From positions 64,001 to 128,000 of IMG/VR virus record IMGVR_UViG_3300021963_004854: a stretch of DNA of 64,000 nucleotides. One strand, given 5' to 3'. Below are positions 1 to 64,000 of this stretch, one piece after another. The notes under the pieces are model-generated. The model did not search any database. It saw only the letters and a program-made list of their open reading frames with translations, and had not been told where the DNA came from. Position numbers and translations under genes: made by a program. The first letter of the stretch is position 1. Each line of letters begins with the position of its first letter. The DNA comes from a virus.

Positions 1-1470
1 CTAGGCTATGGCAACAACTTACAAGTTGTTCGTGCCGTTCCAGAAGATGCTGAAAACGCAACTTCCGATGGCAATGGTATCTTCATACCAAATGAAGAAA
101 GCTATCTAGCAGTAAATGCTAGTGGCGATAACGGCGAAGGCGTATTTGCAGCCAAGCATCCAGGTGCTTTCGGTAACGGTCTGACCATTGAAATGGCAGA
201 CAACAATACCTTTACTGGCTGGGATTATGCTGGCGAATTTTCAAAAGCCCCAGGTACATCAGGTTATGCTGATACGGCTGATGCAGTAGACGACGAACTA
301 CACATTGTTGTTGTCGATACTCGCGGCGTTTTCAGTGGCGTAAAAGGTACTATTCTAGAAAAGTTTGCTTTCGTTTCTAAGGCATCGGATGCTAAGAATT
401 CGGACGGCTCTTCTAACTACTACAAGAACGTTCTGAATGCTCAGTCAAAGTATGTTTGGTGGTTAGACCATCCAGCAGATGGCGATAACTGGGGTTCTGT
501 AGCAAGCGGCGTAGTAGATGGTCAATTCGACAATCTTAACAGCCGCGTTGTGAACACTCTCGGTGGTGGATCAGATGGCACAGAAGCACCAGTTGCTGGT
601 GATATCACAGCTGGTTATGCGTTGTTCAAGAATAAAGAACTTTATGACGTATCTCTGATCATCACTGGTGGTCATGGCTCAGTTGTTCAACAATATTGCA
701 TTGACGATATTGCTCTAGACCGCCTAGACTGTGTAGTGTTCCTTTCACCAGATCTCGCATCTGTTCTAAACAATTCAAATGATGCGGCCGCGGACGTTGT
801 TGCATACAGAACAACCACAGTAAATCGTGACACATCTTATGCTGTCATGGATTCTGGCTGGAAAGTTCAATATGACCGCTACAATGATGCATACGTTAAC
901 ATTCCTCTGAACCCAGATACAGCTGGTCTTTGCGCCCGCACTGACAGAACGAATGATGCATGGTGGTCACCTGCTGGTCTGAACCGTGGTCAAATTAAGA
1001 ATATTGTAAAACTTCTTTGGTCGCCAAATCAAGCCGAGCGTGACGAATTGTATAAGAATGCAGTTAATCCTGTTGTTACCTTCCCAGGTCAAGGCACTGT
1101 TCTTTATGGTGATAAGACCCTTCGTTCTAAGCCATCTGCATTCGACCGCATCAATGTTCGTCGTCTGTTTATCGTGCTTGAGAAGGCAATTGCAACCGCT
1201 GCTAAGTATCAACTGTTCGAATTCAACGATGTATTCACTCGTTCGCAGTTCCGTTCGCTAGTCGAACCATTCCTGCGTGACGTTCGTGGTCGTCGCGGCA
1301 TCTATGACTTCCGCGTTGTTTGCGATGAAACAAACAACACCGGGGAAGTAATCGACCGTAATGAATTCGTTGCTGATATCTACATCAAGCCAGCGAAGTC
1401 GATCAACTTCATTTACCTAAACTTCATCGCGACCCGCACAAGCGTTTCGTTCGAAGAAGTTGGTGCCTAA
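1..1470 (+). CDS. gp18: Tail sheath protein (5'-truncated by window edge)
   Basis: Open from base 1 (LGYGNNLQVVRA); C-terminal WWSPAGLNRG, LYGDKT, FDRINVRRLF, FEFND motifs of T4 gp18. Confidence 0.97.
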   Translation, partial: LGYGNNLQVVRAVPEDAENATSDGNGIFIPNEESYLAVNASGDNGEGVFAAKHPGAFGNGLTIEMADNNTFTGWDYAGEFSKAPGTSGYADTADAVDDELHIVVVDTRGVFSGVKGTILEKFAFVSKASDAKNSDGSSNYYKNVLNAQSKYVWWLDHPADGDNWGSVASGVVDGQFDNLNSRVVNTLGGGSDGTEAPVAGDITAGYALFKNKELYDVSLIITGGHGSVVQQYCIDDIALDRLDCVVFLSPDLASVLNNSNDAAADVVAYRTTTVNRDTSYAVMDSGWKVQYDRYNDAYVNIPLNPDTAGLCARTDRTNDAWWSPAGLNRGQIKNIVKLLWSPNQAERDELYKNAVNPVVTFPGQGTVLYGDKTLRSKPSAFDRINVRRLFIVLEKAIATAAKYQLFEFNDVFTRSQFRSLVEPFLRDVRGRRGIYDFRVVCDETNNTGEVIDRNEFVADIYIKPAKSINFIYLNFIATRTSVSFEEVGA

Positions 1471-1506
1471 TAACCCGAATAAATAAAATTATAGGAGAAA
1501 TCTAAT

Positions 1507-2040
1507 ATGGATATTTCAGCATTTAAGGGGTTACTAGGGGCTGGTGGTGCAAGACCAAACCAATTCAGAGTAACACTAAACACACCAGCAGGTGGTGGTG
1601 CCCTAGACCAGAAGTCTCTTCTGGTCACAGGTGCAGCAATGCCAGCATCAAACGTTAATCCAACAATCGTCCAATATCGTGGTCGTGAAGTCAAACTAGC
1701 TGGCGAACGTATCTTCGATCCGTGGACAGTTACGATTGTTAACGATTCCGAATTTTCACTCCATGCACCACTTATGCAGTGGATGAATTCGATTAATAAC
1801 GTTAATGACAATACCGGCGCTATTACTCCAAATGAGTATTATGCTCAGTTGGAAGTTGAACATCTTGATCGTAACGATTTCACAATCGCCAAGTATGTTC
1901 TTAGAGATGCTTTCCCAATTAACATTTCGGAAATCGCTCTAAACTACGGACAAAACGATGTGATTGAAGAATTCAGCGTTACGTTCCAATATCAAGATTA
2001 CGTCTACACTTCAAACAGCGGTTCTGTAGGGGCCGCTTAA
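1507..2040 (+). CDS. gp19: Tail tube protein
   Basis: GARPNQF, YRGREVKLAGER, WTVTIVND, IEEFSVTFQY; follows sheath; AGGAG SD. Confidence 0.95.
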   Translation: MDISAFKGLLGAGGARPNQFRVTLNTPAGGGALDQKSLLVTGAAMPASNVNPTIVQYRGREVKLAGERIFDPWTVTIVNDSEFSLHAPLMQWMNSINNVNDNTGAITPNEYYAQLEVEHLDRNDFTIAKYVLRDAFPINISEIALNYGQNDVIEEFSVTFQYQDYVYTSNSGSVGAA

Positions 2041-2058
2041 TTGAAAGACTTTTAAATA

Positions 2059-3633
2059 ATGGAAATTTTTGGTTATAAAATTGAGAGATCCATGGCGCCA
2101 CAGACAGAGAAATCGTTTGTGGCGCCAACGGACGATGGTGGCGTAGAAACTATCAGAGCCGGTGGCTATTATGGCACATACATCGATATCGATGGCACCG
2201 CAAATAATGAAGTAGAATTGATTCGTAAGTATCGTGAAATCGCAATGATGGCAGATATTGATACTGCTATCGATGATATTGTAAACGATTCTATTGCAAA
2301 CTTAGATGACGAAGCACCAGTAAAGATTGATCTGGATGACGTTGAACTTTCACAGAATATCAAGAAATTAGTTCAGGAAGAATTCCAAACTATTCTTAAT
2401 ATGCTTGATTTTAATCTAAGAGCGCAAGATTACTTTAGACATTGGTATATCGACGGAAGACTATTCTTTCACAAGGTTGTTGATACTGCAAATCTAAAGA
2501 AGGGTCTAGCTGATATACGCTATATCGACCCAAGAAAAATTAAGAAGATGAGAGAGATCCTAAAAGAAAAGGATCCAAAAACTGGCGTAGAGTTTATTAA
2601 AGAAATCAAAGAATACTTTGTCTATAATGACAGAGGTCTTGTTCCTAATAAAACTTTTACACCAGCCGCATCACTCTCTTCTACTGCCGGTGCAACAATG
2701 CGCATCGAAAAGGATTCTATCTGCTTTGTTCCTTCTGGCTTGAAGGACATGGACAGAAACATGCCGCTTTCTTATTTGCACAAGGCTATTCGCCCAGCAA
2801 ATCAGTTGCGTATGATGGAAAATGCCGCAGTCATCTATCGTATCACTAGAGCACCAGAGCGCCGCGTATTCTATGTTGACGTTGGTAATCTTCCAAAGAT
2901 TAAAGCCGAACAGTATCTCAAGGGTATTATGAACCAGTATCGTAACAAGGTTGTTTACGATTCAAACACTGGTGAAATCCGCGACGATAAAAAGTTTATG
3001 TCAATGCTTGAAGATTTCTGGTTGCCACGCCGCGAAGGTGGTAGAGGCACACAGATTGAAACTCTACCTGGTGGTCAGGGTCTAGGCGAAATGGGAGACA
3101 TTGAATACTTCCAGCGCAAACTATATCAAGCGTTGAACGTTCCTATGTCAAGACTAGAACAACAGACTGGTCTAAACTTTGGTCGCGCCGCAGAAATTAA
3201 TAGAGACGAATGGAAATTTACCAAGTTCATTTCTAAACTGCGCCGCCGTTTCACACTTCTATTTGATGATCTACTAAAGACACAACTTATTCTCAAGGGC
3301 GTCATTACAGAGGCCGACTGGGAAAAGATGAAGTATGACATTAGATATGTTTTTGCAACCGATGCATTCTATACAGAATCCAAGGAACAGCAAATCCTAC
3401 AGTCAAGAGTTGAAATCTTGCAGGGTGTTGCACCGTTTATTGGCACAATGTATAGTAAAGAATATGTTCAAGAGAACATTCTTAAATTGTCGGATGACGA
3501 GATTAAAGAGATTAAAAAGCAAAATGATGCAAGTCCTCCTGAAGTTTCGCCGCCCGACTATTCACCACTAGAAGGCGAACCGCCAGCGGCGATTCAACAG
3601 CAAAACCAAGGACAAGATGATGGACAACAGTAA
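2059..3633 (+). CDS. gp20: Portal vertex protein
   Basis: WYIDGRL, YRITRAPERRVFYVDVGNLP, MLEDFWLPRREGGRGT. Confidence 0.98.
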   Translation: MEIFGYKIERSMAPQTEKSFVAPTDDGGVETIRAGGYYGTYIDIDGTANNEVELIRKYREIAMMADIDTAIDDIVNDSIANLDDEAPVKIDLDDVELSQNIKKLVQEEFQTILNMLDFNLRAQDYFRHWYIDGRLFFHKVVDTANLKKGLADIRYIDPRKIKKMREILKEKDPKTGVEFIKEIKEYFVYNDRGLVPNKTFTPAASLSSTAGATMRIEKDSICFVPSGLKDMDRNMPLSYLHKAIRPANQLRMMENAAVIYRITRAPERRVFYVDVGNLPKIKAEQYLKGIMNQYRNKVVYDSNTGEIRDDKKFMSMLEDFWLPRREGGRGTQIETLPGGQGLGEMGDIEYFQRKLYQALNVPMSRLEQQTGLNFGRAAEINRDEWKFTKFISKLRRRFTLLFDDLLKTQLILKGVITEADWEKMKYDIRYVFATDAFYTESKEQQILQSRVEILQGVAPFIGTMYSKEYVQENILKLSDDEIKEIKKQNDASPPEVSPPDYSPLEGEPPAAIQQQNQGQDDGQQ

Positions 3634-3868
3634 CATTAGTGACTTAATAAATAACATTGAAAACGGCACTTTTGCAGATGCCGAGCAAGTTTTTAATGAT
3701 ATTATGGATCTTAAAGCAGGCGAACATCTAGATAACATGCGACAAGATATGGCAAATAGTGTGTTTAACGATACGCCAGATGAAGAAGATTTCGACCACT
3801 ACGAAATCACCGATGAGAATGACCACGGCGACCAGGAAGAGATAGAGGGAACAGATGAAGACCTATAA
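3617..3868 (+). CDS. Small acidic prohead core protein (gp67-like position)
   Basis: Very acidic 83 aa, directly after portal as in T4 gp20-gp67. Confidence 0.6.
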   Translation: MMDNSNISDLINNIENGTFADAEQVFNDIMDLKAGEHLDNMRQDMANSVFNDTPDEEDFDHYEITDENDHGDQEEIEGTDEDL

Positions 3869-4313
3869 GCAACTTCAAGAGCGCATCAACATGGCGAAAG
3901 CCAAGATGGGTGATGTTATCAAGGACTTCCAGGATTCGGATGCTCCTCAATTCAAGGGCAAGTCGGCTGAAAAGCGCCGCCAGATGGCTATTGCTGCTAA
4001 GTTGTCAAACGAAGAAGTCGAACAGACCGACGAAGAGCTAAAGGGCGACCAACATAAGATTGACGCCAACAAGAATGGTAAGGTTGATGGACACGATTTT
4101 AAACTTCTTCGCTCTAAGAAGAAAGTTGAAGAGTCTTCTGATCTAAAACCATTCATCGTGGTTCACGCCAAGCATGGTAAATTTGAAACCCATGCAGGTT
4201 CTACATATGAAGCTGCTAAGAATGCCGCAGCACATTGGAAAACTAAAAAGGGTACTGCTGGCATGGATGTGCATCGTGCGGATATCACGCACTCAACACA
4301 ACACGTCGGCTAA
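3855..4313 (+). CDS. Putative internal head/prohead core protein
   Basis: MKTYKQLQE N-terminus resembling T4 internal-protein targeting sequence; EF-hand-like DANKNGKVDGHD; head gene cluster. Confidence 0.6.
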   Translation: MKTYKQLQERINMAKAKMGDVIKDFQDSDAPQFKGKSAEKRRQMAIAAKLSNEEVEQTDEELKGDQHKIDANKNGKVDGHDFKLLRSKKKVEESSDLKPFIVVHAKHGKFETHAGSTYEAAKNAAAHWKTKKGTAGMDVHRADITHSTQHVG

Positions 4314-4331
4314 AAGCAAAGGGAATAGCAA

Positions 4332-4721
4332 ATGGCAGCTACTGTTTCTGTCTTAAAATTAACACAAGTTCACGGGGTAGTAAAAGTCCGCGGCACTGGC
4401 GCTGGCACTATTGCTCTTGCTACAACCCTAAAGAAGTCAACTGAATCTGTTAGCACACCTAACGTTCATATTAAGTCAATCTATTATTCACTAGCAAGCG
4501 GTGCCTCTGCAACAATTGTTAGAAATAGCCAGACACTGTGGACATTAAACGATCAAGGTTCTGGATGGCTGGACTTTGCTGGGTGGTCAGACAATGAAGA
4601 AAGCACTTCCAATATTGTTGTTACATTCACTGGCGGTGATGGCACGGTAGTTTTAGAACTTACTAAGGTAGCTGGCTATGGTCCGCAGCAACATCAAGAC
4701 GCAGACGGGGATCTAGGCTAA
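4332..4721 (+). CDS. Hypothetical protein (head cluster)
   Basis: 129-aa ORF, stop overlaps gp21 start. Confidence 0.7.
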   Translation: MAATVSVLKLTQVHGVVKVRGTGAGTIALATTLKKSTESVSTPNVHIKSIYYSLASGASATIVRNSQTLWTLNDQGSGWLDFAGWSDNEESTSNIVVTFTGGDGTVVLELTKVAGYGPQQHQDADGDLG

Positions 4722-5377
4722 TGAAACTTATCACAGAAGTAAACGAACAAGTTCGTTACATCACAGAAGAAAAGAATGGTAAAAAAGCACTCTATATCGA
4801 GGGCGTTTTTCTGCAATCAAATTTAAAGAACCGTAATGGTCGTATGTATCCTGCTGAAATCATGGAGAAAGAAATTTCTCGTTACATGAAAGAAGCGGTT
4901 GAGAACAACAGAGCATTCGGCGAACTAGGACACCCAGATGGTCCATCGATCAATCTGGATCGTGTATCGCATATCATCACAGAACTTCGCCGCGATGGTG
5001 ACAACTGGGTAGGTAAAGCGAAACTCACTGAAACACCAATGGGCAATATCGCTCGTGGTCTAATTGAGTCTGGTGGTCAACTTGGCGTTTCGTCAAGAGG
5101 CCTCGGTACTTTGAAGGAAAACAGAGACGGTGTTCAAGTTGTGCAAGATGACTTCCATCTAGCAACAGCGGCTGATATCGTAGCTGACCCCTCAGCACCA
5201 GATGCTTTCGTTCGTGGCATCATGGAAAATAAAGAATGGGTAGTTGTGAATGGTGTTTGGACCGAACAGCATTGCGATATGTCCAAAAAGTATATTAAGA
5301 AAGCAAGTAAGAAACAACTCGAAGAAGCAAAACTGCATGTCTTTGAACGTTTCTTGCGTCATCTTTCTTCAAAGTAA
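4721..5377 (+). CDS. gp21: Prohead core protease
   Basis: MKLITE, NRNGRMYP, GELGHP, GVSSRGLG, DIVADPSAPDAFV. Confidence 0.97.
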   Translation: MKLITEVNEQVRYITEEKNGKKALYIEGVFLQSNLKNRNGRMYPAEIMEKEISRYMKEAVENNRAFGELGHPDGPSINLDRVSHIITELRRDGDNWVGKAKLTETPMGNIARGLIESGGQLGVSSRGLGTLKENRDGVQVVQDDFHLATAADIVADPSAPDAFVRGIMENKEWVVVNGVWTEQHCDMSKKYIKKASKKQLEEAKLHVFERFLRHLSSK

Positions 5378-5383
5378 TATTTT

Positions 5384-5391
5384 TATAAATA
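5384..5391 (+). promoter_or_regulatory. T4-type late promoter TATAAATA (gp22)
   Basis: Exact gp55 consensus upstream of scaffold gene. Confidence 0.85.
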
Positions 5392-5420
5392 AAATATAAA
5401 AATCCATTTAGGAGACGCAA

Positions 5421-6575
5421 ATGAGTGTAGAAAACAAAATCAGAGAGTTGCTGACTAAGAAGCAACTATCCGAAGAAGTTCTAGACGAAAAGGTTGCTGG
5501 AGACACAACCAACCCTAAGCAGGGTTCGTCAGAAGATGCTTCGCCTGAGGGCGAAATGGGTGCATCGAAGGGCAAAGATACTTCGATTCCAGGTAAGGTA
5601 GCGGGCGATCAAACTCAGCCTCGTCAAGGTTCATCGCAAGATGCAACAATTTCAGGCGAACGTGACGACGATACAGCAAATCCAGGTGCAAAAGAATCAT
5701 CATCTCTCAAGGTTGATGATCTAATGTCACATACTGGTACTGTTGGTGCTGCACCTAATTTCGTAACCCACAGCGATCCTGCTTCTGTAGTTAACCAACC
5801 TTCATCGAAGGGCAATGTAGCTCAGGAAGAAACAGAGGAAGATGGCGAAATGATCGAAGAAGATTTCACCGCTGATCTAGCAACACTGTTCGATGGTAAC
5901 GAAGAGCTATCAGAAGAATTTCGTGGCAAGGCTTCGTCGTTGTTTGAAGCGATGGTAACTGCCCGCGTAGCCAATCAAGTTCAAAGCATCGAAGAAAGCC
6001 TAATTTCAGAAGCGGCTGAATTGATGGAAGAATTTAAGGCTGACTTGACCGAGAAGGTCGATTCATATCTTAGCTATGTAATTGAAAAGTGGGTTGAAGA
6101 CAACCAACTGGCTGTCGATAATGGTCTCCGCAATGATATTGCAGAGTCGTTCATCAATGGCATGAAGAACCTGTTCGCAGAACATTATATCGATGTTCCC
6201 GAAGAGAAATATGATGTGCTTGGTGAAATGCAAGGCCAGATCGAAGAACTTTCGGCTAAGCTGGACGAGCAAATTGCTGCAAATGTAGAACTGCACAATA
6301 ACAATGTAGAACTAATGAAAGAAGGCGTTTTCGCCGTTGTTGCTGAGGACCTTGCTAAGACCGATGCAGAGAAGTTCAAGTCATTGGTGGCTGATGTAGA
6401 ATTCGAGAATGCAGGCATTTTTGAAGAAAAGTTAAACGTTATCAAGGAAAATTATTTCCCAGCTTCTAAGTCTACCATTGTGGAAGACAAGCTAGAAGAC
6501 GAAGGCGTTGAACTAGTAGACGAATCGACAGTCAATAAGTATGTTGAAGCACTCAACAAAATGGCTCAAAAGTAA
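5421..6575 (+). CDS. gp22: Prohead core scaffold protein
   Basis: Acidic coiled coil; LSEEF...FEA, KVDSYLSY, LFAEHYIDVPEEK; between gp21 and gp23; tandem KVAGD..QGSS.DA repeat near N-terminus. Confidence 0.93.
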   Translation: MSVENKIRELLTKKQLSEEVLDEKVAGDTTNPKQGSSEDASPEGEMGASKGKDTSIPGKVAGDQTQPRQGSSQDATISGERDDDTANPGAKESSSLKVDDLMSHTGTVGAAPNFVTHSDPASVVNQPSSKGNVAQEETEEDGEMIEEDFTADLATLFDGNEELSEEFRGKASSLFEAMVTARVANQVQSIEESLISEAAELMEEFKADLTEKVDSYLSYVIEKWVEDNQLAVDNGLRNDIAESFINGMKNLFAEHYIDVPEEKYDVLGEMQGQIEELSAKLDEQIAANVELHNNNVELMKEGVFAVVAEDLAKTDAEKFKSLVADVEFENAGIFEEKLNVIKENYFPASKSTIVEDKLEDEGVELVDESTVNKYVEALNKMAQK

Positions 6576-6580
6576 TTTTT

Positions 6581-6588
6581 TATAAATA
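6581..6588 (+). promoter_or_regulatory. T4-type late promoter TATAAATA (gp23)
   Basis: Exact consensus 30 nt before capsid start. Confidence 0.85.
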
Positions 6589-6618
6589 AAAGATATTGAA
6601 ACTCAAGGAGAAAACTAA

Positions 6619-7917
6619 ATGTTTCTTTCAGAATCACTACAAAAGAAGTGGGAACCAGTTCTAAATCATGAAGGTCTCGGCGCAATTGCTGACCCTTACA
6701 AGCGTTCGGTTACCGCAGTCGTTCTCGAAAACCAAGAAAAAGCACTACGCGAAGAAAAGGCTGCCCTTTTCGAAGACGCACCAGCAAATAACATTGCCGG
6801 TTCGGGTGCAGCAAACATCGACCGTTATGACCCAATCCTCATCTCGCTCGTTCGCCGCGCTCTTCCAAACCTGATGGCTTATGATGTTGCTGGCGTTCAG
6901 CCAATGACAGGTCCAACAGGCTTGATCTTCGCTATGAAGTCGCGCTATAGCACACAAGATGGTGCAGAAGCTCTCTTCAACGAAGCAGATACCGATTTCT
7001 CGGGTGACGCAAACGGCGCATCACACGACGGTTCGAACCCAGTTGATGGTACTTACACAACTGGTGTTGCAATGCCAACATCAACCGCAGAAGCTCTTGG
7101 CACTGACAACGGTGAATCGTTCGGCGAAATGGCATTCTCAATCGAGAAGACAACTGTTACTGCTAAGACACGCGCTCTAAAGGCAGAATACACAGTTGAA
7201 CTTGCACAGGATCTCAAGGCTATTCACGGTCTTGATGCTGAATCAGAACTCAGCAACATCCTTTCGCAAGAAATTCTTGCTGAAATCAACCGCGAAGTTA
7301 TTCGCACAATCTACAAGGTAGCTAAGACAGGTTCGGCTTCGACCGCAACTGCTGGTACTTTCGACCTTGACGTTGACTCAAACGGTCGTTGGAGCGTAGA
7401 ACGCTTCAAGGGTCTTCTGTTCAACATTGAACGTGACGCTAACGTAATCGCTCAAGATACCCGCCGTGGTAAGGGTAACTTCATCATCTGTTCGTCGGAC
7501 GTTGCCGCTGCTCTTGCAATGGCAGGTGTTCTTGACACAGGCCGCGCTCTACAGGGTTCGCCTGACCTGAACGTTGATGACACTGGCAACACATTTGCTG
7601 GTACTCTAAACGGTCGTTATAAGGTTTATGTTGATCCTTACTCAGCCAACACCGGCGCTGCTAGCCAGTTCTACGTTGTTGGTTATAAGGGTGCCAACGC
7701 TTATGACGCTGGTCTCTTCTACTGCCCATACGTTCCACTACAAATGGTTCGTGCTATCGATCCTAACAGCTTCCAGCCAAAGATTGGCTTCAAGACACGT
7801 TACGGCATGATTGCTAACCCATTCGTAACACAGTCGAACGGCACAACTGACGGTGATACATTCACTGCCAACCGCAACCAATACTATCGTCGCGTTAAGG
7901 TTACTAACCTTATGTAA
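6619..7917 (+). CDS. gp23: Major capsid protein
   Basis: GVQPMTGPTGLIFAM, ELAQDLKAIHGLDAE, FQPKIGFKTRYG. Confidence 0.99.
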   Translation: MFLSESLQKKWEPVLNHEGLGAIADPYKRSVTAVVLENQEKALREEKAALFEDAPANNIAGSGAANIDRYDPILISLVRRALPNLMAYDVAGVQPMTGPTGLIFAMKSRYSTQDGAEALFNEADTDFSGDANGASHDGSNPVDGTYTTGVAMPTSTAEALGTDNGESFGEMAFSIEKTTVTAKTRALKAEYTVELAQDLKAIHGLDAESELSNILSQEILAEINREVIRTIYKVAKTGSASTATAGTFDLDVDSNGRWSVERFKGLLFNIERDANVIAQDTRRGKGNFIICSSDVAAALAMAGVLDTGRALQGSPDLNVDDTGNTFAGTLNGRYKVYVDPYSANTGAASQFYVVGYKGANAYDAGLFYCPYVPLQMVRAIDPNSFQPKIGFKTRYGMIANPFVTQSNGTTDGDTFTANRNQYYRRVKVTNLM

Positions 7918-7955
7918 TCGATACCTTCCCATTAGAGGAAGGGTTGCAAGAAACT

Positions 7956-7984
7956 GGGGGGAGCAGAAATGCTCTCCCCTTTTT
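7956..7984 (+). terminator. Rho-independent terminator after gp23
   Basis: GGGGGGAGCA-GAAA-TGCTCTCCCC stem followed by T-run; a second hairpin CCTTCC/GGAAGG at 7924-7942 precedes it. Confidence 0.85.
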
Positions 7985-7987
7985 CGT

Positions 7988-7995
7988 TATAAATA
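7988..7995 (+). promoter_or_regulatory. T4-type late promoter TATAAATA (gp3)
   Basis: Exact consensus immediately after terminator. Confidence 0.8.
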
Positions 7996-8013
7996 TTGCA
8001 TAAGGAGACACTC

Positions 8014-8598
8014 ATGGTATTAAAAACAGAATTAGGAGTGACAGAAGCTAACTGGGTAAATCAACAACCCAGCGATCTTGATTATCTAAAGCCTAATGGT
8101 TTCAAGTTTCAAATTCACAATCTACCCAATGTGTCATACTTTTGTCAGGCAGCAAACATACCTGCAATTCAAATTGGCTCACCTTCATTGGAAACGCCAC
8201 TGTCAAGAATACCTGTTCCTGGCGATAAACTAGGATACGGTGATTTGGTAATAAGATTTCTCGTTCAAGAAAATATGAGAAACTATATCGAACTCTATAA
8301 CTGGCTAATTGGATTAGGGTTTCCAAACAATCATGATGAATATAGAAGATGGAATGATTCTCAGAGATATAGATTCCCCGCGGTACCAGAAAAAAGATTG
8401 GGCGACTTAGGAAATTTCTCAGATGCAGATTTCTTCATTCTAGATTCCGACAATAATCCTAATGTCAAGATTACATATTATGACGTATTTCCTATAAGTC
8501 TAGAAGGTCTTGACTTTGATATTAGCACAGGTCGTGCCGATTTCTTACAGGGTATTGCAGCATTTAAATATAGACATTACGACATTACGGTTCTATAA
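8014..8598 (+). CDS. gp3: Tail completion / sheath stabiliser
   Basis: YLKPNGFKF, YFCQAANIP, PGDKLGYGDL, FPISL; ATG at 8014 with AAGGAG SD. Confidence 0.9.
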   Translation: MVLKTELGVTEANWVNQQPSDLDYLKPNGFKFQIHNLPNVSYFCQAANIPAIQIGSPSLETPLSRIPVPGDKLGYGDLVIRFLVQENMRNYIELYNWLIGLGFPNNHDEYRRWNDSQRYRFPAVPEKRLGDLGNFSDADFFILDSDNNPNVKITYYDVFPISLEGLDFDISTGRADFLQGIAAFKYRHYDITVL

Positions 8599-8621
8599 TA
8601 TTATTTTTAATTGAGGTTATT

Positions 8622-9062
8622 ATGAAATTATCAGAAGTCCAAGAAATGTGGACAAGTGACTCTAAGATTGATGAATTAAATCTGGGTCGAGAGTCCACAA
8701 AAACACCAGAACTTCACGCTAAGTATCTAAACATTTTATCCAATACTAAACTGCAATTGCGAAAAGCAGAAGCAGATTATTATCGTATGCGCAGAGATAA
8801 AGCAAAATACTTGCGCGGTGAGATGAGCCATGATGAGTTACAAGAACGTGGCTGGGACCAGTATCAAGGTCTAAAGCCATTGAAGCATGATATGGAAGAT
8901 CGTATCAATTGCGATGAAGATATCATTCGGTCAATGGACAAGGTAGAATATGTCAAAGCCATGCTCTATCAATTAGAGCAAATTATACGCTCACTAAATA
9001 GTAGAACATGGGACATTAAGAATGCCATTGAGTGGACTAAATTTACAAACGGGTTGATGTGA
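8622..9062 (+). CDS. uvsY: Recombination mediator UvsY
   Basis: DSKID...TPELHAKYL; RTWDIKNAIEWTKF. Confidence 0.92.
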   Translation: MKLSEVQEMWTSDSKIDELNLGRESTKTPELHAKYLNILSNTKLQLRKAEADYYRMRRDKAKYLRGEMSHDELQERGWDQYQGLKPLKHDMEDRINCDEDIIRSMDKVEYVKAMLYQLEQIIRSLNSRTWDIKNAIEWTKFTNGLM

Positions 9063-10540
9063 GTGATCTAAAAGTTTCCAAGAAAAATGAAGTGCATCTG
9101 ACGGTCGATTGTGACCCAGGAATTGCACAAGAACTAAATGATTACTTCACCTTTGAAGTCCCGGGCGCACGTTTCATGCCAACGTATCGCGCTAAACTTT
9201 GGGACGGCAAAGCAAGACTGTTCAATATCTGGACAAAAGAACTCTACGTTGGCCTTTTACCTTATCTCAGAGAGTTTGCAGAAAGACTTGACTATTCAGT
9301 AGACGTTGATATAGAAAGAATTGGTGACCCAGTAACTATAGAGGATGTGCAGAAGTTCGCGGAATCGTTGAACTTGCATAGTCAAGATAAACCAATTGAG
9401 ACTAGAGACTACCAGCTAGAGGCAGTCAAGTATGCTATTCGCATCGGCCGCACGTTGCTACTATCGCCCACCGCATCTGGTAAGTCTCTCATCATCTATC
9501 TGCTAATGCGTTACCATCAACAGTTTGGTCGCAAACAACTTATCATTGTTCCTACCACTTCACTTGTTGAACAGATGTATAAGGACTTTCAAGACTACGC
9601 ATCACACACGGAATGGTATGCATCTCAGAATTGTGCCAGAATTTATGCTGGGCATGAGAAAACAAATGAAGCGCAGATTGTAATTTCCACTTGGCAGTCT
9701 ATCTACAAACTACCGAAAAAATTCTTTGATGAGTTTGATGTTATCTATGGTGACGAAGCGCACTTGTTCAAAGCAAAGTCGCTAACGTCTATCTTTGATA
9801 AATGTGTCAATACAAAGTTTCGCATCGGCACCACTGGGACGCTAGACGGAACGAAGACACACAAACTTATTCTTGAGGGTCTTTTTGGTAAAGTCAAGAA
9901 AGTAATTTCCACAAAGGAACTTATGGACCAAGGGTCCGTGGCCGATCTAGATATTCATTGTATCGTGCTAGACTATACCGATGAAGAAAAGAAAGTCATG
10001 AAGGATTACAATTACCAGCAAGAAATGGACTGGTTAGTTGCACACCCTAAACGAAACAATGTGATTAAAAATCTGGCTACGACTCAGAAGGGTAATACCC
10101 TAGTGTTGTTTCAATTCGTAGAAAAGCACGGCCAAGTTTTGTATGACTTAATCAATAATAAGGTTGGAGATACTCGCCAAGTTTTCTTTGTCCACGGTGG
10201 AACTGATACGCAACAGCGAGAAGCCATTAGAGATATTACGGAAAAAGAAAAAGACGCCATCATTATAGCGTCCTACGGCACGTTTTCAACGGGCATAAAT
10301 ATAAGAAATCTGCACAACGTCATCTTTGCATCACCTTCCAAATCGCGCATCCGAAATTTACAGTCGATTGGTAGAGGTCTTAGAAAAGGTACCGACAAAA
10401 CAGCATGTAAACTGTTTGATATCGGTGATGACCTAACATGGAAAAGTAGAAAAAATTATACACTATCTCATATGATAGAACGAATTAAAATTTACAATGA
10501 AGAAAGTTTTAATTATAAACTAGTAAGGATTCAGTTATGA
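9059..10540 (+). CDS. uvsW: DNA helicase UvsW
   Basis: SPTASGKS, DEAH, GTTGT, QSIGRGLR; WDGKARLF. Confidence 0.96.
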   Translation: MSDLKVSKKNEVHLTVDCDPGIAQELNDYFTFEVPGARFMPTYRAKLWDGKARLFNIWTKELYVGLLPYLREFAERLDYSVDVDIERIGDPVTIEDVQKFAESLNLHSQDKPIETRDYQLEAVKYAIRIGRTLLLSPTASGKSLIIYLLMRYHQQFGRKQLIIVPTTSLVEQMYKDFQDYASHTEWYASQNCARIYAGHEKTNEAQIVISTWQSIYKLPKKFFDEFDVIYGDEAHLFKAKSLTSIFDKCVNTKFRIGTTGTLDGTKTHKLILEGLFGKVKKVISTKELMDQGSVADLDIHCIVLDYTDEEKKVMKDYNYQQEMDWLVAHPKRNNVIKNLATTQKGNTLVLFQFVEKHGQVLYDLINNKVGDTRQVFFVHGGTDTQQREAIRDITEKEKDAIIIASYGTFSTGINIRNLHNVIFASPSKSRIRNLQSIGRGLRKGTDKTACKLFDIGDDLTWKSRKNYTLSHMIERIKIYNEESFNYKLVRIQL

Positions 10541-10902
10541 AGAACGTGACCGTTCTAAGACTAAAGAATGGAGATACCCTTATTGCCGGAGTTAGAACTA
10601 CAGAAGAAGGAGAAATGCTCTGGCTAGACGACCCAATCGCAGTTATTCCTGTACCTGTTGTTCAGGGCGGAGTAAACGGTGAAACTTTTCTTTTGAAACC
10701 TTGGATAGGCATCGCCGAAGATAAAAGTTTTCTTTTGAGTGTAAGAGAGGTTCTCACCACCGGAACACTGAAGGACCACCTTCTTGAGCAATATAAAATG
10801 TATGTGGGTCACGACCCAATTGCTGCCGAGCCAGAAGAAGAATACGACGAACTCGAAATGCTTCAAGCAAGAATACTAAGAAGCAGAAACTTACTTAATT
10901 AG
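10537..10902 (+). CDS. Hypothetical protein (Sm-like family conserved after uvsW)
   Basis: VLRLKNGDTLIA...LKPW pattern; coupled to uvsW. Confidence 0.7.
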   Translation: MKNVTVLRLKNGDTLIAGVRTTEEGEMLWLDDPIAVIPVPVVQGGVNGETFLLKPWIGIAEDKSFLLSVREVLTTGTLKDHLLEQYKMYVGHDPIAAEPEEEYDELEMLQARILRSRNLLN

Positions 10903-10976
10903 ATTCATTCTTTAGGAGCTACACTCCTTTATACCACAAGAATCGCTACCTGTAAATACTTTTTTAAATAAAAACA

Positions 10977-11005
10977 TTGCAATAACCAAATTTTTATTGT
11001 ATAAC
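10977..11005 (+). promoter_or_regulatory. Sigma70-type promoter for gp55
   Basis: TTGCAA-N17-TATAAC with upstream AT-rich tract. Confidence 0.6.
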
Positions 11006-11030
11006 AAACTATGTAATATGTGGAGGGCAA

Positions 11031-11603
11031 ATGGCCAAGAATCGTAAAAATAATGTTCACTATGTGGACAACGCTTTATTTCTAGAAAGAATTACCGAGT
11101 ATAGAGAAAGTGTTCTGGCTGCAAAAGCTGAGGGTAAAGAGAAGCCTCGCGTCCCTAATTATCTGGGCGAATGCTTTCTCAAAATTGCCAATCACTTGGC
11201 ATATAAATCTAACTTCATCAACTATACATATCGTGAGGAGATGATCCTTGATGGAATTGAGAACTGCATTACTTACATCGATAACTTCGATCCTGCTAAG
11301 TCTAGGAATCCCTTTGCTTACTTCACACAGATTACCTATTATGCCTTCTTACGCCGTATTGCGAAAGAGAAGAAACAGCAAGCGGCCAAATATAGATACA
11401 TTCGAAATCTAGATGTTCATGATTTAATCACGCAAGACCACGATGGCGGCGATTATGGTAATGAGTTTATTGACTATCTTAAAAAGACTATTGACTTGGT
11501 AGAAGACTTTGATAAGCCTGCCGAAGTCAGTAATATTCCTAAGCGCCGACCAAAATATCTGGACAAACAAAAAACTGTTGACTCGGGACTAGATTTAGAG
11601 TAA
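11031..11603 (+). CDS. gp55: Late-transcription sigma factor
   Basis: HYVDN, YLGECFLKIA, NFINYTY, NPFAYFTQI, AFLRRIAKEK. Confidence 0.97.
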   Translation: MAKNRKNNVHYVDNALFLERITEYRESVLAAKAEGKEKPRVPNYLGECFLKIANHLAYKSNFINYTYREEMILDGIENCITYIDNFDPAKSRNPFAYFTQITYYAFLRRIAKEKKQQAAKYRYIRNLDVHDLITQDHDGGDYGNEFIDYLKKTIDLVEDFDKPAEVSNIPKRRPKYLDKQKTVDSGLDLE

Positions 11604-11636
11604 GATGTAAACATAACTCTAATTGAAAGGCTTATT

Positions 11637-11993
11637 ATGACTACTGAAAATACCCCACGCATTTTGACTGTCCCTGTGGCCAAGAGATTTCTTTCCGATA
11701 ATTGGTTCGCGCTCATCATGCTCGGTGTTGCGGGCACGGGCTTGGTTTCTGTGCTTTCTAATGTGGCAGAACATCGCGAACAAGTGCAGACAATTTCGGT
11801 ACAGAACGCGGGCTGCATCTATCTTGAATCTTCGAAGCTAGGTGAAGGCCAGCACTATATGATTTGTAATGGTCAGATTACACTAAAGCGAGTTGCTGAT
11901 GGTGAACAGACCGACCCCGAACAGGCTCTAGAAGAAGCCATTCCCGCAGAAGCGGCTGCCGAAGCCAACAAGGCTGCACCGCCTACGAAGTAA
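11637..11993 (+). CDS. Hypothetical membrane-anchored protein
   Basis: Single hydrophobic segment; own promoter TTGACT-N17-TAAGAT at 11578-11606. Confidence 0.7.
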   Translation: MTTENTPRILTVPVAKRFLSDNWFALIMLGVAGTGLVSVLSNVAEHREQVQTISVQNAGCIYLESSKLGEGQHYMICNGQITLKRVADGEQTDPEQALEEAIPAEAAAEANKAAPPTK

Positions 11994-12001
11994 GGTGAAA
12001 T

Positions 12002-12178
12002 ATGAGTAAGGAACTATTGGTCCCTGCTATCGTCCAGCAGATGGTCGATGCTATGGCTGACAAGACAACGCCGACTAATATTCGGCATAATTATATGGTT
12101 AGTGTAGAGAACATTCGTGACTTTTGCGATTTGGCTCTAACAAAATATGCTAAAGATAATGGAATGAAAAAGAAGTGA
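12002..12178 (+). CDS. Small hypothetical protein (58 aa, not in ORF track)
   Basis: MSKELLVPAIVQQMV...MKKK; AAGGTG SD; fills gap and overlaps next start. Confidence 0.7.
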   Translation: MSKELLVPAIVQQMVDAMADKTTPTNIRHNYMVSVENIRDFCDLALTKYAKDNGMKKK

Positions 12179-12714
12179 AAGTAACTGATCTTAATACCGT
12201 TCATGTAATGATTGACTTGGAAACTCTTTCGACAAGAGCCAATGCAACCATTCTATCTATTGGTGCTACTAAGTTCACTCTTGCTGAAGGTATTATCGAT
12301 AAGTTCTATTGCAACATTGATGCTAAATCTTGTAAGGCTGCGGGTCTTCATGTTGACAAGTCTACCATTGAATGGTGGATGCAGCAAAGCGCCGCGGCAA
12401 GAGACGCACTTCTTATCGACCAACTACCTCTTGCGGATGCACTACAAAGTTTTACTGACTGGATTGGTAAAGATAAGGTAATGCCGTGGGGTAATGGCGC
12501 ATCATTTGATATCACTATTTTGGAATCAGCTTATTACGCGGTCGGCCTTGTTTATCCTTGGCGCTACAGTAACATCATGTGTTATCGTACCGTTATGAAT
12601 CTCATGGGTCTAAGCAATGCTAAGATTCGTGCCAATGAAAATGATACACATCACCATGCCCTTGATGATGCTATCAGCCAGACCAATACTCTACTTGGAA
12701 TTTTGAAGTCATGA
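12175..12714 (+). CDS. DEDDh 3'-5' exonuclease/exoribonuclease
   Basis: MIDLETL, WGNGASFD, HHALDDA. Confidence 0.85.
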   Translation: MKVTDLNTVHVMIDLETLSTRANATILSIGATKFTLAEGIIDKFYCNIDAKSCKAAGLHVDKSTIEWWMQQSAAARDALLIDQLPLADALQSFTDWIGKDKVMPWGNGASFDITILESAYYAVGLVYPWRYSNIMCYRTVMNLMGLSNAKIRANENDTHHHALDDAISQTNTLLGILKS

Positions 12715-13766
12715 AGATTGCGTTGATTACTGACACTCACTTTGGTGCTAGGTCAGATTCCATTCCGTTTGATAACTTCTTTGCGAAGTTTTACACCGAA
12801 ACATTCTTCCCTCATCTAGAGCGAGAAGGTATCAAGACAATCATTCATCTTGGTGATGTTTTTGATAGGCGCAAGTTTATAAATTATAATACGTTGAAGA
12901 AGTGCCGTGAGTATTTCTTTGACAAGACCAGGGACCATGGAATTGACGTTCATATGATTGCTGGCAATCACGATACTTTCTTCAAGAATACTAATGATGT
13001 GAACTCTCTGGACCTTCTTCTCAGAGAATATGAAAACGTTCTTACATATTCGGAAGCGGAAGAAATTATCGTTGATGGTAAAAATTTGTTGCTTGTTCCT
13101 TGGATTTGTTCGGGCAACTATGAACAAACTATGGAGATTGTAAATGCCTCAAGCGCACAAGCCGTATTCGGACACTTCGAATTCGCTGGTTTCGAGATGT
13201 ATCGCGGCCACAAAAATGACCATGGGATGGATACGAAATCTTTCGATAAGTTCCCTCTTGTTTGTAGTGGGCATTTTCACCATCGTAGTCGTTCTGGCAA
13301 TATTGTCTATCTTGGTAACACTTATGAGTTTACTTGGAATGATTATAATGATCCAAGAGGCTATCACATCTACGATACGGAAACTAACGAGGTCGAATTT
13401 TATGAAAACCCGTTTAGGATATTTCATAAAATATACTATGACGATACTAATAGTGACCCTGCTAATATCGATCTTCTACCAATGGCTGGTTCTTGCGTCC
13501 GCTTGGTGGTCGTAAAGAAAACAGACTTCTATAAGTTCGATAGATTTGTCGATAAGTTGTATGACCTAAATCTCATCGAACTAAAAATCATCGAAGACTT
13601 TTCCGAGTTTGAAGCAGAAGCAATGGACGATGAAGAAATGAGTGTAGAAGATACTATGACTGTTCTTTCTGACTTCGTTGATACTATTCAAACCGACTTA
13701 GAAAAAAATCGAATTAAAAATATTCTCCAAGAACTTTATGTCGAGGCACAGAACGTTACTGTATGA
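12711..13766 (+). CDS. gp47: Recombination nuclease subunit (Mre11-like)
   Basis: ITDTHFG, HLGDVFD, GNHD, SGHFH. Confidence 0.96.
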   Translation: MKIALITDTHFGARSDSIPFDNFFAKFYTETFFPHLEREGIKTIIHLGDVFDRRKFINYNTLKKCREYFFDKTRDHGIDVHMIAGNHDTFFKNTNDVNSLDLLLREYENVLTYSEAEEIIVDGKNLLLVPWICSGNYEQTMEIVNASSAQAVFGHFEFAGFEMYRGHKNDHGMDTKSFDKFPLVCSGHFHHRSRSGNIVYLGNTYEFTWNDYNDPRGYHIYDTETNEVEFYENPFRIFHKIYYDDTNSDPANIDLLPMAGSCVRLVVVKKTDFYKFDRFVDKLYDLNLIELKIIEDFSEFEAEAMDDEEMSVEDTMTVLSDFVDTIQTDLEKNRIKNILQELYVEAQNVTV

Positions 13767-15478
13767 TTATTTTCAACGCAATTCGTTGGAAGAACTTTCT
13801 TTCAACTGGCAACCAGTTCACCGAAATCAAGCTAGACCGCTCACCTAACACTCTGATTGTTGGTGAGAATGGTGGTGGTAAGTCAACGATGCTTGACGCA
13901 TTGTGCTTTAGCCTTTTCGGTAAGCCATTTCGTAACATCAACAAGCCTCAGTTGGTAAACTCAATCAATAAGAAGCAACTTCTGGTTGAGGTGGAATTTC
14001 AATCTGGACGCAAGTCGTATAAGATTGTTCGTGGCATAAAGCCAAATCTTTTTGAAATCTATGTAGACGGTGACCTGATTAACCAAGACGCAGCCGCTCG
14101 TGACTATCAGAAGTATCTTGAGGAATCCATTCTCAAGTTGAACTACAAGTCATTTACACAAATTGTTATTCTTGGGTCTGCCTCGTTCACGCCATTTATG
14201 CAGTTGCCGTCTGGTACCCGCCGTGAAATTATCGAAGACCTACTTGACATTCAAATCTTTACCACAATGAACGTGGTCCTAAAAGACAAGATGAATGAAT
14301 TGAAGGACAGATTACAAGACGCCGACGGTAAGTTGGAAGTTCTAAAGCAGAAGGCTTCGATTCAGAAGGAGTATGTTGATACTCTGGAAGCAAATAAGGA
14401 AAAGAGGGTCGATGAAATTATCTTTCGAATTGACGAAGGTGAATTATCCATCGCAAGTTTCCAAAATCTTGTTACTACACTCGAAGGTAAAAAGATTACG
14501 CAAGAAGAAGCCCGCGCTACCCTTGGCGACCTTGCAGCCAAACAAAAGAAACTCGATCAATTCAAGACAAAGTTTTCCACCCAACTCCGCGACCTCCAGA
14601 AGGAAGTGGCATTCTACAATGAGACAGACGAATGTCCGACATGCCAGCAGGGTATTGCTCACGACCATAAAGAAACCATCGTATCATCTCGGCAGGAGAA
14701 AATCGAAGAACTTTCTTCTGGTATGGCGAAACTCCAGGAAGAGTTTACAAAACTAGAAGAACTTATCGCTCAGGATAATGCTCTGGTTGAAAAGATACAA
14801 GAATTGAACAAGGAAATTCTCGCTAATAACAATGAGATTATTATCGTGCAACGTCTTGTTCAAGCACTTAATCTGGAATTAAATGATATTCAAACTAAGA
14901 CTGCCGACATTGATGTTGAAAAGACCAAGTTAAAATCTTATGCTAAGGAAGTTCTTACACAGAACGAAGAAAAGGCCAAGTTGAATGAAGAAAAGCATTA
15001 CATGGATGCTGTCTCCACTCTCCTCAAGGACACTGGTATTAAGACTAAGATTATTCGGCAGTATCTTCCAGTTATCAATAAACTGGTGAATAAATACCTA
15101 CAGTCCATGGACTTCTTTGTGCAGTTTAATCTGGACGAAAAGTTTGACGAGACTATCAAGTCTCGTCATCGCGATGATTTCAGTTATGCATCATTCTCGG
15201 AAGGCGAAAAGCAGCGCATCGACCTGGCTCTTCTGTTTACCTGGCGCACAATCGCTAAGATGAAGAACAGCGTGGCTACCAATCTTCTAATCTTGGATGA
15301 GGTATTTGATAGTTCGCTTGACAACAACGGTACCGATTATGTTATGTCTCTACTTGATACTCTAGGTGAAGAAACTAACGTATTTGTTATCAGCCACAAG
15401 GGCGACCAATTGTTTGATAAGTTCCGCAGTCTGATTAAGTTCGAAAAGAAAAACAACTACAGCGAACTGGTTGTATGA
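13763..15478 (+). CDS. gp46: Recombination ATPase subunit (Rad50-like)
   Basis: GENGGGKST, CPTC hook, FSEGEKQR, LILDEVFD. Confidence 0.97.
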   Translation: MIIFNAIRWKNFLSTGNQFTEIKLDRSPNTLIVGENGGGKSTMLDALCFSLFGKPFRNINKPQLVNSINKKQLLVEVEFQSGRKSYKIVRGIKPNLFEIYVDGDLINQDAAARDYQKYLEESILKLNYKSFTQIVILGSASFTPFMQLPSGTRREIIEDLLDIQIFTTMNVVLKDKMNELKDRLQDADGKLEVLKQKASIQKEYVDTLEANKEKRVDEIIFRIDEGELSIASFQNLVTTLEGKKITQEEARATLGDLAAKQKKLDQFKTKFSTQLRDLQKEVAFYNETDECPTCQQGIAHDHKETIVSSRQEKIEELSSGMAKLQEEFTKLEELIAQDNALVEKIQELNKEILANNNEIIIVQRLVQALNLELNDIQTKTADIDVEKTKLKSYAKEVLTQNEEKAKLNEEKHYMDAVSTLLKDTGIKTKIIRQYLPVINKLVNKYLQSMDFFVQFNLDEKFDETIKSRHRDDFSYASFSEGEKQRIDLALLFTWRTIAKMKNSVATNLLILDEVFDSSLDNNGTDYVMSLLDTLGEETNVFVISHKGDQLFDKFRSLIKFEKKNNYSELVV

Positions 15479-16014
15479 TTTTTAATCAAACCAAAAAGAT
15501 TTTATTTTTTCATATTCCTAAAACTTCCGGCTCTTCAATACGAAAACTATTCACCGATGGTAAAGATTTAAGAATTGATTATAATATAAAAGACGGTCAT
15601 CCTTATCATGTAAAACAAAAACACGTTAGAAATTACCTTTCGCAGTTTGACATGACGGGATATAATGAGTTTACTATTGTCAGAGAACCTCTAGACCGAC
15701 TTATAAGCATGTATAATCATGGTAGAATAGAACTATTTGGAGATTTCTATAAGTTTGCTATTCATGTTTCAGTTTGTTATAATAATCCAGATACTAATCA
15801 CTTTTATCATAGTCAATTAGATTGGATTAAAGAACCAATAACAGACAGTATAAATGTTCATAAGTTTGAGGAGACAGTAGAAAATCTTTCCGTTCACGAA
15901 AGTAAAAACGAAAAGAAGTTCACTATCGAACAACTTACTGATAAAGAATATGAATTCTGTATGAATTTTTTGGCAGAAGAATATGAACTACTTGGATATA
16001 GTCGAAAGAAATAA
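15475..16014 (+). CDS. Sulfotransferase family 2-like protein
   Basis: FFHIPKTSGSSI (5'-PSB) and TIVREPLDRLISMY (3'-PB); AT-rich insert. Confidence 0.8.
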   Translation: MIFNQTKKILFFHIPKTSGSSIRKLFTDGKDLRIDYNIKDGHPYHVKQKHVRNYLSQFDMTGYNEFTIVREPLDRLISMYNHGRIELFGDFYKFAIHVSVCYNNPDTNHFYHSQLDWIKEPITDSINVHKFEETVENLSVHESKNEKKFTIEQLTDKEYEFCMNFLAEEYELLGYSRKK

Positions 16015-16016
16015 TT

Positions 16017-16532
16017 ATGGAACTACTAAAATTTACTGACCCACAACTTCGAGTTGAACCCACTCAATTTGATTTTGATAAAGAAGATGCTAAACAATTA
16101 TCTGACAAACTATGGCTTAAATGTAGAGAACTACATGGTCTGGGGCTATCAGCTAATCAGGTAGGAATTGATGCTAAAGTTTTTGTTATGGGGTCAGATG
16201 ATGCTACCCGGAAAAATGTATTCAACCCTAGAATTGTTGCAATGTCAAAAGAAACCACATTGGCTAAAGAGGGCTGTCTAAGTTATCCTGGTCTGTGGTT
16301 AACGGTTAGTAGACCTTCTTCGATTACTATTTCATACCAGAATGTTGATGGTGAATATATAGTAGAAGAACTTAATGGTCTACCCGCCAGGATCTTTCAA
16401 CATGAATATGACCATATGATTGGCGTAAATTTTTCTGATCATGTATCCAAATTGAAATTGGATATGGCACTAAAATCTCTAGAAAAACGAGCAAAAAGGT
16501 ACGTTAGAAAATATGTCCAACACAACGTATGA
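16017..16532 (+). CDS. def: Peptide deformylase
   Basis: GLGLSANQVG, EGCLS, QHEYDH. Confidence 0.95.
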   Translation: MELLKFTDPQLRVEPTQFDFDKEDAKQLSDKLWLKCRELHGLGLSANQVGIDAKVFVMGSDDATRKNVFNPRIVAMSKETTLAKEGCLSYPGLWLTVSRPSSITISYQNVDGEYIVEELNGLPARIFQHEYDHMIGVNFSDHVSKLKLDMALKSLEKRAKRYVRKYVQHNV

Positions 16533-16887
16533 TTTCGGATTTACATTCGAAGACCCAACCGAAACTGTAATTCATGTCCAAGAGCCGTATAGTTCTCAAT
16601 CGATAGATACTGACGACCTAAAAGATGAGATTATGGCCAAGCTCTATGACCTTGAAGCCAGACTTCTCACTGTAGACCAGTCAACTCTTATCACAGAGCA
16701 TAAGAGACTTGTGGAAATGGAAGTTGCAGAAAAATTGAAGCAGGTAGAAGATTTAATTTTACCTTTATTATATAACCTGATGAAAAATCCTGAAAAGGAA
16801 TACATCCACTGGCCGAATAGGACACCCATAATTGATAACCAAATTGAAAAGATCACCGCAATCACACGATTCTATGAACGAGTTTGA
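16513..16887 (+). CDS. Hypothetical protein
   Basis: YDFGFTF...LILPLLYNLMKNPEKEYIHWPNR; overlaps neighbours. Confidence 0.75.
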   Translation: MSNTTYDFGFTFEDPTETVIHVQEPYSSQSIDTDDLKDEIMAKLYDLEARLLTVDQSTLITEHKRLVEMEVAEKLKQVEDLILPLLYNLMKNPEKEYIHWPNRTPIIDNQIEKITAITRFYERV

Positions 16888-17467
16888 AAGTCCTTCGAAA
16901 GCTAGATTCTTTGCGCAGCCAGTAGCTACCGCAGTAAATCTATATCTTTGCGGCGAAATCAAAGCCGCAGAAGAATATGTAGAGTGGTTTCAGTTGTTCC
17001 GTGCTGCGGGTGAAAATGATATCATTTACATTCGTATCAACAGTGAGGGTGGCGACTTGTTTGCCGCTCTACAGATAGTAAGAGCAATTCAAGAATCGAA
17101 TGCTACTATTGTCTGTTCGGTAGAAGGCATTTGTATGTCGGCTGCAACTCTTATCTTCCTTAGTGCGGACCGCTTCGAACTCTCTGACCACACTATGTTC
17201 ATGTTCCACAACTATTCGAGTGGTACCATTGGCAAAGGTGGTGAAATGTATGACCAAATCACCCACTTCCGGTCATGGTCTGAGAAACTATTCACTTCAT
17301 TCTATAAGGACTTCCTGACGCCAGAAGAAATCAAATCGATGCTTGACAACAAGGATATCTGGCTTGACGCGGAAGAAGTTGCGAAGCGTTTGAAGAACCG
17401 CATCGAAGCAGACGCGGGAGAAGCTCCTAAGCCTAAAAAGACAAGGAAGAAAGCCGTTCCTGCATAA
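16874..17467 (+). CDS. ClpP-like serine protease
   Basis: INSEGG, CMSAAT (Ser), MFHN (His), DIWL. Confidence 0.85.
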   Translation: MNEFESPSKARFFAQPVATAVNLYLCGEIKAAEEYVEWFQLFRAAGENDIIYIRINSEGGDLFAALQIVRAIQESNATIVCSVEGICMSAATLIFLSADRFELSDHTMFMFHNYSSGTIGKGGEMYDQITHFRSWSEKLFTSFYKDFLTPEEIKSMLDNKDIWLDAEEVAKRLKNRIEADAGEAPKPKKTRKKAVPA

Positions 17468-17474
17468 ATACTAC

Positions 17475-17503
17475 TTGACATTCATTCACGAATCGAGTAG
17501 TAT
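17475..17503 (+). promoter_or_regulatory. Early sigma70 promoter with GANTC box; late-type CATAAATA at 17463-17470
   Basis: TTGACA-N17-TAGTAT with CGAATCG in spacer. Confidence 0.75.
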
Positions 17504-17509
17504 ATAAAC

Positions 17510-18115
17510 ATGATTGGTTTTAAACAGTTTCTAAGTGAGTCGCAAGACGGTGCCGGGTTAACTATCTGGGACATTGACGAAACTTTATTTAAGACCACCG
17601 CCCGCGTCCACATCATCAAAGATGGTAAGATTATCAAGACGCTAGGCAACAAACAATATAATACATATCATTTACAGCCGGGTGAGTCCTTCGACTTTAG
17701 AGAGTTTAGGGACGCCCGGCATTTTCAATCTACCAGCGAACCCATCGCAAAAGCGATTCGCAAACTGATAGCAATGCATAAGAATATCAAGGCCAAAGGT
17801 AGCAAGATGGTTGTCATTACAGCCCGCTCCGACTTTGATGACCGTGATATTTTTCTAGACACATTCCGTAAGCAAGGCATTGATATCGATGATATCCATG
17901 TCCATCGTGCTGGCAATCTTGGTGCCATGCCCTCTGCGGCTGCTAAGAAAATCTACATCAAACAATACCTTGACACTGGTAAATATACTCGCGCCCGTCT
18001 CTTTGATGACGCGGTGTCCAATCTCCAGATGTTCAAGGACTTGGCTCATGAATATCCAAACGTGAAGTTTGAGCCTTTCCTGGCTCACGAAGATGGTTCA
18101 ATGACTCGTTTTTAA
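17510..18115 (+). CDS. HAD-superfamily phosphatase-like protein with capsid-targeting-like N-terminus
   Basis: WDIDETL (DxD), ITAR, FDD; N-terminus MIGFKQFLSE. Confidence 0.75.
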   Translation: MIGFKQFLSESQDGAGLTIWDIDETLFKTTARVHIIKDGKIIKTLGNKQYNTYHLQPGESFDFREFRDARHFQSTSEPIAKAIRKLIAMHKNIKAKGSKMVVITARSDFDDRDIFLDTFRKQGIDIDDIHVHRAGNLGAMPSAAAKKIYIKQYLDTGKYTRARLFDDAVSNLQMFKDLAHEYPNVKFEPFLAHEDGSMTRF

Positions 18116-18116
18116 C

Positions 18117-18144
18117 TTGACATTACCATCGATTCGTCTATACT
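18117..18144 (+). promoter_or_regulatory. Early sigma70 promoter with GANTC box
   Basis: TTGACA-N16-TATACT with CGATTCG in spacer. Confidence 0.75.
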
Positions 18145-18165
18145 AATAATAGAAGGAGAATGATT

Positions 18166-18507
18166 ATGATTAAGTCTATTGTTTCTAGTTTGATTGCTGT
18201 TAGTGTTCTTGCTACGCCTGTAGCCGCCGAGGCTCGTGGTCGGGACCATCAGCGCACCGAACATCGCCAGCGCGGTTTGAATACCGGCGAAGCGATTGCT
18301 CTAGGTGTCGGTGCTTTTATTCTTGGTGCTGCTATTAAAAGTGATAGGAACCGAGAGCGCGAAGTCGAACGTGAAGTTTATGACCGCGAGTATGACTACC
18401 ATATCCGCCGCCGCGAATACACTCGCACTTGCTATGAGTATCGGTCACCCGTTTATGACCGTTATGGTCGTTTTGTTTATAATGAAATTTACACCCGCTG
18501 CAATTAA
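18166..18507 (+). CDS. Secreted/membrane Arg-Tyr-rich small protein
   Basis: Signal peptide (ATPVAAEA), Gly/Ala hydrophobic segment, R/Y-rich tail; AAGGAG SD. Confidence 0.7.
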   Translation: MIKSIVSSLIAVSVLATPVAAEARGRDHQRTEHRQRGLNTGEAIALGVGAFILGAAIKSDRNREREVEREVYDREYDYHIRRREYTRTCYEYRSPVYDRYGRFVYNEIYTRCN

Positions 18508-18508
18508 A

Positions 18509-18545
18509 CGAATCACTTGACATTTGGTCGCGAATCGACTATAGT
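18509..18545 (+). promoter_or_regulatory. Early sigma70 promoter with two GANTC boxes
   Basis: CGAATCA-C-TTGACA-N17(CGAATCG)-TATAGT. Confidence 0.8.
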
Positions 18546-18580
18546 AAATAATGTGATTGATTGATTGAAGAGGTGTTGTT

Positions 18581-20800
18581 ATGTCCCAGTTTGCTGAAAA
18601 GTCGATTCTCGCCAAGTTGTTGGCGACCGAAAACGTTCACGTTGAACACCAGAAGGTAAGCACCGCTTACTTCAATCTTGAAAGCCGCACGGTCGTGTTG
18701 CCGATTTTCAAAGAAATGTCGGCTGACCTTTACGACCTGCTGATCGGCCACGAAGTCGGTCACGCTCTCGAAACACCCGCACAGGGCTGGCACTCCAGCA
18801 TTTCTGAAAAAGGTCAGGGCTTCAAGTCTTTCCTTAATATCATTGAAGACGCCCGTATTGAGCGCAAGATGAAGACCCGTTATCCTGGTCTTCGTCGGTC
18901 GTTCTACAATGGCTACAAGGAGTTGTTCGAACAGAACTTCTTCGGTGTAGAAGGTATGGACGTTAACAAGTTGAAGTTTATCGACCGCATCAACCTCAAC
19001 GCTAAGGTTGGTTCGTTCCTCAACATCAAGTTCTCGCCTGAGGAACAGGTAATCGTTGATCGCCTCGACACCCTCGAAACGTGGGATGATGTGGTCGCTC
19101 TCGCTACCGAACTCTACGACCGTGCCGACCAATCGACCGAAGAATATGACTTCGAACAGTTCCTCAACCAGTTCCAGATGGACGGTGATGACGACGGCGA
19201 GTTTGATCCTACGGCTGAATATATCGAAGTTCCTTCTGATGGTCAAGCTAATACTGATAAGCCTGAACGTCAAGCGCCTCCTTCTAAGGGTCAGAAGTCC
19301 GAAGATAAGAAGGAAGATGAATCGAAGTCTTCCTCGTCGGACAGCACCGATGAGAAGACCGATGAAAAGAGCGATGACTCGACCGAAGATAGCAATTCTG
19401 ACGGTGAAAAGCAAGAGAAAATTGAACCAACTTCGTTCACCGACGAAAACTTCCGTGAGAACGAGGACAGCCTCGTGGATCAAAGCGCCCGTGAGACGTT
19501 TTATGCCAAGCTCCCTGTTCTGAACCCTGCTGATTATGTTATCGGCATCAACACCGTCGAGAAGATGATGACCTTCTCTGTCGGTGGCACTGCTAGCCGC
19601 ACTGGCAAGACTGCCGACCAGGTCAAGATGGAACTCTACAAAGAGTTTCTGGCTAAGAACGGCAAGTATCTGTCTGCCATGGCACAAGATTTCGAACGTA
19701 AGAAGAAAGCCCAGTCGCTTATGCGCGCCCAGACTTCTAAGACTGGTCGCATCAACATGGACAAGGTATGGGCTTACAAGATTACCGAAGACCTGTTCCT
19801 TCAGAACACGGTTGTTCCAAATGGTCAGAACCATGGTATGCTTCTGTACCTCGATATGTCGGGTAGTATGAACTCAAACATGGCTGGTACCATGGAGCAG
19901 CTGGTTCTTCTGGCTTCGTTCTGCCAGAAAGTCCGTATCCCATTCGAAGTTTATGGTTTCATTTCTTCCAATGGTGTTCCTCATGATTATTACAACTCGG
20001 TTCGTGGGCGTAATAATTACTCAGATGACAAGAACCTGGTCATCGCAGACGGTAGTTTCCGTCTGCTCCAGCTTGTGGCTACTGGCGTTTCTGGTGGTAA
20101 GTTCAAGACCCAGATGGCAAACCTTCTGGCCCTTGGCAAGTCTTATGACCGTAATTTCTATGACCTCTATCTAGATGGCGATGCTGCTAACGCTTTCAGT
20201 CTTGGTAGCACTCCGCTAGAAGAAGCCATTCTGATCGGTCGCTATATCGCTGAAGGCTTCAAGACTCGTAACCGCATTGAAGTTCTCTCATCGGTGTTCC
20301 TGACTGACGGTGAAGGTGATTGCAACTTCGAAACTGCTGGTAGCAATGATGCCTATCGTAAGAACCTTGCGATTGTTGATACCAAGACTCGTCGCACCTT
20401 TACGCAGCCCTATGACGGCAGTGGTAGCTATCGTAGCAAGTCTTATTGCAAGGCTCTTCTTGACTTGTACCGTGAAACTACTGGTTCGCGAGTGATTAAT
20501 TTTTACCTGATTAATCCATATGAATTCAAGTATTTTCTTAATCGTTCGCTTGTCTTTGGTGCAGATGCAGAAGTTGCTCGTAAGACTTTTCGTAAGGAAA
20601 GTGCCGCACTTCTAAAGAATATCAATGGCTTTGATGACCTGTTTGTGATTAAGGCTGGCCGCGACCTTCAAGTTACCGAAGATACTCTCACGGTAGACTC
20701 GACCGACAAGAAGGAACTGACCAAGGCTTTCAAGGCGTTTCAAGATAAGAAAGCAATTGGTCGTGTGATTCTTACAAAAATGGTTGAGGCTGTGGCGTAA
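18581..20800 (+). CDS. CobT-like protein: HExxH metallopeptidase-like N-domain, acidic linker, vWA domain
   Basis: HEVGH, NIIEDARIE, MIDAS DMSGS and LTDGE; adjacent to CobS-like ATPase. Confidence 0.85.
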   Translation: MSQFAEKSILAKLLATENVHVEHQKVSTAYFNLESRTVVLPIFKEMSADLYDLLIGHEVGHALETPAQGWHSSISEKGQGFKSFLNIIEDARIERKMKTRYPGLRRSFYNGYKELFEQNFFGVEGMDVNKLKFIDRINLNAKVGSFLNIKFSPEEQVIVDRLDTLETWDDVVALATELYDRADQSTEEYDFEQFLNQFQMDGDDDGEFDPTAEYIEVPSDGQANTDKPERQAPPSKGQKSEDKKEDESKSSSSDSTDEKTDEKSDDSTEDSNSDGEKQEKIEPTSFTDENFRENEDSLVDQSARETFYAKLPVLNPADYVIGINTVEKMMTFSVGGTASRTGKTADQVKMELYKEFLAKNGKYLSAMAQDFERKKKAQSLMRAQTSKTGRINMDKVWAYKITEDLFLQNTVVPNGQNHGMLLYLDMSGSMNSNMAGTMEQLVLLASFCQKVRIPFEVYGFISSNGVPHDYYNSVRGRNNYSDDKNLVIADGSFRLLQLVATGVSGGKFKTQMANLLALGKSYDRNFYDLYLDGDAANAFSLGSTPLEEAILIGRYIAEGFKTRNRIEVLSSVFLTDGEGDCNFETAGSNDAYRKNLAIVDTKTRRTFTQPYDGSGSYRSKSYCKALLDLYRETTGSRVINFYLINPYEFKYFLNRSLVFGADAEVARKTFRKESAALLKNINGFDDLFVIKAGRDLQVTEDTLTVDSTDKKELTKAFKAFQDKKAIGRVILTKMVEAVA

Positions 20801-20836
20801 GAATCACTTGACATTTACCCGCGAATCGCTTATAGT
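20800..20836 (+). promoter_or_regulatory. Early sigma70 promoter with two GANTC boxes
   Basis: AGAATCA-C-TTGACA-N17(CGAATCG)-TATAGT. Confidence 0.8.
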
Positions 20837-20884
20837 AGTATTTGTTGATTGATGATGTTTGTTTATGAAAAAGGTGATTTTATT

Positions 20885-22057
20885 ATGATTAATACCCGTG
20901 AAGCCATGCTGGCTGCTCTTCGTGCCGCTGATACTAATAGTGGCGTTTTCCGTAAGCGCGATGTGATCGCTGTGTCAAATGCTCTCGGCTTCAAGAGCCG
21001 TGCTGCCGACAAAATCATGGAAGAAGGCCTTAAGGTCTCCCGTGGCGTTTATGACCTCTCGCCTCTGATGGCGGGCATCTCGCCTGTCGCCGCTCCAGTA
21101 ACTCAGCCAGTTGCTGAGATTATCACGAAGCCCACTGCAAAGATTGTTACCCAGGCTAAGATGGAAGTCACTGTCGATAATCTGGTTCCTCGTCTTGACC
21201 CGACTTTCGTTCCGTTCGGTTTCTACCGCGACCTTATCAAGGTTCTCAAGGCGGAAGCCTTCTATCCCACGTTCATCTCTGGTCTGTCTGGTAACGGTAA
21301 GACCACGATGGTCGAACAGGCTTGCGCTAAGTTGAAGCGTGAATGCCTCCGTGTCAACATCTCGGTCGAAACGGACGAGGATGACCTGATTGGTGGCAAT
21401 ACCCTTGTCGATGGCAACGTGGTGTACCGCGAAGGCCCTGTTCTCACTGCCATGAAGCGTGGTGCAATTCTTATTCTTGATGAAATCGACCGCGGTTCGA
21501 ACAAGATGATGTGCCTTCAGGCAATTCTCGAAGGTAAGCCTTACTTCAATAAGAAGACTGGTGAGACAATCTTCCCTGCTAAGGGCTTCAACGTGATTGC
21601 CACGGCTAACACTAAGGGTCGTGGTTCCGACGATGGTAAATTCATCTCGGCCCAGATTCTTGATGACGCCTTCCTTGAGCGTTTCGCCATCACGGTTGAA
21701 CAAGAATATCCTTCTGCAAAGATTGAAAAGCAGATTGTCATGAACAAGATGGAAAAGGTTGCTGCGGTTGATGAAGAATTCGCCGACAACCTGGTGACTT
21801 GGGCTGAAATCATCCGTAAGACTTTCTACGATGGTGGTATTGACGACCTGATTTCTACTCGCCGTCTTGAACATATTGTCAACGCCTTTGCCATGTTCAA
21901 GTCGCGCCAGAAGGCAGTCGAACTCTGCGTTAACCGCTTTGATGCTGATACAAAGTCGGCATTCCTCGACCTCTACACCAAGGTCGATGCTAAGGTAGAC
22001 ACTGGTCCTACCGATAACGTCAATGAAGACGCATTTTTTGAAGAAACCCCTTTCTAA
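20885..22057 (+). CDS. cobS: CobS/MoxR-like AAA+ ATPase
   Basis: GLSGNGKT, LILDEID, ATANTKGRGSDDG, AFLERF, STRRL. Confidence 0.9.
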   Translation: MINTREAMLAALRAADTNSGVFRKRDVIAVSNALGFKSRAADKIMEEGLKVSRGVYDLSPLMAGISPVAAPVTQPVAEIITKPTAKIVTQAKMEVTVDNLVPRLDPTFVPFGFYRDLIKVLKAEAFYPTFISGLSGNGKTTMVEQACAKLKRECLRVNISVETDEDDLIGGNTLVDGNVVYREGPVLTAMKRGAILILDEIDRGSNKMMCLQAILEGKPYFNKKTGETIFPAKGFNVIATANTKGRGSDDGKFISAQILDDAFLERFAITVEQEYPSAKIEKQIVMNKMEKVAAVDEEFADNLVTWAEIIRKTFYDGGIDDLISTRRLEHIVNAFAMFKSRQKAVELCVNRFDADTKSAFLDLYTKVDAKVDTGPTDNVNEDAFFEETPF

Positions 22058-22066
22058 GGAGAACCT

Positions 22067-22588
22067 ATGACAATTGATTATAAGTATAACGAGGGTGACC
22101 TGCTTCGGCAGGTCACCGAGTATGTCAACGCCACTTATGGCCAGCACTACTCGCAGAACAAGTACCAAGCCACCGAGTTTATCATTGATGGTGGACATGG
22201 TGTAGGCTTCACGATTGGAAACATCATGAAGTATGCCCAGCGTTACAGTCATAAGGGAACACCCGAAGAATGGCGTAAAGACCTCATGAAGGTTGTTCAC
22301 TATGCCATCATTGCTCTTTATGTTCATGACAAGACCTATGGACCTAAAGAGATTAATCTAACAGACCTTCTCAAGGAAGTCAAGATTCCTACCACGGACT
22401 TTTCTGAATTGAATCCAGCTAGATTGAAGACTTCCCTTTCTACTGTAGACACTATTAATATTCGTCCAGAAGATACAATTGTTCCTAATTGGCACGATTA
22501 CAATATGGGTACCACTTCTCTCTTGACTTCCGATGAAAGTTCTAGTATAACAATTACTGGTACTAAGACCAAAAAGAAAAAAGGTTAA
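22067..22588 (+). CDS. DUF3310-like protein with C-terminal extension
   Basis: YVNATYGQHY, GFTIGNIMKYAQR, DLMKVVHYAI; extension contains TTGACT-N17-TATAAC promoter (22523-22551) for gp45. Confidence 0.75.
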   Translation: MTIDYKYNEGDLLRQVTEYVNATYGQHYSQNKYQATEFIIDGGHGVGFTIGNIMKYAQRYSHKGTPEEWRKDLMKVVHYAIIALYVHDKTYGPKEINLTDLLKEVKIPTTDFSELNPARLKTSLSTVDTINIRPEDTIVPNWHDYNMGTTSLLTSDESSSITITGTKTKKKKG

Positions 22589-22594
22589 TATATT

Positions 22595-23254
22595 ATGAAA
22601 ATTTCCAACGAAACACTTTCCCTTCTCAAGAACTACGCTGGCATCAATACAAATATTCTGTTTCGGCAGGGTAATGTTATTGGTACTGTAAGTCCTGGGA
22701 AGAACATCTTTTCACGCGCCACGGTCACCGAAACCTTTCCGCGTGAAATTGCCGTCTATGACCTGAACAGCCTTCTGGCACTTCTGACCCTCATGGAAGA
22801 TCAGGACGTAGATTTTGGCGAGAACAGCATCAAGGTTAGTAAGGATGGGTCGAAGTTCGAATACTTCTATTCTGATCCTGGCACCGTGACCGCTGCTCCC
22901 GACAAGAACCTTGAGATTGAACCTGTGTGGTCGTTCGATCTTTCGTCGGATGAAATCAGTATGATTCTCCGCGCCGCATCAATCACCTCGGCACCAATCA
23001 TCAGCATTGTATCGGATGGCGCCCAGGTTCAACTCAAGGTTGGCGACCCCACCAATTCATCGGCAAACTCATACACTAAGACTATCAGCACCGATGCTGC
23101 TCCTGTGTTTGATTGCCGAGTGAAGACCGAGAACCTCAAGGTCCTGTCTGATAACTACACTGTCACGCTTGGTAAGAAGCGCGCCATGGAGTTTAAGAGC
23201 AAGGGTCGTGAACTCGTTTATTATATTGCCATGGACCCTGCGTCCTCTATCTAA
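22595..23254 (+). CDS. gp45: Sliding clamp
   Basis: MKISNETLSLLKNYAGIN, AVYDLNSLL, YYIAM. Confidence 0.92.
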   Translation: MKISNETLSLLKNYAGINTNILFRQGNVIGTVSPGKNIFSRATVTETFPREIAVYDLNSLLALLTLMEDQDVDFGENSIKVSKDGSKFEYFYSDPGTVTAAPDKNLEIEPVWSFDLSSDEISMILRAASITSAPIISIVSDGAQVQLKVGDPTNSSANSYTKTISTDAAPVFDCRVKTENLKVLSDNYTVTLGKKRAMEFKSKGRELVYYIAMDPASSI

Positions 23255-23265
23255 GGTGATATAAT

Positions 23266-23496
23266 ATGATTGTGACCTATCTGCCATGGCTAATGTCTTG
23301 TCTGACAATTTGGATGACACTACTTGCTGGAAACAACCATCCAGGTGCCTGGGCAGTAGGTCTAGTCAATCAAGTGTTCTGGGTGACATGGATTATTGCT
23401 AGTCAAACTTGGGGATTAATTCCTATGAGTATTGCACTAGGTATTGTTTATGCCCGTAATCACTTCAAGTGGAATCCCACAGAAGATATTAAATAA
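23266..23496 (+). CDS. Small multi-TM membrane protein
   Basis: Three hydrophobic Trp-rich segments in 76 aa. Confidence 0.65.
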   Translation: MIVTYLPWLMSCLTIWMTLLAGNNHPGAWAVGLVNQVFWVTWIIASQTWGLIPMSIALGIVYARNHFKWNPTEDIK

Positions 23497-23514
23497 AATT
23501 TAAGGAGATATAAT

Positions 23515-23682
23515 ATGACAAAGCTAGAATTCACTCTTAACGCCCGTGTTCCCTATGATGCCGAAGAAGATGCTCGGTCGGTAGACATTTCGTTTACTAC
23601 TGCCGATGCCGCAGAAGTTATTCGCCAGTTCAATAAGTTTCTTATTCTTAATGATCTAGATATTCAGGTTACGGTAGCATAA
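23515..23682 (+). CDS. Small hypothetical protein (55 aa, not in ORF track)
   Basis: AAGGAG SD; MTKLEFTLN...QVTVA; stop overlaps next ATG. Confidence 0.7.
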   Translation: MTKLEFTLNARVPYDAEEDARSVDISFTTADAAEVIRQFNKFLILNDLDIQVTVA

Positions 23683-24263
23683 TGGTAGAAACAGTTTCCT
23701 ATTTGTCAAAGTGGGACACTGAGCCACAGGAAGTAAAACTTCCTGGGGTAGTCCCTGCCGAAGTCTTTAAGACTCGCGTCCGTGACAATTCGATTGAAGG
23801 TCCAAATCCTTTCCGTTGGGAAGATAAGACCACTTATGATTACTTCTCTGGTAAGCGGGTGGTTCTCTTCTCTCTTCCGGGTGCTTTCACTCCAACTTGT
23901 TCGACCTACCAGTTGCCAGGTTTTGAAAGCAACTTTGCGGAATTTAAGGCACTAGGTATCAAAGACATTTATTGTGTGTCCGTGAATGATGCCTTTGTTA
24001 TGAATTGCTGGGCCAAGGATCAGAAGATCAAGAAGGTCAAGATGATTCCTGATGGTTCGGCTAAGTTTACTCGCCAGATGGGAATGTTGGTAGAGAAAGA
24101 CAATCTTGGTTTTGGTTTTCGCTCTTGGCGCTATGCATGTGTTGTCAATAACGGCCTTATTGAGAAGTGGTTTGTTGAACCTGGTATGGAAGATAACTGC
24201 GAAACTGATCCTTACGGTGAAACTTCGCCTGAAAACATTCTTGACTGGTTGCGCAACAACTGA
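23682..24263 (+). CDS. Peroxiredoxin (Prx5/redoxin type)
   Basis: LFSLPGAFTPTCS, SVNDAFVM, GFRSWRY. Confidence 0.92.
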   Translation: MVETVSYLSKWDTEPQEVKLPGVVPAEVFKTRVRDNSIEGPNPFRWEDKTTYDYFSGKRVVLFSLPGAFTPTCSTYQLPGFESNFAEFKALGIKDIYCVSVNDAFVMNCWAKDQKIKKVKMIPDGSAKFTRQMGMLVEKDNLGFGFRSWRYACVVNNGLIEKWFVEPGMEDNCETDPYGETSPENILDWLRNN

Positions 24264-24324
24264 TATAGTGAATGCTGGTCACTAAGCCAGAGTTCGTGGA
24301 TGCACTAACATCGCGACGGACATT
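24241..24324 (+). promoter_or_regulatory. Promoter and structured 5' leader of gp44
   Basis: TTGACT-N17-TATAGT followed by two hairpins with identical CACTAA loops. Confidence 0.6.
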
Positions 24325-24347
24325 TTATTTTATTATGGAGAATGAAT

Positions 24348-25280
24348 ATGCGTGAAGACTTCCTCTGGGTTGAGAAGTATCGTCCTCGTAAGCTGGACGA
24401 TTGTATCCTTCCCGACGAACAACTGAATACCTTTCGCCAGTTTGTGGCGACTGGTGAAATTCCCAATATGCTCCTCTGTGGTTCGGCTGGTGTAGGTAAG
24501 ACTACTATCGCCCGTGCCATTTGTGAGGAACTTGGTTGTGACTATATCGTTATCAACGGTTCAGAAGAATCTGGTATCGATGTTCTCCGCACCAAGATTC
24601 GAGAGTTTGCATCCTCTGTCTCGTTTAGCGGCAAGACTAAGGTTGTCATTCTAGACGAAGCCGATTACCTGAATCCAAACTCTACGCAGCCAGCCCTTCG
24701 TGCCTTCATTGAAGAGTTTGCTAACAACTGCCGCTTCATCTTTACCTGCAACTTCAAGAACCGCATCATTGCACCTCTGCATAGTCGGACTGCGGTGATT
24801 GAATTCAAGTTGACTAAGGCTGACCGACCCAAGATGGCTGGTCGTTTCATGAAGCGCCTTGGCGACATTCTTGAAGCCGAGAATGTGCAATATGATGACA
24901 AGGTTGTAGCGGAAGTCCTTAAGAAGCACTTCCCAGATTATCGCCGTGTTCTTAATGAACTCCAGAGATACAGCGTAGGCGGTGTTATCGATGCTGGCAT
25001 TCTAGCCAACGTCCAAGAAATCAACATGAAAGAACTTGTTGATGCCCTTCGTGGCAAAGACTTCCGCAAGGTGCGCCAGTGGGTCGTAGATAATATCGAC
25101 AACGATCCTGGTATCATCTTCCGTAAGATTTACGATACACTCCTGGATGATGTGAAGTATCCATCGGCTCTGATTATTCTTCTGGCCGATTATCAATACA
25201 AGTCTGCTTTTGCTGCTAACCAAGAAATCAATCTCGTGGCCTGTTTGGTTGAGATTATGGCTGGGGTGGAGTGGAAGTAA
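24348..25280 (+). CDS. gp44: Clamp loader large subunit
   Basis: LWVEKYRP, GSAGVGKT, ILDEAD, PLHSR; alternative start 24342. Confidence 0.96.
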   Translation: MREDFLWVEKYRPRKLDDCILPDEQLNTFRQFVATGEIPNMLLCGSAGVGKTTIARAICEELGCDYIVINGSEESGIDVLRTKIREFASSVSFSGKTKVVILDEADYLNPNSTQPALRAFIEEFANNCRFIFTCNFKNRIIAPLHSRTAVIEFKLTKADRPKMAGRFMKRLGDILEAENVQYDDKVVAEVLKKHFPDYRRVLNELQRYSVGGVIDAGILANVQEINMKELVDALRGKDFRKVRQWVVDNIDNDPGIIFRKIYDTLLDDVKYPSALIILLADYQYKSAFAANQEINLVACLVEIMAGVEWK

Positions 25281-25735
25281 TGGATGGTATTCTAGAGGGT
25301 CTTGGTGATCCGAAGGTAGAATACAAGCCAGAAGACTTTGTAGAGAAGAAAGCCAAAATCTCTCCCTTCGATTTCATCAACGATATCAATCACAAAAAAT
25401 CTAATCTCATTGTAGATGACTGGGCCGAGAAGCAATACAATCCTTGGATAATCAATCGCGGTTTGAGTTTCGCTATAGACACGGTGATTCCAGCCAATGA
25501 GATGAACTGTCGACCACACCTAGATAAAGCATTACAAAACTCTTTTCTTATAAATACAATACGCGCAAAGAAGCGATTTGATAAATGGATCAAAATCGAA
25601 GACGATGCCGAAATTGAGATGATTAAAGAGTATTATGGTTATAGCAATGACAAGGCTCGCCAGGCTCTTACAATTCTCTCGGAAGAACAAAAGAAAATAA
25701 TAAAAGAGAAATTGTATAAAGGTGGTAGAAAATGA
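25280..25735 (+). CDS. gp62: Clamp loader small subunit
   Basis: PFDFINDIN, YNPWIINRGLS, KEYYGYSNDKA. Confidence 0.92.
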   Translation: MDGILEGLGDPKVEYKPEDFVEKKAKISPFDFINDINHKKSNLIVDDWAEKQYNPWIINRGLSFAIDTVIPANEMNCRPHLDKALQNSFLINTIRAKKRFDKWIKIEDDAEIEMIKEYYGYSNDKARQALTILSEEQKKIIKEKLYKGGRK

Positions 25736-26148
25736 GCGAAGATTTTTTTGACATTGACTTTCCTGGTTACGCACCACTGGAAGTCAAACTAAAGAATCCT
25801 GATGACTTTCTTAAGGTTCGCGAAACACTTTCGCGTATTGGCGTTGCGTCTCGGAAAGATAAGGTTCTTTATCAATCGTGTCATATTCTACACAAGCAAG
25901 GTAGATACTTTATTGTTCACTTTAAGGAACTCTTTGCCCTAGATGGTAAGGATGCTGACTTTAGTGATAACGATCTACAGCGTAGAAATACAGTGGCACA
26001 CCTACTCTCTGATTGGGGTCTGATTACTATTCTCAATCCAGAAATCCATGAGGACAAAGCTCCTCTAAATCAAATCAAGGTCATTGCTTATAAAGAAAAA
26101 GGCGAATGGGAACTAGTTCAAAAGTATAACATTGGTCGCAAAAAGTAA
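25732..26148 (+). CDS. regA: Translational repressor RegA
   Basis: DDFLKVRETLSRIG, LYQSCHILHKQGRYFIVHFKELF. Confidence 0.97.
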   Translation: MSEDFFDIDFPGYAPLEVKLKNPDDFLKVRETLSRIGVASRKDKVLYQSCHILHKQGRYFIVHFKELFALDGKDADFSDNDLQRRNTVAHLLSDWGLITILNPEIHEDKAPLNQIKVIAYKEKGEWELVQKYNIGRKK

Positions 26149-26240
26149 TTGACATAATATAAAAATTGGTGTATAAATAAAGGGTGCTATGCTTCGGATA
26201 GCACCCTTTTTATTACTCGCTTAATAGGAGAACAATTATG
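26149..26240 (+). promoter_or_regulatory. Overlapping sigma70/late promoter and ROSE-like 5' UTR of hsp20
   Basis: TTGACA-N17-TATAAA overlapping TATAAATA (26172-26179); hairpin 26181-26207; CTCGCT/AGGAG SD-sequestering hairpin 26216-26230. Confidence 0.65.
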
Positions 26241-26726
26241 AAATTTGATACTACAAGTTTACCAAACATCGACCGTTATTTCGTTGGCGCAGACCGCGTT
26301 ATGAAAAGGTTAGCAGATATTGCTGACCAATCTGCGCACATGATGCCAGTTAAATATCCTCCATACAATATCAAGAAAGTTGATGAAAATCGCTACGTTA
26401 TCGAAATGGCAGTTGCTGGTTTCGGTAAGACGGATATTGATATTGAACTACAAGAGGGCATGTTGTCCATCCAAGGGAAGTGCGAAACGCCTGACCCGGA
26501 GCAATATCTCTACAAGGGAATTGCTGAACGAGGATTCAAGCGCGAATTTACTCTTGCTGACAACGTTGAAGTAAAAAGTTCCACACTGGTCAATGGTATG
26601 CTGAAAATTTGGCTGGAAGCATTGATTCCAGAAGAAAAGAAGCCAAAGAAAATCGACATTACCGACGGTGATAATGAATATCCATCGGAAGCTGCCGAAT
26701 TCTTGGCAGAAGGTAAAACTAAGTAA
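26238..26726 (+). CDS. hsp20: Small heat shock protein (Hsp20/IbpA-like)
   Basis: YPPYNI, IEMAVAGF, YLYKGIAERGF, NGML. Confidence 0.95.
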   Translation: MKFDTTSLPNIDRYFVGADRVMKRLADIADQSAHMMPVKYPPYNIKKVDENRYVIEMAVAGFGKTDIDIELQEGMLSIQGKCETPDPEQYLYKGIAERGFKREFTLADNVEVKSSTLVNGMLKIWLEALIPEEKKPKKIDITDGDNEYPSEAAEFLAEGKTK

Positions 26727-26824
26727 TGTTTAATCACAAGTATGTTTTACCCGTCTCTCGTGCAGCCCATATCACAGTAGCAAGTTTGCTAATGATTATG
26801 GGTTATGCAATTCTAACAATCTAA
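26726..26824 (+). CDS. Putative 32-aa single-TM microprotein
   Basis: ATG overlaps hsp20 stop (TAATG); hydrophobic C-terminal half. Confidence 0.45.
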   Translation: MFNHKYVLPVSRAAHITVASLLMIMGYAILTI

Positions 26825-26846
26825 ATAATTTAAAAAGGTGACTGTT

Positions 26847-27146
26847 ATGTCCAATGTCAAATGTGTAAAGCTAATCAGCGGCGAGGAAATCATTGCTGAT
26901 ATTGATGAAGGTATTGAAGGCCTCGTTATTCTGAAAAAGCCTCTACTGATTATGATGGTGCCAAACCAGAACAATCAATTTGGCATTGGACTAGCACCCT
27001 TCTGTCCGTATGCCCAGGACGGAGATATTCCTGTTCGTTCTGGTGCCGTAATTTCAATTTTCGAACCTGATACTGGTATGAAGAATGAGTATAATGTTCG
27101 ATTTGGTAGTGGCATTGTAATGCCGGAAAGCAAGATTATCGTATGA
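26847..27146 (+). CDS. Hypothetical protein (Sm-like, conserved before gp43)
   Basis: VKLISGEEIIA...YNVRFGSGIV. Confidence 0.75.
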   Translation: MSNVKCVKLISGEEIIADIDEGIEGLVILKKPLLIMMVPNQNNQFGIGLAPFCPYAQDGDIPVRSGAVISIFEPDTGMKNEYNVRFGSGIVMPESKIIV

Positions 27147-27565
27147 AACTATTCACAGCATTTTTAGCCGCTTCTCTAATTGCGACTCCCGCTCTAGCAG
27201 TAGAGCATTCGTGGAAGGTAACAAGAGTTATGGACGGCGACACAATCGAAGTCGAAGCTCCATGGGTACCAGCTCCAATTCCTCCGGTAATTAAAATCCG
27301 TGTATTGGGTGTTGATACTCCTGAAAAAGGTGGACGCGCACAGTGTCCTAAGGAAGCAGCGGCAGGTGAAGCAGCAACAAACTTTACTAAGTCTGTAATC
27401 AAACCCGGACAGGTTATTCAGGTTGACCTTAAAGAATGGGACAAGTTTGGTGGTCGTGTTCTTGGTTATGTAAAGTATAACGGCAAGGATTTGTCGGCTG
27501 AACTTATCAAGGGCGGACTTGCTCGTGCCTATATGGGCGAAAAGAAAGCATCATGGTGTAACTAA
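27143..27565 (+). CDS. Thermonuclease (SNase-like) with signal peptide
   Basis: VMDGDT, RVLGVDTPE, DKFGGRVL; N-terminal signal ending TPALA. Confidence 0.9.
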   Translation: MKLFTAFLAASLIATPALAVEHSWKVTRVMDGDTIEVEAPWVPAPIPPVIKIRVLGVDTPEKGGRAQCPKEAAAGEAATNFTKSVIKPGQVIQVDLKEWDKFGGRVLGYVKYNGKDLSAELIKGGLARAYMGEKKASWCN

Positions 27566-27626
27566 AACCTCTTTACTTTTGTCATGTTTTATAGTATATT
27601 AGTATTTGAATTGAAAAGAGGTTTAC

Positions 27627-30152
27627 ATGAAGTTTTATACCAGCGCACACCAATATGGCTCCAAGATTCTCGTTCGAGGTGTTCATAATGGTGTGCGCTT
27701 CAATCGTAGGGAAGACTTCTCTCCCACTCTCTATGTGAAGAGTAAAGAAGAAAGCATCCACAAGTCGCTGTATGGTGAGAACCTTCAGCCGATTGATTTC
27801 GAAACCAATAACGAAGCCAAAGAGTTTGTCCAAACATATGGTGAAGTCGATAACTTTGCCATCTATGGTCAGACTAACTTTGGCTATCAGTATATCACTC
27901 GCACTTTTCCCAAAGAAATTCAATGGGATATGAATGCGCTAAAGATACAGACTGTAGATATCGAAACGAAAACCGAGTTTGGTTTTCCTGATATCAATAA
28001 TCCCATCGAAGAGATTCTCCTCATCACGGTCAAGGACCTAGTTTCCCGTCAAATTATTACCTATGGTTGCGGAGACTTTGATGATAAGAACTCTGAAATT
28101 ATCAATAACCTTCGAGCTAGTGGTAATAAGTTTCTGTATGTCAAGTGTGACAATGAACGTGACCTATTAGAAACCTATGTCCGTTTCCATTCTGATAATC
28201 ATCCAGATATCATTACTGGTTGGAACGTTGAACTGTTCGATATTGCATATCTGATTGCCCGTGTAGAGCGACTGTTCAATGATGAAAATGCCACTAAGAA
28301 GAAGTTTTCTCCTTGGGGTCTTGTGCAGCGCAAGAACATGAACGTCATGGGTCGCGAGATGTTCACCTATGAAATGAAGGGTATTGCTGTTCTAGATTAC
28401 TTAGACCTCTTTAAGAAGTTCACATATTCTAACCAAGAGTCCTATAAGCTAGACCACATTGCTTCCGTAGAACTTGGTAAGAACAAGCTGGAAAATCCGT
28501 ATGAAAGTTTCCGTGAGTTTTATACCAAAGATTGGCAGCGGTTCGTTGAATACAACGTTGTTGACGTTGAAATTGTGGACGAACTTGAACGTAAGTTAAA
28601 GTTGATTGAACTTATTCTCACTATGGCATATGACGCCAAGTGTAATTACAATGACGTTTTCTCACAGGTTCGAACTTGGGATTGTATTATCTACAATCAC
28701 TTGTATGCCAAGAACATTCACATTCCACAGAAGCGTGACCAACAGGGCCGCGGCATCGAGGGTGCATTCGTCAAAGAACCTAAGCCAGGTAAGTATGACT
28801 GGGTTGTTTCGTTTGACGCAACTTCGCTATATCCTTCCATCATTATGCAGTATAACCAATCGCCCGAAACATTGGTGAATGGTACTGTATACGATACTAC
28901 TGTAAAGGGTCTTCTAAATCGTCAACATGATTTGTCTAGTCTTCAGGACCAAGACTATTGTATGACTGCGAATGGTTATTGTTATACTCGCACTAAGCAG
29001 GGTATCTTTCCTGAGATTGTTGAAAAGTTCTTTGATGACCGTCAACGCTACAAGAAGTTGATGATTGCGGCTCAGAAGGAATACGAGAGCACCAAGAATG
29101 AAAAGCTAAGAAACGATATTTCTAAATATAATAACTTCCAGATGGCAAGAAAGATTCAGTTGAACTCTCTCTTTGGTGCCATGGGTAATGAATACTTCCG
29201 TTACTATGATGCCCGCGTAGCAGAGGGTATCACCATGACTGGCCAGTTTATCATTCAAGAGGTTGGCAATGCTCTAAATGAATACCTTAATAAGGTTGTA
29301 GGTACCGAGAACCATGACTACTCTTTCTACTCTGATACTGATTCTTGTTACATTTCCTTGGACCCTCTTGTTCGTAAGTTTTATCCTAATGTGGACCGCG
29401 ATAAGCTCATTGATATTCTCGATAAAATCTGCGAAGAGAAAATCACAGAGGCAATCAACAAGAGTTGTGATCGACTTGCGAACTACACGAATGCATTTCA
29501 GAAGAAAATTATCTTCAAGCGTGAAGCAATCGCGGAACGTGGCATCTGGGTTGCAAAGAAACGGTATGCACTTAATGTCTATGACAACGAAGGCGTCCGT
29601 TACAAAGATCCGAAGCTCAAGGTCATGGGTCTCGAAATCGTTAGGTCATCGACGCCCGCGCCCGTTCGCACGAGTCTCAAAGAAGCCGTCAGACTCTGCC
29701 TGACTACAGATGAAGAGACACTACAGAAGTTCATTGAAGTTACCCGCGAGAACTTCAACAGACTTTCACCAGAAGAGATTGCGTTCCCTCGTGGTGTAAA
29801 TGGCCTACAGAAGTATACATCAACATCGGACATTTATGCCAAAGGTACACCGATGCATGTTCGTGGCGCCCTGATGTATAACCATCTAATCGCCAAGCAG
29901 AAACTTGATAAGAAGTATGAACTTATTCAAGAAGGTGAGAAGATTAAATTTCTTTATCTTAAAGAGCCAAATACAATTCGTGAAAATTGTATCGCTTTTC
30001 TTGGAACTATGCCAAAAGAACTTGACATTCACAAGTATATAGATTATAAGATGATGTTCCAGAAAGCATTTCTTGACCCACTTAATATGATTGTTGACGG
30101 CTTAGGCTGGTCGACCGAACCTAAAGCAACATTGGAGGACTTATTCGCATGA
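27627..30152 (+). CDS. gp43: Family B DNA polymerase
   Basis: DIET exo I, FDATSLYPS, KIQLNSLFG, YSDTDS, KKRY. Confidence 0.98.
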   Translation: MKFYTSAHQYGSKILVRGVHNGVRFNRREDFSPTLYVKSKEESIHKSLYGENLQPIDFETNNEAKEFVQTYGEVDNFAIYGQTNFGYQYITRTFPKEIQWDMNALKIQTVDIETKTEFGFPDINNPIEEILLITVKDLVSRQIITYGCGDFDDKNSEIINNLRASGNKFLYVKCDNERDLLETYVRFHSDNHPDIITGWNVELFDIAYLIARVERLFNDENATKKKFSPWGLVQRKNMNVMGREMFTYEMKGIAVLDYLDLFKKFTYSNQESYKLDHIASVELGKNKLENPYESFREFYTKDWQRFVEYNVVDVEIVDELERKLKLIELILTMAYDAKCNYNDVFSQVRTWDCIIYNHLYAKNIHIPQKRDQQGRGIEGAFVKEPKPGKYDWVVSFDATSLYPSIIMQYNQSPETLVNGTVYDTTVKGLLNRQHDLSSLQDQDYCMTANGYCYTRTKQGIFPEIVEKFFDDRQRYKKLMIAAQKEYESTKNEKLRNDISKYNNFQMARKIQLNSLFGAMGNEYFRYYDARVAEGITMTGQFIIQEVGNALNEYLNKVVGTENHDYSFYSDTDSCYISLDPLVRKFYPNVDRDKLIDILDKICEEKITEAINKSCDRLANYTNAFQKKIIFKREAIAERGIWVAKKRYALNVYDNEGVRYKDPKLKVMGLEIVRSSTPAPVRTSLKEAVRLCLTTDEETLQKFIEVTRENFNRLSPEEIAFPRGVNGLQKYTSTSDIYAKGTPMHVRGALMYNHLIAKQKLDKKYELIQEGEKIKFLYLKEPNTIRENCIAFLGTMPKELDIHKYIDYKMMFQKAFLDPLNMIVDGLGWSTEPKATLEDLFA

Positions 30153-31213
30153 ATGCGCTACTAGATAAATTGAAGAAGAACAGCACCATTAAAGAAACAA
30201 ATGTGCTATCAGAAAGCAAACTCTTTAGCACTAAGGATCTTATCCAGACCTCAGTGCCTGCCTTAAACGTGGCACTGTCAGGTAAGTTAGACGGTGGTCT
30301 GACTCCCGGGTTGACTGTCTTTGCGGGGCCATCGAAGCACTTCAAGACTGCCTTTGCCATGATGCTGGCTAAGAGTTTTCAGACAAAGTATCCCGATGGC
30401 ATCATTCTGTTCTATGACTCCGAGTTTGGTGCACCACAGTCATACTTTGAAAACTTTGGCATCGATACGGGTAAGGTTATCCATACACCTATCACCGACA
30501 TTGAACAGTTGAAGCATGATGTTATGAAACAGATTAATGAGATTGAACGTAAAGATAACGTCATGATCATTGTTGACTCTGTTGGCAACCTTGCTTCTAA
30601 GAAAGAAGTTGATGATGCCCTAGATGGTAAGTCGGTTGCAGATATGACTCGCGCCAAGCAGATGAAGTCTCTGTTCCGTATGATTACACCACATCTTACC
30701 ATCAAGGATCTCCCGATGGTAGTTGTCAATCATACTTACATGGAAATCGGTATGTTCCCCAAGGCAATCGTCTCTGGTGGCACTGGCATCTACTACTCTG
30801 CCGACAATATCTTTATCATTGGTCGCCAGCAAGAGAAGCAGGGTACCGAGATTGTTGGTTATAACTTTATCATCAACGTTGAAAAGTCTCGCTACGTTCG
30901 TGAGAAGTCCAAGATTCCTATCGAAGTTACCTTCGAAGGTGGTATCAGTAAGTGGTCTGGTCTGCTAGACATTGCACTAGAATCCGGTCACGTTATTAAG
31001 CCATCGAATGGTTGGTATCAGATTGCAACCGATGAGAAGAAGTATCGTCTTGCTGATACATACAACAAGGAATTCTGGATGCCTGTATTGACAGATCCTA
31101 CCTTTGGTGAATGGATTGAAAAGAGATACCGCATGGCAGGTGGGCAAATGATGGAGGGTGAAAATGTGGACATTTCTGACGAAGATATTTCAGAGGAATA
31201 CGAAAACCTGTGA
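30149..31213 (+). CDS. uvsX: RecA-like recombinase UvsX
   Basis: AGPSKHFKT, YDSEFG, DSVGNLASKKE, SGGTGIYYSA. Confidence 0.97.
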   Translation: MNALLDKLKKNSTIKETNVLSESKLFSTKDLIQTSVPALNVALSGKLDGGLTPGLTVFAGPSKHFKTAFAMMLAKSFQTKYPDGIILFYDSEFGAPQSYFENFGIDTGKVIHTPITDIEQLKHDVMKQINEIERKDNVMIIVDSVGNLASKKEVDDALDGKSVADMTRAKQMKSLFRMITPHLTIKDLPMVVVNHTYMEIGMFPKAIVSGGTGIYYSADNIFIIGRQQEKQGTEIVGYNFIINVEKSRYVREKSKIPIEVTFEGGISKWSGLLDIALESGHVIKPSNGWYQIATDEKKYRLADTYNKEFWMPVLTDPTFGEWIEKRYRMAGGQMMEGENVDISDEDISEEYENL

Positions 31214-31385
31214 GCATTGCGGTTGCGGCATCAATCCTAAGAAAGATGCCGCAATCTGCCTACACGGTGAAGAGCATGGCATTGTTTTCGAACAGTGGGT
31301 ATGCGAAGATTGCTGTATGAAAATCGCTTATGAATACGAAGCATATTATGAACTAGAGGACTCCGCAGTTGTCGAAGAAAATTGA
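31164..31385 (+). CDS. Small Cys-rich zinc-finger protein
   Basis: CEHC...CEDC; GGAGG SD; overlaps uvsX and gp41. Confidence 0.6.
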   Translation: MWTFLTKIFQRNTKTCEHCGCGINPKKDAAICLHGEEHGIVFEQWVCEDCCMKIAYEYEAYYELEDSAVVEEN

Positions 31386-32757
31386 AACGATTATCCTGAG
31401 TAAGTTGATTTCGGATGAGGATTACCTGCGTAAGGTAATCCCATTCATTAAAGATGAATATTTTACTGACAATGCCGAGAAGTTAATCTATCGGTATATC
31501 AATGAGTTTGTAGCCAAATATAATTCTCTTCCGACAATTGATGCTATCAACATTGCTCTACAGAATGACCGTAAGGTGAATGAAAAAGAGTATCAACATG
31601 TTACTGAAACTCTAACTGCACTTGATGATGAAGTAGATGCCAATGAGAAGTGGCTTCTAGACCAGACTGAAAAGTTCTGTAAAGACCGAGCCGTGTATAA
31701 CGCCATCATGCAATCTATTCAGATTATCGATGGGGAAGACAAGGTGCATTCGCAAGACGGCATCCCTTCTATTCTTCAAGATGCGCTATCAGTTGGCTTT
31801 GATAACAACGTGGGTCATGACTATATCGATAACGCCGACAATCGTTTTGACTTCTATCATCGGTCAGAAACCAAGCTACCGTTTGACCTTGAGATGTTCA
31901 ACAAGATTACCAATGGTGGTCTGCCAAATAAGACATTGAATATTGCTCTTGCTGGTACTGGTGTTGGTAAGTCGCTGTTCATGTGCCACATGGCAGCCGG
32001 TGCTTTGGGTCAGAACAAGAACGTTCTCTATATTACTCTTGAAATGGCCGAAGAACGTATCGCAGAACGTATCGATGCCAATTTGATGAACGTCAACATC
32101 CAAGAACTCAAAGACCTTTCGAAGTCCATGTTTGACCAACGCATTGCCAAGATTCGCTCAAAGACAGAAGGTCGTTTGATTGTCAAAGAATATCCAACTG
32201 CATCTGCCCACGTCGGACATTTCAAGGCACTATTGAACGAACTCCAGTTAAAGCGAAACTTCAAGCCAGATGTTATCTTCATTGACTACCTAAACATCTG
32301 TGCCTCTAGTCGATACAAAGCATCCTCTGGTGCCAACTCCTACACTGTCATTAAGGGTATCGCAGAAGAACTTCGTGGTCTGGCAGTAGAGTTTGATTTG
32401 CCTATCGTCTCCGCCACTCAGACAACCCGTAGTGGTTATGCCAACTCGGACGTTGAACTGACTGACACCTCAGAATCATTCGGTCTGCCAGCAACGGCTG
32501 ACTTGATGTTTGCTCTTATCGCAACAGAAGAACTTGACAAAATGGGTCAGTTGATGGTGAAGCAGTTGAAGAACCGATACAATGACCCTGCAATGAACAA
32601 GCGTTTCATGGTAGGTATTGACCGCGGTAAGATGAAACTCTATGATTTAGAAGACTCTGCCCAGGCTGGTATTACGGACTCAGGTCAAGATGATGTTCCT
32701 GTGTTTGAAAATACTACTATTGGAAAGCGTAGAGATTTTTCTAAATTTGATTTTTGA
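31369..32757 (+). CDS. gp41: Replicative DNA helicase
   Basis: AGTGVGKS, TLEMAEE, IDYLNI, SESFGLPATAD, KNRY. Confidence 0.97.
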   Translation: MSKKIETIILSKLISDEDYLRKVIPFIKDEYFTDNAEKLIYRYINEFVAKYNSLPTIDAINIALQNDRKVNEKEYQHVTETLTALDDEVDANEKWLLDQTEKFCKDRAVYNAIMQSIQIIDGEDKVHSQDGIPSILQDALSVGFDNNVGHDYIDNADNRFDFYHRSETKLPFDLEMFNKITNGGLPNKTLNIALAGTGVGKSLFMCHMAAGALGQNKNVLYITLEMAEERIAERIDANLMNVNIQELKDLSKSMFDQRIAKIRSKTEGRLIVKEYPTASAHVGHFKALLNELQLKRNFKPDVIFIDYLNICASSRYKASSGANSYTVIKGIAEELRGLAVEFDLPIVSATQTTRSGYANSDVELTDTSESFGLPATADLMFALIATEELDKMGQLMVKQLKNRYNDPAMNKRFMVGIDRGKMKLYDLEDSAQAGITDSGQDDVPVFENTTIGKRRDFSKFDF

Positions 32758-32795
32758 GTTGACAAACTCTTATAAATGTAGTATACAATAGTTAT

Positions 32796-32872
32796 GCGCC
32801 GTTAGCTCATCTGGATAGAGCGCGAGACTTCTAATCTTGAGGCAGCAGGTTCGAGTCCTGCACGGCGCACCA
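32796..32872 (+). tRNA. tRNA-Arg(TCT)
   Basis: Cloverleaf GCGCCGT/ACGGCGC, anticodon loop CTTCTAA, GTTCGAG, encoded CCA; promoter TTGACA-N17-TATACA at 32759. Confidence 0.95.
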
Positions 32873-32888
32873 GTTTTTAGGAAATAAT

Positions 32889-33239
32889 ATGGACGAATTG
32901 AATCTGAAACTTGTAGTATCCTCATTTGTTTGGGCAAATGTAGGAAGCGCCGACCTTCCATTATGGAAGACTGTTGGTGCAAAAGAATATATCGTCAAGT
33001 ATTTTACTGGTGACCCTACTTTTGAAATGATAAATGAAGAACTTGATAAGGTAGCTCATATGTTCGAGGGCGGCGATAACTCAGTTAGAGAAACTGTTGC
33101 TGGCTTCGAAGTATATTTTGCCGATGCTCCTACCAATTCAGAAATGTTTCAAATAAATTTAAACGGCGCTATTGACTTTCCTCCTATTGATCTTACTATG
33201 ATTGATGTTACAGAAGAAATGCAAACCATACTGCCCTAA
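32889..33239 (+). CDS. Hypothetical acidic protein
   Basis: 116-aa ORF with AGGA SD. Confidence 0.7.
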   Translation: MDELNLKLVVSSFVWANVGSADLPLWKTVGAKEYIVKYFTGDPTFEMINEELDKVAHMFEGGDNSVRETVAGFEVYFADAPTNSEMFQINLNGAIDFPPIDLTMIDVTEEMQTILP

Positions 33240-33242
33240 TAT

Positions 33243-33250
33243 TATAAATA
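33243..33250 (+). promoter_or_regulatory. T4-type late promoter TATAAATA
   Basis: Exact consensus before 33278 gene. Confidence 0.8.
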
Positions 33251-33277
33251 TAGGGTACACTATAGAGATGGACCCTT

Positions 33278-34411
33278 ATGTTATCACTTACACAATTCAT
33301 TACAGAGGCAACACACACCGGTGGTATTGCTCATATTGAGCATCCCTCTGATAGATCATTTGATAGTCAAGACGCTGCACACCACGCATTGGAAACTCTG
33401 CGTGGTGTTGCGCATGGGAAAACTCCTATCACTCGTAAGATTGATGATAGAATGTCCTTTCATGCTATTCGAACAGCGGACGGTAAGATCGGTGTAAAGT
33501 ATAAGGGTGCAGGTTCTCACTATAACTATTCTGCCTCAGATATTGAAAAGCAGCACGGCCATAAACCATATCTTGTTGGTCCTCTAAAGGCACTTCATGC
33601 CCATCTGGGTAAAGTTCTTCCTAAAAAGTCCGGTGAATATCAGGGTGGATATATGAGTGAACCTTCTGGAAGATCGGAATACTCCTCGCATATCTCACAC
33701 ACTCCTAACACAATTGAATATCGTGCAACTGCGGGTAGTGAAGAAGCGAAGAAGTTGAAGAGGTCTAAGGTCAGTGCCACTATTCATACGGAGCTAAAGG
33801 GTCCAGAAAGAACTGCACATCCTATCACGGACATGTCGCACTTTCAATCACATCCTGATGTTCATATGGTACAACATCTGGTATCAGATGAAGAGCGCAA
33901 ACTTCCTGCCGCTGTTAGGTCAAAAGCCACGGAGCATTTAGATGCCGCCGAGAAATTAATGAAGGGTCATACATATGACCATCTATCTGGTCATGAAATA
34001 CATCTAAGAACTTACATCAATAGAACAGTCACGAGTGGTGAAAAACCTTCTGTTGAAGGATACAGAAAGCATTTACAGGCGGCACACCAGAAACTAATAG
34101 ATGCCGTCAAGACTCCAGCCGCTAAAGAGCGCAAGACTGCTACTATGAATACTCATCTATATCAGGTAGATGCCAACAAAAAACAATTCGAAAGATCATT
34201 TCAAATTCACCACCATCTACAACAGGCAACAAATCATCTTGCTAGAGGATTAGACCGTGCTGGTGGGGGTGGGTTCTCGACACATATTAATGGTGCAGCC
34301 GCTGGCGGCGAAGGCTATGTCGCACATGGTCTTAAAGTTGTTGACCGTGAAGGCTTCTCGAAAGCTAATAGAGAACGTAGTGCAATTCTAAGAGCAAGCA
34401 AGGGTAAATAA
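33278..34411 (+). CDS. DUF6267-like (ligase-fold) His-rich protein with capsid-targeting-like N-terminus
   Basis: MLSLTQFITE; HIEHP, TPNTIEY, EGYV..KVVDREGFS; paired with cytidyltransferase as in other T4-like phages. Confidence 0.65.
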   Translation: MLSLTQFITEATHTGGIAHIEHPSDRSFDSQDAAHHALETLRGVAHGKTPITRKIDDRMSFHAIRTADGKIGVKYKGAGSHYNYSASDIEKQHGHKPYLVGPLKALHAHLGKVLPKKSGEYQGGYMSEPSGRSEYSSHISHTPNTIEYRATAGSEEAKKLKRSKVSATIHTELKGPERTAHPITDMSHFQSHPDVHMVQHLVSDEERKLPAAVRSKATEHLDAAEKLMKGHTYDHLSGHEIHLRTYINRTVTSGEKPSVEGYRKHLQAAHQKLIDAVKTPAAKERKTATMNTHLYQVDANKKQFERSFQIHHHLQQATNHLARGLDRAGGGGFSTHINGAAAGGEGYVAHGLKVVDREGFSKANRERSAILRASKGK

Positions 34412-35019
34412 TGGCTGACGTTCATCATCATATCACACAAGGTAGAATGAATCCGATTACAGTTGGACATGAAGCCGTTGTTAATCAGGTTCGTAGGGCT
34501 GCTGGTACACATGGGCATACGATTGTTCTTACTGGCACCCATGATGCTAAGAAGAATCCTTTGTCACCGGAACAGAAGTTGAAACATGCTAAGAGGGCAT
34601 TTCCAGGTGCGAATGTTCGTCTACTAGACAAAGAACATCCAACCCTTTTACATCAACTGTCAAGACTTCATAGCGAAGGTGTTACTCACTTACACTTACA
34701 TGTTGGTTCAGACCGCGCACACGAATTCCATGCACTCACACACAAGTATAATGGTAAAGAAGGCCGTCACGGCTATTACAAGTTTAAGAAGATTACCATT
34801 CATACGGTAGGTAAAGAACGTTCGGATGAGGACACTGGTGTAGCAGGTGCTTCCGGCACAAAGATGCGCCAACATGCAGTCGCTGGTAACGAAAAAGAAT
34901 TCCATAAGATGGCACCAAGTGCCATGTCAACTAAGCATAAACACGAACTCTATAAAGATGTTCGCCGTGGTATGGGGCTCCATGAAGCAATGTCCTTCAA
35001 AACGTTTTTAGGAGTCTAA
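34411..35019 (+). CDS. Cytidyltransferase-like (HxGH-family) nucleotidyltransferase, His-rich
   Basis: GRMNPITVGH, KNPL, VGSDR, SGTKMR. Confidence 0.85.
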   Translation: MADVHHHITQGRMNPITVGHEAVVNQVRRAAGTHGHTIVLTGTHDAKKNPLSPEQKLKHAKRAFPGANVRLLDKEHPTLLHQLSRLHSEGVTHLHLHVGSDRAHEFHALTHKYNGKEGRHGYYKFKKITIHTVGKERSDEDTGVAGASGTKMRQHAVAGNEKEFHKMAPSAMSTKHKHELYKDVRRGMGLHEAMSFKTFLGV

Positions 35020-35020
35020 T

Positions 35021-35866
35021 ATGGCACAATGGAAAGTAGATGATCAAGAAATGGAATCTCCACATCGTCTGGAGACCATGGCTATTGGCCTGAAAGATGG
35101 TTCTATTGTTGAAGAAACCAATCCTTTTCCAGTAACGCTTGCAGGTGGCGCCGCGGTATCTGAAAATAGCACCTTCGGATTGAATGTTGCTCGTGGTCTT
35201 GTTCCTGGTATGTCAGGGGTGTTCAAGGCAGGATACAACGCAGCGTTTGCCAATGGCACAGAAGAAAGTTTCTGGTCGCACTCTGAAATATATCCTTGGT
35301 CGGCATGGTCGACACCAGGAACGTTAAGTCTTGTTAGTTCCTCTACCAGTGATACAGGAACAATTCTTATTCAGGGATTGAATGCATCTACATTTGCATC
35401 ACAAACTGAAACCATAACTCTTAACGGCACAACTCCTGTTGTCACCTCTCTTTCTTATGCTCGTTTGAATTACCTACATTACAGTGAAACATCGAATACA
35501 AATGTTGGTGAAATCCATGCTAACAGAAATGGAACCTGCGTGGGTCATATTGCACCGCAAACAGGTATTGCGCAGGGCGCACAATATACAATCCCTGCTG
35601 GATATACTGGATACATGTTGCAAGGTACTGCGAATATCGGTAAGGGTAATGACGGCAAAGGATACTTCAAGTATCGTCCATATGGTTCGTCGTTTCAACA
35701 TGCAATGACATTCTTATTATATCAGTCAACCTTTGATTATACATTTGCTGTTCCACTTCCTCTACCTGAAAAGACCGATTTAGATGTTACGATGATTTCA
35801 TCAAACTCTGGCACTGCGGCAACCTGCGAATATAGTTTACTATTAATTCAAAACCCGGTGGAATAA
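35021..35866 (+). CDS. Putative virion structural protein
   Basis: Ser/Thr/Gly-rich beta pattern, YTIPAGYTGY; late operon. Confidence 0.6.
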   Translation: MAQWKVDDQEMESPHRLETMAIGLKDGSIVEETNPFPVTLAGGAAVSENSTFGLNVARGLVPGMSGVFKAGYNAAFANGTEESFWSHSEIYPWSAWSTPGTLSLVSSSTSDTGTILIQGLNASTFASQTETITLNGTTPVVTSLSYARLNYLHYSETSNTNVGEIHANRNGTCVGHIAPQTGIAQGAQYTIPAGYTGYMLQGTANIGKGNDGKGYFKYRPYGSSFQHAMTFLLYQSTFDYTFAVPLPLPEKTDLDVTMISSNSGTAATCEYSLLLIQNPVE

Positions 35867-36115
35867 ATGACTGGACTATTATCATATATAAAAGATATGA
35901 TGAGCGACGGTGGTAATCCATCGACTAAGCGTTGGGTTGCAGTTGTATCTACTCTGCTTATCGCCATAGGCTACATCGCAAATCTATTCTGGGACTACAC
36001 TATCGAAGAGTTTATCTTCAACGGTGTAATGTATATTGTTATCGGCACTCTTGGTATTACTGGTGTAGAAAAGTTTGCACCTAAAAAACCTACTAAGAAG
36101 TCAGAAGAAGAATAA
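35867..36115 (+). CDS. Putative holin (2 TM, charged C-tail)
   Basis: PSTKRW then two TM segments; immediately upstream of spanins. Confidence 0.6.
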   Translation: MTGLLSYIKDMMSDGGNPSTKRWVAVVSTLLIAIGYIANLFWDYTIEEFIFNGVMYIVIGTLGITGVEKFAPKKPTKKSEEE

Positions 36116-36125
36116 GGAATTAAAT

Positions 36126-36638
36126 ATGTTCGGTATGATCCCTCTACCATATAAATTATTAGCAGGCGCTGCCCTAATACTTGGTGTATTTGTATTCGGT
36201 TACATGAAGGGTTCAGCATATGCCGAAGCAGAACTTCAACGATTTTCTGCAAAACAAAGTAAAGTTATTGCCGCCCTTGAAAAGAAGAACAGTGAAATAT
36301 CAAACACAGTAGTAACAGAATATGTTGACCGTGTTAATACTATTAAGGAAAAAGAATATGTCTATCGTAACCTCGCTCAAACTAGTGTTCCTAGCCAGCA
36401 CGATATGTCTAACGGCTGGGTGTTCACGCACGACTCTAGTGCCAGTGCCAGTGATGCCGACCCCACCAGAGCTTCTGATGCGTCCCCCTCAGGAATTACA
36501 GACACTACGGCCCTCCTCGCCATCATCGGCAACTACTCCAGATGCCTGCAAAACAGTCAACAACTTGAAGGTTTGCAAAGATGGGTCAACGACAATAAAC
36601 GGGCAGTAGACGAAGCCGCAGCAAAATCTAAGAAGTAA
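36126..36638 (+). CDS. Inner-membrane spanin (Rz-like)
   Basis: N-terminal TM, coiled coil, single late Cys; hosts embedded lipoprotein gene. Confidence 0.8.
   Translation: MFGMIPLPYKLLAGAALILGVFVFGYMKGSAYAEAELQRFSAKQSKVIAALEKKNSEISNTVVTEYVDRVNTIKEKEYVYRNLAQTSVPSQHDMSNGWVFTHDSSASASDADPTRASDASPSGITDTTALLAIIGNYSRCLQNSQQLEGLQRWVNDNKRAVDEAAAKSKK
36358..36609 (+). CDS. Outer-membrane spanin lipoprotein (Rz1-like), embedded in +1 frame
   Basis: AAGGA SD, signal peptide with lipobox LTAG|C (Cys codon 36421), Pro-rich mature part, two more Cys. Confidence 0.8.
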   Translation: MSIVTSLKLVFLASTICLTAGCSRTTLVPVPVMPTPPELLMRPPQELQTLRPSSPSSATTPDACKTVNNLKVCKDGSTTINGQ

Positions 36639-36642
36639 ATAT

Positions 36643-36650
36643 TATAAATA
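36643..36650 (+). promoter_or_regulatory. T4-type late promoter TATAAATA
   Basis: Exact consensus before 869-aa gene. Confidence 0.8.
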
Positions 36651-36682
36651 GGGGTATAGAGTTTAAACTTGGAGACCCCTAC

Positions 36683-39292
36683 ATGAAGAATGATCCTTGC
36701 TGGAAAGGCTATGAAATGGTTGGCAAAAAGAAGAAGGGTGGTAAAGAAGTCCCTAACTGTGTGCCTGTGAAAGAAGCCGCTAAAGCTATTATTGAAAAAG
36801 CAAAAGCCAAGTCTAAGAAAGACTGGACCGGGGCTAAGGTTAGTAAAGACCGCTTCATTCTCCCAGAAGAAAGTCACGACAACTGCGGCACTCCTGATTG
36901 CTGTGGCACATGCGACACGGCAGTAACAGAAGCCCGTGGCTCGGACTACACTTTGTATCACAAGTCATACACCGATGCAATCAATCACGCTCTTTCACAC
37001 CACGAAAAGTCGGGTCTAAAAGTTTCAGAAGATGACCGCTTCCAACATGTTAGTGTAGGTTCGAAGAAGCCAAGTGAAGGTAATACAACCTCGCTTCATA
37101 TTCCAGCCACTCATTCAAATGGTAAGAAGCATGTTCTCCATGTTCAAGTATTCAACAAGGGCGGAACTCATCCTTACGAACTAAACACTTACTCAAGTGG
37201 TATGGGTCGTAGCGTAAAAGAAGAAGCCGAACTTGAAGAAGGCTATGGTATGTGGAAGGTAGAGTTTCCTAAGCAGCATGTAGGTAAGCCAGTTGCCGCT
37301 GGCTCTGTGCATGTTAAGGCTCAGAACACCGCCCATGCCCATAAAGTAGCGGCAAAGAGAGTGGGTGTTGACCACAAGGTATTCAAGTCTAAGGTAACTA
37401 AGTCTTCTATTCTTCCTGAAGAACTAGAAGATATTAATGAAATGGGTGGCGACCAACATTATGGCGACACTAAGGGCGCATGGTCTGCTGGTGCAAAAGC
37501 AACTCCTGTAAAAGCAAAGAAACTTACTGACTTTGCTCTAAAGGGATTAGAAAAAGAATTAAAAGCTACCCGTCAAACAAGCAAGTCTGTGGCTGATGCC
37601 AAGAAAAAGTATGGCGTCAAGGAAGAAATCGAAGATATCATGGAACGTGGTGAAGACTCTAAGGGTCACTACCGCGCAACAGAAGATGGTGCTGGTTTAA
37701 CTCGTAAGGGTGCCAAGGCCATGGGTATTAAGACCGCCGTTACAACTCCTCCTAGTAAGCTAGATCCAAAAGGCGAAGCTGCAGGTCGTCGCAAATCATT
37801 CTGCGCCCGTATGGGTGGCATGAAAGGTCCTATGAAGGATGAGAAGGGACGCCCAACTCGCAAAGCTATGTCACTTCGTCGCTGGAATTGCAACGAAGCA
37901 GCATTCGATGCCGAATCGAAAATGCATGATGCTCACTACGAAAAGCAAACGGATCAAGTAAAGAATGCACTTGATAATTATGCTCGTCGTGGAATGACAT
38001 ATAAACAAGCATATAATAAGATTCGTCATAGTAACACTCATACTTTGCGTAATCAAATCACTGCGATGCATGAAGAAACACAACTAGACGAAGTTCTGGG
38101 TAAAGAAAACGAATGGGGTCGCCCAGAACTTCGTAAGAAGTTTGCTGCTATCACACCTGGACAAGAGGGTATGACAGCCGATGAGATTCCTGAAATGAAT
38201 CCATTTTCTGGTGATGCTATCCATGAAGGTGGTCTATGGGATAACATTCATGCAAAGCGTAAGCGTATCAAAGCTGGTTCGGGTGAACGTATGCGTAAGC
38301 CCGGTTCAGAAGGTGCACCTACCGATGCAGACTTTAATAATTCTAGAAACGAAGAAACTATCAATGAAATCTCGGCCCTAGGTGCCAAGAAGCGTTCTGA
38401 ATTTGCTGCCAAACTACAAAAGACACTTGCCGACCCGAAAAAAATCGCAAAGGCCAAGAAAGAAATTGCAAAGAAAAAGGCAGTCCAGAAAGCAGAAGAA
38501 CCTAAGCACCTCGTTATGCAACTTCGCAAAGCATCTTCGATTGGCTCCAAGGTTAAGTTCTATGATGGCTCAGAACATCATGTAGCACCTAACCATGTAG
38601 AAAAGTTCAATGATCGTTATCATTCATTGAAGTCTTCTATCGAAAAGGAAAGCCTAGTCAAGAGAGCGCATAAGTCACATGCAGATTTCATGAGAGCAAT
38701 CTCAGAAGAAACTGAAATGGGCCAGCCAATGGCGCCTTGCACATGCGATATTACTCCTGCTAATTATCCAACACCGTCGCAACTATCACCTGAACCGCAA
38801 CTCGGTGATATGAATAGTGATGGTATGACAAATGAGTGGGACGAAGCTGTAATTGAGGCAGAAGTTACACATGAAATTGAAACATCCGATTGGGATGAAT
38901 TACAGAAGTATTATGACAGCGAACAAGAAGACGATGATGAGGAATCAGAATCGATTGATGAAGCTATCACACCACAAGGTCGCCTCAAGAAAAGATTTGC
39001 CGCAATGCGTAACAAGACACGCCGTAATATGGCAAAGAATATGGCACTAAAGCGGATTGCAACACCAGACCGTATCAAGTCGCGTTCTATTCGCGCCGCT
39101 CGTAGAATGGTTTATAAGCGCATTCTTCGTAACCGCGATCCATCTTCTGTATCCCCAGCCGAAAAGGCACGTTTGGAAGATCAAGTAAAGCGCATGGCTC
39201 CTATGGTATCTAGAATTTCTATGAGACTTCAACAGTCTGAAAGAAAGCGTGATATGATGCGCGTTCAAAACGCTAGAACGAGAAAGAAATAA
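36683..39292 (+). CDS. Large modular putative internal-head polyprotein
   Basis: Basic modules (PCWKGYEMVG..VPNCVP; RRKSFCARM..SLRRWNC; GLWDNIHAKRKR) separated by [ILVM]xE linkers. Confidence 0.65.
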   Translation: MKNDPCWKGYEMVGKKKKGGKEVPNCVPVKEAAKAIIEKAKAKSKKDWTGAKVSKDRFILPEESHDNCGTPDCCGTCDTAVTEARGSDYTLYHKSYTDAINHALSHHEKSGLKVSEDDRFQHVSVGSKKPSEGNTTSLHIPATHSNGKKHVLHVQVFNKGGTHPYELNTYSSGMGRSVKEEAELEEGYGMWKVEFPKQHVGKPVAAGSVHVKAQNTAHAHKVAAKRVGVDHKVFKSKVTKSSILPEELEDINEMGGDQHYGDTKGAWSAGAKATPVKAKKLTDFALKGLEKELKATRQTSKSVADAKKKYGVKEEIEDIMERGEDSKGHYRATEDGAGLTRKGAKAMGIKTAVTTPPSKLDPKGEAAGRRKSFCARMGGMKGPMKDEKGRPTRKAMSLRRWNCNEAAFDAESKMHDAHYEKQTDQVKNALDNYARRGMTYKQAYNKIRHSNTHTLRNQITAMHEETQLDEVLGKENEWGRPELRKKFAAITPGQEGMTADEIPEMNPFSGDAIHEGGLWDNIHAKRKRIKAGSGERMRKPGSEGAPTDADFNNSRNEETINEISALGAKKRSEFAAKLQKTLADPKKIAKAKKEIAKKKAVQKAEEPKHLVMQLRKASSIGSKVKFYDGSEHHVAPNHVEKFNDRYHSLKSSIEKESLVKRAHKSHADFMRAISEETEMGQPMAPCTCDITPANYPTPSQLSPEPQLGDMNSDGMTNEWDEAVIEAEVTHEIETSDWDELQKYYDSEQEDDDEESESIDEAITPQGRLKKRFAAMRNKTRRNMAKNMALKRIATPDRIKSRSIRAARRMVYKRILRNRDPSSVSPAEKARLEDQVKRMAPMVSRISMRLQQSERKRDMMRVQNARTRKK

Positions 39293-39294
39293 TC

Positions 39295-39732
39295 ATGGAT
39301 GAATTGAAAACTGCCGTGAAAATTGTCATGGCTAACACATATGCAATGTATTTTAAAGCACATGGCTTTCACTGGAACGTAGAAGGTAAAGACTTCTCAC
39401 AATTCCATGATTTCTTTTCTGGTATATACGAGGAGCTATTTGCTGCCGTAGATACTATTGCAGAAGAACTTAGAGCATTAGATGAATATGCGCCATATAA
39501 TATGACAGAGATTGCAAAAATCACCACTGTTACTGAGTCCTCAATCTATGGTGTAGATGTAGGCAAGATGTTAGCTGACCTTATGTCTGCGAATGCCGCT
39601 GTCATCGAAGCATTGAATTCGGCTCATAGATTGGCCGAAGCAGAAAATAATAGAGGTCTAGTCAATCTAATCGAAGAGCGTCTAGATGTTCACGCAAAGC
39701 ACGGTTGGATGATCCGTGCATCCTCTAAGTAA
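39295..39732 (+). CDS. dps: Dps / ferritin-like protein
   Basis: KAHGFHWNVEG, FSQFH, VDTIAEELRAL, HAKHGWMI. Confidence 0.93.
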   Translation: MDELKTAVKIVMANTYAMYFKAHGFHWNVEGKDFSQFHDFFSGIYEELFAAVDTIAEELRALDEYAPYNMTEIAKITTVTESSIYGVDVGKMLADLMSANAAVIEALNSAHRLAEAENNRGLVNLIEERLDVHAKHGWMIRASSK

Positions 39733-39758
39733 TAAATATAGAGGATAAGGAGATAACA

Positions 39759-40622
39759 ATGTCTTTAGAGAAAACAATTAAAGATACATTAATTGCAGAG
39801 TCGGTCGATCTAGATGCTCGTTTACAGGCTCTTGTTCGCGCTGGTCTAATGCCAGCTAATACTATTCCAATTCTTCGTAAAGCTATTGCGAAGACACAGG
39901 GTGGTATGGCCTTACAGGGTGCCGAGCGTGATGTTATGGCAAACTTCCTCAACTCTATGATGTTTATTGTTCTTGGTGATGATACCATTTTCAACAAAGC
40001 TAGAGCTACTGCTAAGTCTGTTCCACATCACCCGTATGTGCAATACGCCACAGAGGCAAAAGAAAAGCAAGAGTATGACTACGAAGGTGACATGGCTATG
40101 TCCCAACTAAAGTCAATCATTGCCAACTCGCAAAAGATGCACGACATGCTCAGTGCCGACACAAATATTCCTGAGTGGGTTCAATCAAAGATTACTCTCG
40201 CAGAAGATTATATCTCAACCGCTGCTAACTATATGCAGGGTGAGATGAACGAAGAAGTCGAATCAATCGATGAACTTTCAAGGGCAACTGTTGGGAGCTA
40301 TGCTCGAAAAGCAAAGGCAGAAGCAGATAATCTAGGTGGTTTTGACGATCATCGTGCTAAGGGCCGCGAACTTGCTGGTCGTAAGCGTTGGGGTGGCACA
40401 ATGAAAGGCGTTAAGAAGGCAAAGGTTATGGCAACTGAATCTCGTCGCGGTGAGGCACTTGCTGATATCGCAGCCATCACACAGATGAATGAGTCATATA
40501 AGTCCACATTTAATGCGGCACTCACACAGTATGGCATCAAGTCTCCCTCGGAACTTGATGAAGAAAAGAGAAAAGAATTCTTTAATTTCGTAGATCAAAA
40601 CTATAAACAGGGAGACAATTAA
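39759..40622 (+). CDS. Modular putative internal head protein
   Basis: EYDYEGDMA, PEWVQSKI modules, xxE linkers; AATAAATA upstream at 39731. Confidence 0.6.
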   Translation: MSLEKTIKDTLIAESVDLDARLQALVRAGLMPANTIPILRKAIAKTQGGMALQGAERDVMANFLNSMMFIVLGDDTIFNKARATAKSVPHHPYVQYATEAKEKQEYDYEGDMAMSQLKSIIANSQKMHDMLSADTNIPEWVQSKITLAEDYISTAANYMQGEMNEEVESIDELSRATVGSYARKAKAEADNLGGFDDHRAKGRELAGRKRWGGTMKGVKKAKVMATESRRGEALADIAAITQMNESYKSTFNAALTQYGIKSPSELDEEKRKEFFNFVDQNYKQGDN

Positions 40623-41896
40623 TGTCCGCATGGGGTAAATACGACGACAAAACATCCGCGGGAACTATTTCCATCGCATCTGATGGTGTAGTAACGGGTG
40701 TTGGTACTAACTTTAATCCAGAACTTTCGACTGGCGATTTCATTAAAACTGCCGACGGCAAGTCATATATCTGCATTAGTGTCACAAGCGACACCGTTGC
40801 AAAGGTAATCAATGCTGATCCAGAACTGGGTGCAATCACAACACAGTCTGGCGTAGAATATACAATCAGCGAAAAACCAACTGCTATTGCTTCCGATCCT
40901 AACACACTAGCATCGCAAGTATTCGGTGTTGACCGTTACGAAATCCACGGTGACCAAAATGGTGGTTACGTTTCGGCAGTTGCGCTTGTTCAAGGTGGAA
41001 CAAGATATCTAGAAGCGCCTGCAGTAGCCTTCTCAGGTGGTGGTGGTTCAGGTGCTGCGGCAACTGCAACTATTGCTGCTGGTTCTGTTACTGCAATCGC
41101 TGTGACAAACAACGGTTCTTCATACGAGACTGCTCCTGCAGTAAATCTTTCGGTTCCACGCAGAACTGTTACTACTGCTAATGTCAACACTACAACAAAT
41201 GTCCTCACTTATGCTAATCACGGATTAACTGCTGGTGAGCACCTTAAGTATTATCATAATGGTGGTACTGCTATTGCTGGCCTAACAAATGCTGCATCCT
41301 ATTATCCAGGTCGAGTATCTACAAATACTTTCATGCTGTATAACAGTGCCGCTCGTGGACAAACTGCGGTTGCTACTATGACAATTGCTACTACTAATGT
41401 TAATACCACAAGCAATACTTTCACATCAACTGCCCATGGTCTAGTTAATGGTGCAGAACTTAACTACAGCAACCAAGGTGGTACTACAATCACTGGTCTG
41501 ACTTCGGGTAATGATTACTTTGTTGTTAATAAGACTAACGATACATTCCAACTAGCACTGACTTTGGGTGGTAATGCTATCGATATCAGCGGCACAGGTA
41601 ACAACTCGCAGACGTTTGCATCAACTGGTCAACTCGACCTAACTGGTACTGGTAATAACAATCAGTATTTCGACCTTCAGACGGCAACAACTGCTACGGC
41701 AGAAGCTGCACTCGGTGTAAACCAAGGTGTTGACAATGCAGATTCGGGTGGCGTTGCTCACACTGGTTGGGTAAAGCGTAAGGTTCTAACTGGACAACAT
41801 GCTGGTCGTATCCAGTATGAAGTTCTGGTAGCACAATCGAAGAATGCTGGTATCGTTTCAGATGCCGCAGACGATATTGAATTCCCAGAGGACTAA
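40622..41896 (+). CDS. Virion structural/fibre-like protein
   Basis: MSAWG start, GGGGSGAAATA repeat, two HGL..G repeats, C-terminal HTGWV..GR..EVLVA. Confidence 0.75.
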   Translation: MSAWGKYDDKTSAGTISIASDGVVTGVGTNFNPELSTGDFIKTADGKSYICISVTSDTVAKVINADPELGAITTQSGVEYTISEKPTAIASDPNTLASQVFGVDRYEIHGDQNGGYVSAVALVQGGTRYLEAPAVAFSGGGGSGAAATATIAAGSVTAIAVTNNGSSYETAPAVNLSVPRRTVTTANVNTTTNVLTYANHGLTAGEHLKYYHNGGTAIAGLTNAASYYPGRVSTNTFMLYNSAARGQTAVATMTIATTNVNTTSNTFTSTAHGLVNGAELNYSNQGGTTITGLTSGNDYFVVNKTNDTFQLALTLGGNAIDISGTGNNSQTFASTGQLDLTGTGNNNQYFDLQTATTATAEAALGVNQGVDNADSGGVAHTGWVKRKVLTGQHAGRIQYEVLVAQSKNAGIVSDAADDIEFPED

Positions 41897-41902
41897 TAGA
41901 AA

Positions 41903-42355
41903 ATGGCAGATAGCAAAGTAACCTCGATGCAACCAGCGACCGACGCGGCGTCGGCTGATGTGTTGTATCTAGTGAAACCAAATACAAGTCCATATGATCA
42001 TAAGATTACTATTGCTAATCTGTTCGGGGGCATTCCTGTTCCCGTAGTCCTAGAAGACAAACTAATATTGAGTGGCACTCCGCAGACTTTATCCTCTGCG
42101 GGTGCCATTTCAATCACTTCGACTGTTACAAAGATTACATCACCTGATAATAATGGCACACTTACCATTGCTGACGGCGTTGACGGACAAATCAAAACAA
42201 TTATTATGGTATCAAATTCGGCTGGTCATACACTAAGTATTACATCCAATATCGGTCACTCAAGTATTGTTTTTAATAGCGCAGGAGATACCGCGACACT
42301 TATGTTCCAAGGAACAGTCTGGTATTTCATTGGGGGAACGGCGACAGTATCATAA
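41903..42355 (+). CDS. Putative structural protein
   Basis: MADSKVT, LTIADGVDGQIK, GDTATLMF..W. Confidence 0.65.
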   Translation: MADSKVTSMQPATDAASADVLYLVKPNTSPYDHKITIANLFGGIPVPVVLEDKLILSGTPQTLSSAGAISITSTVTKITSPDNNGTLTIADGVDGQIKTIIMVSNSAGHTLSITSNIGHSSIVFNSAGDTATLMFQGTVWYFIGGTATVS

Positions 42356-42356
42356 T

Positions 42357-42719
42357 ATGTTTGAATTAAATGATGATAATTTTTTGATCTTTGCTATTAA
42401 GAACTATGACAACCGGGGATGCCTTGGTATGTCAGACTTAGAAGAAGATTTAAAACGATTTAAATATATCAAACGATTATTTCGTAGATATGAAACAACA
42501 GATGTTTTAAGTGAAAGATTAATACTCAATCACTTAATAGTTTTATACAATGTATTTGGTAATGACACCTCTTTGATGCTTTTATATAAAGTAGAAAAGA
42601 AGTATTGGTCATATTTAAAGACTTTTCTGGTCTATCTAAATAGGATGACCATGGATGATATACCAGATATATCTTTAGATTTGAATGTTGCAGCCGCTCT
42701 AAGGAAAATTAATGTCTAG
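42357..42719 (+). CDS. Conserved T4-like hypothetical protein
   Basis: FAIKNYDN, EDLKRFKYIKRL, ERLILNHLIVLYNVFG. Confidence 0.75.
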   Translation: MFELNDDNFLIFAIKNYDNRGCLGMSDLEEDLKRFKYIKRLFRRYETTDVLSERLILNHLIVLYNVFGNDTSLMLLYKVEKKYWSYLKTFLVYLNRMTMDDIPDISLDLNVAAALRKINV

Positions 42720-43248
42720 ATATGTAGATAACATTGTAACTATGCGCATATTGTATATGCTGACAACTCCGTTTGAACAGACGGATGCGTATCGTTTGGG
42801 CATTGTTGATGCACAGGGCAAAGAACTGCGACCAATATCTAAACTATATAGCGTGGAAGAAAAAGAAGCATACACATATCTTCACCGTCTTATTTTTAGG
42901 CTAAAGAGAATTATTAATAAGGTGCCGCTTGAAAATAAAAACTTTCTTTCATTTGCTGCCGCTTGGGCATTAATTAAAGAGAACGTCGAATACGACGATG
43001 ATATTTTAGAGGAACTATTTTATATGGCACATGAAGATCCAGAAGCAAAAGAACTAGCAGAAGAGCTAGAAAATAAGACACTAAGTTTTAGACAGTTTGT
43101 TGAAGAAATGGGTGTTGCTGGTGGTGCCATTGCTGGTATTGGTATCAACAATCCAAATATTCCAAATCAGGCAGAACCTGGTGTTTCTAAGAAAGCCCAG
43201 AAGAATTATAAAAAGAAAAATAAAATGTTTAGAAGGAATGCACAATGA
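42712..43248 (+). CDS. Conserved hypothetical protein
   Basis: LTTPFEQTDAYRLGIVD; internal SFRQFVEE. Confidence 0.7.
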   Translation: MSRYVDNIVTMRILYMLTTPFEQTDAYRLGIVDAQGKELRPISKLYSVEEKEAYTYLHRLIFRLKRIINKVPLENKNFLSFAAAWALIKENVEYDDDILEELFYMAHEDPEAKELAEELENKTLSFRQFVEEMGVAGGAIAGIGINNPNIPNQAEPGVSKKAQKNYKKKNKMFRRNAQ

Positions 43249-43697
43249 GTTTGCTATCATTTTTAACCAAAGAGGAGCCAATCACTTCTCTTGAACAACT
43301 TGAACTTGCAAAGGGCAAGATTCAACTTACTATCATGAAGCTGGCCGCATTCGTGCTTGGTCTTATCATGGTATCAGTTGTTCTTGTCATGATGGTAGGC
43401 TTGTTTGTTCCCAATGAAACCGTCGATAACAATGAAATCTTCAAGATTATTGGCCCAGCGTTCTCGACCATCGTCGGTGCGTTTGTTGGTGCATTCGCTA
43501 CTATGATGGGCATGAAGACTGCCGACTTTGACCCTAATGTCAAGGTTCAAGAGCTAGGTAAGACTGACCATAAGGCTCTAGCTGAGGCACATGTTATCAA
43601 TGCCCAGGCAGAATCAATTGAAGCCGATACAGAAATCAAATTGATGGCTGCTATCGATAAGTATAAAGATTCAGACGAAGATCACGGACCATTCTAA
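43245..43697 (+). CDS. Two-TM membrane protein (holin/antiholin candidate)
   Basis: Two TM segments; coupled to endolysin start. Confidence 0.6.
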   Translation: MSLLSFLTKEEPITSLEQLELAKGKIQLTIMKLAAFVLGLIMVSVVLVMMVGLFVPNETVDNNEIFKIIGPAFSTIVGAFVGAFATMMGMKTADFDPNVKVQELGKTDHKALAEAHVINAQAESIEADTEIKLMAAIDKYKDSDEDHGPF

Positions 43698-44872
43698 TGA
43701 CACAGCTAACAGAACATTTCACCCTAGAAGAACTAACAGTTTCTCCTACCGCTAAGAAGCTGGGCCTTCCTAACACACCAACAGCCGAGCATATTGAAAA
43801 TATGCGCTACTGTTGCGAGAAGATCCTTGAGCCTGTTCGTGCTAAGTTTGGTCCAGTTACAGTCAACTCTTCATATCGTGCGCCTCTTGTTAACAAGGCT
43901 GTTGGTGGTTCGAAGACCTCGCAACACGTTAACGGTCAAGCAATTGACTTTGAAGTTAAGGGTGTTGACAACAAGAAGGTTGCTGACTGGGTTGCTGACA
44001 ACCTAGAGTTTGACCAAGTTATTCTGGAGTTTTATTCTTCGGGTGATAAGAACTCCGGCTGGGTTCACGCTTCTATCAAGAAAGAAGGTGGCAACCGCAA
44101 GCAACGCTTAGTCGCTACAAAGTCTAAGGCTGGTGGTACAAAGTATACACCTGTTGCAGATTTTGATCCAAGCACAACTAAGGAAGCTGGTGCACCTGTA
44201 GTAGAAGCTGTAGCACAGGTTGCTAAAGCTGCCGCGCAGACAACATCACCCGCTGGTCTTGGACCAATGGCCGCACTTCAAGCTAAGTGTGGTCTGCCTG
44301 CAGACGGCAAGTGGGGTCCAGGCACATTCAAGGGTGCCAAGGATTACTACAAGCTGTCAACTGCACAGGCGGCTCACTTCTTCGGTCAATGCGCCCACGA
44401 GTCAGGCAACTTCAAGGTGTTCTCGGAAAATCTAAACTATTCGGCGGATGGTTTGACTAAGATTTTCAAGAAGTATTTCCCAAGTCTGGCTGCGGCACAA
44501 GGCTACGCTCGTAAGCCAGAAAAGATTGCTAACAAAGTATACGCCAATCGTATGGGTAATGGCCCAGAAGCCTCGGGTGATGGTTGGAAGTTCCGCGGTC
44601 GTGGTCCAATCCAACTAACTGGCAAGGATAACTACACTGCATTCGCACAATCAATCAAGCGCCCAGATATTCTAACAAATCCTGATATCGTAGCAACAGA
44701 ACTTGCTTTCGAATCCGCTCTATGGTTCTTCAATAAGAATGGTCTATTCGCAATCGCTGATAAGGGTGTAACAGATGCAGTCATCGGGCAAATTACTCGC
44801 CGCGTAAACGGTGGTACGCATGGTCTTGATGACCGCATTAAGAAAACTAAGCAATACGCAAACTGGGGATAA
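43697..44872 (+). CDS. Endolysin: peptidase M15 + PG-binding-like linker + GH19 glycosidase
   Basis: SSYR, SQH..GQAID, WVH (M15); ADGKWGPGT; AHES, FRGRGPIQLTGKDNY, VNGG (GH19). Confidence 0.9.
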   Translation: MTQLTEHFTLEELTVSPTAKKLGLPNTPTAEHIENMRYCCEKILEPVRAKFGPVTVNSSYRAPLVNKAVGGSKTSQHVNGQAIDFEVKGVDNKKVADWVADNLEFDQVILEFYSSGDKNSGWVHASIKKEGGNRKQRLVATKSKAGGTKYTPVADFDPSTTKEAGAPVVEAVAQVAKAAAQTTSPAGLGPMAALQAKCGLPADGKWGPGTFKGAKDYYKLSTAQAAHFFGQCAHESGNFKVFSENLNYSADGLTKIFKKYFPSLAAAQGYARKPEKIANKVYANRMGNGPEASGDGWKFRGRGPIQLTGKDNYTAFAQSIKRPDILTNPDIVATELAFESALWFFNKNGLFAIADKGVTDAVIGQITRRVNGGTHGLDDRIKKTKQYANWG

Positions 44873-44877
44873 TAAAT

Positions 44878-45054
44878 ATGCTCAATCAAATCAAAGATGC
44901 ACTGAAAAAACTTTTTGGTTTTGTAGACGCTAACAAAGACGGCAAGATTGATCTCGCTGAGGTTACTGCCGCAGTTGATACGGCAGAAGCAAAGGTTGAA
45001 GAAGTTAAGGCAGTGGTAAAGAAAACACGCGCTCGTAAGCCAAAAGCAAAGTAA
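44878..45054 (+). CDS. 58-aa EF-hand microprotein (not in ORF track)
   Basis: DANKDGKIDLAE EF loop; basic tail. Confidence 0.65.
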   Translation: MLNQIKDALKKLFGFVDANKDGKIDLAEVTAAVDTAEAKVEEVKAVVKKTRARKPKAK

Positions 45055-45063
45055 GGGAATTAA

Positions 45064-46533
45064 ATGTCAAGCAACACTATCCATAGAGCCTTAGTTGAAA
45101 AGTTAGGCGGTCGTAATGTAAGTGAATATGTTGGTAATGCTGGTGATCTCTTCTGGGATCCAGATACTGGTAACATGCGCATCTCCGACGGTGAAACTGT
45201 TGGCGGTCTTAGTGTTGCTGAATCATCGCCTTGGGCAGAAGATATCTTCGTTGGTCCATGGGTAAACTTTGTTCGCCCACCAGATTCACCAGAAGTTGTA
45301 GATGAAATCATCCCAGAAGTCCTTGCTATCGCTAGAAACCCATCCGGCGAAGGTAATGGGTCGATCTACAATGCTCTTAGAGAAGGCGAAGACGGATCGG
45401 TAAGCACACCGTATTTCACTTCATGGAACACCGATGGTTGGGGCGACCTAACAAACATCAAGTCACGTTACTACGAAGACCTGCAATCTGCATGGGATGG
45501 TAGTGGTCCAAAGACGGTTCACTTCGAATGGATCATGAAGGTTTCGGATTACGATGGACCTGAACGTTACTTCCTCGTTCGTTTCTTCAACTGGGATTCG
45601 GGTGGTGTTGATGGCGCTAACGGTGCATTCTCTTGGACTCGCCGTGAAATCAATGCTAATGCATTCTTCTCTCGCGTTGATACAAACGATGAAGAAGAAG
45701 CATATGTAACTGGTGATGTAATTGCACCACACCTTGTTCTTACTCGTGAAAACAATGGATTCCTGTTCAACTACGGTTATGATGCCGCAGAAGATGATTA
45801 CTATGAAACAAACTACAACGAAGATCGTTCACCAAAGAATACTCTTTGGAACTGGGAAGGTTGGGACAATCTCCAGAACCTGAAGTCGCGTCAATTCTCA
45901 CTCTTCGGTGACCTTGTTTACGCTGAAAACTGGTACGGTAAGCAAATCGTTGGTCGCGAATTCATCATGTGGGATACGGTTGCAGATGAATACTATGCAA
46001 TCAAGTTTACTCGCTGGAACAATAACAGCAACTACAACTATCCTGGTTTCTCTTACATCCGTCGCAAGATTGATCAAGAAAAACTATCTCACGGTCTGAC
46101 ATTCGAAGACGGCACAACTCAAAGAACTGCCTACTCGACTAAGATTGGTGGCACAATTCCACAAGCACCTGCCATCACTTCTAAGAACCTTGATATGACA
46201 CGTTGGATCAACTCAGATGATATTGGTAAACTTATCATCGTAGATGGCGATACTCCAAACTCTGTCACCATTCCCGACACATCAACTCTACAATGGCCAA
46301 TTGGTGGTGTAGTTACCATTCTTAATATGTCTGGTAATACTCTCTACATCTACAAGGACAATGATGATGAGAACGGAACCATCTATGGTAACGGAACAGG
46401 TGATAGTTCTACTGGATGGCAAGTTCCTGATACTGGCGGTTACAATCTGGTAACTCTCATGAAGATCAAGCAGGGTATGGATAACTATTTCAACGACTAC
46501 ATCCTTACGGGTGTTGGCATTGAGGTAGACTAA
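45064..46533 (+). CDS. Putative tail fibre/receptor-binding protein
   Basis: Mtd-N-like GDLFWD..RISDGETVGG; duplicated Trp-rich domain. Confidence 0.6.
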   Translation: MSSNTIHRALVEKLGGRNVSEYVGNAGDLFWDPDTGNMRISDGETVGGLSVAESSPWAEDIFVGPWVNFVRPPDSPEVVDEIIPEVLAIARNPSGEGNGSIYNALREGEDGSVSTPYFTSWNTDGWGDLTNIKSRYYEDLQSAWDGSGPKTVHFEWIMKVSDYDGPERYFLVRFFNWDSGGVDGANGAFSWTRREINANAFFSRVDTNDEEEAYVTGDVIAPHLVLTRENNGFLFNYGYDAAEDDYYETNYNEDRSPKNTLWNWEGWDNLQNLKSRQFSLFGDLVYAENWYGKQIVGREFIMWDTVADEYYAIKFTRWNNNSNYNYPGFSYIRRKIDQEKLSHGLTFEDGTTQRTAYSTKIGGTIPQAPAITSKNLDMTRWINSDDIGKLIIVDGDTPNSVTIPDTSTLQWPIGGVVTILNMSGNTLYIYKDNDDENGTIYGNGTGDSSTGWQVPDTGGYNLVTLMKIKQGMDNYFNDYILTGVGIEVD

Positions 46534-46534
46534 T

Positions 46535-47251
46535 ATGAGTGTTGTTCAAATCCTTCAAGGAATCATTGCTGCCGCTGCCTCTGGTAGCGGTGGCGGTGGT
46601 GGCGGAGGTGGCGGAGGTGCCACCTACCGCTCGTGGACCATTCAATGGTGGATGAAAAAATTAAGTCCACAATCTGTTGCCAGTCCTAGAGTATTTTCAG
46701 TTGGTGTAGACACCTCAGCATCAATTGGATATTCAAATGAATCTGGTGGCGACTATGTTTGGACAGGAGGAAGTGCTCCTCCTGGACTTGGACCTATTAC
46801 AGTTGGTTCAATTGCTAACTCTTGGCATCATTTTTCTATCAATTCAGATGGTACCAATTTGTATTTCTTCAAGAACGGACAACTATTGAGTTCCGCTCCT
46901 AGAACGGGCAATGCAATTACAGATGCAACAACTCAATTCTGGTTGGGTGGTGATAATAACTTCCACTGGAAGGGTCGTATTGCGGACTTTAACATTGTAA
47001 AAGGTAATTGTCTGTATACCAGTACCTATACTCCACCGACCAGAATAACAACTGCACCTTCTGGAACAGTTTTCATGCAGGTTTGCGATCCAAGCGTTCA
47101 AACTGGTCCAGGAATGTCTGGTTCATCTAACTACAGCAGTGTAGCAGATGATCCATGGGGCGACGGAATCGATTCAGTAGAATTTACAGGACAAACTTTC
47201 TCATATATTCGCTGGGATGGTAATTTAATCTTTGCGCTAGACGTTGCATAA
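46535..47251 (+). CDS. LamG/ConA-like lectin domain protein
   Basis: Poly-Gly linker, WTIQWW, WHHFS, YFFKNG, WKGRIADF. Confidence 0.7.
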   Translation: MSVVQILQGIIAAAASGSGGGGGGGGGGATYRSWTIQWWMKKLSPQSVASPRVFSVGVDTSASIGYSNESGGDYVWTGGSAPPGLGPITVGSIANSWHHFSINSDGTNLYFFKNGQLLSSAPRTGNAITDATTQFWLGGDNNFHWKGRIADFNIVKGNCLYTSTYTPPTRITTAPSGTVFMQVCDPSVQTGPGMSGSSNYSSVADDPWGDGIDSVEFTGQTFSYIRWDGNLIFALDVA

Positions 47252-47254
47252 TAA

Positions 47255-47728
47255 ATGGAATCTCTGGAAACCAAAGTCGCGGTAATCGAACATGACCTGA
47301 AACAAATTCAGGTTGTGTTCGGTCGCCTTGACTTAGCAATCGAAAAGATTGGGGATGTTTCCAACTGTATCAATAAAATGTTAGCTGTGCATGATACTAA
47401 ACTTGAAGCACAAGAAAATGTCAATGAAGATATCTATCAGAGTTTAGAAGTGCATAGAAATGAAACTAAGGCCAGCAATGCCGAATTGCATTCCAGAATT
47501 ACTACCATCACTAGAGAACTGGAATCTAAAATTCAAACCACAGAAGACAAACTTCTTGATGCCATCAAAGACTTGAAAAAGTCGGTTGAAAAAGAAGAAG
47601 AAAAAAACAAAGAACGTATTGACAAACTAGAAAAAGCCAAGTATCTATTTGTAGGTGGTGGTCTAGTTGTCGGTGCTATTCTAACTAAAATTCTACCCGC
47701 ACTATCAAAATTTATACAAATAGGTTGA
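47255..47728 (+). CDS. Coiled-coil protein with C-terminal TM
   Basis: Heptad pattern, terminal hydrophobic helix; usual position before primase. Confidence 0.7.
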   Translation: MESLETKVAVIEHDLKQIQVVFGRLDLAIEKIGDVSNCINKMLAVHDTKLEAQENVNEDIYQSLEVHRNETKASNAELHSRITTITRELESKIQTTEDKLLDAIKDLKKSVEKEEEKNKERIDKLEKAKYLFVGGGLVVGAILTKILPALSKFIQIG

Positions 47729-47753
47729 CTTTCACCCACTAGGGGTGTATAGT
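47725..47753 (+). promoter_or_regulatory. Sigma70 promoter for primase (probably leaderless)
   Basis: TTGACT-N17-TATAGT, ATG 7 nt downstream. Confidence 0.65.
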
Positions 47754-47759
47754 GAATCT

Positions 47760-48800
47760 ATGAGTGCATATATTGATATTCAGTTTCTCCATGCCATTTC
47801 GTATCGCCTGGAGAACTTCAAGAAAAAATCTAGTGATCTTTGGAACTGCAGGTGTCCTATCTGTGGTGACTCCTCGCGTAATAAAAGAAAGTCGCGGGGT
47901 TATTTCTTCCTGGGAAAGAATGACCTAAACTATAAGTGCCATAACTGTGGCGTATCTATGGGCTTTGGTAACTTTCTAAAGCAGTTTGATGACAACCAAT
48001 ATAAACAATATGTCATTCAACGCTATGCAGATACGGCCAAAGTTGGACCTGCAAAGTCACATAAGAAAATCCAAGACGTTCTAGATTTTTCTGAGCCAGT
48101 CTTCAATAAGAAGCCTGACCCTAAACTGATCGATCAGATTATGGATCGACTAGACACACTGCCAGATGACCATGAGGTAATTCAATATGTTACTGACCGC
48201 AAAATCCCTCGCGATGCTTTTAGTCGGCTGTATTTCATTCCTAATGTTAAAGATATCGTTCAACTTAATGCCAAATACAAAGACTCCATCATCACCTCCG
48301 AGCCGCGCCTCGCGATTCCTTTTTTTGATGGCTCTGGCAAACTCCTTGTTGTTAGCCTTCGCGGAATCAGAGGCGAGTCGCTACGTTATATTAATGTTAA
48401 AGTAGATGAAGATGCGCCATCGATTTTCGGTCTGGATCAGGTCGATACTACAAAAGAAATACTTGTCGTCGAAGGGCCTCTTGACTCCCTTTTTCTTGAT
48501 AATGCTATCGCTTGTGCTGGAACATCATTCGGAAAAATCGACCAACTCCCGATACCAAAAGAAAAGATAACAATTATTTTCGATAATCAACCTAAAAACC
48601 GAGAAGTCGGTAAGTTGATGAATAAGTATATAGAGATGGGTTACAAGATGGTAATCTGGCCAGACAGTGTTCCTGGTAAAGATATTAATGAGATGATTGA
48701 AAATGGGTTGACTTCTGGTGAAATCCATAGTATTATAAATGATAATACTTTTCAAGGACTAGCAGCAAAGGCAAGATATGCCATGTGGAGAAAGATATGA
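47760..48800 (+). CDS. gp61: DNA primase
   Basis: CRCPICGDS, YKCHNC, VEGPLDSLF, FDN, KDINEM. Confidence 0.96.
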   Translation: MSAYIDIQFLHAISYRLENFKKKSSDLWNCRCPICGDSSRNKRKSRGYFFLGKNDLNYKCHNCGVSMGFGNFLKQFDDNQYKQYVIQRYADTAKVGPAKSHKKIQDVLDFSEPVFNKKPDPKLIDQIMDRLDTLPDDHEVIQYVTDRKIPRDAFSRLYFIPNVKDIVQLNAKYKDSIITSEPRLAIPFFDGSGKLLVVSLRGIRGESLRYINVKVDEDAPSIFGLDQVDTTKEILVVEGPLDSLFLDNAIACAGTSFGKIDQLPIPKEKITIIFDNQPKNREVGKLMNKYIEMGYKMVIWPDSVPGKDINEMIENGLTSGEIHSIINDNTFQGLAAKARYAMWRKI

Positions 48801-49063
48801 GCGAATTGGTCGCGAATGAATATGGTATTGAGTTTGACCATATTCGCATCACAAAGTTACGCATACATCGCACAGACGGTAAGTGGCTTGTAGAATATCG
48901 TAGAGAACCTCGTTGGTTTCTAGGTCTAGATCGCTGGTGGTGGTTCGATGACGGCACATACATTGATTATGCCGATGCATCTGCTAGAGTAGACCATCTA
49001 TTGGGTATTGGTTTCGTAAGTAAGACGCAGTTCCAGACAGTTAAGGAGTTTGAAGTTGAGTGA
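48797..49063 (+). CDS. Hypothetical protein
   Basis: Trp-rich 88 aa, coupled to primase. Confidence 0.65.
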   Translation: MSELVANEYGIEFDHIRITKLRIHRTDGKWLVEYRREPRWFLGLDRWWWFDDGTYIDYADASARVDHLLGIGFVSKTQFQTVKEFEVE

Positions 49064-49760
49064 AGTAAATTTGATTGGCATTACTAAGCCTAGTGCCTAC
49101 ACAGAATGTAATACAGCTAATGAACTTGTGGCATGGGCAGCTAGAGTATCTAATCCTTCAAACCAAAATAACACAGCAACAGCACCTAAGTTAGTTCGAT
49201 ATCTAATTCAGAACCAACATTGGTCACCTTTGGAGATGGTTCATGTATCTATGGAAATTAAAACAACTCGTGATATCGCTCGGCAAATTCTACGCCATCG
49301 CTCCTTTGCATTCCAGGAATACTCTCAACGTTACGCCGATCCAACTAAGGACCTCGGGTTCGTAACCAGGGAAGCTCGTCTACAGGACGCCAAGAATCGT
49401 CAAAACTCAGTTGAACTAACGCCAGATGAAAATCGTCTAGCAGAAGAGTGGAATGTTATGCAGACGCAAGCCACTAACGCCGCAAAAATGGCATACAACT
49501 GGGCAATCGAACGTGGCATCGCCAAGGAACAGGCCCGTGCTGTTCTACCCGAGGGTAATACGGAGTCCGTGATGATTATGTCCGGGTCTCTTCGTAGCTG
49601 GGTTCACTATTGTCAGTTGCGCATGGATAAGGCGACACAGAAAGAACACCGTATTGTGGCAGAACAATGCTGGGAGATTATCGGTCAACACTTCCCCGAT
49701 GTAATCAAAGCACTTGATGACATGGCAGCATGGGCAGAGTTCGAAAGAAAACTACCTTGA
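49050..49760 (+). CDS. thyX: Flavin-dependent thymidylate synthase
   Basis: HWSPLEM, RQILRHRSFAFQEYSQRY, TQKEHR. Confidence 0.96.
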   Translation: MKLSEVNLIGITKPSAYTECNTANELVAWAARVSNPSNQNNTATAPKLVRYLIQNQHWSPLEMVHVSMEIKTTRDIARQILRHRSFAFQEYSQRYADPTKDLGFVTREARLQDAKNRQNSVELTPDENRLAEEWNVMQTQATNAAKMAYNWAIERGIAKEQARAVLPEGNTESVMIMSGSLRSWVHYCQLRMDKATQKEHRIVAEQCWEIIGQHFPDVIKALDDMAAWAEFERKLP

Positions 49761-49845
49761 CCAAAATCTGGAACACTTTTGATTCGCAGGTGGTCGCATT
49801 TTTTTCGCGCCAAAATTTTGGTTCGGAAAAGTCGGGTGGAGAATA

Positions 49846-50565
49846 ATGAGAATTCTTATTACTGGCCATGAGGGATTTATCGGTAGAAATGTCTCTCGCA
49901 TACTATCAGATGAATTTGAAATAATTCCTTATGAAGGTGATATTAGAGACTTTAAGATTTCAGAATATTATTATGCAGTATTACATTTAGCCGCTCTAGC
50001 TGGTGTTAGAAAGAGTTGGTTGAATCCTGACGAATATTGGGATGTAAATGTTACTGGCTCAAATAAAGTTTTTGAAGAATGTAAACGTTTAAATCTTCGG
50101 TGTGTATATGCATCTTCTTCATCGATTTACGAATGGTGGAAAAATCCATATGCAGCTAGTAAAAAAGCGATGGAAGAACTTGCACCCAAGTATTCCGTTG
50201 GTATGAGATTTCATACAGTATATGGTCCAGACTCTCGACCAGACATGTTCTATGATATGATGCTTAATGACAAGATAGAATATCTTACAACACATAAACG
50301 AGACTGGACACATGTTGAAGATGTTGCATCTGCTATAAGAATTATCTTGACAGACACTAGAATTTCTGGTAAGTTTGATATTGGCTCTGGTAATCCAGTT
50401 CCAGTTGTAGATGTTGCCAATGCATATGGCTACAGAGATGTTCCTATTAAAGAAGTTAGTGGAGAAAGAGAGGAAACTAATGCCGACATTTCACTACTAA
50501 AAAGTTATGGTTGGGAACCAAAGTTCAACATTCTAGAGGAAGCGAAAAATGCCAGAAACAGTTAA
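49846..50565 (+). CDS. NAD-dependent epimerase/dehydratase
   Basis: TGHEGFIG, HLAA, ASSSS, YAASK, RFHTVYG. Confidence 0.88.
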   Translation: MRILITGHEGFIGRNVSRILSDEFEIIPYEGDIRDFKISEYYYAVLHLAALAGVRKSWLNPDEYWDVNVTGSNKVFEECKRLNLRCVYASSSSIYEWWKNPYAASKKAMEELAPKYSVGMRFHTVYGPDSRPDMFYDMMLNDKIEYLTTHKRDWTHVEDVASAIRIILTDTRISGKFDIGSGNPVPVVDVANAYGYRDVPIKEVSGEREETNADISLLKSYGWEPKFNILEEAKNARNS

Positions 50566-51091
50566 GATACAATATGATGCAGTTTCAGACGAACATTATA
50601 TCGCTTGGGATGGACTAGAAGAAGAGACGGGTTGGAAGCCCGGCGACACAATAATTTGGGTAGACAATGAAGATGGGAGTTATACGTTGACTAAGAAGAA
50701 TAATAATTATCAGGATGATGTTGAACAGTTTATGGCCGCAGCCGACCAGTATATCGGCGCTACTCCTCATCTAAATGAAAATAATGAGGCTCAAGCCAAG
50801 CTATATATTGATCTAATTGATGAAGAATTTCGTGAACTTTGTGATGGATTTCTTCGTCGCCACATCGGAGATGTTGCTGACGGCGGCGCCGACCTGGTAT
50901 GGGTCGTTAAGGGGTTGTTTACCACACTGGGCATTAACTTTGATGCTGTATGGGAAGAAGTCCGTGCGTCCAATATGAGTAAGGTTTCCGAGGGCGGAAA
51001 GATTAAGAAGCGGGCAGACGGTAAGATTCTCAAGCCAGATACTTACTTTAAGCCAAACATCGAAAAAGTTTTGAAGGATCAGGGTCTATAA
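50549..51091 (+). CDS. AbrB-like domain fused to MazG-like/PRA-PH NTP pyrophosphohydrolase
   Basis: GWKPGDTIIWVDNEDGS; LIDEEFREL, DGGADL, EVRASNMSK, DGKILKP. Confidence 0.75.
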   Translation: MPETVKIQYDAVSDEHYIAWDGLEEETGWKPGDTIIWVDNEDGSYTLTKKNNNYQDDVEQFMAAADQYIGATPHLNENNEAQAKLYIDLIDEEFRELCDGFLRRHIGDVADGGADLVWVVKGLFTTLGINFDAVWEEVRASNMSKVSEGGKIKKRADGKILKPDTYFKPNIEKVLKDQGL

Positions 51092-52891
51092 ATGGCAAAA
51101 GAAAACTATCTCGGAATTGAAATTGATTTATCACGCGACAACTTGTTTGACAAGTTGGGTATTCAGCGGCTGCAGGAATCATATATGCGAGATGATGAAA
51201 CATCTCCGCAGCATAGATTTGCTTTTGTATCGAAGACTTTTGGTTCCAATCCAGAACATGCCCAGCGCCTTTACGAATATGCGTCAAAGCACTGGCTTTC
51301 GTATGCGACTCCCATTCTCTCGTTTGGCCGTTCCAAGCGCGGTATGCCTATTAGTTGCTTCCTTAACTTCATTGACGATACTGCGGAGGGACTAGTTGAC
51401 AATCTTTCAGAAACCAATTGGCTGTCTATGCTTGGGGGTGGCGTTGGTATTGGTTTTGGCATTCGCGCCGCAGATGATAAGTCTACTGGCGTTATGCCTC
51501 ATCTTCGCACTTATGATGCTTCTAGTATGGCTTACCGTCAAGGTCGCACTCGCCGTGGCTCTTATGCTGCTTATCTGGATATTTCTCACCCTGATGTTGG
51601 GCTTTTTCTAGAAATGAGAAAGCCTACGGGTGACCCGAATATGCGGGCGCTCAACTTGCACCACGGAATCAACATTACCGACGATTTCATGCAAATCATC
51701 GAACGTTGTATGGCAGACGGTGATGCCGATGATAGCTGGAATCTAACTGACCCCAAATCAGGTGAAGTTCGCGATACTGTTTCTGCTAAGGAACTTTGGC
51801 AGAAGATTCTCGAATTGCGTATGATGACTGGTGAACCCTATCTACACTTCATTGATACGTCAAATCGGGCAATGCCAGATTTCCAGAAGGCGCTGGGTCT
51901 AAAGATTCATCAATCGAATCTTTGTTCGGAAATTATTCTTCCTACCGATAGAAAACGCACGGCTGTTTGTTGTCTATCTTCTGTCAATCTAGAATACTAT
52001 GATGCATGGTCAAAGGATTCCATGTTCTTGAAGGACATGGCAGAAATGCTTGACAACGTTCTACAGTATTTTATTGATAACGCTCCTAAGCAAGTTTCCA
52101 GAGCAATCTACTCAGCCAAGCGAGAACGTTCAATTGGTATTGGCGCACTGGGCTTTCACGCTTATCTCCAGCGCAAGGGCATTGCATGGGAATCGGCTGT
52201 TGCTAAGGGTACCAATATGCGTATCTTTAAGCACATCAAGAACCGCCTAGATACTGCGAATCTGGAACTTGGCGCAGAACGTGGTGAGGCACCCGATGCT
52301 GCTGGCACAGGTCGTCGGTTCTCTCATATGCAGGCGATTGCACCAAATGCATCTTCATCAATTATCATGGGTAACACAAGTCCTTCGATTGAGCCATGGA
52401 GAGCAAATGCATATCGTCAAGATACTCTATCTGGTGCGTTTCTAAACAAGAACAAGTATCTTGATAAGATTATTATGGACGAAGCCGCTAATCACAAAGA
52501 TGGTTGGTATGATGAAACATGGTCATCAATTATTGCAAATGATGGCTCTGTTCAACACCTTTCATGGATGGACGAAATCACAAAAGAAGTTTATAAGACT
52601 TCCATGGAAATCGATCAACGATGGGTGATTGAACATGCCGCAGATAGACAGAAGTTTATTGACCAGGCACAATCTCTCAACATTTTCTTCCGTCCTGATG
52701 CAAACATCAAGTATCTCCATGCTGTTCACTATCTTGCATGGAAACAGGGCTTGAAAACTCTATACTACTGCCGCTCAGAAAAGATCGGCAAGGCAGATAA
52801 GGTTTCCAAGAAGATTGAACGAGAAGCGATTAAAGAAATTGACTTCAAAGCAATGATTGATGGTGATACCTGTGTCGCATGTGAAGGTTAA
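51092..52891 (+). CDS. nrdA: Class I ribonucleotide reductase alpha subunit (no ATP cone)
   Basis: ATP, ISCF, SNLCSEI, APNASSS, KTLYY, C-terminal CVAC. Confidence 0.96.
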   Translation: MAKENYLGIEIDLSRDNLFDKLGIQRLQESYMRDDETSPQHRFAFVSKTFGSNPEHAQRLYEYASKHWLSYATPILSFGRSKRGMPISCFLNFIDDTAEGLVDNLSETNWLSMLGGGVGIGFGIRAADDKSTGVMPHLRTYDASSMAYRQGRTRRGSYAAYLDISHPDVGLFLEMRKPTGDPNMRALNLHHGINITDDFMQIIERCMADGDADDSWNLTDPKSGEVRDTVSAKELWQKILELRMMTGEPYLHFIDTSNRAMPDFQKALGLKIHQSNLCSEIILPTDRKRTAVCCLSSVNLEYYDAWSKDSMFLKDMAEMLDNVLQYFIDNAPKQVSRAIYSAKRERSIGIGALGFHAYLQRKGIAWESAVAKGTNMRIFKHIKNRLDTANLELGAERGEAPDAAGTGRRFSHMQAIAPNASSSIIMGNTSPSIEPWRANAYRQDTLSGAFLNKNKYLDKIIMDEAANHKDGWYDETWSSIIANDGSVQHLSWMDEITKEVYKTSMEIDQRWVIEHAADRQKFIDQAQSLNIFFRPDANIKYLHAVHYLAWKQGLKTLYYCRSEKIGKADKVSKKIEREAIKEIDFKAMIDGDTCVACEG

Positions 52892-53891
52892 TAATAATAT
52901 TTTTATTAGTATTGCTAGTTATCGTGATCCTCTTTTGAAGTTCACGATAACAGAAGCATACAAAAATGCAAAAAATAAAGAAAATTTAATCTTCGGTGTT
53001 GTCGAACAGAACGACCTAGAAAATTCTTTAAACTTAGATGACTTTACTTTTAAAGAACAAATTAGATATGTTAGAGTAAACGCCGAACAGAGTCGAGGAT
53101 GCTGCTGGGCAAGAAATCTTGTTCAATCATTGTATCAAGATGAAAACTATTATTTTCAAATTGACTCACATACCGCGTTTGATAAAAAGTGGGATGAAAC
53201 TTTAATTTTTGCATTAGAAGAATTGAAGCGATATCATTCTAAGCCTATCATTTCACAATATCCAGATGCATTGGAATTTGAAGATGATAAGCCAATTAAG
53301 AAACGCCATAATCCTGAGATTGATAAGATTCCATTTCTTTCTCCCCCGCCAGAAAATGAACCAACGTGGGCTGGGGAGAATACTTGCCATATTATAGCAA
53401 GAGGAACTTTTCAGCATTCATTTCAGCCATATACTCATGGTTATATGATATCTGCTGGATGCCTATTTACCTATGGTAACTTTGTGAATGAAGTTCCTTA
53501 TGACCCACGATTGTTTTTCCAGGGCGAAGAAACAACATTAGCACTAAGAGCGTGGACAAGAGGCTGGAATATTTTTCATGCGAAAACAACACCAATATAT
53601 CATTTCTACACAGATCATGAAAAAAGAACAAGAAAATTATTTTGGGACGAAGACCAGAATGAAGACAGAAACTTTCAATGGGGAACAATTGATAGTAATT
53701 CTGTTATAAGAACTAATTCAGTTTTAACAGGATGTGACGTTGGACCATATGGAATTGGCGAAAAAAGAACTTTAGACCAATTTCAATCTTTTACTGGTAT
53801 AGACTATCGAAATAAGATATATACTCCTAGAGAAAGTCTTCATCGTCACGATTATAAAAAGTCTCCAGAAGATTATATCAGAAAGCAATAG
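52881..53891 (+). CDS. GlcNAc-transferase family (GT60-like) glycosyltransferase
   Basis: IFISIASYRDP, GCCWAR, QIDSH, VPYDP..F.GEE. Confidence 0.8.
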   Translation: MKVNNNIFISIASYRDPLLKFTITEAYKNAKNKENLIFGVVEQNDLENSLNLDDFTFKEQIRYVRVNAEQSRGCCWARNLVQSLYQDENYYFQIDSHTAFDKKWDETLIFALEELKRYHSKPIISQYPDALEFEDDKPIKKRHNPEIDKIPFLSPPPENEPTWAGENTCHIIARGTFQHSFQPYTHGYMISAGCLFTYGNFVNEVPYDPRLFFQGEETTLALRAWTRGWNIFHAKTTPIYHFYTDHEKRTRKLFWDEDQNEDRNFQWGTIDSNSVIRTNSVLTGCDVGPYGIGEKRTLDQFQSFTGIDYRNKIYTPRESLHRHDYKKSPEDYIRKQ

Positions 53892-53898
53892 GAAAAGC

Positions 53899-54135
53899 AT
53901 GACACAATTTTTTGCACAAATAGTAACTAAGCCAGACTGTCCGTATTGCGTAAAGGCTAAAGAGTTCATGGTAGGCATGGACATTCAATATACTGAAATG
54001 GTAGTCGGAAAGGACTGCCTTTGGGAAGACGTTACGGCGCAACTTCCTAATGTAACAACTGTTCCACAGATTTGGATCAATGGTGAGCATGTTGGTGGTT
54101 ATGATGATCTAGTAAATTGGGCAGCGGAGGTATAA
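53899..54135 (+). CDS. Glutaredoxin
   Basis: CPYC, TVPQI, GGYDDL. Confidence 0.93.
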   Translation: MTQFFAQIVTKPDCPYCVKAKEFMVGMDIQYTEMVVGKDCLWEDVTAQLPNVTTVPQIWINGEHVGGYDDLVNWAAEV

Positions 54136-55109
54136 TGTCTAATCTTTTGAGCGAACGCTCGTATTTTAAACCGTTTAATTATCCATGGGCATATGATGCC
54201 TGGTTGAAGCATGAACAATCACATTGGCTTCATACCGAAGTCCCAATGATTGAAGATGTTAACGATTGGAAGAAGCGCCTCACCGATGGTGAAAAGCACT
54301 TTCTCACAAATATTTTCCGCTTCTTTACACAAGGCGATATCGATGTTGCGGGTGGTTATGTAAAGAATTATCTACCGTATTTCCCTCAGCCAGAAATCCG
54401 TATGATGCTGATGGGCTTTGCAGCAAGGGAGGCTCTCCATGTGGCAGCCTATTCACACCTTATTGAAACGCTTGGGATGCCAGAGTCAACGTATCAAGAA
54501 TTCCTTGAATACGACTCAATGCGGGCCAAGCACGACTACTTTACAGATTTGTCGAATTCAAATGGAACGCCTGAATCAGTCGCGACCAATATCGCCGCGT
54601 TTAGTGCATTCACTGAGGGTATGCAACTGTTCTCGTCCTTCATCATGCTCCTCAACTTCCCTCGTCACGGAAAAATGAAGGGTATGGGACAGATTGTTAC
54701 TTGGTCTATTGTTGATGAAACGCAACATGCCGAGTCGATGATTAAGTTGTTCCGTGCATATGTTGAAGAGAATAGAGATATCTGGAACGATGAATTGAAG
54801 TCCAGCATCTATACCATCGCAGAAAAGATGGTAGAACTTGAAGACAAGTTTATCGAACTTTCATTCTCTATGGGAGAAATGGAAGACCTTACTCAAGAAG
54901 ATGTTAAGAAATATATTCGATATATTTGTGACCGCCGACTAATTAGCCTCGGCATGAAGGGCATTTTTAAAGTCAAGAAAAATCCACTGCCTTGGGTCGA
55001 AGAAATGATTAATGCCCCGACCCACACCAACTTCTTTGAAAATAGAGCTACTGACTATGCGAAGGGTGCCTTATCCGGCAGTTGGGAAAACGTTTGGGGA
55101 ACTGCATAG
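54135..55109 (+). CDS. nrdB: Ribonucleotide reductase beta subunit
   Basis: FFTQGD, EALH, EGMQLFSSF, DETQH, NFFE. Confidence 0.96.
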   Translation: MSNLLSERSYFKPFNYPWAYDAWLKHEQSHWLHTEVPMIEDVNDWKKRLTDGEKHFLTNIFRFFTQGDIDVAGGYVKNYLPYFPQPEIRMMLMGFAAREALHVAAYSHLIETLGMPESTYQEFLEYDSMRAKHDYFTDLSNSNGTPESVATNIAAFSAFTEGMQLFSSFIMLLNFPRHGKMKGMGQIVTWSIVDETQHAESMIKLFRAYVEENRDIWNDELKSSIYTIAEKMVELEDKFIELSFSMGEMEDLTQEDVKKYIRYICDRRLISLGMKGIFKVKKNPLPWVEEMINAPTHTNFFENRATDYAKGALSGSWENVWGTA

Positions 55110-55264
55110 TGGAAGAACAAGAATGTTTTTCATGTGATGCCGTGTTTTTGGTAGAACATGAATTAGATGAAGAATACTACAAAACTAAATTTTGTCCGTT
55201 TTGTGGTACTAAGATAGCCGAAGAAGAAGACCTTGACTGGGAAGACTGGGACGAAGACTCATAA
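55109..55264 (+). CDS. Small zinc-ribbon protein
   Basis: CFSC...CPFC plus acidic tail; GTG overlaps nrdB stop. Confidence 0.7.
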   Translation: MEEQECFSCDAVFLVEHELDEEYYKTKFCPFCGTKIAEEEDLDWEDWDEDS

Positions 55265-55288
55265 ATAGTTCACTTTGGAGTGAACTTG

Positions 55289-55642
55289 ATGGCTATTAAA
55301 AAGAAGAAGCCGTCGCCAAAGAAAGTGCATAGAGTCTATTGCACCTACTTTGACGACGGCAAATACTATATTGGGTATTCATGTAAGACAGAAAAATTAT
55401 TTGAAAAATATTTCGGTAGTTCTTCTTATGTGACTAATTATGAAGGCGAAATGCGTAAAGAAGTTGTTGCCGAATTTGACAGCAAATCTCACGCTAAAGC
55501 GGTCGAACACTTACTACAGTGGGAATATCGTTTAGATGATAGATGTATTAACGACATGTGGAATGTTCGACTACGACTATCGCACTTGAAAGAATTAAAG
55601 TTACCGGACTGGAGACCAGGATGTTTTTCGCCGCCCTCTTAA
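55289..55642 (+). CDS. Stand-alone GIY-YIG nuclease-like protein
   Basis: RVY...YYIG, YFGSS, conserved E and N; CATAAATA at 55260; position after nrdB like T4 denA. Confidence 0.65.
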   Translation: MAIKKKKPSPKKVHRVYCTYFDDGKYYIGYSCKTEKLFEKYFGSSSYVTNYEGEMRKEVVAEFDSKSHAKAVEHLLQWEYRLDDRCINDMWNVRLRLSHLKELKLPDWRPGCFSPPS

Positions 55643-56610
55643 TGCTAGTAGCCCTAGCTATTACAGGTGTAGCTGGCTACTTTTCGATTTTGGGATTGAT
55701 GGCTATCTTTCCTGCATCACCTATTGCAGTAGCTGCCATGGGTATTGTATTAGAACTTGCTAAGTTGGTTACAGCCAGCTGGGTGTATCGTAATTGGAAA
55801 ACAGCGAATCGATTGCTGAAAACCTATTTTACGATTGCAGTCATCGTTCTTTCGTTCATCACAAGTATGGGCGTATTTGGTTATCTAAGTAAAGCCCACA
55901 TCGAACACACCACTGTCGGTGGTTCGTCACAACTACAAATTGCCCAGCTAGAAAGCCAAAAGGCTATAGCGGAAAGGAGACTAAAGAATGCACAAACATC
56001 TTTGGATACTCTGGACAGACTCACTACTGGCGAAAATATCCTTGATGCTAATTTCATTAGAAATCGACAGAAGCGAGAACGTGCGGCCCTTAATAAGGAA
56101 ATTGAGGGTGCGACTACAGACATTCAGACTATTGAGACTAATCTCATACCGCTCAAAACAGAAACCCTCAAACTCGAAGCGGAAGTAGGCCCTATCAAAT
56201 ATGTAGCGGAACTGTTCTACGGTAGTGGTGATAACGCCACTATCGATAAGGCTGTTCGCATGATGATTATCATTCTTATCTTTGTTTTCGACCCATTGGC
56301 AATTCTTTTGATTATTGCGGCGAATATGACCTTTTTAGGGTTGACAAAGAGAGAAGAATCAGATACAATAGACAATGTTCCCGTTGAAGTTTATGTGCCA
56401 GCACCGGCTCCAACAGAGACACTAAAAGAAGTTGTAAGAAAAGCAAAGAACAATCGTAAGAAGAAACCGAAAGCACCCACACCAGAAGTTCCTGACTTCT
56501 TTAAGTTTGAGAAGCACGGGTCTACTCATGATGTTCCGATGCCCGACCCCCCTCGCAAAAATGCAAGGGGTCAAATCATAGTTGATGAAAAAAATATTAG
56601 GAGAATGTGA
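55621..56610 (+). CDS. Membrane protein with coiled coil
   Basis: Three N-terminal TMs, coiled coil, EVGPIKY, FVFDPLA TM. Confidence 0.75.
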   Translation: MFFAALLMLVALAITGVAGYFSILGLMAIFPASPIAVAAMGIVLELAKLVTASWVYRNWKTANRLLKTYFTIAVIVLSFITSMGVFGYLSKAHIEHTTVGGSSQLQIAQLESQKAIAERRLKNAQTSLDTLDRLTTGENILDANFIRNRQKRERAALNKEIEGATTDIQTIETNLIPLKTETLKLEAEVGPIKYVAELFYGSGDNATIDKAVRMMIIILIFVFDPLAILLIIAANMTFLGLTKREESDTIDNVPVEVYVPAPAPTETLKEVVRKAKNNRKKKPKAPTPEVPDFFKFEKHGSTHDVPMPDPPRKNARGQIIVDEKNIRRM

Positions 56611-56891
56611 TGACTTTATTTTATGAGAAAAACGGCCCAGACCAAGACTGGCGCTCTAGTGTGCGTGATACTCTGACTAAGGGAGTGGCGCATGTTGAAT
56701 TTGAAAAAAATGATGGTCAAATTCGGCATATGAAATGCACTCTTGATCCAACTGTTGTTCCGCCATACCAAGAACTTGGTAAGACTACGAAGATTCCTAG
56801 CGATGATGTTCAAGCCGTCTGGGATATTGAAAAGGCTGCATGGCGGTCATTTAGATTCGATAGAGTTCGAAATATTCGTTTTGAGGGTTGA
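56607..56891 (+). CDS. WYL-like domain protein
   Basis: F.K.DG..R.M.CTL, VWD....WRSFR. Confidence 0.75.
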   Translation: MMTLFYEKNGPDQDWRSSVRDTLTKGVAHVEFEKNDGQIRHMKCTLDPTVVPPYQELGKTTKIPSDDVQAVWDIEKAAWRSFRFDRVRNIRFEG

Positions 56892-56916
56892 CAAACGACT
56901 CGATATATCGTATAGT
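56888..56916 (+). promoter_or_regulatory. Early sigma70 promoter with GANTC box
   Basis: TTGACA-N17-TATAGT with CGACTCG in spacer. Confidence 0.75.
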
Positions 56917-56940
56917 AAGATATATTGAGAAGGAGATATT

Positions 56941-58059
56941 ATGTATAAACTTAAGGTACCTATCGCCGAGTCGAAGTATGTTGGTGTTGAGCCTATCTGG
57001 GCTGATGGTTATGAACCAGAAGATTACCAGCGTGAATATGGCAACGCCCTCAATTGGTACAACTACATTGTAGACGCCAAAGACTGCCGTGCATTTCTAG
57101 TTGACTATTATAAGAGCGACAAAGAAAAGCTAAAGGCTCTGAGCCAGGTACCTGACAAGTTTATTCCTCGAACGTATGCAAATACCGCTCGTATTGCAAT
57201 GCGTGGCTTTCCTGTAACTGAGGTTCATATGAATCGCATTTGGGAAAAGGTCGAGGAAGTTGTGAATAAGCGTATCAAGTCCGACGAAGATGAACCTGAC
57301 ACCACTACACCTGTAGTCAAGGTCGTCAAGCCACCCAAACTAGCTTCCACATATATTCTTGCCCTCGTCAATGACGAAATCGAAAATCTTATCGAAGGTG
57401 AAGACCCGAAAACTATGGGTCAAATTCTAATGCCGTATAAGATGAGTGATAAGCAATATTCAGACTGCGCTGAAAAGTTGCAGCCTTTGCTGGCAGAATA
57501 TGCAGAAGTTCTAGAACTTCGTCGGACTGACCGCAAGACACTTACCGAAGAACAAATTGAATTCATGGACTCGTTCAAGTTCTCTGGTATCACAATCATT
57601 AAGAAGATTGTCCAGCTTATCGAAGGTTATGTCAACGACCTCAAGAAGTCTTACATTAGCAAGCAGGTTGCTAAGGTTCGTAAGAAGAAGCCTAAAGATA
57701 AGACAAAGCTGGTAAGAGGTATCAAATTCCTTGCCGAAGATGAAAAGTTCGGTAAGAGTATCGACCCAGTTAACCTTCTAAATTGTAGTGAAGTATGGAC
57801 CTTCGATACTAAGACGCGGAAACTGTCTAAGTATTACAGTCCTGTTGGTGGTGGCATCACAGTGAAGGGTGCGGCACTCGTTGGCTATGAAGAAACAATG
57901 TCTAGTTGTAAATTGCTTCGAAAGCCCGAAGAACAGATTCCTGCATTTTCTGCTACTGCTAAAAAAGACTTGACAAAATGGTATTCTTCTGTTAAAAGTA
58001 AGAATGCGAATGTGCGACCGCGGCTTACCGCGACGACTCTGATTTTGAAAGTATTTTAA
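56941..58059 (+). CDS. Conserved T4-like hypothetical protein
   Basis: ALNWYNY; W.FDTKTRKL, ITVKG, LLRKPEE; AAGGAG SD. Confidence 0.75.
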   Translation: MYKLKVPIAESKYVGVEPIWADGYEPEDYQREYGNALNWYNYIVDAKDCRAFLVDYYKSDKEKLKALSQVPDKFIPRTYANTARIAMRGFPVTEVHMNRIWEKVEEVVNKRIKSDEDEPDTTTPVVKVVKPPKLASTYILALVNDEIENLIEGEDPKTMGQILMPYKMSDKQYSDCAEKLQPLLAEYAEVLELRRTDRKTLTEEQIEFMDSFKFSGITIIKKIVQLIEGYVNDLKKSYISKQVAKVRKKKPKDKTKLVRGIKFLAEDEKFGKSIDPVNLLNCSEVWTFDTKTRKLSKYYSPVGGGITVKGAALVGYEETMSSCKLLRKPEEQIPAFSATAKKDLTKWYSSVKSKNANVRPRLTATTLILKVF

Positions 58060-58382
58060 TGGCAGATAATGACAATGTAACATATCTTAGAATGCAACCT
58101 AAGAACCCTGATAACGAATCATACTCTTATTTTCTAGAGGGTGCAGCGCAACATGCTGCATATCAGGATGCGGAAGCTATGGCTGCCGCGTGTATAAATG
58201 GCATCTTAGCGGTCATCAATAAGAAGGTCGGTGGGATTAAAAACGATAATATTCATCGGGACGCGGCCGTGGTTGCTGTTCTCATTCAAGGTATGTTTAT
58301 GCGTCAAGTTGACGTTCATTGCCCAGAAATAAACCTTCTAGATGATATCAGTGAAATTTTGAGTGGGAAGGAACACAGCTAA
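58059..58382 (+). CDS. Hypothetical protein
   Basis: 107-aa ORF coupled on both sides. Confidence 0.7.
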   Translation: MADNDNVTYLRMQPKNPDNESYSYFLEGAAQHAAYQDAEAMAAACINGILAVINKKVGGIKNDNIHRDAAVVAVLIQGMFMRQVDVHCPEINLLDDISEILSGKEHS

Positions 58383-59263
58383 TGATAGTGGTAGACTTTA
58401 ACCAAGTTGCAATTAGTAACATGATGGCTGAACTTGGTGGTCGTCGCGATGTGGAGGTCAATCTTCCTCTCATTCGTCATATGATTATCAATTCAATTCG
58501 TTCATATAAGCGTAAGTTCGGTGCAGAATTTGGCGATATCATCATTGCATGTGATAATCGAAACTACTGGCGCCGCCAGTTCTTCCCTAACTACAAGGCT
58601 AATCGTAAGAAAAGCCGCGCAGACAGTGGCTTTGACTGGAATTCAATCTTCGAAGCCCTGCATCAGGTCCGTGCCGAGTTGCAAGAGCATTTTCCATATC
58701 CTGTGATTGATGTTGATGGCGCAGAAGCAGATGATGTAATCGCCGCGCTTGCAGAATATAGTCAGACTTCGAATGTTGATGGCCTTATTCCTAGTGCAGA
58801 GCCTTTCCTCGTTCTCTCTGGCGACCATGACTTCAATCAGTTGCAGAAGTGGTCCAACGTAAAGCAGTATGCACCAGTGCAGAAGAAGTTTGTTAAGCTG
58901 ACTGATAAGCCAGAAGTTGTTCTGATGGAACACATTATCACCGGCGATAAGGGCGATGGTGTTCCTAACATCCTGTCAGATGATGATACGTTTGTCACTG
59001 GTTCACGCCAGCGTCCCATGAAGAAGGATAAGGTTGCAGAGTGGAAGCACCAGAAGCCAGAAGACTTCATCACCAGTGATGAAATGTGGCGTAACTTCCA
59101 ACGCAATCGTGAACTGGTTGACTTGTCGCGCATTCCCCAAGATATCAAGGATGCAGTTATTGATAGTTACGAGAAGCAAAAGGGTGGTGACCGCAGTGGT
59201 CTCCTGAATTACTTCATTGCGAATCGTATGAAGCAGATGATTGAGTTGATCGATGAATTTTAA
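58382..59263 (+). CDS. rnh: T4-type RNase H (5'-3' flap exonuclease)
   Basis: IVVDFNQ, YWRR..YKANR, EADD, SGDHDF, GDKGDGVPN. Confidence 0.95.
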   Translation: MIVVDFNQVAISNMMAELGGRRDVEVNLPLIRHMIINSIRSYKRKFGAEFGDIIIACDNRNYWRRQFFPNYKANRKKSRADSGFDWNSIFEALHQVRAELQEHFPYPVIDVDGAEADDVIAALAEYSQTSNVDGLIPSAEPFLVLSGDHDFNQLQKWSNVKQYAPVQKKFVKLTDKPEVVLMEHIITGDKGDGVPNILSDDDTFVTGSRQRPMKKDKVAEWKHQKPEDFITSDEMWRNFQRNRELVDLSRIPQDIKDAVIDSYEKQKGGDRSGLLNYFIANRMKQMIELIDEF

Positions 59264-59693
59264 TAGTTCCACTGAAAGAGTAGGCATTACAGCCAGTTGC
59301 TTTGACCTGTTCCACGCGGGTCATGTTCTTATGCTACAGGAAGCTAAAGAACAGTGCGACCGATTGGTAGTAGCATTACAGACTGACCCAACGATTGACC
59401 GACCAGAGAAGAACAAGCCCGTTCAATCTCTGGTAGAACGGTATATTCAGTTGCAAGCATGTAAGTATGTGGACGAAATCATTCCATACACGACAGAAGA
59501 AGACTTGCTAAATATACTACAATGTTATGACTGGGATGTTCGCATTATTGGCGAAGATTATTACAATAAGCGATTTACTGGTGACGAACTAGGAATCGAA
59601 GTTTATTACAATAGTCGCAGGCATAGCTTTAGCACTACTGAATTGAGAAGGAGAATTGGCGATGGCAACAAGATTACCACCAAAGAAGTTTAA
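59253..59693 (+). CDS. Glycerol-3-phosphate cytidylyltransferase-like (TagD family)
   Basis: FDLFHAGH, KYVDEI, FSTTELR. Confidence 0.85.
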   Translation: MNFNSSTERVGITASCFDLFHAGHVLMLQEAKEQCDRLVVALQTDPTIDRPEKNKPVQSLVERYIQLQACKYVDEIIPYTTEEDLLNILQCYDWDVRIIGEDYYNKRFTGDELGIEVYYNSRRHSFSTTELRRRIGDGNKITTKEV

Positions 59694-60174
59694 ACAAATT
59701 GATCAGGCTCTAGATTGGGCGACCGAAGTCAAGGACATTGATGAACTACGGGAACGAGTTCGTGCAATCTCCACTGGTAACTCCGTTCTTATGCGTTTCT
59801 TGGCATGGGGCGTAGGCTACGAACAGGGACCTCACAAACTACCAGAGGGTAGAACACCGACTAAGAACGAAGAACTACCTGTTGATATGGGTGATACTAA
59901 TATCACGCAAGAGTTCCGTAGACTTCTAACTCTACTACCGGGTGGCAGTGCAGACCGAGTTCCTCAGTGGCGCCGCGAAGAAATCTGGATGCAGATTTGT
60001 CAGGGTGTTCACCAGAACGAAGCTAAATTGCTGGATTCTGTAAAAGACCAGAAAATACTCGATTTGTATCCTTCTTTGGCAGATGTTCTTGAAACTTTTC
60101 TTGTTGGTTGGAAAAAGCCCGAGGTTAAGAAGAAGAAGGTGTCAAAAAAGCCCGCGAGTATCTCCGAGGAATAA
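59662..60174 (+). CDS. Conserved hypothetical protein (DUF6433-like)
   Basis: LPEG.TP, RREEIW.Q..GVH..EAKLL..KD. Confidence 0.7.
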   Translation: MATRLPPKKFKQIDQALDWATEVKDIDELRERVRAISTGNSVLMRFLAWGVGYEQGPHKLPEGRTPTKNEELPVDMGDTNITQEFRRLLTLLPGGSADRVPQWRREEIWMQICQGVHQNEAKLLDSVKDQKILDLYPSLADVLETFLVGWKKPEVKKKKVSKKPASISEE

Positions 60175-60293
60175 TTAAATTATTCGTAAGAGAACAGAAG
60201 ATACCCATAAAATGGGGTGTTAAGCGACCTTGGGGTCTGTAATTAAAACACTAATAAATAACTGTTCTCGAACTTTCAAACGGAGATACTTTG

Positions 60294-60698
60294 ATGGGCG
60301 CAATTCTGGAACATAAGCATCTAATCATTCGTGCAGAACTTAAAAATCCGCCTAAGTGCGCGGAAGCAATTCAAGACTGGATGAAAATCTTGGTCGATAA
60401 AATTGGAATGAAGATACTTATGGGCCCATATGCGATTTACTCGGATATGGTAGGCAATCAAGGGTTGACAGCGGTTACAATTATTGAAACCAGCCATATT
60501 GCTATGCATGTATGGGATGAAGTTGACCCTGCATTGATGCAGCTGGACGTTTACACTTGCTCTACTCTGAATATTGATGATGTATTTCTGGCACTTAGCG
60601 ATTTTGCACCTGTTAATGTTCAATTCAAATATATTGATCGGGAACATGACTTGACATTGCTAGATAAAGGTGTTATAAGTGAGATACTTCCTCTTTAA
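60294..60698 (+). CDS. speD: S-adenosylmethionine decarboxylase proenzyme
   Basis: HKHLI, GLTAV.IIETSHIAMHVW, QLDVYTC. Confidence 0.88.
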   Translation: MGAILEHKHLIIRAELKNPPKCAEAIQDWMKILVDKIGMKILMGPYAIYSDMVGNQGLTAVTIIETSHIAMHVWDEVDPALMQLDVYTCSTLNIDDVFLALSDFAPVNVQFKYIDREHDLTLLDKGVISEILPL

Positions 60699-61185
60699 AC
60701 ACAAGAACGAAATCTGGTTAGTCAAAAATCCTGAACAAGTTCCAAAGCCTAGAGAGTTATTGCTTCAAAACTCTAATATTGAATATATAAGAGATAAAGC
60801 AAATTCTTTAGGAAAAGGCTTGACATTTCGTGATAAAGTTAGTAGAAAGAAGATACCGGCTTTAACGACAGAACATAAAGCAAAAATTGCTCTAGCGTTA
60901 AGTGGTAGCAACAACCCCAACTGGGGTGGCTTGAAAGAAGAAACCAAAGCCAAAATTCGTCGCAAGATGCGAGGAACAAGGCGCAATGAAAACAATCCTA
61001 TGTATGGCAGACGCCAATCATGGGAAACTCGCAATCTCATAGCGATGAAGGCGAGACATAGAAGACGAAAGTGGTGTGTCGACCCAAGCGGTAAAACGCA
61101 TTTGGTAGACCCACTTACTTTCATACTACCTTCTGGCTGGATGTGGGGAAGATTTTACGACCCATATCGACCAGAAGATTTTTAA
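60679..61185 (+). CDS. NUMOD3-repeat basic protein (homing-endonuclease-derived DNA-binding part)
   Basis: EHKAKIA..SGSNNPNWG, EETKAKI, NNPMYG; no catalytic motif seen. Confidence 0.6.
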   Translation: MRYFLFKHKNEIWLVKNPEQVPKPRELLLQNSNIEYIRDKANSLGKGLTFRDKVSRKKIPALTTEHKAKIALALSGSNNPNWGGLKEETKAKIRRKMRGTRRNENNPMYGRRQSWETRNLIAMKARHRRRKWCVDPSGKTHLVDPLTFILPSGWMWGRFYDPYRPEDF

Positions 61186-61228
61186 AAAAACTGTTGATAA
61201 ATGTCAAAAACTGTTATATATAGTATTC

Positions 61229-61240
61229 TGTTCTTTGACA
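61229..61240 (+). promoter_or_regulatory. boxA-like antitermination element before tRNA cluster
   Basis: TGTTCTTTGACA versus rrn boxA TGCTCTTTAACA. Confidence 0.5.
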
Positions 61241-61258
61241 TTGTTAGAAGTTTTTATT

Positions 61259-61346
61259 GGAAGCGTGGGTGAGTGGTTGAAACCTACAGTCTTGAAAACT
61301 GTCGTACCGCAAGGTACCGTGGGTTCGAATCCCACCGCTTCCTCCA
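61259..61346 (+). tRNA. tRNA-Ser(TGA)
   Basis: Anticodon loop CTTGAAA, long variable arm GTACC-GCAA-GGTAC, CCA. Confidence 0.95.
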
Positions 61347-61350
61347 GTTT

Positions 61351-61426
61351 GGGGATGTAGTCCAATGGCAGAGACAGAGGACTTAAAATCCTTCCAGTGT
61401 GGGTTCGAGTCCCACCATCCCTACCA
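61351..61426 (+). tRNA. tRNA-Leu(TAA), short variable loop
   Basis: Anticodon loop CTTAAAA, GTTCGAG, CCA; 76 nt. Confidence 0.9.
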
Positions 61427-61427
61427 A

Positions 61428-61503
61428 TGCCCCTTGGTGTAATTGGCAACACGTCGGATTTTGATTCCGAAAAGTCCAGGTTCGAGCCCTGGAGGGGCAT
61501 CCA
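61428..61503 (+). tRNA. tRNA-Gln(TTG)
   Basis: T1-A72, anticodon loop TTTTGAT, CCA. Confidence 0.93.
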
Positions 61504-61522
61504 TTCTTAGAAAGGTTATATA

Positions 61523-61759
61523 ATGAGTGATGTTGTAGCAGTAGACCAACTTCGTCTGTTTATTGAACGTATTGAAAACATCGAAGTGGAAATTGATGCG
61601 AAGAAGACTGACCGCAAGGAAGTCTATTCAGAATTGAAGGGTGAAGGCTTTGATGCCAAGGCAGTTCGTGCTATTGTGCGCCTCCGTAAGAAGGAAGCAC
61701 ATATCCGTCAAGAAGAAGATATGATTCTTGATACATATCGAAATGCAATTGGCGTTTAA
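61523..61759 (+). CDS. gapR: GapR (DUF2312) nucleoid-associated protein homologue
   Basis: QLRLFIERIE, KEVYSE.KGEGFD.K..R.IVRLRK, LDTY..A.G. Confidence 0.9.
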   Translation: MSDVVAVDQLRLFIERIENIEVEIDAKKTDRKEVYSELKGEGFDAKAVRAIVRLRKKEAHIRQEEDMILDTYRNAIGV

Positions 61760-62350
61760 TTAAAAAGTTCCGGGGTCTATCAACCCAACTTCTTTAAATG
61801 CCCATGCTCTTTCGTTGCATTGCCAACAAGAGCCACAACGTTCTCCTGTAGTTTCAGTGCAACTATGAGAGAGTTTAGATATATCTTCTAAAATTCCCGC
61901 CTGATGTGCTAACTTGACTGTTTCGCTTTTATCTATTTTTGCAAATGGAAAATGCCAGCCAGTATAGTTCGCATCAGGCGGAATTCTTACTGGCTCTGTT
62001 CCAGGTAGTGTTACGGGTGGATTTTGAGTGTCCGCACTTATCAATGTCTTAAATCCAAAACGAAATAGTTGTTCGGCTGGATATGAGATATGTCTACTAT
62101 GATGTAATCCCACCGGAATTGAAACGATTAGATGGTCTATCTCAATTTCATGTAGTTTTTCTGCCCATTCGCAAATCGATTTACCAAAATCTACTGCGGC
62201 AGAGCCTCTATCTATCGTAATGCAACGTAGAGAGTTTAAGCCGCTTTTCTTTGCTTCAATGCAATATAAATGAAGCATGAGGGCGCTATCGAAACCGCCG
62301 CTAATAAACAGTCCGAAATTACCCTCGGGAATAGTAATTGAATACGTCAT
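61760..62350 (-). CDS. QueC-like PP-loop ATPase with Cys4 motif
   Basis: FISGGFDS, HSC..CGSCWQC.ER..AF; ATG at 62350 with AAGG SD; only minus-strand gene. Confidence 0.75.
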   Translation of the reverse strand: MTYSITIPEGNFGLFISGGFDSALMLHLYCIEAKKSGLNSLRCITIDRGSAAVDFGKSICEWAEKLHEIEIDHLIVSIPVGLHHSRHISYPAEQLFRFGFKTLISADTQNPPVTLPGTEPVRIPPDANYTGWHFPFAKIDKSETVKLAHQAGILEDISKLSHSCTETTGERCGSCWQCNERAWAFKEVGLIDPGTF

Positions 62351-62434
62351 AGATGAACCTTTAATATAATCACGATTATATTTAGTTTCGAATTTATGCT
62401 TGACATTTGGTAGTGAATTAGTTATATAATGATG

Positions 62435-63472
62435 ATGAAGAAAAAATATCAAATTACTCACATGGGCAAGACCCTCAACACCGACCACTGGTATGACTTA
62501 CCAGAAGATAAATGTCTGGAGTTGAAGGCTGCGTATTATCAAAAGCCAGATTTTGATTTGGTTGAGAAAAATCTGCAGGCCGTGCGCAACGGCGGCACTG
62601 TTATCAGTACCATTACTAGCTATTATGTGAAAGACCTAATGGCTAAAGTCAAGTTGCAATCTCCTCGTTGGTCTATCGAACAAGTGTTTGAGTCCAACGA
62701 TTTGATACGATACTTTTGGAGCCGAGTGCTTTCAAGCGATAAAGTATACCCAAAGACGGATTCAGATATCAAGAACTTTGAGGCTGCCCTGCGACTTAGT
62801 GGCGGTGGTGTTGCGATGAAGCCGTCTAACTATCCTATTAAGTCAGTAGACGAGGTGTTATCCAAATATAACATCAATGGTAAATACTATGATTTCTCGT
62901 GTGGTTGGGGCGTAAGATTGCTCTCGGCAATGAGAAATCGGGTTGAGTATTACGGCACTGACCCGAATAATCTGTTGGTAGACCGACTTAGGCAGATGGC
63001 CACAGATTACAATACTGTAAATGGTACGAATGCATCGTATGACATTAGATGCCATGGTTCTGAAACATTCGTGCCAGAATGGGAAAACACTATCGGAGTA
63101 GCCTTTAGTAGCCCCCCGTATTTCAGTCTTGAAGACTATGGTGTTGGCAATCAGTCATATAAGCCTGGGACTTCCTATCAAGAGTGGCTAGATAACTATC
63201 TGCGACCCACGATAGAGAACATCAAGAAATATTTGATTGAAGACGGCAAGATGCTCGTTAACATCAAAGATTTCTTAGATTACAAGCTATGCGCTGATAC
63301 TAGAGCCATTGCAGAAAGTCTAGGGTTTCATTATGTTGAAACACTCACGTTGAAGAACATAACGAGGCCAAGTGCCAAAGCAGATTTGAATACGGATGAA
63401 GGCATTATGGTGTTCTCGAAAAAGCCTGTGCAGCCTAACCCATTCAGCGAAACGCTATTCATTTTTGAATAA
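62435..63472 (+). CDS. DNA amino-methyltransferase (N6A/N4C-type)
   Basis: YDFSCGWGVR (SAM binding), FSSPPYF (catalytic); start among ATGs at 62429/62432/62435. Confidence 0.82.
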   Translation: MKKKYQITHMGKTLNTDHWYDLPEDKCLELKAAYYQKPDFDLVEKNLQAVRNGGTVISTITSYYVKDLMAKVKLQSPRWSIEQVFESNDLIRYFWSRVLSSDKVYPKTDSDIKNFEAALRLSGGGVAMKPSNYPIKSVDEVLSKYNINGKYYDFSCGWGVRLLSAMRNRVEYYGTDPNNLLVDRLRQMATDYNTVNGTNASYDIRCHGSETFVPEWENTIGVAFSSPPYFSLEDYGVGNQSYKPGTSYQEWLDNYLRPTIENIKKYLIEDGKMLVNIKDFLDYKLCADTRAIAESLGFHYVETLTLKNITRPSAKADLNTDEGIMVFSKKPVQPNPFSETLFIFE

Positions 63473-63484
63473 CAAAATTAGTGG

Positions 63485-63513
63485 TTGACATTTACCTGCG
63501 AATCAGCTATAAA
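63485..63513 (+). promoter_or_regulatory. Early sigma70 promoter with GANTC box
   Basis: TTGACA-N17-TATAAA with CGAATCA in spacer. Confidence 0.78.
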
Positions 63514-63544
63514 GAAAGAGTAGTTGATGACGAGGTGATTCGAA

Positions 63545-63931
63545 ATGCTTACTCTTGCCGATATTAATGCTGCCACCAATTCTAAAGATGGCAATATCTA
63601 TTCCGACCTCTACAAGGATGTTTACGGCAGCCGTCCTCGGTATGCCCAGTTCGCATCCATCGAAGAGTTCGATGCGGATTTCGAACGCCTTGTGGCTCGT
63701 CTGGCCGAACAGATTGACGAAGATAAGATTCGTCAGGATGCAAATCTTGAAGCATTCAAGGTGCGCGTGGCAGAAACCATGCTTCTTTGTAACTGCGACA
63801 AGGTTCGCGCCGTAGAAATCATCGCCGATGCTGAAGGCGAACTTGAGAACCTTGAGTTCTACAGTTACGAACGCCTTGAGTGGTACTTCGATATTAAATT
63901 CGGAGATATCAAGCAGTGGATGGCTGAATAA
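63545..63931 (+). CDS. Hypothetical early protein
   Basis: IYSDLYKDVYGSRPR motif; GAGGT SD. Confidence 0.75.
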   Translation: MLTLADINAATNSKDGNIYSDLYKDVYGSRPRYAQFASIEEFDADFERLVARLAEQIDEDKIRQDANLEAFKVRVAETMLLCNCDKVRAVEIIADAEGELENLEFYSYERLEWYFDIKFGDIKQWMAE

Positions 63932-63937
63932 GTTTTT

Positions 63938-64000
63938 GCGCCTGTAGCTCAAAGGTAGAGCCAGCCCCTCATAAGGGCCAGGTTGCGGGTTCGAGTCCTG
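63938..64000 (+). tRNA. tRNA with CAT anticodon (Met or Ile2), truncated at window end
   Basis: TAGCTCA D-arm, loop CTCATAA, GGTTCGAGTCC. Confidence 0.85.

What the first reader, a model, noticed from the sequence alone, without database searches (positions are those of the whole stretch)
17475..20836. Early promoters carry a position-fixed GANTC/GcrA-type box: possible hijack of the host CcrM-GcrA methylation circuit
Seen: six TTGACA promoters have a GANTC heptamer ending exactly 2 nt before the -10 box: CGAATCG (17489, 18531, 20822), CGATTCG (18130), CGAATCA (63499) and AGAATCA (56355). The 18117 promoter has a 16-nt spacer yet keeps the distance to -10. Two promoters have a second site abutting the -35 (18509, 20800), and 56888 has CGACTCG. 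Replication-gene promoters (22523, 24241, 30022, 47725) lack it in the spacer. Known: GANTC is the alphaproteobacterial CcrM methylation site, and the sigma70 cofactor GcrA prefers methylated YGAKTCG; CGAATCG, CGATTCG, CGAATCA and CGACTCG all match this on one strand. The phage also carries GapR, an alphaproteobacterial marker. Inference: immediate-early transcription is gated by adenine methylation and host GcrA (possibly sensing cell-cycle stage), replacing a MotA/AsiA-type system.
Basis: partly seen in the sequence, partly recalled or inferred. Interest (0 to 1): 0.82.

Follow-up and report, generated by a model that had tools for sequence, protein, structure and literature searches.

The report
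Phage early promoters carrying GcrA-type boxes
A T4-like phage from a metagenome has a family of strong early promoters carrying the exact DNA word (CGAATC/TGATTCG) that the alphaproteobacterial methylation reader GcrA recognises, at about the places where GcrA works, which suggests, but does not prove, that the phage borrows the host's epigenetic cell-cycle circuit to start infection.

Summary
All six promoters named have a GANTC heptamer ending 2 nt before the -10 box. Genome-wide, about 17 related early promoter cassettes exist. Thirteen have CGAWTC at -21..-16, and eleven also have TGATTCG, or its complement, in the leader.

The intergenic surplus of GANTC comes entirely from N-GATTCG sites, while GANTC is depleted in coding DNA. 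In close relatives the box varies less than the rest of the spacer (p = 0.004). Distant T4-like relatives carry TGATTCG at other leader positions (+2..+19).

Sequence, strand orientation and placement (near -20; +2..+30) fit published GcrA sites. The phage carries two alphaproteobacterial markers, GapR and an alpha-type two-piece tmRNA.

Several points remain unproven or count against:
- The host is unknown.
- The phage has no detectable adenine methyltransferase or GcrA.
- GcrA binding needs methylation.
- The spacer box sits about 2 bp closer to -10 than the Caulobacter optimum.
- A sister clade with the same cassettes and markers has no GANTC boxes.
- The sites abutting -35 are not conserved and lie outside GcrA's reach.
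- The MotA/AsiA analogy is misplaced.

Other windows of this genome were flagged for the same motif by this scan. Verdict: a real, selected motif. The GcrA/CcrM reading is the best explanation, at about 50%.

The parts
17475..17503 (+). Early promoter P1, in front of a HAD-phosphatase-like gene. -35 TTGACA at 17475-17480, 17-nt spacer with box CGAATCG at 17489-17495, -10 TAGTAT at 17498-17503. The ATG at 17510 lies about where transcription should start, so the mRNA is probably leaderless.
   Evidence: The box is invariant in 20 related loci while 5 upstream spacer positions vary.
18117..18144 (+). Early promoter P2, in front of a 115-aa small protein. -35 at 18117-18122, 16-nt spacer, box CGATTCG at 18130-18136 (the same heptamer on the other strand), -10 TATACT at 18139-18144.
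   Evidence: In relatives GATTC is kept while the flanks change (L030). The site is lost as GTTTC in 2 of 21 loci.
18509..18545 (+). Early promoter P3, in front of a 739-aa CobT-like gene. Upstream GAATC at 18510-18514 abuts the -35 box (18517-18522). Box CGAATCG at 18531-18537. -10 TATAGT at 18540-18545.
   Evidence: The spacer is identical in 26 related loci.
20800..20836 (+). Early promoter P4, in front of a CobS/MoxR-type AAA ATPase gene. Upstream GAATC at 20801-20805. -35 at 20808-20813. Box CGAATCG at 20822-20828. -10 TATAGT at 20831-20836.
   Evidence: The box is invariant in 27 loci and 8 haplotypes. The upstream GAATC is lost in 22 of the 27 loci.
56341..56369 (+). Promoter of a second class (gggTTGACAaa). 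Box AGAATCA at 56355-56361, -10 TACAAT at 56364-56369.
   Evidence: The orthologue in L177 has CGAATCA at the same offset.
56888..56916 (+). Promoter with CGACTCG at 56896-56902, about 6 bp further upstream in the spacer. This is probably a chance site.
   Evidence: The orthologue in L177 has no GANTC there.
63485..63547 (+). Full cassette. -35 at 63485-63490, box CGAATCA at 63499-63505, -10 TATAAA at 63508-63513, leader TGATTCG at 63536-63542, ATG at 63545.
61523..61759 (+). GapR (DUF2312) gene, a marker of the host lineage.
   Evidence: Pfam GapR_DNA-bd 88.6 bits. Homologues in 149 cultured-phage records come almost entirely from alphaproteobacterial hosts.

Best explanation
The phage is a T4-like myovirus, most likely of an alphaproteobacterium. 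It starts infection from about 17 near-consensus sigma70 promoter cassettes. Built into them is the hexamer CGAATC (= GATTCG).

The hexamer sits in the -35/-10 spacer at about -21..-16, read on the bottom strand. Many cassettes carry it again in the transcribed leader as TGATTCG, read on the top strand. This is the preferred recognition sequence of GcrA, the sigma70-bound reader of CcrM-methylated GANTC.

Proposed mechanism:
- Host RNA polymerase already carrying GcrA is held better, and opens faster, on phage promoters bearing these boxes.
- Phage early genes would therefore out-compete host promoters, chiefly in cells that contain GcrA.
- The effect would apply to phage DNA whose GANTC sites were methylated by CcrM in the previous host.

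Shown here:
- The motif, its fixed or windowed placement, and its selective conservation.
- Its independent recurrence in distant relatives.
- The alphaproteobacterial markers.

Inferred:
- That the sites are methylated.
- That the effect is activation.
- Any link to the cell cycle.
For: 1. Motif identity. The intergenic GANTC surplus is wholly N-GATTCG. TGATTCG is intergenic in 12 of 28 sites, CGATTCG in 8 of 17 and AGATTCG in 7 of 29. All other GANTC types are intergenic in 28 of 420, which equals background. The published GcrA consensus is TGATTCG / YGAKTCK, and GcrA was crystallised on TGATTCG.

2. Geometry. Spacer sites lie at -20..-16 in 14 of 41 promoter-like windows. Leader sites lie at +17..+24 in this clade and +2..+19 in a low-GC clade. 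Other clades have spacer sites centred at -19 and -21. Published GcrA sites lie 'narrowly around -20' and 'widely +2 to +30'.

3. Orientation. GAATC is on the top strand in the spacer, as in PcsM. TGAKTCG is on the top strand in the leader, as in PmipZ.

4. Selection. The box is invariant while neighbouring spacer bases vary, p = 0.004. The orthologue of ORF 161431 in distant relatives (43-55% identity) keeps a leader site at a different place and in the other orientation. In a promoter sample not chosen for the box, GATTCG is the most enriched non-Shine-Dalgarno hexamer downstream of -10, with 9 of 87 observed against 1.6 expected.

5. GANTC distribution mirrors CcrM-bearing bacteria. Observed over expected is 0.77 in coding DNA and 1.6 in intergenic DNA, compared with more than 1.5-fold intergenic over-representation in Alphaproteobacteria.

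6. Host lineage. GapR is present, as is an alpha-type two-piece tmRNA.

7. Precedent. phiCbK phages encode GcrA homologues. A Brevundimonas prophage operon is GcrA-dependent.
Against: [quoted passage not shown]
- GcrA binding depends on m6A, strictly so in Agrobacterium. No N6_N4, D12 or Dam-type methyltransferase is found in the phage. CcrM is active only late in the cell cycle. The infecting DNA may therefore be unmethylated.
- If the -10 box spans -12..-7, the spacer site is centred at -18. That is 2 bp closer to -10 than PcsM and just outside the modelled -20 +/- 1 window. The transcription start is unknown.
- The 16-nt class reads AGATTCG, which misses the Y of the consensus. Four cassette members have AAATC or GGTTR instead of GANTC.
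- Sister clade B (CobS 71-74% identical) has the same cassettes and also carries the tmRNA or GapR. It has a different conserved spacer (..TTTTGGGG), no GANTC boxes, and a GANTC observed/expected ratio of 0.92.
- Two cultured T4-like phages of Alphaproteobacteria show no such motif: ORM_20 and HTVC008M.
- The promoters are already near-consensus, so the need for an activator is unclear.
Confidence: 0.5

Rival explanations
1. The box is only the lineage-specific consensus of a repeated early-promoter cassette of the PeSL type. Gene conversion between cassettes, or a direct effect of spacer sequence on RNA polymerase, keeps it uniform. That it contains GANTC is a coincidence, and nothing reads it as a methylation site.
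For: - Repeated early-promoter cassettes with lineage-specific consensus are known in T4-like phages.
- Several cassettes share identical spacers (tttggtcgcgaatcgac).
- Clade B conserves a different spacer word at the same place.
- Clade D has cCAATCcTGC, and some clade A members have AAATCTGC. CGAATC could therefore be a small drift from an ancestral AATC-TGC spacer.
- The TGC is simply an extended -10.
Against: - It does not explain why the same hexamer recurs in the leader in the opposite orientation, or at different leader positions in distant clades.
- It does not explain why the box is invariant while adjacent spacer bases vary (p = 0.004).
- It does not explain why only N-GATTCG types are enriched between genes.
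- It does not explain the match of word and orientation to GcrA sites.
Confidence: 0.2
2. CGAATC/GATTCG is the binding site of a different sequence-specific protein. This could be a phage-encoded early regulator, for example a shut-off repressor or an injected activator. It could also be another host factor. It acts on early promoters from the spacer or the leader.
For: - The motif is selected and works in either orientation at DNA level.
- Clade-specific words (CGAATC in A, GGGG in B) are what co-evolution of a phage protein with its site would give.
- The middle base is nearly always A/T, so the conserved unit is GATTCG rather than GANTC in general.
- A site inside the spacer or the early transcribed region is a classic repressor position (established knowledge).
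Against: - No candidate protein was identified.
- The exact identity with the GcrA word, and the two GcrA-type placement windows and orientations, would be a coincidence.
- A monomer-sized 6-7 bp site with no dyad partner is unusual for repressors.
Confidence: 0.2
3. The leader copy acts in the RNA. GUGAUUCG pairs, with two wobbles, to the 16S rRNA 3' region GGAUCAC. It could be an extended Shine-Dalgarno or standby site, or a processing site. The spacer copy would then be unrelated.
For: - In clade A the leader copy ends 2 nt before the ATG in most cassettes.
- GGTGAT-type Shine-Dalgarno sequences occur before the CobS-like gene and one other gene.
Against: - GTGAT is rare upstream of other genes, in 6 of 216, of which 3 are cassette leaders. 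The usual Shine-Dalgarno is AGGA/GGAG.
- Two cassettes carry the reverse complement CGAATCA instead.
- In clade C the motif lies at +2..+10, far upstream of a separate Shine-Dalgarno.
- A perfect complement (GTGATCC) is never used.
- This reading does not explain the spacer box.
Confidence: 0.07

Closest known systems
GcrA-activated, CcrM-methylated sigma70 promoters of Caulobacter, Brevundimonas, Agrobacterium and Brucella (for example PcsM and PmipZ)
   Same: - Sigma70-type promoter.
- GANTC with the extended flanks TGATTCG / CGATTCG.
- One site class in the spacer near -20 and one in the +2..+30 leader.
- The same strand orientation at each place.
- GANTC is scarce in coding DNA and enriched between genes.
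   Different: - These sites lie on a lytic phage genome, in about 17 copies of one cassette.
- The promoters are near-consensus, not weak.
- The spacer site is about 2 bp closer to -10.
- Neither methylation nor GcrA dependence is shown, and the host is unknown.
PeSL (promoter-early stem-loop) cassettes of T4-like phages (Arbiol 2010; Comeau 2014)
   Same: - Repeated near-consensus TTGACA-N17-TATAAT early promoters, each with a Shine-Dalgarno and a start codon, in front of small variable ORFs.
- The consensus is lineage-specific.
- They are concentrated in hyperplastic regions.
   Different: - Published PeSLs are described with an unspecified N17 spacer and an upstream stem-loop.
- Here the spacer and leader carry a specific selected word.
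- Most cassettes have no stem-loop. The preceding ORF often ends in the TGA of TTGACA.
GcrA homologues encoded by phiCbK-like Caulobacter phages
   Same: A phage engages the GcrA arm of the alphaproteobacterial cell-cycle circuit.
   Different: phiCbK brings the protein. This phage has no GcrA gene and would instead carry the DNA sites for the host protein.
T4 MotA/AsiA middle promoters
   Same: A T4-like phage promoter class with an extra conserved box.
   Different: - The MotA box replaces the -35 element and serves middle genes.
- Here the -35 box is intact, the box lies next to -10, the genes look early, and no MotA or AsiA is detected (which had no positive control).

Membership tests
GcrA/CcrM-dependent promoter | Sigma70-type -35 and -10 elements | tested here: met
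   The promoters match 10-11 of 12 consensus positions and are the top hits in the region. The family is aligned.
GcrA/CcrM-dependent promoter | GANTC with extended flanks YGAKTCG/K | tested here: met
   CGATTCG (17-nt spacer class), TGATTCG (leaders, and the spacer at 63499) and TGATTCT (56355) fit. The 16-nt class AGATTCG misses the Y, and 4 cassettes lack GANTC at that place.
GcrA/CcrM-dependent promoter | Site centred at -20 +/- 1 (or -30 +/- 2), or at +2..+30 | tested here: inconclusive
   Leader sites at +2..+24 fit. The spacer site is centred at -18 if the -10 box spans -12..-7. Transcription starts are not mapped.
GcrA/CcrM-dependent promoter | N6-adenine methylation of the site by CcrM | not testable with these tools
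   No methylome is available. The phage has no N6_N4, D12 or Dam methyltransferase.
GcrA/CcrM-dependent promoter | Host encodes GcrA and CcrM | not testable with these tools
   The host is unknown. Lineage markers point to Alphaproteobacteria, nearly all of which have both proteins. GcrA was found in 2 of the 3 Sphingomonadales genomes holding the nearest cellular GapR genes found.
GcrA/CcrM-dependent promoter | Activity depends on GcrA | not testable with these tools
   This needs an experiment.
PeSL cassette of T4-like phages | Repeated near-consensus early promoter plus Shine-Dalgarno plus start codon before small variable ORFs | tested here: met
   About 17 cassettes exist. Most lie at 140-162 kb of the genome, and four at 17.4-20.9 kb of the window.
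PeSL cassette of T4-like phages | Stem-loop terminator just upstream of the promoter | tested here: inconclusive
   Of the four window promoters, only P3 has a terminator-like hairpin nearby (18455-18471). The count of hairpins is no higher than in shuffled sequence.
T4 MotA-dependent middle promoter | MotA box at -30 in place of the -35 element, with MotA and AsiA genes present | tested here: not met
   The -35 TTGACA is intact. No AsiA or MotA match was found (which had no positive control).

The most novel reading that the evidence does not exclude
A lytic T4-like phage has written the host's epigenetic reader site into its immediate-early promoters. The GcrA-loaded sigma70 polymerase would then prefer phage DNA only when its GANTC sites carry the m6A mark laid down by CcrM in the previous host cell. 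Infection success would depend on the cell-cycle stage of both the producing cell and the receiving cell. That would amount to an epigenetic memory for a virulent phage. Related clades have gained or lost the device.
Probability: 0.3. Interest if true: 0.85.

Novelty: new variant of a known kind. Interest (0 to 1): 0.62.

Why it matters
GcrA/CcrM is the model case of bacterial epigenetic control of transcription. So far it is known to act on cellular promoters and, in one report, on a Brevundimonas prophage operon. Phages are known to carry GcrA or CcrM-like genes. I found no report of a virulent phage carrying GcrA boxes in its early promoters (search limited to the held library).

If the reading is right, it gives a compact natural set of strong promoters with boxes at defined positions. 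Sister clades without the boxes serve as built-in controls. Together these could test how GcrA position, orientation and methylation affect initiation, and whether phage infection in Alphaproteobacteria is tied to the cell cycle.

If it is wrong, the motif still marks an unknown regulator site shared by a large, uncultured group of freshwater T4-like phages.

Tried and rejected
- **Close cultured relatives:** none. Megablast of 7 kb found nothing. The best DNA polymerase hit is about 50% identical, to cyanophages. The cassette itself has no match in cultured phages.
- **Independent replicate in cultured alphaproteobacterial T4-like phages:**
  - The first 100 kb of Ochrobactrum phage ORM_20 has GANTC depletion (observed/expected 0.70) but no promoter or intergenic enrichment.
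  - Pelagibacter phage HTVC008M has no TANNNT-N3..40-TGATTCG match at all.
- **Host refinement by tmRNA:** BLAST against 401 alphaproteobacterial genomes gave only short weak hits. The nearest cellular GapR genes found are Sphingomonadales at 52-62% identity, which is too weak to name a host.
- **Phage-encoded reader or writer:** no GcrA and no N6_N4, D12 or Dam methyltransferase.
- **Is the depletion specific to GATTCG?** No. GAWTC in general is depleted (0.58-0.69) more than GASTC (0.81-0.85). This fits restriction avoidance as well as CcrM effects.
- **Rejected: the sites abutting -35 as GcrA sites.** They are lost in most relatives and are out of modelled reach.
- **Rejected: the 56888 CGACTCG as part of the system.** It sits at a different offset and is not conserved.
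- **Rejected: the MotA/AsiA analogy.**


Full report
**What the DNA is.** The window is bases 64001-128000 of a 171,566-bp IMG/VR virus record with 42% G+C, rated complete by CheckV. It is a T4-like myovirus.
- The region after the finding encodes a sliding clamp, a clamp loader, a family B DNA polymerase and UvsX.
- The nearest cultured relatives are cyanomyoviruses and Pelagibacter phage HTVC008M, at about 50% protein identity.
- No cultured phage matches at DNA level.

**The observation.**
- The four promoters in 17475-20836 are the best sigma70-type matches in the region, at 10-11 of 12 consensus positions.
- Each lies in a short gap before a plus-strand ORF. The ORFs are a HAD phosphatase-like gene, a 115-aa protein, a 739-aa CobT-like protein and a CobS/MoxR ATPase.
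- GANTC is scarce in the window, at 188 sites against 284 expected. Six promoters with it at one offset is far beyond chance.

**The promoter family genome-wide.** There are about 17 members in two forms.
- One form is TTGACAttt-N5-CGAATCG-nn-TATAGT, with a 17-nt spacer.
- The other is TTGACAtty-N4-CGAATC-TGC-TATTRT, with a 16-nt spacer. Its TGC is an ordinary extended -10.
- Thirteen members have CGAWTC at -21..-16, counting the -10 box as -12..-7.
- Four members have AAATC or GGTTR at that place instead.
- Eleven members also carry TGATTCG, or in two cases its complement CGAATCA, in the leader just before the ATG.
- Sixteen of the 17 have at least one such site.

**Is the box more than cassette copying?** Three lines of evidence say yes.
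- *Intergenic surplus.* The excess of GANTC between genes is made up only of N-GATTCG types: TGATTCG 12 of 28 intergenic, CGATTCG 8 of 17, AGATTCG 7 of 29. All other GANTC types are intergenic in 28 of 420 cases (6.7%), which matches the 6% of the genome that is intergenic. GANTC overall stands at 0.77 of expectation in coding DNA and 1.6 between genes.
- *Conservation in close relatives.* I compared about 28 related IMG/VR loci whose CobS is 82-99% identical. Across the four orthologous promoters, 2 of 28 box positions vary against 15 of 39 other spacer positions (Fisher p = 0.004).
- *Recurrence in distant relatives.* Other T4-like contigs have clamp loader 58% and DNA polymerase 41-50% identical, with G+C of 30-41%. 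They carry tGATTCG at +2..+19 in their early leaders. That is well upstream of a separate Shine-Dalgarno sequence, and their spacers differ. The orthologue of ORF 161431 keeps a leader site, but at another place and on the other strand. In a promoter sample defined without the box (TTGACATT-N11-TGCTATTNT; 87 non-redundant hits), GATTCG is the most enriched hexamer downstream of -10 after the Shine-Dalgarno-type words, with 9 observed against 1.6 expected. Relatedness among the contigs is not fully removed in these counts.

**Comparison with GcrA.** The published work gives five points of reference.
- Consensus TGATTCG, more broadly YGAKTCK.
- A crystal structure of GcrA on TGATTCG.
- Sites in activated promoters 'narrowly centred around -20' and 'widely distributed from +2 to +30'.
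- A cryo-EM complex with GAATC at -22..-18 of PcsM, and an active TGAGTCG at +12 of PmipZ.
- A model in which the DNA-binding domain cannot reach upstream of the -35 box.

The phage word is the same. The two placement windows are the same in kind. The strand orientation at each place agrees: GAATC on the top strand in the spacer, and TGAKTCG on the top strand in the leader.

The fit is not exact.
- The spacer box is centred at about -18, not -20, if the -10 box spans -12..-7.
- The 16-nt class reads AGATTCG.
- Other clades have spacer sites centred at -19 and -21.

**Host lineage.** Two independent markers point to an alphaproteobacterium.
- GapR (window 61523-61759) has homologues in 149 cultured-phage records, almost all from phages of Rhodobacter, Rhizobium, Ruegeria, Agrobacterium, Caulobacter, Brevundimonas and similar hosts.
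Its tag is ANDNVAFAGYALAA, and its best match within the tmRNA clan is Rfam alpha_tmRNA (71.8 bits against a gathering score of 50).
[quoted passage not shown] The CcrM/GcrA pair is conserved in nearly all of the class.
- The actual host could not be named.

**What speaks against, or is missing.**
- The phage has no GcrA and no DNA adenine methyltransferase of the three main families.
- GcrA binding needs m6A, strictly so in Agrobacterium, and CcrM acts only late in the cell cycle. The methylation state of infecting DNA is therefore the weak point of the model.
- Sister clade B (CobS 71-74% identical) has the same cassette system, with TTGACT, a conserved ..TTTTGGGG word before -10 and an AAGGAA Shine-Dalgarno. 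It has no GANTC boxes and little GANTC depletion (0.92 against 0.73-0.79). It nevertheless carries the permuted tmRNA (G002) or GapR (G004).
- A clade-specific word at the same place is what a co-evolving phage factor, or cassette drift, would also produce.
- ORM_20 and HTVC008M show nothing similar.
- The GANTC depletion is not specific to GATTCG, so it may reflect restriction avoidance.

- The GAATC abutting the -35 box is lost in 22 of 27 relatives at P4 and is out of GcrA's modelled reach.
- The 56888 CGACTCG sits at another offset and is absent from the orthologue.
- MotA and AsiA govern T4 middle promoters (established knowledge), so nothing is being 'replaced'. Neither protein is detectable in any case.

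**The leader copy as RNA.** GUGAUUCG can pair with 16S GGAUCAC, which makes a Shine-Dalgarno-like role possible. Several facts make a DNA-level reading more economical.
- GTGAT is rare before other genes, at 6 of 216.
- Reverse-complement copies exist.
- The motif floats to +2..+10 in other clades.
- The same hexamer sits in the untranscribed spacer.

**Relation to known things.** The cassette architecture is the PeSL kind described for T4-like phages. Here most cassettes lack the stem-loop, and the preceding ORF often ends in the TGA of TTGACA. The embedded word matches the GcrA box. Phage links to this circuit are known only as phage-borne GcrA genes and a GcrA-dependent prophage operon. Literature searches found no report of GcrA boxes in phage early promoters.

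**Verdict.** The motif is real, selected and acts at DNA level. The GcrA/CcrM reading is the best single explanation, at about 0.5. The main rivals are cassette consensus without a reader (0.2) and another protein reader (0.2). It is a new variant of known kinds and is worth an experiment.

Noticed in passing
G000:C1:14720-15093 (outside the window); also G002:30400-30704 and G005:92558-93003: The phage encodes a permuted (two-piece) tmRNA of the alphaproteobacterial type. The tag is ANDNVAFAGYALAA in G000 and G005 and ANDNVAFALAA in clade B (G002). It serves as a host-lineage marker and is of interest in itself.
   Followed up: partly
window 17498-17512: The ATG of the HAD-phosphatase-like gene (17510) begins 7 nt after the -10 hexamer of P1. 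The mRNA is therefore probably leaderless. The arrangement is kept in 20 related loci.
   Followed up: partly
G002 and G004 (L085-L097), e.g. G002:56436, 70587, 122610: Sister clade B has 20-30 early cassettes of the form gggcTTGACTtyt..cgttttGGGG-TA(T/G)A(C/A)T. A run of G directly before -10 takes the place of the GANTC box. Its reader is unknown.
   Followed up: partly
genome 140847, 141240, 151419, 157016, 157323 (beyond the window): The preceding ORF ends in the TGA inside the next TTGACA (…ACC GCT TGA CA). Stop codon and -35 box overlap, and no terminator lies between the cassettes.
   Followed up: no
window 47725-47758: The promoter TTGACT-N17-TATAGT has GAATC immediately after the -10 box (about -6..-2), a place where published GcrA sites are almost absent.
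   Followed up: no
window 61204-61500 and genome 125259-133427: A large tRNA gene cluster lies around GapR. ARAGORN finds 25 tRNAs in the genome, 24 of them between 125 and 133 kb.
   Followed up: no
L151 and L121 (IMG/VR contigs, G+C 40-41%): A further related clade has the spacer word cCAATCcTGC and leaders ending agagagaaagGAATCA..ATG. It looks like an intermediate form between the GANTC and non-GANTC cassettes.
   Followed up: partly
OX359470.1 55720-55790 (L105): Ochrobactrum phage ORM_20 has one promoter-like site, TTTACA-N17-TATGAT, with cGAATCtgaa before the -10 box. It lies in the gap before the operon that holds its GapR homologue. This is a single case.
   Followed up: no
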